Shown here: positions 1-64,000 of the stretch, piece after piece
Position numbering within the stretch: position 1 is the stretch's first letter
How the letters are laid out: each line of letters opens with the position of its first letter
Source of the DNA: Pelomyxa schiedti
Taxonomy: Eukaryota > Protista > Evosea
Assembly: GCA_020536535.1 (NCBI GenBank)
Contig: JAHLWZ010000855.1
Location: 7,785-71,784, forward strand
Length of the DNA stretch: 64,000 nucleotides
Direction: 5' to 3'
Made by a program: the position numbers and the translations under genes
The notes under the pieces: model-generated
The model's input: the letters and a program-made list of their open reading frames with translations, nothing else
What the model was told of the DNA's origin: nothing
Databases searched by the model: none

Positions 1-2207
1 TTCCGAAGTTCTTCTCTTGCTGTGCACTAATTAACAAAAAAAAAAACAAAGACATCACGCAAACTTCAAGAATGTCAAGAACAGTGTGAAGTACAACTAG
101 AAACCTTGGGAAATGGTTTGAGCACATTTTGTTCAAAGTTACAACGCTACATGACAGAGGTCCTTATGGGGGTATGTATTTGCACTCTTTTTTGTTCTTT
201 GACTGTTGTCCAATACGACTTCAGGTGGTAAAAATGGAAAAATCCTTGCGTAATATAAATGTTGCTACCTTGGACGAAATTGAACCTGCGTATCAAAGAC
301 TTCATCAGGTAGAATTAAATGGTATAAGGCGTGAAACCTTACTACTGAGTCCAGAAATCTGATCCAGTGTCTCTGGAGCATGTATTGAATGACACCGAGT
401 ATACTGAGCAATTTTGTGCCTTCGTTGCTACCACTGGTCGCTGCACTGAGAGCCTAGATTTTTGGATTGATGCAGAGAAGTTTCGAAAAACCTCTGATAC
501 AACATCACTCGTGCCCATGGTTAGGCAGTTACTCCTCTCTTCTTCACTCTTACCCTTTTTCCCCACTTCGAAGTTTCAAGAAATGCACAAAAAATACATT
601 GATGAGAATGGGCCGGCTCCTATTTCCATTCCTGACATTGTAAGGTTGATCCCACATTCTATAATGAGCAACTTAAAAAAATCTTCAGACAAGACCTTAA
701 TGTAGCTCTAACCCAGAAGGAAGTTTTTAGTGATTCTCTTTTTACTGCTCAGGAATATGCTTTATCTGTGTGTCACCACCTTTTCCTTTTCCCTCTCATT
801 CCTCTACTTCACCAGGCATTGAGAGAAAATGTATTCAATGATTTCGCACAACGATTTTTAAGGGAACCTACCACTACAATCGGTATTTCATTTGAAGACT
901 TATGGACTGTTAAGCTGAGCTATTTAGAAAAACGCTATTCCATGACAAGGAAGACAATTGGATCCATAGAGGACATCCTCCTGAACCCCATTGCTTTAGA
1001 ATATTTTATGAAATTTCTACAAGTTCAGGTAATGTGCCTAATATAGTTTTGTTGCTAAGGTGCAAATTAGTCTAAATCTATTGAGAGCAATTCGTTACGA
1101 TTTTGGCTTGAGGCAGAGCTAGCCTGTAATATTCGATCGGTAACCGAAGGGACAACTGCACTAAATAAAGATATTTATGAGGTCAAACACCTCCAACAAC
1201 CTTCAAAGATAACCCCTTTCAACAGAGCTATTTTCCGGCTGATGCCCCATATTATATTCCTTGGCACACAAAAATACGTGATGAAACCCTAGAAAAAGTA
1301 CTCTGCCGGGTTCCTGCATTCAATATTTTTGCTGTTCCCAAAAATTTGGTACTGAACATGTTAAAGGTACTGCGATTCCTTTTGGCATCAACTGATGTTA
1401 TATAGAAAACTGCTTTTCAACAATTCTTAGCAAGTCCGTTGTATCAAGAATACTTAGAACTGATCACTACACAAACACGTCCAAAGAAATCTCCTGCTTA
1501 CCTGTCTACGAAAAAGCGGGCAGACTCTCAGGGTATGTTGATCATTACCAATTAACTTATCTAACTTATTACAGGGCCCTTAAAGGAAAATTGCATGGTT
1601 AACACACTTCCAACCAATAAACACACTAAAGTTATCAGAGAGTCGACATTGTATTCAAAGGAACTATCTATCCTGAAGCATTCAAGAAATTTTTAGTAAC
1701 TCAAAAGCATCCCGCACTGTTGCATTTTGAGTGCTGGAATGAGATTGACAAATATGCAAGGAATCCATCCAAACAACGTGCCCAGGAGGTATGTACTCTT
1801 GGATATTAATTTACAATAACTGTTGCAAGATTTTTAACAAATTCCTTGTCACGGAGTCAACTATGGCGATTCCGACTTCAATAAAAGCAGTGGTAAATCT
1901 CCCGCAATGCCGATTATTATATCCCGTTCAAACCCCGCATAGATCGAATCCGAACTGCAAGGGGACAATGAACCGTTGGTAACGGTTTTCGCGTCTCTTC
2001 AAGAGAAGAACGTAGAAGCAATATCAGCTGCATTTGAGAGGTTCCTAAAAACATCCATATTCAAGGTAGTCTCCTCAGTCATTCAATACTCCCTACTAGC
2101 AATAGAAACCCTCACCAAACCTTCAGGATGCCAAAAAAGAGCGGAAAAAGTTGACTGAGCAAGCCAACAAAGAGAGAGCCAATTATATCAGGCTCAGCTT
2201 CAGATGA
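1..2207 (+). CDS. Multi-RGS-domain protein (at least three RGS-like repeats), 5' end outside the window, many short introns
   Basis: Hand splicing gives SLEHVLNDTEYTEQFCAFVATTGRCTESLDFWIDAEKFRK, SIEDILLNPIALEYFMKFLQVQ|SKSIESNSLRFWLEAE and EAFKKFLVTQKHPALLHFECWNEIDKY, matching the RGS pattern L..iL......F..Fl....E.L.FW. GT-AG introns join the frame through to TGA at 2205-2207. Confidence 0.85.
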
Positions 2208-2474
2208 CCAAACAACCTTGTGAATACCTTTTCAGCTGTACAAGAATAACACAATTGCCAATCCGTTTATGTAGAGTAATTAGGTGAAGTTCAATACGGA
2301 GTTGATTTGTTTGCACCCGATAAATACGATAGAAAGACGATAACCTGATTAAAATTAATTGCCCGTGTCGATCCAACTGGCCCAATTGGTTGCGGTCGAG
2401 AAAGAAAGCACACTCTAATGGCTCTTGCACCAGGCCTTAGGCTCCTGGGGGAGAGAATTCTGACTGAGACTAAG

Positions 2475-3834
2475 ATGGCCACCGGTGTCCCCAAAGTCAC
2501 GGTCAGTGATTTGTTTTCATGGGTTGAGGAGGACTACGCACCAAGGTTTTATTTTTGGTGTCAAGAAAGTGCTTGTTTGATTTGCACAAAAACCCCACCC
2601 TATGAACAGCAATTTCGTTTTTTTTTTAATTTGAAATTCGTTAGGTTCATTTCACCAACGCCTACATCACGGCCACCAACGATTTTTCTGCCTGGTGGTG
2701 AAAAACGATTCCTCACATTTGAAGGCATTTCAAATCCTAGCTTATGGAATTTGGTGGAAGAACTAAGTCCTCTGCTGTACGACCCATTGACAATAAAGGA
2801 ACCTGGGATATATGCTTGGATTCTATATGTTCCCTGTCAGGGGAGTGTTTGTGGGGGCTGCAAAAACACTTCTTCCACTTCATCATCTACTACTAGCAGT
2901 ACTCTTGATTCAGAGCCGATTGTGAAACAAGAAAACCCTGGACTTACGTTTTCGTTTGCGGCAACTAAGGTTCATAGTGACCTGTGTGTTGGAACAAAGC
3001 ACGCTGCTATCTATAAGCGCCTTATGGACAAAGGGTGTGCTCAGCCTGAATTGTCACCTGTCATTGTTGCCGGTGAGCTGTTGGTGGAATCTAGTGGCGT
3101 GAGAAAGTACAACTTTTCCTCAGGAACATTTATGCTTGGCAGGTATTCTATCAAATAAGTCTCAGCTATCAATACCTGTCACCAAAACCCTTGTTCCACA
3201 CTTTTGTGTCTTTTCTGTTCAGTGGGAAATAGGTATGACGACAATGAACCCAGTATTGAGAACGACTATCTAGCTCCTTGGGCTAGTACCACAGTTTTCA
3301 CTGGTGATTGGACGTTTGAGCCTGGGTACAGTGAGTGGATGTCAGACTTGCTTCCGAAAATGTCACTCATTGAGCTTATGTGGCTCTCGGATAACGGTGT
3401 GGAGCTCCGGTTATATGAAGATTTTGATGTTGCCACACTTACTTCACTTTATGACCGCCGCCCCGCCCTCAAGTATTTCCCGCTTACGGGAGCTTTCAAT
3501 CAACGGAGTTAATCATTCCCTTAGGACACTTCATGAATCCGCCATCGTCGCACTCGAGCTTGCAATTGCAGCCAACAAAGACTTGGAATCCCGGATTCTC
3601 GCAGTTCAATCCGCTGCTTCATCACAACATCACCACCACCATCATCAGCACCATCACCAACACCAAGCTACACACGGGGCACATCTGGTCGACACCAACC
3701 AGTTGGAAGCGGAACTCCGTGAAACACAGCAATTACTACAATTGCAGCAACTACAACTGCTACACCACACACCACCCTATGCCACTTTTAGCAGAAGCAC
3801 CCCCAACTATGTACAAACACAACTTCTTGGATAA
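2475..3834 (+). CDS. Hypothetical protein with a GIYAWI...GTKH...AGEL...YNFSSGTFM domain and a His/Gln-rich coiled-coil tail
   Basis: ORFs 2418-3158, 3204-3512 and 3304-3834 join by GT-AG introns (GGC AG|gtattc..aaatag|G TAT; CTC AA|gtattt..ccttag|G ACA). The start is placed at aagATGgcc. Confidence 0.7.
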
Positions 3835-4129
3835 AACCACGTCACACATCCAATATTGGACGCTTCAAAAAACGGCCTAATGAAGGAAAAATAAAAACAA
3901 CCAACGTTTATCCACTGGGCATTTCGTTTGATTTTGATGATGGTTTTGGTTTTTTGTTTGTCTGGCTGGTTTTGAATGAGGAACAAACACTTGGAAATTC
4001 ATTCAACCTCTCACCAAGCACTCAAAAAACAAAAATTTTTTGTTGTATGAAACTGCTGGTACTCAGGCCTTACATACATACTAGTTTGAAACAACAGAAT
4101 TCGACAAGGAAAAAAAACCACAAAATTTT

Positions 4130-7100
4130 TTCTTAAGGAACTATCAAAAACACAATACTGAAACACAGAAAATAATGTGACACGTTTATGGGAACACCTC
4201 AAGGTAGAGTTGATCTTGTGGAATTTTAGGAAGTTGTGACGGGAAAAGCCCAGACCTTCAATATAAACTGTAACACAGGTCACGGTGGTGTAGAAATAAA
4301 ATGCCTCACTTGCCGAAGCTGAGTTCTCTAAGGGAGAGTTGGTCGTGGAGACAAAGAAACAACGCGAGACCAGATAGTCGCTCGATATAACCAAGATGAC
4401 TATGCCAACTGGGAACGTTTGCGTACAAAACTACATGGCTTTTGACACAAAGTAAGATTTGACAATAGAGTGTAAAAGAAGATTGCATACACAAAGAGTG
4501 GGAACAAGTCATCGGCTCCGGCGACTGCACCAACTTTCTGTAGCACAGTAACCAAAACCTACAAGAGTGAGAAGAGATTAAAAAAAAAAAAGCAGTTGTA
4601 CCTTACTGCAATTCAAGATACAAAGTAGTTTTTCTTGTGGAGTTTTCGCATTTTCTATTTCTAGTAGCTCTTTAGTTGCACTCTGGTCGACATTAAAATT
4701 GAAGAAAAACAAAAAGGAAAAGACCTGTATAAGGTCAGTGTCTAGTCCATCTCGCATCTCAATGTGTTTGGAAGTTACAGCGGGTTGCAATTTTGATATT
4801 TTAGCTGCAAAAGCGGCATCTTTCTCTTTTAGCTCTTTTTTATTAAAGAGATGTGTATATAGCTGTTCCATGACATAGCGTTTCACCTGTTTTTGTTACC
4901 CTTTTTTTTTAAAAAAAAGGACAATAACCTGTTCTGTTAAAGGTTTTCGTTCCTAAAGGAGAATGAAAGAAAAAGGAAGTCAAGATAAAACTCAGGAACA
5001 AGTCAGGAGGTTACCGCCAGAGTCTTTCGTTTGGGATGAGAATCCACCTGATTCATAATATCGTTTACAAGTTGATAGACAGCATCCCCTTCTTCTTTAA
5101 CGGGATATTTTGCCTTTATAAATCCCTGGAGCATTTTTCCTATTGTATCCCTGTTTGAGGCTTAAGATAAGGAAGAAAAGTTGGAGAATTACTGCAGTTT
5201 ATGAAAATCAGGTAGGGACAGTGTTTCTTCGAATCGCTCTATAACTGGCGGGCAAAATGTGACGTCTTCAGTTGAGGATGAAGTAGCAGCACTCAGTGCT
5301 TTGATAATTTCGAGAGTTGGCTTTGACTTGCCATAACCACCAGAAGTCATATTTTTCAGGGTCTGGGCTACAGTGGAGGAGGAAGCAAAAAGTTTCTGGA
5401 AGCAATAAGTAGAGTTGCACAATTTTTTTTTAAATGAACAAACTCACTGGGTGAGCATATCTTCTTGGAAGGAGCCCTTTTTCCCATTTATCCAACAGTT
5501 GGGCGAATTCTACAGATGTTGATGCCACGTCATAGAACGTACTGTTTGCGGGCCCCAACTTTGGATCTGCACCGTAACTGAGGAATAGTTATCACAGTCA
5601 AGCCGGGAATAAGAAGTAGACCTGAGAAGAAGTTCCAAAATTGGCAGGCAACCAGGAAATGATACAGCAAGGAAAAGTGGAGATAATTGAGATGCATTAT
5701 TATCTAGTATTGGAGCTGTAAATTTAAAGAGCAAATAAAAATACACACTAGGATCTGCCCCAGCTTCCAGTAAAAGTTTCACTGCTTCTGTGTTGGCTTG
5801 TTCTGTTACTGCCAGAAGAAGAGGGGTCTGGCCTGATCCTGACTATCAACATGGGACAAGGTGAGTTGCAGATTTCATGAAGAGTTACACACATGGAGGT
5901 TTGGATCACATGAAGCAAGTAAAGCCGCTAAAACCTGATAAACCACAAATAAATATATTTCTTCTGTACTCTTCCTCCCTTTCATTACCCACAGTCCCGT
6001 ACCGAAAGTTTTTCAGGCGTGTTGCAAGATTTTCGGAGTAATAGGTGAATTGCAGCATTCTTTCGACTATTGAAGAGATTTGTTTTGCACCCCTTAGCAA
6101 GAAGTGTATTAGCAATTCGGTAATTTTGAGCGTCCAAGCTAGAAGATGTTAACACGGGATAGAGGAACATTTCTACAACCAGGACATGAGAGGGGTCCAC
6201 CCGCGATCATCCTGGATTTGGGATCGTCAGGAAAGACTGAAAATGGTGTTTCCATGCCTGTGCATCAAGATTTGGGTTCTTTTCCAATATCATGTTCACT
6301 AGCTCCATGTGGCCAGAATAGCAGGCCGCATGGAGAATTGTCTGCCCTCTGATGGTTGCGGCATTTACAGACAGTGACTGCAGTATTTAGACCAAAGTAC
6401 TAAAGTGGAGGTAACCAACCGCTATGCAGTCCTCTATTTTTTTAACAAGACCAGGGGTGACTCTCCCTGCAGTGAGAATGTGGTTTATGCAATCTACTAA
6501 GACCGGATTGTCAGTTGGTAGAGTATAGGCAATCCAATTGATGGCCATTCCTTGGTACTCCTCGAATTTATCTGGCGGAAGTGTAACAACAAACTCTACA
6601 GAGAGGAAGTCAGTACTGATAACATCTAATAATACAAACCAGCATTGCTAGGAATTATCAGTGAGGCAGGTAGTCTCACAATGTTCAAGGACTGTTGTAC
6701 TGTTATCCATGCACTCACACGAGGGATGGTGCTGAAATGGTAACCAAATTCAACATGTATCTCTGGTGCATTAACTTTATTGCGTCCGCTTTTAAACATT
6801 GATGCAGTGACCGGAAGATGCTGAAAAATTGTATCCGTAAAAGTGAGGAAAGCCTCTCCTAGTGTATTTGCATTTTGTGGTGGTATGTTTTGAGACGGTG
6901 TACTTTGAGAGACAGGTGGTGTTGATGATAGTGTGGTTTGAGATGGTGTACTTTGAGTGTTTGCACTAAGTGGAGCTGAGGCAAGTGTGGTTTGAGATGA
7001 TGTACTTGGAGAAACTGGAACGTTGGAACGTTGCCAGGATGAAGATGAAGAGTGTGTAAGGGGTGGAGTAATTGCACGAGTGGGATTCAGTTGGGGTAAA

Positions 7101-8002
7101 GGAGGAGCTTGTTGTGTTGGTGGATGCAAAGGAGAAGATACTGACCGTTGTAATATAGGTGTTGGAGCTGCTTGTGTAGGAGGGTGCAAGGAGAGGTCTG
7201 TTGACCCTCTTAGAGGCGGCGTCGGTGCAGGAGAGGGAGGGGTACCAGCAAGTGCAATAGCAAGGGACGAAGGTTCACTACTGGGCGTTGGTGATGTCGG
7301 TTGTGTTGGAACTGGTTCCTTCAAACAAAGTGGAATAGGTGCCGGAGATGACGGCGGCAGAGGTTTAGAAGGCGAGGACTCTACACCACTGGGTGTTGAC
7401 GCCACGTTCTGTGAATTTGGTTCCTGTGAGTGTGGACCCAGTGGTGGCAAATCAGCAACAGAGCATCCGCGCCACGAATGGTGCCTTGTCATTCCCCCTG
7501 TTGGAGTGCGAGGTTGAAAACCAGTGTCCTCCGCATATGGGTCGTCCTGCATGTCACTGTTATTGATGACACTCACGGTAGTCCCAGGACCATTGGTGAT
7601 ATCACTTGCAGTGGTACCACCATAATTATTGGTGACTATATTGGTATTGGCACCATTGGCATTGGCACCATTGGAATTGACACCAATGGCATTAGTACCA
7701 TTGGCATTTACATTGACGTTGGCTCCATTGGCATTGACATTGGCAAAATTGGTATTGGTATTGGCATTTGTAGCTGAAGAAGGTTGGTGCTGCGTATTTA
7801 TGCACGCACTGTTATGCAGAATTGTGGGAGTTGCGTGCACAAATGTAGGATTCGGCACAGACGACGAGATCGTAGCGGGCTTTGGGGCCGGGCCTCGAGG
7901 GGCACTGTGAATCGGAGGGGCCAGGAGCGGACGTGGGGGGGCTCCCATAAGTGTGTTGGCGCCCCCCGGAGACTGCAGTGACGAGGCGCTCGCACCCGAC
8001 AT
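4130..8002 (-). CDS. VPS9-domain Rab5 GEF with ankyrin repeats and a long Pro/Ser/Thr/Asn-rich N-terminus (3' end approximate)
   Basis: VPS9 signatures ATKELLEIENAKTPQEKLLCILNCSK, GADDLFPLFVY, VLYANVPSWHSHLGYIERL and SEAFYFYTT; ankyrin pieces such as EAVKLLLEAGADP and LSPLFLAV; low-complexity ORF 6626-8002. Confidence 0.82.
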
Positions 8003-8389
8003 GAACGAGACACTTTGTGACCGCTGAATTGGCAGGGGTCTGCCTTGGGCCTCCTGGTCGGCAATTAAGATGCGAACTAATCAGCGAAACGACCATGCAA
8101 CCCAAACTACGTGCGGGGGGGAGGGGGAAGTGAAAACAAACCCAAGACGACGCTCCAATCGATGCGCGGTTGTTGCTCATCAGTGAGAGTATGATTTTCG
8201 TTACGCTCAAAAGGTGAAACGAATTGCCGGCAGCGTGATGACGGGAAAACCAGCGTATCTCTCTGAGTAGAGCGGGAGCTCAGCACCTGTTGATTCGTCT
8301 GCCCAAAAATTGAGGCAGAGTTGGGTGTCCATCCAAAGGACGATGAACAAATCAACTTAAAGGGCAAAAAAAAAAAGAGAGTTGGGTTG

Positions 8390-9641
8390 ATGATACACCA
8401 CGGTGTGATGCCTGGGCCGCAGGGGGCGACACCCTCTACAGTGAGTAGCCCTGACGTTGCTGCGTTGGCGCAAGAATACGTCAGCGCGGTGTTTAAGGTG
8501 AGGGTGAGGGTCGATGCCACTCCAGGGCTTCTGAGGCACTACTCCTCCATGCTCATTGAGTACGTGGATCCTCGGTTTTTTTATCATTATGGGTGGGGAA
8601 CCTTTGTTTTTTTTTTACTTTTTGTCGTTGGAGCTCATGGTTGTTGAAAAATTTCACAGCGGGAGTTTGAGTCCTACACAACTGGAAGAAAAGATTTTGA
8701 GAGGTAATTCAGAATGTGTTGGTATTTTGTTTTAACATAGAGTACTTCTATTCCTCAGACTTGGGAATACCTTCGGTCCTTCCACCACTTCCTCTTTACA
8801 TGCCAAACTTAGCTCCACCACAAGACATGTTTGCACCAAGCGCACCACCGTTCTCTGTTATACAACCAAATCCGCAAGTACAACCTCCCAACTTACAGCA
8901 ACAATTTATGCAACCACCACAACCCGAACCTCAACTCAACCCACGCCCGTCAACGCCCCCCCAAGGGCGCTCTTCCTCACCTCCCGCACAACGTCCCTCT
9001 TCACCACCCTCCAAGTCACCAGTGAGGACAAGTTCAAGTGCGAGTCCATCTTCAGCGTCAACTACTCAGCCTGCTGAAAAAGGCGTGAGTTCCATACTTC
9101 AAAACAATAGTGAATGCTTTTTCTGTGCATTCTCAGTACTCATTAATGGCAGCCCTCAGCATATACCCCGGATATAGTCCAGAAATGGGTGACTGAACAA
9201 GAGCGATTGCTCATGGGAAATTCCCGCAAGGTTGATCCAGCCACACACGCTCATTGGGTAAGTACCAAACCTTTTTGTACATATCCTTTCCATTAATTGA
9301 ATTATAGGTGAGGTCTCTTATTGATCGAGCCTATACTCCCACTCAAGTTAGAATGGCAATGCAAACAAGCAAGTGGGGTAAGGAATACGCTGCCCGTGTA
9401 CGATTTCCCTTCTGTAACGACCGACTCAACTGATGTTCAATGCCAGGTGAATGAATACATAAGCAAGTTGTTTGAAGTTCATGTGCACCGAGCACCTGAG
9501 CACAGTGAATCACGCAAGTTCGCCAGCGCTATCTTGACGGGGGCTATGACCCTGGACCAGGTATAATGGGGTGGGAAAATGTTACATGACTAAATGGGTG
9601 AATTCTAGATAGAAGACGCAATCAAAAACCTCAGCAGCTAG
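8390..9641 (+). CDS. Hypothetical protein with a Pro/Gln/Ser-rich centre
   Basis: Exon ORFs 8321-8647, 8716-9177 and 9321-9566 are flanked by GT-AG sites; last exon IEDAIKNLSS* ends at 9641. Confidence 0.6.
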
Positions 9642-9963
9642 TCAACACCCTTTTTTTTTGTATACATGTGAAAGACAAAAAGGACCTTGTACGAATTTAA
9701 CCAAATACTTCGTCAAGTAACTCACTACACCTTCTAAGCATGAAACTTTCATGCCACCTAGAGTAAAAGAAAAAAATCGAGGGAAAAAAAAATTTGGTCA
9801 ATTTGAAGTGCCACTTACTTTTCACCTTGGCCTTTTTTCAAAAACCAAAGTTAAGCGGATAGGGGCACAACCAAAGTGGTGGCCCCCCGAGTGGCGTGTG
9901 TGTGTGTGTGTGTTTTCTGGTCGTCATCGCAGGTCCCAGATAATAAACATAAACATCCACGGT

Positions 9964-10191
9964 CTAGGATGGAGTTCTAGTCTCTCCATCCTCCAGCCCC
10001 GTGTCACAGTCGTCAGGATCAGTTTCAGAGTCATCTGAATCTGAATCACTGTTGTCATTTTGTTCAGCCTCCAGTGTTGGAGGGACGGCCCAGATTAGGA
10101 TCAATGGGCGGGGGCGACGGTTGAAGACGGAGGGCCCTGTGTTGTCCTCACTCGGAAACAGCAAAATTGCGGGCCTGTCATTGCTCGACAT
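9964..10191 (-). CDS. Small acidic hypothetical protein (75 aa)
   Basis: ATG follows an AT-rich leader; Asp/Ser-rich C-terminal half; no family recognised. Confidence 0.4.
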   Translation of the reverse strand: MSSNDRPAILLFPSEDNTGPSVFNRRPRPLILIWAVPPTLEAEQNDNSDSDSDDSETDPDDCDTGLEDGETRTPS

Positions 10192-10325
10192 CAGCGAGTG
10201 TTTCGTATGTATGTTTGCTTCTGATATTTTTTATTTCGTCCTTTTTGGTCAAAACTTTCATTCACAGTGGTTGATGCACAAGTAGCTTGCTTGTACGCAT
10301 GTTCTGGATCAATGATATATGTTTC

Positions 10326-10831
10326 TCATAAGATGAAGAGAGGAACTGCCACGGCAACGAGGATGCATGACACCACAACAAACACGAGCACAATGCAAAT
10401 GATGCAAAGCAGCTCCCCGCGTCTTTTCTTGGAACATTCCAGACAGTAAGAGCTGCTCAAAACTCGCCTTGTACATTGGTCACAGAGTACTGCACCACAG
10501 TTACGGCACTGTGGAATTGTTCATTTCGTTGTTCACAAAGCAAGTAAAAATAATAACAACAACAAAAAAAAGGCACATTGGGCAAATACCTTGTTGGTAG
10601 TGAGAGACGAGTCACATTCCATACACTTTGGGTCATCCGTCACTCTACTCAAAAGAACCTACGTATGTACGAGGAAAACTTCTAAAAAAACGAAATCCAA
10701 ACCACTTTCTCGTTGTCGTACGCTCCAGATCCAGCGGACAAGTCGAACCACGAGGACGTGAACTTGTCACTAATAAAAAAAAAGCGCCATGTCACAATAG
10801 CAACAAATCGACAGCGTCAATGCCTGGACAT
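10326..10831 (-). CDS. Small tail-anchored zinc-finger protein (8 Cys, degenerate FYVE/B-box-like); 4 exons, first intron probably GC-AG; not in the ORF track
   Basis: Spliced: MS|SDKFTSSWFDLSAGSGAYDNEKV|VLLSRVTDDPKCMECDSSLTTNK|CRNCGAVLCDQCTRRVLSSSYCLECSKKRRGELLCIICIVLVFVVVSCILVAVAVPLFIL*. Confidence 0.75.
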
Positions 10832-10992
10832 GTCAAAAAAAATTGATGGCCCTGCCGCCAGACTCCTTAAATTTAAACCAAAAAAAAAAAAGAATTCGTA
10901 AAAATGTGCCGCAGGGATGCTCCCAGACTGTTCTTATATGGATCTTGCTGCATTAATGATGGACAAACACAAAGTGACACACGACTGAAAGA

Positions 10993-11464
10993 ATGACGGG
11001 AACTGCTATGGTGCTGTTACTTGCGATTGTTTCACTCCAAGCCCTACGCGTTTACTGCGCTCCTTTGTTGAGAGATCACGGCGATGCGGATCATGCAATC
11101 ACTGGCAATAACGACAAGAGCGGAGACGCAGGCTCGACGTTGGGAGTTGGTCTTGGCTTGGGAATTGGCAGCGACGACATTGGCGTGGGGCTTGGGCTTG
11201 GCTTGGGCATTGCAACAGGCCAGGATGGCGACCCCTCTGTTGGAATTGGCCTTGGGCTAGGAATCAGCGCCGGCGGGCTTGGCACTGGGGCAGGAGTTGG
11301 CGTTGGCACAGGCACCAGCGGCTCGGGCACTGGCACTGGAATTGGTGTTGGTGCAGGGGCCTCTGGCACAGGAGTTGGTGTTGGAGTGGGAAGCGGTGAT
11401 TCAGGCACTGGAGTTGGTGTTGGAGTGGGCTCTGGCAGCGGCTCATCCGGAACTGGCGTTGGCG

Positions 11465-11498
<34 letters not shown>

Positions 11499-12333
11499 GG
11501 CTTCTGGCACAGGAGTTGGTGTTGGAGTGGGAAGCGGTGACTCAGGCACCGGCATAGGAATTGGTGTGGGAGTGGGCTCTGGCAGCGGCTCATCCGGAAC
11601 AGGAGTTGGCATTGGTGTTGGCTCTGGCTCTGGCACCGGCGTGGGCGTGGGTGTGGGAGTTGGCACTGGGGATTCTGGCACAGGCATAGGGGTTGGCGTA
11701 GGAACTGGCGAGTCTGGAACAGGAGTGGGTGTTGGTGTGGGATCTGGCAGCTCAGGAACCGGCGTTGGAATTGGGGTTGGAACCGGTGATTCAGGAACCG
11801 GAGTTGGCGTTGGGGTTGGTTCTGGCTCTGGTTCTAGCACAGGCGTAGGCGTGGGTGTTGGGAGTGGAGATTCCGGCACTGGAGTTGGAGTTGGAGTTGG
11901 CGTAGGCATAGGAGAAAAGAAGCAGGAGGCAACAAGCTTAAGCCTGTGTGCCGTTAATGGTGGAAGGAACTGCCTGAAGGTCGAAGCTCAAGTGTACTAC
12001 CAGCTTCCAAGCGACAAGTCCAACACCCGGAAAAGAACTGCTTCGTTAGCGTGCGGTACTTGCAAAATATTTGATGAAATGCTCTCACCAAAAGGTAACT
12101 CCTATCTAACAACCCTCACTTTTAATTGACTATTTTTTCCAGGGGAAACCTATGTGATAAGCAAACTTTATGTAGAAAACGCCATGCACGAAACTGATTC
12201 CGTCACTGGACCATTTGAGGTATAGCCGGTCTTCCGTAATTAAAAATCTCTGACATTGCAGCAGGGTTCCCGAGCCGGGTTTCAAGTGGAGCGCACAAGA
12301 GACGGTCTCAAAATTTCCCCACGATCCTTGTAG
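10993..12333 (+). CDS. Secreted Gly/Val/Ser/Thr repeat protein with a small Cys-containing C-terminal domain
   Basis: Hydrophobic signal peptide [23 protein letters not shown]; tandem (GV)n-GSG(D/S)SGT units; two GT-AG introns after LSPK extend the frame to KISPRSL* at 12331-12333. Confidence 0.82.
11130..11912 (+). repeat. Coding tandem repeat of roughly 13-17 codon units ([13 protein letters not shown] type)
   Basis: Recurring ggagttggtgttggagtggg and ggcgttggcgtc units with synonymous variation. Confidence 0.9.
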
Positions 12334-12375
12334 CTTATGGAAAAAAGAAAAACTTCCCGTCTTCAAGTTTTTTTT

Positions 12376-13921
12376 TTAGTGTCTGTTTGAAACAGGTGAA
12401 ATTGCGTGTATGGTAGATTTCATTTTGGCCAGTTTTTGAGGCTGTTGTTGGTTGTTTTGTTCATTTGCAGTCTCTGCCGTAATGCTAGGTTTTCCCATTA
12501 TCACATCGTGGGAGGCAGGAGCGGCACTATGATCGGGGGGCGGGTGCTGGTGGATGTCTTGCGGAGGGGGGCTCTGTCGGCTGCTGGTGCCTGTTTTTTG
12601 CGTTGATGTGGATGCGTTGTGTTGCTGCTGAATTGTGGGTGGTGATTTGGGGGACTTGCACTCTGGAGTTACCTGCGAAGGAAGGGTGGGTTAGATAGAG
12701 AAGTGAAAGAAATGCATTTTATTTCCTGTATAAAAAACAAGAAGGAAGGAAGAAAACCATTGGCTTTGTAATCTCAGTACGCTTTGAAAGATCAACTTTT
12801 CGGGGTTTCCCAAGTTTGTACAGGCTAGTCATTATCTCCTTGAATTGCTGTATTTCTAAGTGTTTTGGTCATCCTTTTAGCTCAACAGGAAGTCGTATAC
12901 CTTCCAAGCTTACATCAAAAAGTTCCCACCAAGAAAAATCGGGTGTAATTGGTAAAGTTACTCCAACGCGTTCTGCAGCCATGAAAATACAGGCAACAGC
13001 AATAACTTCAGCTTGGTATCGGATACAGAGGCTGGTTCTCAAACTACAAAAGCTTAGAAGGGAGGATAAAGAAATAAGAATTAAACCTATCATTGGCATA
13101 ATTCCAGGCACTCTGGCCCAACTCCTTAGAACCCTCGAGAAGGTTTAGGTAATTCAAGATGAACTTGTGTGGCAACTCAACATACATCATGAACCCTAGT
13201 TCACGAAGGATATTGTGCTCGTTCTTGATGAGGTCTTCTCTCATCTCAGAGTACAACTACAAAGTGTTGGGTGAGTGATGCGAGCCGGGACTTGATATAC
13301 CACTTACATTACTTCCAGGCATTAGTGTGTCAATCGTTTGTCCGTTTTTCTTCTGCAGCAAATGATGCCATACAGTAAGGACCGTTTGAGGATGTTTCGG
13401 GCACTCGACGATTTTGCATGCCAAAAATAGGGAGCTGCGGGCAATGTTCTGCACAAGGGTGTATATATATATAGAAATTTAGCACTGAGCAAATTCGCAA
13501 ATTAGAATCGCTACGCACAACAGGGTCGTAGTCTCTCATACTCTGTTGGGTAAAAAACCTGTGGAACAAAACTTGCCCTGTTCCCATTGTCACCTGAGGT
13601 CTGGAATTTCAAGGGAGGAAAAACAAGTAAGCAATACACCCACAAGCGCAATTTGCAGGGTGCGCGGGGGTGGGTGTACATTTTCAGCATGATGCCTGCC
13701 TCCTGTATCAACTCACACGAGTAGACTGCCATCTCGAACTCCTTGTCGTCGTAGGAACGAGAGGCCTTGGGCACGGGGGATAGGCCTGACGAGCCCATCC
13801 AAGCGAAGGGGCCCTCGAGCACGGTACCCACTGTCCCATAATTTACAGGCGTCGGTGGGGGAGAAACTGACGCGGACACGGAAACTGTTGGTCCAAGCAC
13901 CACCCCGTGGTCTGATTGCAT
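12376..13921 (-). CDS. CCNL: Cyclin L family (transcriptional cyclin)
   Basis: CELIQEAGIMLKI|PQVTMGTGQVLFHRFF, SLFLACKIVECPK, EHNILRELGFMMYVELPHKFILNYL, AWNYAND, LRTSLCIRYQAEVIAVACIFMAA are cyclin L hallmarks. Confidence 0.9.
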
Positions 13922-14157
13922 GAAAAAAATTCTAATTCTTAAGCCTATTGCCCTGTTTGGAACTCTTGGGACTTCTAATTTTTTCCTCTCCATAAACAGA
14001 AGGAGCTGGTTTCCTGGTTGTTTAAATAAGATGAGTATGAGTATGAAAAGATGACTTTTTGGAGCCTGGTTCTACCAGGCATCCACTTCTTTGTTTGGTT
14101 GTGTTGTTTCTTTGGCAATTTACAGGTTATTCCCACACAGTACAGAGTATAGAGTGG

Positions 14158-14989
14158 CTAGGAACCACCGGTGCTGCTCTTTATGTCTAGTGCAGTCAAC
14201 ATGACGTAGTAGAACGCAATGAAGTCAGCTCGGGTTATTGCATCACTCGGTGTTATGTTGAATTCCTGAAGTTAAGTCAGCCAAGAGTTTAGAAGTAAAA
14301 AAAAGATACTTGTTGGAGGGTGGCGAGTATGTCGCTAGGTGAAAGACCGACAGCAAAGCCAAGTTCACAGAATTTTTGAAATGAAAGCACGGCACTTGGT
14401 GAGGCGGCACCCGGGGGGCCGCACAGTATGTCGAAGATGTCATTTCCATGTAAATACAAAAACAATGCCGTTTGGGAGCAGGCATATGAAGCATATAGTG
14501 CTACAATTACATATAATTCATCCCCGGTGATATGTCCGCTGTCATTTCTATCGAACCTATCATGCCTAAGTTGGTACTCCCCACACTATAGCCACTATTT
14601 GATTAGTCTAACTGACACACTCCAACGCACGTATCAAACAGGTGCAGGATTTTGTAGTCAGGGAAGTCCGTCATCTTTCTCATAAAGTCGATGAACTGCA
14701 CCTCGCTGAGAGCGAAACCGCTCGCCCCTCCTATCAGAATGTTGCCTCCCCCGCCTCCGCCCGTAGCGCCAGTGTTGTGCGCAGCCGAGTACGTGTGCGT
14801 TATCCAGCGTTGCACGTTGGACGCGCCCTCGGGAGTGTACACGTGGGGGTACCACTTTGTTGTGGCCTGCTGCTGTTGACGTGCCTGTGGTTGACGAGAA
14901 GTCCCGGGGCCGGTGCGACCGCCATTGGTCTTCGTCGTAGCACGTGAACCCAGTATTATTGCTTCAAGCAGCGCCTCGTTCACTTTCAT
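14158..14989 (-). CDS. EF-hand protein resembling EFCAB9 (3 exons)
   Basis: Spliced: LSEVQFIDFMRKMTDFPDYKILHLFDT|FDRNDSGHITGDELYVIVALYASYACSQTALFLYLHGNDIFDIL...ATLQQ|EFNITPSDAITRADFIAFYYVML; canonical EF loop DRNDSGHITGDE. Confidence 0.72.
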
Positions 14990-15181
14990 TGCTCCTGACT
15001 TACCGGAAGCAGTTTATTTAACAGTGTAGGTTTTTTTTGGCTCCAGCCCTGGCAGGAGTCCTTTGGCATCCACGCAGGCAACTAATGCCAGGTGAATTGG
15101 GTAATTGGCGCCTCTGCTTGGCAGTACGGCAAATCTGATCATTCAGAAATCTTTCGATCGAAACGTAAAAAATAAACGACG

Positions 15182-17459
15182 ATGCCGAAGGGTGCGCGTG
15201 TTGTGGAAGAAGACAGTGCGTACGAGGATGACGATCAGGGGGAAGAAACGGGATCTTCTTCGTCATCGTCGCCGTCGGGTTCGTCGTCTTCGGCGACGTC
15301 GTCGGGCGAGGAATCCGGTGCCAACGGAAAGGAGGAGATGTTGTCCAGCGAGAACGGAGATGACGAAGAGGACGAAGTGTCTGTTGTGGACAGCGAAGAC
15401 TCGGGGGAGAGCAAGAAATCAAAGAAAGAGAGGAAAAAATGGAAGGCAGAGGGTGTGGTTCAGCCGCGCCCGAAAAAACGCAAGACTCCGGGCAGGGGCG
15501 CTACGCAGGCACGGCCAATAACAATCCCGGACCGCCGCGTGGGAAAAACGCAAAAGAAGGCACCAGTGTACTCTAATTCACCTCTCCAGTTCGCCCAGGA
15601 GATTGAACAACAGCAGGAAACTTCAAAAACTCCTTCCCCCATGTTGGCAGCAAAATCACCTCTTTCCAATACGCAAACACCTCAAAAAGTAACCTGTTAT
15701 CGCTGCGAATGCGGGAAACAGTTCCCCACATCCCAACTCAAAGCTGCACACTGCAAATATTGCGAAATCTATATAACCAATAAGGGGTTGACAGGCCACG
15801 TCACACCGAAAAGAACTACAAAAAAAACATCCACTCGTTCCCCATCACGACCCCGGGCAAAGTCCCAAGCAAAGAACTCCAGTAAGGCCGTGGCACCACT
15901 TAAGAATAGTTTACAAACACCCAGTGAGCATCTTGATGGTAACCCTTCCACGGTACCTTCTTTCCTTTACTTCCATAATCATAGACCAGGATACAAACAG
16001 ACCCCCGAGCCGACCGAATTACCGCCCACGCAAACCCCGCGAACGCCTCCCACAACGGGTGTGAATTCACAAGAGCAGGGCAAGGATGATCTGAGTAATT
16101 GCACACTCAGCAGTAACAGTACAGAAAATGTTGACAAGGGTCCCCTCAGTAAGGAGACACCGATTACAGATATTGTCGACAAGGGTCCCCTCAGCACACT
16201 TGCCATTTCGTCTCCCCAACCTGTTGCAGATGACGAAATGGTTTTCTTCCTTCAGGCTTGTTACATCAATAACCTCATTTATTAGCATCTAGCAAGGTCT
16301 ACACAGAGTACTTCAGTAGCAGTCTTATCTGTAATTCCCATCTCAGTTCGATCTATTGTTTGCTTAACACATTAGCCCTCTCCCCAACTTCCCGCAGATT
16401 TAGCTGAGAAACCGAAAGTATTAAATTTGTATCCCACACTATGTCCAGCATTGGGAACGATAAATGTAGAATCACAGGGAGAGTCACAAGAAATACCCCC
16501 AACACCAACGAAACCCACAGCATCCAGCGTTGCGCCATCGACACCCTCTAGTCAATCATCACGCAACAAGACTACAAGCACACCACTCCGCAGCTCTAAA
16601 AAAAAACGCCCACCTACAACCAAGAAGGGAACTGCACCTACTCCCCATCCACCGGCACCAAATCATGCGGCAACCAGTGGGGCGATACCCCTTCTGTCCT
16701 TCGCATCACTCCCGCTCTCAAGTTTATCCTCCATATCCATTCCGTCCACCCCTTCTACACATTCAGGACAATCCACAGTCTCCTCTGCTTTAGCATCGAC
16801 CTCTACAGTAAATGTGGCACCCTCACCCTCACCCGGTCTTCCTTCTTCAGGAATGCGAGCAGCAGCTGTAGCAGCGGCAGCAGCAATTGCCTCTCCCAAT
16901 TTACATGCACAACCACATGCAATATTTCCTCACATGCGGTTTACCAGAACACAACGCAACCGCACGCTTGAAAGACTTGAGGCAGAAAATGATCCCGCCG
17001 ACAAAGAAAAGGTTGATACAATGGTTGAAGATAGTGACAATATTGGAGGCAGCAGCAGCGAGGAAGATGAAACATTTAAGCTCTCTTCGTCGCAAAAAGC
17101 TTCGCAAAGCAAGAAACACCGAGGAAGAAGAATGAGTTCAGCCACAGCAATACCAGGGTTGGACAAGCGACGTGTACGCGGGTTCATGACTCTTCTTGAT
17201 GAATCCGCCTTTGAATCACCTGGCAACCATGCCCCATCCTACTTGAATGCGGCCGCACGCCCGTCAGCACTTCCAAAGCGTCACTTCTGCGTAATGTGTG
17301 GATTCTTTGCTCCGTACACTTGCACAAAGTGCGGTCTGAGGTACCATTTCTTCCACCCACCTGACTTGACCATTTGACTCCCCTGTTCGTAATAGGTACT
17401 GCTGCCATAAATGTAACCAGCAGCACCTGGAAACACGCTGCAATAAGACAGTTCATTGA
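15182..17459 (+). CDS. zf-HIT protein, ZNHIT1/Vps71/Swc6-like SWR1 subunit with a very long low-complexity N-terminal extension
   Basis: C-terminal SYLNAAARPSALPKRHFCVMCGFFAPYTCTKCGLR|YCCHKCNQQHLETRC and upstream RTLERLEAEND match ZNHIT1; internal YRCECGKQF...HCKYC finger. Confidence 0.82.
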
Positions 17460-17778
17460 GTTCCAATCCAGTCGATGTGCACTTCTTGTAACCAAGGTTA
17501 GTTAGTCAGCCCAGCCAAACGGTTATTTTTCCCTTTTTTGGCCACATGAACGGTTGGAAAAGGAATCGCCCGAGAAACTTTGTTGATTGCCCCACTTTAC
17601 TTGTAATTTTTTTCGTCCTACTTGAGCGGTACCGAATTTGTTGTGCAATGGTCGGTGCGCGGAAAATCCTAGGATGTCCGGTTTAAAGGCACAAAACTTT
17701 TGGTGTCTGTCATTTTTCATTTTTATTTGCAACCAAACACAACAAAAACCGTCGAGCAACACCCCTGCGTTTACAAAA

Positions 17779-18608
17779 ATGCAATACACTAAGGAGGAAG
17801 ATCTCGATGCCATTACGACGTCCTTGGTCATGCCACCAGACTTTGACGACAATTTCACCTACAGCGACGACCTACAGTGCTACGTGCCAAACAGAAGAGA
17901 CAGACCAGACAAAATACTGGAGGGTCTGTACCTGGGTGACCAATTGAACGCTTATAATCGCGAGGTTTGTTTGTTTTCTTGCTCTGGTTTTCGTAGTAGA
18001 CTTACCGTACATCCACTAGGTTTTGGAAGAGATTGGTATTACACACGTACTTTCAGTGGCAGAAATCGCCAACTTGGATGACCACTTATCCATGTTCGAC
18101 CCTACAGTTCAGGTCGCCGCAATACAGTATGTTACCTCAAGTACTAAGTTTTTTTTTGCCGAATTCTGACTTTGCGTTTTCAAGACTTCCCGATGAAGCG
18201 TCGGCCGACATTTGCGTCTATTTTGACCAGGCTATTGCATTCATCCACGAGTGCATAGAGCAAGGAGGAAAAGTTTTGGTTCACTGTGTGTGGGGCATGA
18301 GCAGAAGTGCTACAATAGTCGCTGCGTACGTGATGCAAGCCCTCGCTATGGAATGGCTGGTCGCACTGAGATGCGTGCAGCTTGAGAGGCCAGTAGTATT
18401 TCCCAACGTGGGATTCGCCAAACAGCTGGCAACTTTTGGCAACCTATTGCGGGAGAGACGCGCACACGAGAGGGCTATGAGGATAGCCTATCTCGAGACA
18501 AGCAAGCGCGATCTCCACAAGTTCATGGACGAGGGACACTTCGGCGCCACAGAAGAAGACGACAGCAACGCCAACAACCTAGTGAGTGTAGACTGCTCAG
18601 GGAGGTGA
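17779..18608 (+). CDS. Dual-specificity protein phosphatase
   Basis: PDKILEGLYLG and VLVHCVWGMSRSATIVAAYVM (HCxxGxxRS), RPVVFPNVGFAKQL. Confidence 0.93.
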
Positions 18609-18813
18609 TGACACTGGAACATTTTGGATCCAAGGAAAACGGAGGTTGAGTGATTCATCCTTCGTCAACCCTGTTGCTTCACCATCACCATTCACACCCC
18701 TGTCGATAGCACACATTACCACCACACAATTTTGACTTCACCTGTAAGGCTGTCCAAACTTTATTTAATTCGTTTAAAGAAAAGAGCTTGTCAAAAAGCG
18801 TGCTTTTTCTTAT

Positions 18814-20855
18814 TTAATTGAAAACATAAATATCGCCGTGTGCATTCAGGCTTACGAGCAAAAGGCCCTCCCCCTGAGTGTTTGGCACAAAGGAGGCTGC
18901 TAGTACGGTAGTGTTTCCAGGAACTACAAAAAAAGTTTGTTGCAAGGACAGTACTTGGGCTATTTACCGGGTATTTGTTGGCTGCACTGTGCATGACGTG
19001 AGGTTTTTCTTATTGGCACTTGGTTTCCCCACAAATGAATGCAACCATTCTCGGATCCGCATGCAATGTGCTTTCCATTATTACTTTGAGGGGTTAGCCA
19101 GAGTTTGATAATTCGGTCTTAGAACCTAACAGAGGCGGAGAGATGTAAATCACCACTGGTGAAACCCTTATACTTGGATATAAGCTCCAATCCAGTTCCA
19201 TCACGGGAATAAAGACGAAGCCTTGAATCAGAGCTGGTGGATAAAACCTAAAGACTTTACTAAATTGGTATAAACTCAGTGGCTAAGTTAACATAGAAAC
19301 TAGCTTCACTCTGGATTCTAACAACTCGTAAGCCTGTAATCTTGCGCATCTGTTGTGTGATCCCTTTTTTCCTTGATGAGAAGCCCTTTTTTCCTTCAAT
19401 TTTAAGGGGCAACTAATGGGGATTGTTATGAGATGTGAGAGACAAGAGTAAATACGCACTGATAAATTGCATAACAAGAGATTTCCACTTACAGAGCCCA
19501 GGATTGCTAAACTTCCTCCAGGAGCTATCGTGAGGGCTAAGTACTTGTAAACAGTGGAGAAATCTTATTTTCTGTGTACCAGTCACACTTTCATCCACGA
19601 TTTCAGATGCAATCAGTGAGCCGTCTGTTATATTCCATAGTCTTAATCTACGTCAAATGAGACAGACAATTTGGGTAATTCTATGTTGCAGGGACCTGTT
19701 GTCTAAACAACTCGTCAGTAAGGCATGGTCAGCCTGTCAGAAGATTAGAAAATCTAAGCAAAAATATGCAGTACAGATGCGCAAAATGCTGCACAAGTTG
19801 GTATTTCAGGGTGATCAAAGATTCCCACACAAATCCCCAAAGAGATATTCCAGACTCTCACAGTCTTATCCATTGACGCTGAAGCAACTAAATGCTGTTT
19901 GACTAGTTAGGTATAGGTTTGTGACAGAACTTGCATTACCGAACTCCAAGCTATGGTCACAATACAGTCTGTGTGTTGGCGAAATATACATTTCGGTTCT
20001 CTCTTGAAAAATCTTCCTTGAAGCACACAAGGAGTGTCTAAAAATCCGTAACAGAGCGAAGCAAAGAGAAAGAAGTTACTGGCGGAGCTTCCATTATGCA
20101 CTGACCGTGGTTCTGAAGTGAGCCGTTCCCATATTTTTAAAGTGCCTTTACTACGTGTGGTATGAGGTAAAGTGGATGTAGTTTTCACGACTTACCATCC
20201 ATGTCCAGATGTAGCGAGGAATGTACCAGTAGGGTCCCACTCTAGTATTCCTACTGTTAATGATGAGTCACCTCTTGTACCTATTAAATGTCATAATGGA
20301 AGAAATAAAAGCTGAGAACCTGGGATATAGTCGAGTACTTCAGAGGGAACAGGAGTGATCTGAGGAGAGACGTGTCTCCGAGTAAATAATGGAAAAGATT
20401 TGGTGGGTGTGCAGATAGATTTCAGTATGGGGTTGAGCAGAGACTGGGGAATGTGAGATGAGTCAGCTATATTTGTGCTATCATCTGGAATTGCAGAAAT
20501 TTCAGGCGTTGGCAAATGGCACACAGCATTTTCAATTCGAACAAGTTCGCCCTTGTCTGTCGCACAGGAGAGTGAGAGCTGCTTCACTTGACAGAAGAAA
20601 AAGGCAACCAGTAACATAGAAGACATCACCGGTGTCAAGATTCTTGATTATTCTGCTGGGATCTGTGCTGAATTTTGCCCACAATACTTCGTCCGTTTGT
20701 AGAGTGTTTGTTTCAACTTTTGTCACAGATCTCACTGTGCAAGTTGTAGTAGTTGTCGTTGTTGCTTCCTCGGCGTATGTTTCTGCAGGGGAACCACACG
20801 ATGCGCATTCATAAGTCTCATCCACACACTCGTAGTCCTCATTGCGTTGCGACAT
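18814..20855 (-). CDS. WD40 repeat protein, WDR44-like
   Basis: Spliced pieces IIKNLDTGDVF, EPKCIFRQHTDCIVTIAWS, VASASMDKTVRVWNI, RLWNITDG, STSSDSRLRLYS...KYKG, IACGSENGCIHLW follow the WDR44 order; stop at 18814. Confidence 0.8.
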
Positions 20856-21027
20856 TTTTTATCAAAAAATGAAGAACCTCGCATCGTAAGGGCAATAATG
20901 ACACAACACAACGTGTCTCCCAGTTTTCTCTTTCATTTTTTTGTTTTTAGCTGTTTAGCAAAAAAAGCTAAATACAAAAAACTTTTTTATTTAGCGCGTT
21001 TCTGCTTGGAAGAAGAGAAACGTTCGG

Positions 21028-24000
21028 TCACAGTGCTGAGTGCAGAGGTTGGGGAGAACCAAGGGAAGTAGGGGTGACAGAGGGGGAATTTGGTGTGGAT
21101 GATGGTGCATGGTGCGTAGAAAGTGCCGAGGTGTTTATCTGAGATGGTGACGGAACTGGCGGCAACGGCGGGGGTTCCTCTGCGTTCTGTCGTTTTTGTG
21201 CCTGTGACTGCGAGTTCGAGCTAGAACTCGCATGCGTATGTGAATGCGAATGAGAACGCGAACGGGGTTGGGTCTGCTGAGGCTGTGTTGTTGGTGGAGG
21301 CGGCGGCGGCTGTTGTGGTTGCTGTGGTGGAGGAAGCGTGGGAGTGAGTGTGCGGGAAGGTCCTGTGGTAGTAGTATTATTATTGGCACTTGGTTGCGTT
21401 TGGTTGCCGGTTGTTGTTCCTGTTGTTGTTGGTGGTGTTGGTGTTGTTGTTGTTGGTGGTTGTGTGGATGAAGATAGGGTTGCTGTTGCTGATGGTGATG
21501 ATGATGGTGTTGTTGTTGATGATGGAGATTGTGATGGGGATGGTGGTGATAATAAAGATGTGGTGATTGATTGCGAAGGTGGGGCTTTGGGTGGGGGCGG
21601 AGGTGGGGGAGGGGTAGGTGTTGGCGTGGACGGGGGAGGTGGTGGTGCTATGGATTTTTGTGATGCAATCACTAGTGAGGTGGCTGATGCTATCACTGAT
21701 GTGGTGGGGTGACTGGGATAAGGGCTGGTTGTTGGTGTGGGTGTGGGTGTGGTTGTTCCTAATGGTGCAGATGAAGTTCCGGTGCTGCTGGGTGTGGGAG
21801 GTGGTTTGGGCGTGGATGCCACTGGTGTTGGGTGTGAAAAAGCGGTCGCAGCAGATGGTGATATTTGGGTTGATTGCGCTGAAATGCTAGGTACAGCAAC
21901 TGGTGAAGATGACAGTGTTGACTCGGATTGTGCCGTTGTAGTACTGGATTCTGGCGTTGATGTTACTGGTGTACCACTATCTGCTTGTGATGTAATTTGA
22001 GAGAATACATCTGCTGTTGGGAAAAGAAGTTTCCGCATTTGCTATTGGGGGAAAAAAAAAATAAGAGGAGGAAAAAATGGCGGGTACCGTACCAAGCAAA
22101 AATCTCTGTCATCTCGCATAAGACTTAATAAATACTCCTTGAACCGTGCCTGAGCCACAATGGGGTCTGCTCCCATACAAGTAAATGCTGAAGGGCAAAG
22201 AGCAGGGCCAGTGGGAGAACTTGCATCATCCTTGTGGCCGCGGACATGCCTTAGGCCAGCAAGGAGAATATTTGATCCCACTTTTGCAGTTTGTACTAAG
22301 TAATACTGTGAGGTTAACATAGGCTCAAATAAACATACACTTGAAATCAGCCTTGGTGGAGGATGCACTTTTTACTTTCGCTTTCACCTCGTCAGTTGAG
22401 TCCTGTGTCAGCTGCTGTTCTTTGACCATCTTTTGTTTCTCTTCTGCAGAAACCCAAAGACGGTGAATATACTTGTTTCGAATAAACTCTTCACGCATCT
22501 CCCTGAATGGGGTTTGGTTTGTTATTGGCGAAGGAGAAAAAGAACCTGGGTGAATTGCGTGTTGGACGAGCTACAGATTCTGGACGAGTGCACTCAAAAA
22601 ATTCATTAGAATTCTTATTTCCCATTTTTTTCATCACCTATATGCCCTTAGTTGTGTGCCATAAAAGGCATTACTCAACTGAAAGAAATTCCTCTGGCCA
22701 TTCATCTAGTCCAACTGATCTAACTTTTGAATAGCGAACCCCCATACTACGATGAACACCAGAACAATCTTGATTTAATAAAAATGACTGCAAGCACTAG
22801 CATTCAAACTCACCAATGCAAATGAAAGTCCCAAATGTGACAGAAGCCCAACAGGGGTCTATCTGTGTGAGTGGTACGATTGCTTTTTGGAAGCACACCT
22901 GTAGAATCACAGTCCGCACAAGTTTTGTTTTCTGGGAGGGTAAGTAGTTCCTGGAGTGCAGCAAAACTGGAGGGTCTTTCTTGGTGAATCGTACCTGGTC
23001 CTTCCTAATAGAGGTTTTCCCCCTTTGGTAATACTGCGTCATACCTTCTCACCCATTGATGTCAACATAAGATTTTCACAAACACCCGAAACTGCAATCT
23101 GCCATTCAAGGGTCTCTGTGTCACTGTAGGCTTTTAAAAAATACCTCAAATAAGAAGCAATCTCACTTGGAAGCCATGATAGTAATATTGCCAGTGTTAG
23201 TTACAACTTCAAAGGCATTGCGGTTATTCCTTATCGTTGGTTTCACAATCGAGAATGCAAGTGATACCGCGGTTACATATTCTGGGGTTGCCTCCTTCCA
23301 ATGGTTAGAGTACTTCTCCTTCATTCTTGTTTTACCTCAGCGTACTTTTCCTTAACAAAAATGATTTCGGATTCACTCAAACGAGCTGATCTTCTCTTCC
23401 ATCGCTTTTTATGTTCTTTGAGTTGTACAATGCCTACTTTTTTATATACAGCAGGCAGGAGAGATGTAGTCTTTGGACACATTTCCCATTAGTAAGGTTA
23501 AATACGATGTCAATAAACCTTCACTTTCTGATCATCTTCACCTGTATTCAATTCATCAATCTCAAAAAAATTTCTGGAGTTAAATACCTGACCCAAGGCG
23601 TAACATCTTTTTAAATCTCTGTATCTTGGCTGAAGTACCCCCACTTTCGGAGTCCATATCCTAACAATTAAGTTACAAGGGGAAAAGGTAGAACAGCGTT
23701 GTTGAATTCACTTTAGTTGTTATCCAATGAATTAATTGTGTGCTTAGAAGGACATAATTAAACTTTTCGATCATTTTCAAAATCGTGATGGGCATCATCC
23801 ATATCCGTCATTTCGGTATGTGAGTTCTCTGGATCCATGACATCAAGTTCCAGCTCGTTCCAAGGTAAAGCCATACCCGTAGAGGTTGCTTGGGTGAGGG
23901 AATCTTGTGTGGAAATTTTTGAAGTATTAGCATGTGAGGGAACAGGTGACGGAGGCACATTATGATGAGATTCTATAAGAAATACACCTGTGAGTAATGG

Positions 24001-25612
24001 ATAACATGTTGAAATGCATACTAGAGTGTTCATCAGAATATATATCTATTTTCTGTGGTGGTGGGTGGGATGGAACAGGCGGAGGGATTGGTGGCAAAAG
24101 GTGCATTACTTCGTGTATGTCCTTGATAATTTTATTACTGGGGACTGGTGGTTGACTTGTTGGTACTGGTGGGGTGGAAGGTACTGTTGTTGTTGCAGCG
24201 GGAGACGCAGTTACCTGCACAGCAGGTACATTGGAATTAGTTGGGGGATGGGGTATGTACACAATACTTCCACTTGGCAGTGGAGGAAGAGGAGGATGAC
24301 TAACTGGAGAAGGTGGACGAAGGGCATCGGTTCCTTCCCGTGTGTGTCGAGGGGAGTGAGGATGAGAGCGGGGTGAGATCATGGTAGACGCCGCATCATT
24401 TGTGGCAGGAGTGGATCGCGCCTGGAGTGTAACCTGTGAGAGAGTTTGCAGAGGTTGGACTTGGGGTGGAGGGGGCGGTTGTTGCTGTGGTGGTGGCGGC
24501 TGCTGTGAAGGAGATTGTTGTGACTGTTGAGGTGACTGCGGAGAAATATGCGCAGTCATGCTAGGAGCACTGCCCTGACGCCCTGATGAGGAAAGACTCC
24601 CAGAGGTTATTGCACTTAGCATAGAAGTAGAATTTGACAAGGTAGGCGCAAAGCTGATCGAGCGGTTAAGACTTGGCTTAGAGCCAACCTCTGGAGGGGA
24701 TGTCTCTACAATGAAATCTTCAGCAGACAGACTTAGTCTCTCTGGACGAGGTGCTGTATAGTCAGCTGTGGCTAGAGAAACCTTTGGTATTACTTGAGCA
24801 CGAGGGCTCTGAGTTTGTTGCTGACCTGTGTGTGAGATGTTTGTTGGGGGAGGGGGTGGAGGTATAGCAGGAGGTGGAGGTGTGTTGGTTCCTGTTGTCT
24901 GTGTTGCAGCTGGGGCACTTGGTTGGGATGGTGGAAAGAGTGATACAACATTTGCTCCAGAGTATGGGGATGCAGGCAAGTGCTGCTGGTGAGTAGGCTG
25001 TGGCAGGGTAGATGTGCCGGGCAGACCCCGGGTTGGTGAATGTGGAGGTGTTGGTGGTAAAGGGAGTGATAGAGGTTCCAAGTGATCCCTTATTTCTCCC
25101 GGTCTGTAGCCTGTTTTTCTTAAATGTAAGGAAATATATTTATATACACATGTCTCTATAAATAACAAGGGACTGTCGTGTTTTAGTTTTAGATGTTTCT
25201 TCAGTTTAAAATTTTTTTTGAGTGATGTTTTTGTGTGAATGAGTTAACCACTTGAACGGGAGCGCTGGTGATGAGGCGTGGCAGGCAGCGACGAGGAGGG
25301 CATCCCTCCACGTGCCCCAGGCAGCCCAGTGCGAGACACGTGGCCAGAACTAGACCCCCCAATGCTGCCACTTGCACTACCGCCATTAATACCACCACCA
25401 CCGTCGCCGCTGGTGCAGTTGCTGCTGATGGCGTCAGCTTGTTGTTGTTGTTGTTGTTGTTGCTGCTCCTGCTTATGAGGAGGGGGGGGAGGCGGCGGGG
25501 AAGGCGGGGGCACGGAGGGGGAGCCCGTGGGGTGCGAGTGTCGCTGCCTCAGCATCTGTTGTTGCAGGAGCTGCTGTTGCTGCATCAACATTTGTTGTTG
25601 CTCCTGCGACAT
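21028..25612 (-). CDS. ArfGAP with upstream PH domain and long Pro/Gln/Thr-rich termini
   Basis: [11 protein letters not shown]|[15 protein letters not shown]|[24 protein letters not shown] and REEFIRNKY; PH-like KRWKRR...NAFEVVT...EWQIAV; poly-Gln start MSQEQQQ. Confidence 0.88.
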
Positions 25613-25867
25613 TTTTCCGTGCTTGCTTGTTTTTTTTTTTCAGAGAAAAAGGGGGGGGCGGAAAAGCGAGAACTCTTAAACGAAAGAAGTTTTTTTTTTT
25701 TGGTTTTTTTTTTCTTTTTCATGAGGATGTTTGGGTGTTGGGGATAGGCTATCTACCCCCAACCATAAGTTACTTTTTATGCTGTACTGACAATACAAAG
25801 AATGCTTGGGTTGTGTATACACATGGTCCAGTGGTGCTGGTGGTTTGTACGGTGAACACTTGTGGTG

Positions 25868-28157
25868 TTATCTTCCAAAGAGCTTCACGGACTGAAGTAC
25901 TACAAGAACTTCAGAAAACGTGGGCTGGCCTTCCCTTTGACAGCACCGGTAGACAGTTTCTTGAAGAGCAGGGGGCCACTGTGTAGGGAGCTTGAAGTAC
26001 TTCCTGTTTTGTGTCACATTTTGAAGCAATTTGAGAGTGTACGAACCGAATATTCTGTTTCCAGTGGGTATCTGGGACTCCCGGGAAGTCCTTTGCAACT
26101 TTAAAAAACACTCGCGTGCCAGTCATTATCTCCAGCGCCATTATTCCCCAAGAATATACATCCCCTTTGATCGTTGACTGCAGCTCTTGCCAAGACTCTG
26201 GGGGAGTATACCTATGTGCACATGTTAACGAAATGTTACTTCATGCTGTGAAACACACGCTTGGGTGCCATAGCCATTGTTCACAGCAGCTGCGTCTTCC
26301 AGGTCACTTGTATGCATTGCGATGCCGAAGTCGGAAAGCTTTAGATCGAAATTTGCTTTATTCATGACGAGAATATCTAAATAGAGATGAATTTCTTGCT
26401 TTTTTTTTAGGAAGGAATTACTCTCTGGCTTCAAGTCTCTGTGCACAATATCTCGACTGTGAACAGTTTTCATCACGAGACACGTCTGTAATTTAAGGTA
26501 AATTTATGTCTTTTAGGTTTTGTATCGTACCTTGATAAGGAGAGCCAGTGCCAATTTCATATTTATTGGTTTGTAGAATGGTTGAAATATTATCTTATCT
26601 AGTGAGCCTCCTGCACACCACTCGGTCACCATCCCTGTGGTTTTTTTGTTAATGGTTTTTCAATATCCAAGTTCGCCATACATATTCCACCACGTTTGCA
26701 TGGGTTGCAACTTAGTCCCACAAAGTGAAGAACTGAGGGTTCGTTTGCAAGTTCGTTTAGTGTAAGCATTTCTTGCAAGAAAAGAAGCTTTGCAAAAGCA
26801 GAAGCGGTTCTATCTTCACGAAGCCTAAATTGTGTAACTAGAGAGGAAATGAAATAATGCTTTACCGTTTCAAAGCCACTGGTTTAGAGTTGTGTACAGC
26901 CAACCAAACTTCACCAAAACTCCCTGTCCCAAGCTAGAATATACCATTAGCACAAGAGCCAAAAAAAAAAATACATACAAGTTGCATTGATTTTATAGAT
27001 GCACAATCTAGTACAGTTCCACTGTTCATTAAGCGTTTTGCTGAGTGTATCAATTTATCTACTGTGGGGGCTTGCGACTTTACAGTATCCAAAGTGTAGA
27101 ACAAGTCTCGCACTTGTCCAGGAGATACTTTGGAGAATAAAAATCCGTGCCAGTCGTGGGTGATGACCAGCAGTTGTTGGGAAACCCTATGAGATGTTGA
27201 TCCAAGTTGGAAATGAAAATGGCTCTGAACACACATGTGCAACGTGGCATGCTGCGTAATGGGAACCAGTTGCGTGAAGGTTTTTCCGTCAATGTCACTG
27301 TGATTGATGGTAATGCCTGTGTTTGCTGCTAAGTGATATACAAAATGTTGCATGGAACTTACCAAGGTCAGAGACAGAAATGAGTGCGAAATAGGTACTC
27401 ATTGCAGAGAATTCGTCCTGTGCTACAACACCACACTGAACTTGGCACATTTGAGTAGGAAGAACTGTCAGGCTTGGGAACAGGTTGTCCAAGAGTGATG
27501 CCTCTTCAGTAGAATTCATCACTAGGAGACAACATGTCAGCTTTTTCAAAAAAAACAGTTCGGTGAAGTGTACTTGAAAAAATTTCTTCCCTGGCTCTTA
27601 CAGCCTTAGGTTTTAGACTGCTCACTGCCAGTTCTTAGCAAGAAGAGAAGCGAGTAAAGAAAAGAACCTGCAGATTTCACATCATTCCACGAATCAGATC
27701 TCACAGTCACGCCGGCGCCAACCAACGCGTTCACGACCTTAGGGTTTCCAATTCGTAAGGCGGCATCGATCAGTCCCTCGTTTTCTCGGCTGTTACAATG
27801 TCCCACAATTGCACTGGCGATGGACGAGTGCTCCGCGGCGATGGCAGCGCCAAGAGACCGAGCGAGGACGTCGTTGTCGATGGTGGTACTAGCCTTGAGG
27901 ATATCTAACATGGAGGCCATATCTCCTTGGCAGCAGGCAGTGACCAAATCACTGCCTGCTCCCGCTGCACCAGATGCAGTTATGGGTTCGCTTTCACTCT
28001 CGTGGTGATGGCGGTGCCGGTGATGGTGCTTGTGATGATGTCGTCGGCGGTGCTCGTCATGGCTGGGCTCATGGTGGGACTTGGTTGTTCTTGTACCATA
28101 AGTGCCGGGTGCTGGGGAAGGGGACTGCATGCTATCAGCTTCGTGTGGTTTTGTCAT
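25868..28157 (-). CDS. Ankyrin-like repeat protein kinase (TKL-like)
   Basis: LGTGSFGEVW, VALKR, IVHRDLKPE, LKLSDFGIA, GTQA|YTPPE, KGDVYSWGIMALEI; N-terminal His-rich tract and ankyrin-like helices. Confidence 0.88.
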
Positions 28158-28406
28158 TTGGTGCTTGGTTGGTTGATTGATTACTCCTTTGGCTGCTTCA
28201 AAGACCTGTTTTTTCGTTTGTTCTTCGTGCCTTTTTTTTATTGAACAGCAGTTCTTCTGAGACGGTAATTTTCCGATTCCCAGCCAACTTTCTACCGATT
28301 TGCCCGCTGTTTGGTGCCAGTTTTCGTCCAGCTTTCCCTATCCAGGTTTGAACAGTGCATGAGTTGATTACAGCAGTTGCCGTAAATGTTGTTACATGCT
28401 TGATAA

Positions 28407-29900
28407 TTGATACTTGGGTTTGGATTAAATAATCAAGAGACCAGAACGTGTCATCTGCCGGTTTCCACTACAGTGCCGTCTGCCCTCCCTTTTGGCCCTG
28501 GATGCAATAAAGATCTTTCACTCACCCTTCATTGTGATATCTCACCGGTAGCTCCACCACAAGTGACTGTTAGTTGTTCCCTCTTACATCATACCTTCAT
28601 GCATGAATTGAGAAATGCTTCTCATGCTCTTGTTTCAACTCACTCAGCTTTTATGCATTTTGGGAACCCTCCCGAACGGTGTCCCAAGTTGGTGGCAAAG
28701 AAACAAGGAACCGTGATTATTGACTAATCAGTGTGTTGTTGCGGTAAATGAAGGTGCCCGGGTGGGGAAGCGGATCATTATGGGAGGTGATGAGTCAGAG
28801 TGGGATGCGTGTGTGCATATCAGATGGGAATCACCAGGAAAGCAAACCCGGTTGACGTTTGTTGGAATATAATCTCCGGATCTCAGGCAAATAGAGGTAA
28901 AGGCAAATCTCTGTGGTTGTATGTGAGTTTTAACAGACAGCAATCAAGTGCATTGTGGTTTTTGTACTGATTTACAATGTAACAATATTTAGAAACAAAA
29001 AGCATGTAACCTTTGGGAAATTTATATTTGCGTATCTACGTCAATCACGTTAAGTTTATTGGAAATGCTGCTTATGGAAAACAAATCATCAACTTAGAGA
29101 GGTGGTGTTTGTGAGAGATAGCTGAGACAATACAGGTAGAAGGCTACGTCTATCCGCACTCAAACTCAGTACTGACACCGTGAGCTGTGCGTCACCGTCG
29201 TCACCACCAGGTACACCAGCACAGATTCCACCAACACAGGTTGTTGTTCCTGCTTCTGCGGCAGGTTCGGCTACAAAAACCAACAACAGCTTGCTGCCTT
29301 CACCACCACAGTCACCGGTTGGGTTGGTTCATCCAGGAACGAGCACAACGCCGTCGCTTGTTCCTACAGCGATCACCACACCCAGTGTCGGTGCACGTTC
29401 TACTACTGGCAGCCTATTTACAACACCACCAACCTTTCCCAAGCCGATGTCGGCACTTACGGCAGATCTCAAAATTGGTGGTTTCCGAAAGCCTTTGACC
29501 CCTGCAAGAACAAGCGTGACTGCAGCTACGCAACCGCAGCAACAAATACCTTCCTCAAGCACTCCTTTGGTGGCATCAACAACACCAACCCCAGCCCCAA
29601 AATCGCAAACACCAATCTCGGTGGTTGGCAACCAAGTCCCGTATTTCCGCCAAACAACTCCTCCCAATACCACCACAATTCCCAAGATCCCAACAACGCC
29701 GATAAGTCGATGGCCTGCTGGACCAAGGCATGCTCTGTGGCGGCAGAAGCCTTCCCCGAGGATAACACCACGGCCAACAATTTACCCGGTAAACACCTCA
29801 TCTCCCCTTCACTTCTTGTTACACTAACATGAATATTCAGACTGACAAATCGACTCCTGAGCGTCCTGCCGATGCCGATGCCGATGCCGGTGCTCGCTCC
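28407..29900 (+). CDS. Hypothetical multi-exon protein with Pro/Thr/Ser-rich region (boundaries uncertain)
   Basis: Coding-like ORFs 28407-28727 and 29180-29827 and an exon CVVAVNEGARVGKRIIMGGDESEWDACVHIRWESPGKQTR bounded by AG/GT; full model not resolved. Confidence 0.4.
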
Positions 29901-31374
29901 GACAACTGAAATTCTCAGTGTTCTTGTCCCGGGGCTATTGTGAGTGGGAGACTTGCATTGTTGTACTCTACCTGTAGAGCACTTATGGAGCCACATTCAC
30001 TCGCGCTGGGCTGTCTTGGCTGGTCACTCTCCGCCCCAAGCCCACTGGGGTGGTCGGCCAGTGGGAACCCAGGGTTGCGGGATTGGAGCCGAAGGTCCAC
30101 TCGGTTCCCTTCCTGCACCCTGGTGCTTCCCGGTTGCCGACTCGTCTGGGTGGGCATTGGGCCCCAAGATGGGCCGGGCACCACTACACCATCGTAGTTC
30201 TTACATTTGCTTTCTGTATGTTGAGATATTCTGTGCGGAGTGAGGGCAACTAGCTTACAGGTGGAGGACAAGTGAGGAGTATGGTCTTGTGGCAAGGTCT
30301 TTTGATGCTGGTTCTTTGACTTATGGAGAGTAGAAGTGTCTAGAAGAGCAAGTTGTTGCAAACTACTGGAGAGATATTTAAGAGTGGAAGGAAATGGTAA
30401 GGGAACGCACATTGGGCAAGAGTTTTGATGTAATTAGTAGTTTGAAGCTGTATCTCTTGCAAAAGTTCTAGGAGAGAACTCCCCTGTCATATGATATGGG
30501 TTGGAATTTGCAGTTGCTTTGTATAAAGGGGTGCACCTTTTCGTAAGTACGGAGGCAGTTTTTGAACTGTCAAGTTGTTCATTGTACACCCGAATAAACC
30601 ACAGATGCTTCTTGGTGTATTGCTTTGCACGAGACTCTGTGGACTTCCAAAGGATTTTGGATTCGTACGCTTTACGGAGGTTAGAATAAAAAACCTCACC
30701 ACATAATCATGCCGCCGCAACTTTCAATACCAACACTTTATCTTACGACTGTGGGCCTTGGTATAACAATAAAAGTATTGAGGGAGTCAGAATAACCTTC
30801 AAATCAAAATAAGAAGGAAAATTAATGGCATAGGTAATTTCCTGTGCATTATGTTTTTATTGTGAAGTTCGAGGAGACCACTTGCTATATCGGTATGGTT
30901 TATTGATAAAGACCTAGTAAATTCGACTGTCGCACCAAGTTGTTCCACGAAAATCTAGCCTCGTTCTCACATACCGACCTCTTTTCTTTATGTAGGTTTC
31001 TATCTCATCATTGTTGCAGCACTCAAGAACAAGATATAAAGTGTTGCACTCAGGTGACTAATCATACAGTGAGTAGTAGATGCTAAGTGGCGGCATGTCT
31101 GTATGGCGGCATAAATATGGTTTCGTGCTAGTGTAACAACGTCTCTGTGATGCACAGACATGACGACTTGAACTTCTACAGTCCACAACTTGTGTTACAG
31201 AAGGTGAACTGAGCAGTATGTGCAATTTATGTGAGCAAATGTGGTGCCAGGGCACTACTGTCAAAACCTGTCACTTTTTTCCCACTTCGTGGCGGCAAGC
31301 CAATTTATGTATTGCCACTCCAACAGCAACCTCGGTTCTCAGAAAGAAGGAAAAACAAAAGAAAATTTGTTTGT

Positions 31375-32861
31375 TCAGGGCTTTTGGCGGAAATACATAT
31401 TGAGGCCTACTTGCACAACAATGAGTGCCACGAGGCACAATAACGCAATGGGTACAAGCTGCGTGACACGACCGGAACGCGGGATGTTTCTGGTGGGTGT
31501 TGGAGTTGTTGTGTTTGCAATTGCGGGCAGTGATGAAGCTGCTGGAGCTTGGTGTGCTTCAAGGTGAGAGGGAACTGTTGAGCAAAGGTTAGTTGGTGAA
31601 TTTGTACAGAAGGAGAGAGTACCGGACAGCTGAGTAGTGGAAGGTAGTAAGGAAACAGTGGCCGGGAGAGTTTTGAGGGGATTGTCTGAAACTGAATTTT
31701 GTTTTGTTGTTTATTGCTTGGTTAATTAAGTGTGGACTGAAGTGCAGCAATACTGTTTAATCTAGTAAGAGTAGTTAGCTTAAAAATCGATTCTGGCACA
31801 GTCGTTAACTGGTTCCCACTCACTGATATAAATTAATAGCGTGGTTGAGATGAGGAAATTTGTACGCCAAAGTTTTTGGAGCTTGGGAAGTTTTCCAAGC
31901 TCTTCCGTGACATGGTTGAGCTTGTTTTTTTTGACTTGGCAAAATTAAACACTCAGACCTAAAAAGGATTACACACCACCAAGTTCTTTAAGACTTGTTA
32001 GACAACCAAAGCCACCCGGTAATGTTGTTAGTTGGTTTGCAGACACTATTTCGTATTGAAAAGAGGAAGTTTGTTTGTTATTATACATACTGAACAGGAG
32101 CTCCAAGTTTGTCAACTTGTAAAAGGAGGTTGGGAGTGCTTTTAAACAGTTGTGGCCAACTGAAAATTGATCAAAGGGATAGGGAAAAATAGGAGGATCA
32201 CAAACGATACAAGGCTTTTAAAGCAGTAAGATTTCCGAAGTTGGCTGGAAGAGACACAATCTTGTTGCGGTGCACTGCAGGACCATTAGGTTACTTACTG
32301 GAAAACGGGAAATGCCACCAGTTAGAACAGAAAGTTGGGTCAGAGAACAGAGGGCGTCTGGAAGACAACTCAAATCATTGAGAAGAACTAAGAACTGGGT
32401 CAAGAATTGAGTGCAATTGATTCACTCTCACGTTGTAAGTGAGTCAAATTTGTAAGTCTGCCAATACCCTCAGGGATAGAGGTCAACTTGTTTCTCCCCA
32501 CTTTTTTGTGTGTTTGTCAGATTAGGAGAAGTTGTTGTGTTGAGAGTGTATCCCCGACATTGCAAATTTGTCAATTTCTCAAGGTTCCACACATCTTTTG
32601 GAACTTCGTGCAAGTCATTTTTGCTCACTGAACGAGGATGAGTCGTCAATTGAACGATACAAAGCACGCGAAAAGGCGAAGCGAAAACCGTGACACACAG
32701 CTAAGAGCTGTTATTGATCGAGAACGTAGTGCCGCGGCACCCCCAGCGCTCAATAACTTCCCGTCACTAAGATCCACCAACATATCCGGGTACCACTTCG
32801 GCTTGGGGGAAAAAAAAGTGTGATCAGATAGAACAAGTGGTTGTACTTTTTCGTGAAGCAT
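31375..32861 (-). CDS. Tail-anchored leucine-rich repeat protein; nine 69-nt one-repeat exons
   Basis: Exons 32559-32627, 32432-32500, 32319-32387, 32206-32274, 32091-32159, 31977-32045, 31866-31934, 31754-31822, 31623-31691, each 69 nt, encode N.L..LP....L..L..L.L repeats. Last exon 31375-31574 ends LVPIALLCLVALIVVQVGLNMYFRQKP*. Start at 32783 or 32861. Confidence 0.92.
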
Positions 32862-32894
32862 CAGAAGTTTGGTTTGATTTGACAAAAACAAAGA

Positions 32895-34153
32895 ATGTCG
32901 AACAGTGGGGAAGCCGCGCCGTTGTTGGCCAACGAGGAGCCACCCACAAGTGCGTCCTCGGGGATAGGCGGATCGTACGACATCAATTACAGCGGCGGCG
33001 CGACTCCCCTGACTCGCCGCAAGTCGTCGGCCCGAGACGCAACTGCAACCGCGACCAGCACCGCGGCGGCCCCCGACGTGTACGACGGCGACGACTCGAC
33101 CCGCGCCGCGTCCGCCTCGGCAGCAGCGACGTCGTACTCGAGCGGCGGCGCCGAGGACGACGTCGTGGCGGGGGGCTACAGCAGCGGCTCCCCGCGGGTA
33201 TCGGGCCGCGACGCCTACGGCGAGGAGGAGGAGGCCGGCGGGAGAGGGGCCCCGCCGTCGTCGTCGGCTGCGGCGTCCCTCGCGTACGCGGCGACGTCGA
33301 GCGGGAGGCTCAGGATGGTCGGCGAGATGGTGTTCACGTCGCTGGTGTTCGCCGTCTGCGGCGCGATTCTGATCGCTTGCTGCGCCTATTCTTTCGCGCA
33401 GAGCACCATTTGGTACTGGTACAAATTGGACACAGGAGAGGGTTTGTTTGATTTCAACTACCTCGATTTTTGGCTTTTTTGTGTTGTTGTTGCTGTTGCT
33501 GGTGTCATTTTCGGGGATGTTTGTTTCTTTTTTTTTTTTTTTTCTTTTTGTTGTGTTGGGTACTGTGGAATTCACACCATAAAAGCCAATGTATATGAGA
33601 CATATGACAGCGTCCAGCAGTGGCAACCTTTGGCTGATTTGTATTTCCAAACCAGGTGCCTTATGGCTTCTGGCGTTGCAATCGAAGTGTTTGTGTGCGT
33701 CGGAGTCATTTTAACCCAGTGCCTCAGAAGATTTAGATGGCTATAGTATGGTTCTCTCCTTCCATTATACTAATTCCCATATCCGTACTGCCAATTTCTT
33801 TATTCCCAACGTTATTCCTTAAAGTTTTGTGTGGATGTTCTGCAGTTTTGCTGGTGTTGCACTACTTATTGCTGCTGCTTATGTATTCCTTGCCTATCAC
33901 CCTTCAGCAATGACAGATGCTGGAATATGTGTTGCCAAAGCGTCTAGTGCTTGTACTTCGTTTTACGGGGATTTAATTGGATCCGGTGATACTGCCAACG
34001 AAGCAAGTTGGCATCCCAGTGTGTTGCCGCTATTTTCATGTTTGAGGGTTAACAGAATGCATAGAAACTGGTTGGATGATGACAACACTTGCTTGGCCTG
34101 TAGCTTTAATTGTTCTGATCGAAACGATATGGGCTCGGGCTTCCCCCCATTGA
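32895..34153 (+). CDS. Multi-pass (about 4 TM) membrane protein, claudin/amastin-like topology, with Ser/Ala/Gly-rich N-terminus
   Basis: Hydrophobic segments FTSLVFAVCGAILIACCAYSFAQSTIWY, SGVAIEVFVCVGVIL, FAGVALLIAAAYVFL, and W.P.TGWMMTTLAWPVALIVLI*. Confidence 0.7.
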
Positions 34154-34398
34154 AGCCCCCACGCTGATAGTATTGTGTAATAGTAAAATAAAATTCCTCT
34201 GTTCATTGAACACAAGTTTATTCACAAGCCAGAACAAGTTTTTCCCAAACACCGTTGGCGTGGGACAGTTGGCCGGCAAAGGTAAGACCAGATGGAATCA
34301 ATTTGGGGAAGGGGTATTATGTACAAAGAGCTGTTTCTTCCGCATGTGGGGTGGTGAGACAAGGCATACAACCAATGCAGCTGTTTCTTCATGAAAGC

Positions 34399-36026
34399 CT
34401 AGTGGGTATTAAGTTTGTAAAAGAGCGTTTCTGTAGGATTTACCTGGAGAGGTTCTATGTATTCCAGAGCGGTAGCTAACCCAGGTCTTTCATCGGGGCG
34501 CGGTATTGCCCCTTTGTCCAAGAGGAATTGAGCAACCAGTACCGACTCTTGCGGGCGGCATTTTCTGTGTGTATTGAGGCCAGGCATGGACCAGAACAAA
34601 GCTTGGGATAGTGCTGTTTTGCTTACTGGTTTTGTATGTTCATTCAAGTCGGCTCCGTTGCTTAATAGATAGAGGACTCTCTCAACGGAACCCAACATCA
34701 CAGCCGAAGCCAGGGGTGTAATGCACTCCGTTTTGGAAAATTTCCACAAGGCTGGTGTGCCCACGACATCAGGCCTTGCTTTAAGAAGAGCTTGAATAAG
34801 CTTTTCTGATTGAGTGATGCTTGAACAGCACAAATGCACAAGTGCTTGTGGTGCCCAATCAGAGTTCTTCTTGTCAGCTTTTGACCATTGAGCACCACAT
34901 TCAAGAAGTGCAATGGCAGAATCACCTTTTTCCAGAAGAATTGCAACAAGAAGGGGATGAAGAGAAGCTCGAGATGGAATCCAATCAACACCCCAACAAG
35001 GGTGTGATTCAGGAGTATTTACAGATACTCCTGCTTTAGAGAGTGCCACTATGACGTCGGGATTATTTACTACAACAGCTTCCATTAAGAGTCTAGTATT
35101 GGGAGCGACAACTTTGAAAGAGAGTAAAGTGAGTAGTGCTGCGGATCCTGTTGTATGGACAGCAAGGCGCAATTCCTCCTCTGATATTTTCGCACCAGCT
35201 TTGTACAAAGTGCGCAAGCAGTCAACATTTTTGTAGCTGTGATGAATTGCCTTTCTCCCTAATCTATCAGAGTATGCATTTGGAGAGACTCCACTTTGTA
35301 AGAGAATCTAAAGTGATTCTTTGTTTGTGACGTTTGCTTCTGCTATCTTTGTATACCTTGACGCATTTTTTATTGCCCTTGGTTAGAGCTTCAAATAAGG
35401 CATCTTGTAGCATTTGTTTTTGGCCCCGACAATATCCAACAAGCAAATGGAAAATGGTGTCCCGTACCTGATTTTATGGTAGCTGAAAGGGGAGGAAATG
35501 ATAGAAGTTCACCTCAGTTTGGGGCTGCTTAATGCAGTCCTCCAAGAAGGTAGTTGAGTACCCCCTTCTCACAGTTGCACCTGCAGCTATCAAAGTCTCT
35601 ACCATCTTCACAGATTTCGTGCGCACTGCAATTGTCCAAGCTATGTCAGGACACAAATCACCCTTCAGTCTTCACAGTAAATTCAAGGAAATGATAAAGA
35701 TGACAATACCTGGAGCAAAGCCATAGAACGAACTGCTCATTTTCCAAAACAGTCGTTTCGTCGTCCGAGAGCCAATAGGTGTTTCTCCAGTTGGCTGCCT
35801 CACACAGCAACTGCTCGAAGTTGAAATGAGCAAAATCCCTCATAGACGCCAACATCTCGTTTGCACGTTCTTCTCCCTCCTCATTAAACGCCTTTATCAA
35901 CTTCTACGCACCCACAGTAAGTTCAAGCAAAGATATTGCTTTAGGGGATTAAATCATAAGAAATACAGGAATGGCATCCGGACTTTGATCAGCAGTGAAG
36001 TGGATTATTTCGCTCGTGTTGCCCAT
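34399..36026 (-). CDS. Ankyrin repeat protein with possible N-myristoylation start (MGNTSE)
   Basis: LHPLLVAILLEKGDSAIALLECGA, TPLASAVMLGSVERVLYLLSNGADLN, MVETLIAAGA; upstream exons bounded by GT-AG. Confidence 0.8.
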
Positions 36027-36127
36027 GTTGCAAAGGTTAGTTTGTTTTTTGTTTTGTTGAATTCACTCAAAAATTTTCGTAGGTTTTTTCCGGGAAATGA
36101 CTGTTTGATGACAAAAACTCAAACGAA

Positions 36128-37399
36128 ATGGTGAAGGTGGCGGGTGGGTTTGTGTCCAACTCCTCTTCGACTTCGTACTTCCTGATGTGGACTGACACCC
36201 CACAGTCCGATGTGCTAGAGAAAACCAAGCATTGTGTGGCCACGGCCGACGTGGCGGAAGAAATGGACGGGTTTCCTGCTGAATCCCGTGCGGTAAGTGC
36301 CGTGTGCTGGCTCATTGAATCGCGTCGGTGCCCGGTTTCGCTCGTGTTTGTCTGAATGAATCCCCACACTTTTGAGATAGGGATACGTTCCGTGCCGGGT
36401 GCATACACCGCAAAAGGGGAACAGGCGCATGCACCGCAGAGAAGATTCTCAGCCCGCAAGACCGGCTCTTGAATATGTTGTTTGTCACGAATGCATGATC
36501 AAGTGTGATGCCTGGATTGAAAGTGTGATGCCCTGGGTCAGGACCAGACGCGCCAAAGCTCTTTCAAACTCTGCTTTACCAGTGCTGTGCACCAATCTCA
36601 GTTATGGCCACTCACTCATGTACAGCAACAAGCTACCCCACACGTACCAGTTGAAGCTACTCCAACTCTACCAGTTCTTGGAAAAGAGTTGCTTAGCCTT
36701 ATATTTAAGTACGTAATAACCATTTGGGAGCGGCGGCACTCGCAGGCCTATTACGATTGCGTCAATTCCACTTCATTCGACATTCAGATACTGAGACTGA
36801 AACAAGGGCTACCCGAAGTGGAGCTTAAACCAGAACACTTTCTGCCGATAGAATCACGGTTCCCAAGAAGCAATGAAGAAGTTCTAGCTGCTACCAAAGT
36901 GCTGTTCTCTCTATCAACCGTCTGCAAAAGGTAACCTCATACGGGATGCACATCACAATCTAACAGTATCCCCAGTTGGAGGGAGGCTTCGTTGGAGGAC
37001 TCAATCTGGAGGGACATGTTGAAGGAGTCTTTTGTGCAGGACTACCTCCCAGGAAGGTTTGTCTTCCTTCTACTGATACCTTAAAACCTAACAGCAACCA
37101 TTCAAAGGAGTATCTACGAACCCGTGAATGGAGTTGATCGCGTGTCAACATGCCGAGAGCTTGGCATTAGGTTCTGCAGACGAATGGTGGCTCAGCAGGC
37201 CATTCCACTGCAGAAATGGGCACCCAAATACTTCCAAATGGCTCGGCCGCTGTCTTCTACCTGCAAGGACACTGTTCTCAACTTTGTGAAGGGATGCAAA
37301 ACAGGTACACTCATTACAGAGGGACAGTGTGTAATTGGTGGCCGGAATACCTCCCTCGAATATTGGCGCACTCACGCGACTATGCTTGGCCGTTCTTGA
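36128..37399 (+). CDS. F-box-like protein with an N-terminal GFVSNSSSTS motif
   Basis: LPVLGKELLSLIFKYV and VLFSLSTVCK|SWREASLEDSIWR are the two halves of an F-box; exons joined by GT-AG introns. Confidence 0.62.
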
Positions 37400-37731
37400 T
37401 CTCTTAAACTTGATCTCCAAGACTTCGTTTCTTTCTTCAGCTTGAAGAGATCAAAATTCATAAACCGAAGAAGTGAAGATTTTCTCCGCCGTAAGTGGAA
37501 CATTCTCGGAATGGTTGTTTACTGCCGGCCTCACGGATTCGGCTTAGTGGCACAGAAACTTTCTGTTTCTGTTGTTCCTCTTTTCTTCGGGCTGAAGCTT
37601 CGTTCTGAGATTTTTTCCTGTGGTGGAAGAAGGAAGTCCTTGTTATCCGAATGACTGTTTAAAAAGAACTCAGGTAAAAACCACCAACCGGGCATTTAAG
37701 TGTTGGTGAGGTCTGATATTTTCATTAGCCA

Positions 37732-38223
37732 ATGGAAAAAGCTGTGGCCGCACACGTTAACTCAGTCCTGAGTCCCATGCCCTTGTCGAATACCACCCTG
37801 TCATCATCTACTTTTACATCCCGAGTCATCCCCGCCATTGGCATTGAAGCACTTCTACAGAGACTTACGAAGTACTGGGGAGTACCCACAGAGGCCCTCG
37901 TCCTTGCCTGTGTACTACTCGACAGGGCCTGCGCACCGTCGCCGTCCATCCCATCATCGAGTGCTGGCTACGTCACGGCGCCGTCTTCCGGCCTCGTACT
38001 CACTACGAAGACGGTGCACAAGGCACTGCTCACGGCCGTGCTTGTCGCCACGAAGTACATCGAGGAAAGCTACTCGCGACAAAAAGGCTTCGCGCTGGCC
38101 TCTGGCCTGAGGCCTCAGCAAATGGTCACACTGGAGAAGGAATTCCTCAAGTCCATCTCTTTCTGCCTCTATGTAGATCAGACCACGTGGGACTCCTACG
38201 TGCTGCGACTCAACGCTCTCTGA
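37732..38223 (+). CDS. PHO80/cyclin-P(U)-type cyclin, intronless
   Basis: IGIEALLQRLTKY, EALVLACVLLDR, TVHKALLTAVLVATKYIEE, FALASGL, LEKEFLKSISFCLYV. Confidence 0.9.
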   Translation: MEKAVAAHVNSVLSPMPLSNTTLSSSTFTSRVIPAIGIEALLQRLTKYWGVPTEALVLACVLLDRACAPSPSIPSSSAGYVTAPSSGLVLTTKTVHKALLTAVLVATKYIEESYSRQKGFALASGLRPQQMVTLEKEFLKSISFCLYVDQTTWDSYVLRLNAL

Positions 38224-38714
38224 ATCTGTAAACTTTTTTTTTGTACATTTCTGTGAATCAACAGCAAAAAGAAAAAAAAAATACAAGGGTCGCAGCTGAC
38301 ACCTACGACACCTTAACATCCCATTCTCATGTGACGCCCCTGCAAAATAATTTCTCTCCTGAAATTTTGGAAGTTTGTTTTTCACTTCAGGCTGTTTGTT
38401 TGCTGCAGCCTCGTTCGTACATAGCATTCCCGTGGAACAATGACTTTCACTATCGAATGGAACAGGCCATTAATTTCTTTGTTTTTTGCAGTACAGTATG
38501 CCTTCGTACGAGATATCATTGCCTAACACGCAGTTCAGCTTCACGTGGTTCACTTAGTATCTGGTTGTCACACCGAGCAAACTCGCATAAGATTTCATAA
38601 AAGAAACAAAAAACCTCGCTACAACAACGTGTGTGCCAAAGTTTTTTTTGGTTTTTGCCCGACGCGGCGCTGAGATCTCGACAAGAAAAGAAAAAAACCT
38701 TCGTAAGGTGTTCG

Positions 38715-64000: not shown

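Follow-up and report, generated by a model that had tools for sequence, protein, structure and literature searches.

One-repeat-per-exon leucine-rich repeat (LRR) genes have been described in brown algae, where the LRR domains of ROCO and LRR-only genes are encoded by 72-nt, phase-2 exons that show shuffling and alternative transcripts (PMC3341825, PMC11378527). These exons have been proposed as the basis of receptor variety (PMC3341825, PMC11378527). Gonadotropin receptors are likewise cited in PMC11378527 as having one-LRR-per-exon arrays. The LRR exons of human NLR and ribonuclease-inhibitor genes show strict exonic modularity with a unit of 171 nt, and skipping of exon 5 has been demonstrated for NLRP3 (PMC6642158). 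Among membrane-bound LRR proteins, LRRC59 is tail-anchored, has about 300 residues, and carries an N-terminal LRR domain that faces the cytosol (PMC6359192). A search of the literature for the one-LRR-per-exon design in Archamoebae returned no paper. The anaerobic archamoeba Pelomyxa schiedti is full of prokaryotic endosymbionts (PMC10579272). Its published assembly comprises 52.4 Mb in 5337 scaffolds; genes contain 7.43 introns on average, and 98.4% of introns are GT-AG (PMC8887013).

The gene described here is encoded on the minus strand at positions 31375-32861 of a 64,000-nucleotide stretch of the P. schiedti genome (contig JAHLWZ010000855.1, hereafter the window). The GC content of the window is 0.61 at positions 62001-64000 and about 0.45 elsewhere. 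A regular-expression scan identified nine AG|T+68 nt|GT units on the minus strand, each exactly 69 nt in length. These units, LRR exons 1 to 9, are located at 32559-32627, 32432-32500, 32319-32387, 32206-32274 (as modelled from the pattern), 32091-32159, 31977-32045, 31866-31934, 31754-31822, and 31623-31691. They are separated by introns of 58, 44, 44, 46, 45, 42, 43, and 62 nt, all GT..AG, the last of which (intron 8) spans 31692-31753. A 48-nt intron precedes the last exon (31375-31574). Every LRR exon begins with the last two bases of a split codon and, after 22 complete codons, ends with the first base of another; the introns are therefore in phase 1, and they fall at the second Leu of LxL within LxxLxLxxNxL. 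The exons start with TG, TT, or TC (TG in exon 1, TC in exon 7, and TT in the last exon), and all ten split codons are NTN, encoding L, L, L, V, L, M, V, L, I, and V. Direct reading thus upheld the first-pass annotation of this DNA, which had claimed GT-AG introns of 42-62 nt at one fixed repeat position, T as the first base of every exon including the last, and NTN at every split codon. That such a codon is never a stop is the automatic outcome of a phase-1 intron inside a hydrophobic codon. The same annotation had described the exons as freely interchangeable, and formally they can be joined in any order; because the nine are symmetric phase 1-1 cassettes of equal length, any subset of them remains in frame.

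The 5' part of the gene is a sequence model. A first coding exon, which would end with one base (T) of a split codon, is predicted at 32699-32861, followed by a putative 71-nt GT..AG intron (intron 0, 32628-32698). Both features lie outside the RNA contigs described below. Two in-frame ATGs are candidate start codons, one at 32861-32859 and one at 32783-32781, and joining the exons by the 69-nt rule gives protein models of 327 aa and 301 aa, respectively. We infer the start codon, the first exon, and the membrane topology of the product from this model. A divergent, GC-rich open frame is present on the plus strand at 32895-33590, 33-111 nt from the candidate ATGs. Its translation is Ser/Ala-rich and then contains hydrophobic segments, and a long T-run follows at 33520-33549. 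With the divergent gene beginning at 32895, a further upstream exon of the LRR gene would have little space.

The architecture resembles that of the brown-algal 'type I LRR exon' genes of Ectocarpus and Saccharina in that each exon encodes one LRR and the exons have identical length and symmetric phase. Tandem exon arrays and many genes per genome are further features in common with brown-algal ROCO genes (PMC3341825, PMC11378527). In the algae, however, 72-nt exons are flanked by phase-2 introns that separate one repeat from the next, after NxLx, whereas in Pelomyxa the exons measure 69 nt and phase-1 introns interrupt LxL. In human NLR genes the exon border also lies at a fixed place in the beta-strand and skipping also preserves the frame, but each exon encodes two ribonuclease-inhibitor-type repeats (28 + 29 residues). 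As exon length, phase, and intron position differ from those of algae and animals, the Pelomyxa design is independent in origin.

The LRR gene is real and transcribed. The RNA evidence consists of four short assembled contigs from three single-cell RNA-seq runs (X1, X2, and X3) of one sample. Splicing matches the prediction exactly at eight of the nine introns located 3' of the LRR exons, with joints at 32559/32500, 32432/32387, 32319/32274, 32091/32045, 31977/31934, 31866/31822, 31754/31691, and 31623/31574. The 3' joint of exon 1 and both joints of exon 2 are contained in X3, the joints of exons 3 and 5 in X1 and X3, those of exon 6 in all three runs, those of exons 7 and 8 in X1 and X2, and those of exon 9, including its joint with the last exon, in X2. 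The X3 contig stops within exon 1, at 32605, 178 nt downstream of the modelled ATG at 32783, and therefore exon 0, intron 0, and the start codon have no RNA support. The contig carries extra loose letters at its end, which resemble the reverse complement of a Smart-seq template-switching oligo. If they are read in this way, 32605 would be the 5' end of a cDNA inside LRR exon 1.

The remaining intron, intron 4, departs from the prediction. Both contigs that cross intron 4 (X1 and X3) align unambiguously with a joint at 32202/32159, and the modelled donor, GTTTGT at 32205, is unused in the RNA contigs. The donor used is GTGATC at 32201, 4 nt beyond the modelled site, and an extra GTTT (32202-32205) is retained after exon 4. 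The first-pass description of nine 69-nt exons consequently stands for all nine in the DNA, but exon 4 is 73 nt in the RNA contigs. This length shifts the frame so that translation would end at codon 164, within exon 6, and no compensating change was found in the RNA contigs between 31429 and 32605. Intron 8 is removed in X2, and one X1 contig retains its 62 nt with introns 7 and 9 spliced, which gives a stop at codon 223. The same contig differs from the assembly at 31444 and 31624; as codon reading shows both differences to be synonymous, it probably represents a second allele. No fully productive message is present among the four contigs, and the message is thus partly unproductive in the RNA at hand, owing to the donor shift at exon 4 and one retained intron.

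These splicing patterns raise the question of whether the locus is failing or already non-functional, its weak donor GTTTGT having been lost to a cryptic donor 4 nt downstream. Most messages would then yield a protein of 163 aa that has four LRRs but lacks an anchor, and the tail-anchored form would be made little or never. Such decay would account for the use of the +4 donor in two separate runs, and the intron-retaining contig and the decayed kinase copy that adjoins the gene (see below) are compatible with it. The exon 4 donor is also unusual in its family: donors of the related 69-nt LRR exons follow GTATGT, and T at +3, which GTTTGT has, occurs in just 7 of 114. A position-weight score built from the same family donors nevertheless does not favour the +4 site (5.2 vs 3.1 bits). 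Moreover, the open frame and the LRR consensus are both preserved across the 11 modelled exons, and the two allelic differences seen in RNA leave the protein unchanged. Assembled contigs also hide minor isoforms, so that a productive form may coexist with those recovered, for example under regulated unproductive splicing. We therefore regard loss of function as unlikely, although it is the alternative to which we give the most weight. A second GT at +4 (GTNNGT) is carried by 31 of the 114 family donors, and for this reason a 4-nt donor slip could endanger LRR-exon genes in general or give the family a means of regulation.

A decayed protein kinase copy with at least two frameshifts is located directly downstream of the LRR gene, on the minus strand at 30164-31348. 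The remnant has weak yet collinear Pkinase matches, with 72-86% protein identity to copies elsewhere and 80-85% DNA identity to copies on contigs C714, C498, C590, C2677, and C3407. In the window copy the segments YIKKRG, CENEARF, and FVEQLGATVEF are distributed over three frames, whereas C714 has a single open frame, and a 168-nt Gly-loop segment found in C498 is absent. The copy on C714 looks intact, with its own Met and Gly-loop and the motifs DFGFAR and GSPLYMAPE, which look ULK/Atg1-like. From their sequences, the kinase copies appear to constitute a dispersed family made up mostly of pseudogenes. The possibility that the remnant is the decayed second half of the LRR gene was considered and rejected, as the homology begins at 31348, past the LRR stop codon, and no LRR exons were found in the fetched stretches around the five other copies, which extend about 1-1.4 kb upstream in the case of C714, C498, and C590. 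A tblastn comparison of paralog tails with the region past the stop codon of the LRR gene returned noise only. The kinase remnant is a separate pseudogene adjacent to the LRR gene.

In an alignment of the nine 22-residue exon peptides, N3, L15, and L21 are invariant and the consensus is xxNxLxxLPxxxxxLTxLxxLx; each exon encodes one 23-residue LRR of the SHOC2/RSU1 type. Pfam was queried exon by exon, and these 22-aa peptides matched LRR_4 and LRR_8 at E 0.017-0.06, under the cut-off. With the LRR exon profile, the best matches among solved structures were Leptospira LIC11098, SHOC2 (E 1e-42), RSU1 (E 1e-28), LRRD1, and LRRC8. The repeats share with SHOC2 and RSU1 the register LxxLxLxxNxLxxLPxxIxxLxx. 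Those two proteins, unlike the modelled product, are soluble scaffolds with no membrane anchor, and the relationship extends to repeat type only. The 23-residue class of LRR to which they belong is typical of cytosolic scaffolds.

The modelled protein begins with a short, non-hydrophobic N-terminus, which is followed by nine LRRs, a Pro/Thr/Ala-rich linker, a transmembrane (TM) helix, and a short RQKP tail. The linker and everything that follows it are encoded by the last exon, which ends with TGA (31377-31375) and has no Pfam match. The predicted TM helix, LVPIALLCLVALIVVQVGLNMYF, is encoded at 31390-31458 (residues 275-297 of the 301-aa model) and has a 19-residue Kyte-Doolittle mean of 2.81. 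The C-terminal helix and short basic tail reported by the first-pass annotation were therefore found as described. Its claim that a signal peptide is absent also agrees with the model: both N-termini offered by the inferred exon 0 are non-hydrophobic, with a highest 12-residue hydropathy of 1.06 and no stretch resembling a signal peptide. Because the TM helix lies four residues from the end and the model has no signal peptide, the best-supported reading is that the gene encodes a tail-anchored protein whose protein-binding LRR arc would face the cytosol. In layout and size the product would resemble LRRC59, to which we liken it from the published description. In that description, a charged coiled-coil precedes the TM helix of LRRC59 and the lumenal tail is longer, whereas the window gene has a Pro/Thr/Ala-rich linker and a tail of four residues.

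Surface proteins commonly place a Ser/Thr/Pro stalk, a TM helix, and a short basic tail after an LRR domain, and the order of domains in the model matches this arrangement. The product could accordingly be pictured as a type I surface protein that displays its LRRs outside the cell on a Pro/Thr-rich stalk and whose signal-peptide exon was missed; exon 0 is a prediction, and the end of the X3 contig with its template-switch-like letters would be in keeping with such an omission. Most of what was found argues otherwise. The candidate N-termini are non-hydrophobic, the short interval before the divergent gene constrains any further exon, and the modelled protein has no Cys-rich LRR caps. The repeats are closest to those of cytosolic SHOC2 and RSU1. 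Paralogs in the same genome carry the same exon type fused directly to kinases, and the relative with a similar C-terminus starts with MEDHSSKNNN, which is not a signal peptide. Taken together, these observations leave the surface orientation as the least probable of the readings weighed here.

To place the gene in its genomic context, the assembly was searched for further exons of this type. A profile of the nine peptides matched 96 genomic positions, many of which form arrays with a spacing of about 115 nt. A strict pattern was also used, consisting of AG, T, the LRR core codons, and GT with 69 nt between the splice sites, and the reversed pattern served as a control. This genome-wide search for AG-T(68 nt)-GT exons, which the first-pass annotation had proposed, revealed a family: 77 matches at about 18 loci, compared with 0 in the reversed control. 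The nine-exon array is thus far beyond chance, and paralogs with the one-LRR-per-exon design do exist. The other loci with strict-pattern matches are on C41, C59, C165, C241, C253 (two), C306, C424, C518, C605, C790, C798, C835, C871, C950, C1225, and C1519. Without the splice sites, the core pattern gave 223 matches vs 32 in its control, and from these counts about 40% of real core-pattern LRRs are estimated to be 69-nt exons, with contiguous repeats in other LRR genes. The 19 loci that were fetched contain 126 such exons in arrays of 4-15, 115 of which are T-initial, and the introns of this set range from 39 to 74 nt with a median of 45 nt.

Compared with the window gene, the other P. schiedti genes of this kind (C798, C165, C605, C835, C41, and others) have the same exon length, phase, and first base, but 4-15 repeats and other tails. 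The tails of the C41 and C165 genes contain kinase pieces. Downstream of their arrays, the C59 and C605 genes have in common a domain of some 220 aa, with 32% identity across 228 aa (E 1e-23), at 4467-5405 and 5272-6312 of the respective fetched stretches. This common domain has no Pfam match, and its KIDxG...F motif hints at an atypical kinase. The gene closest in build is on C798 (C798:94500-103500). It has about 15 consecutive 69-nt LRR exons (array at 3638-5322 of that stretch), and its last exon (5430-6548) follows with a Pro/Ser/Thr-rich region some 330 aa long and, at the very C-terminus, a TM helix. Like the window gene, it thus combines a linker and a C-terminal TM helix with an N-terminus that is not a signal peptide. 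When the regions downstream of the other arrays were scanned for C-terminal TM helices, only the C798 match was convincing. Because this gene repeats the LRR-linker-TM build, at least two tail-anchored LRR proteins are predicted in the genome. The possibility that the paralogs are ROCO genes was rejected, as the largest open frames downstream of ten arrays have no Roc, COR, or kinase match. These frames matched just NDK, Na_Ca_ex, and Laminin_G_3, and they probably belong to neighbouring genes. The window gene itself has no ROC-COR of the kind found in brown-algal ROCO genes and ends in a linker, a TM helix, and a stop. No paralog of its last exon was found in the genome, and by the genome profile and pattern searches it is single-copy. 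One LRR cassette type joined to several tails may be regarded as evolutionary domain shuffling of a kind.

The family also suggests a bolder reading, in which P. schiedti would have independently evolved a family of cytosolic LRR sensors from 69-nt cassettes combined with varied effectors (kinases, anchors, and unknown domains). Such a family could be tuned by low-level skipping or by the 4-nt donor switch, with its tail-anchored member patrolling an organelle or a symbiont-facing membrane. We consider this scenario as a whole to be quite unlikely, and a symbiont-facing location of the protein is pure speculation.

The interchangeability of the exons led the first-pass annotation to propose a recognition receptor whose diversity would come from skipped exons or from recombination among paralogs. 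We therefore examined the age and relationships of the exons. Within the window gene their mean nucleotide identity is 43% and the maximum is 55%. Identity at third codon positions is 0.275 within the gene, compared with 0.28 between exons of different genes, and because this equals the level of unrelated genes, synonymous sites are saturated. When each exon was compared with 117 exons from other loci, its best match reached 49-61% nucleotide identity, and the best matches were scattered over loci and positions. Across the family, exons of one gene are more alike than exons of different genes by 2.8 points (permutation p<0.0005), and no adjacency effect was found in the family, neighbouring exons being no more alike than distant ones. 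TRF identified no DNA-level tandem repeat at the LRR gene, and its introns were found to contain no non-coding LRR relics or DNA repeats. The only near-identical exons in the family are those of C1225 and C1519, which carry the same four LRR exons in the same order with 96-100% identity and would represent either allelic contigs or a very recent duplication. Given the saturation and the lack of a close exon match, there is no sign of recent duplication or exchange. Closely related exons, as expected from recent shuffling, were found neither in the gene (0.55 at most) nor at other loci (0.49-0.61). By these measures the LRR exons of the window gene appear to be an old array and not the product of dynamic shuffling.

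The RNA contigs point in the same direction, as no skipped-exon joint occurs in any of the four contigs from the three runs. This is weak evidence, because assembled contigs drop rare forms; low-level skipping may be compatible with four contigs from one sample, in which minor isoforms are lost. Both proposed routes to diversity, skipping and recombination between paralogs, thus failed to find support. Brown-algal exons, in contrast, have been shuffled recently, occur as non-coding LRR relics, and are combined in alternative transcripts, whereas the Pelomyxa exons are saturated and appear in no alternative combination in the RNA contigs; for human NLR exons, too, skipping has been shown. In favour of a programmed or evolutionary diversifier, with a cytosol-facing receptor whose LRR exons are skipped or swapped with paralogs, are the symmetric exons of equal length, any subset of which is in frame, and the presence of the same cassette at about 18 loci. 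Precedents exist in brown-algal ROCO genes, where such a role is proposed, and in human NLRP3 exon 5, where skipping is demonstrated (PMC3341825, PMC11378527, PMC6642158), and P. schiedti carries endosymbionts (PMC10579272). Set against the missing skip joints, the saturated synonymous sites, the lack of a close relative either in the gene or among the exons of other loci, the introns free of relics and repeats, and the single copy of the gene, these points leave a diversifying role very unlikely.

We conclude that this is probably an ordinary, lineage-specific P. schiedti LRR gene that was built by ancient tandem exon duplication and whose modularity is a relic. The points that speak against this conclusion are the small number of RNA contigs, none of them fully productive, the slight excess of exon similarity within genes, and the attachment of one cassette type to several tails. 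In this explanation the solenoid would have grown long ago by tandem duplication of a unit composed of an exon plus a short intron, and duplication of this unit would account for the presence of one 23-residue repeat in each 69-nt, phase-1 exon. The 69-nt design would then have been inherited across the approximately 18 loci with different C-terminal parts. The 301-aa (or 327-aa) product is predicted to be inserted post-translationally as a tail anchor, with its LRR arc toward the cytosol. The exon modularity would accordingly reflect how the domain grew and would not be a working device for diversification.

The window gene alone reveals no new mechanism of diversification. It also illustrates that the use of symmetric exons in different combinations cannot be deduced from their being formally interchangeable, as the sole departures from the predicted splicing in RNA are a frame-breaking donor shift and a retained intron. 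For annotation, the family is of practical value, since LRR-exon genes escape ORF-based tracks. The kind of architecture is already known, and the P. schiedti genes add an amoebozoan example to the known one-repeat-per-exon LRR domains, one of separate origin whose exon length, phase, and intron position differ from those of brown algae and animals. With several kinds of tail on the same LRR cassette in a single genome, the family would be useful for the study of how repeat domains grow.
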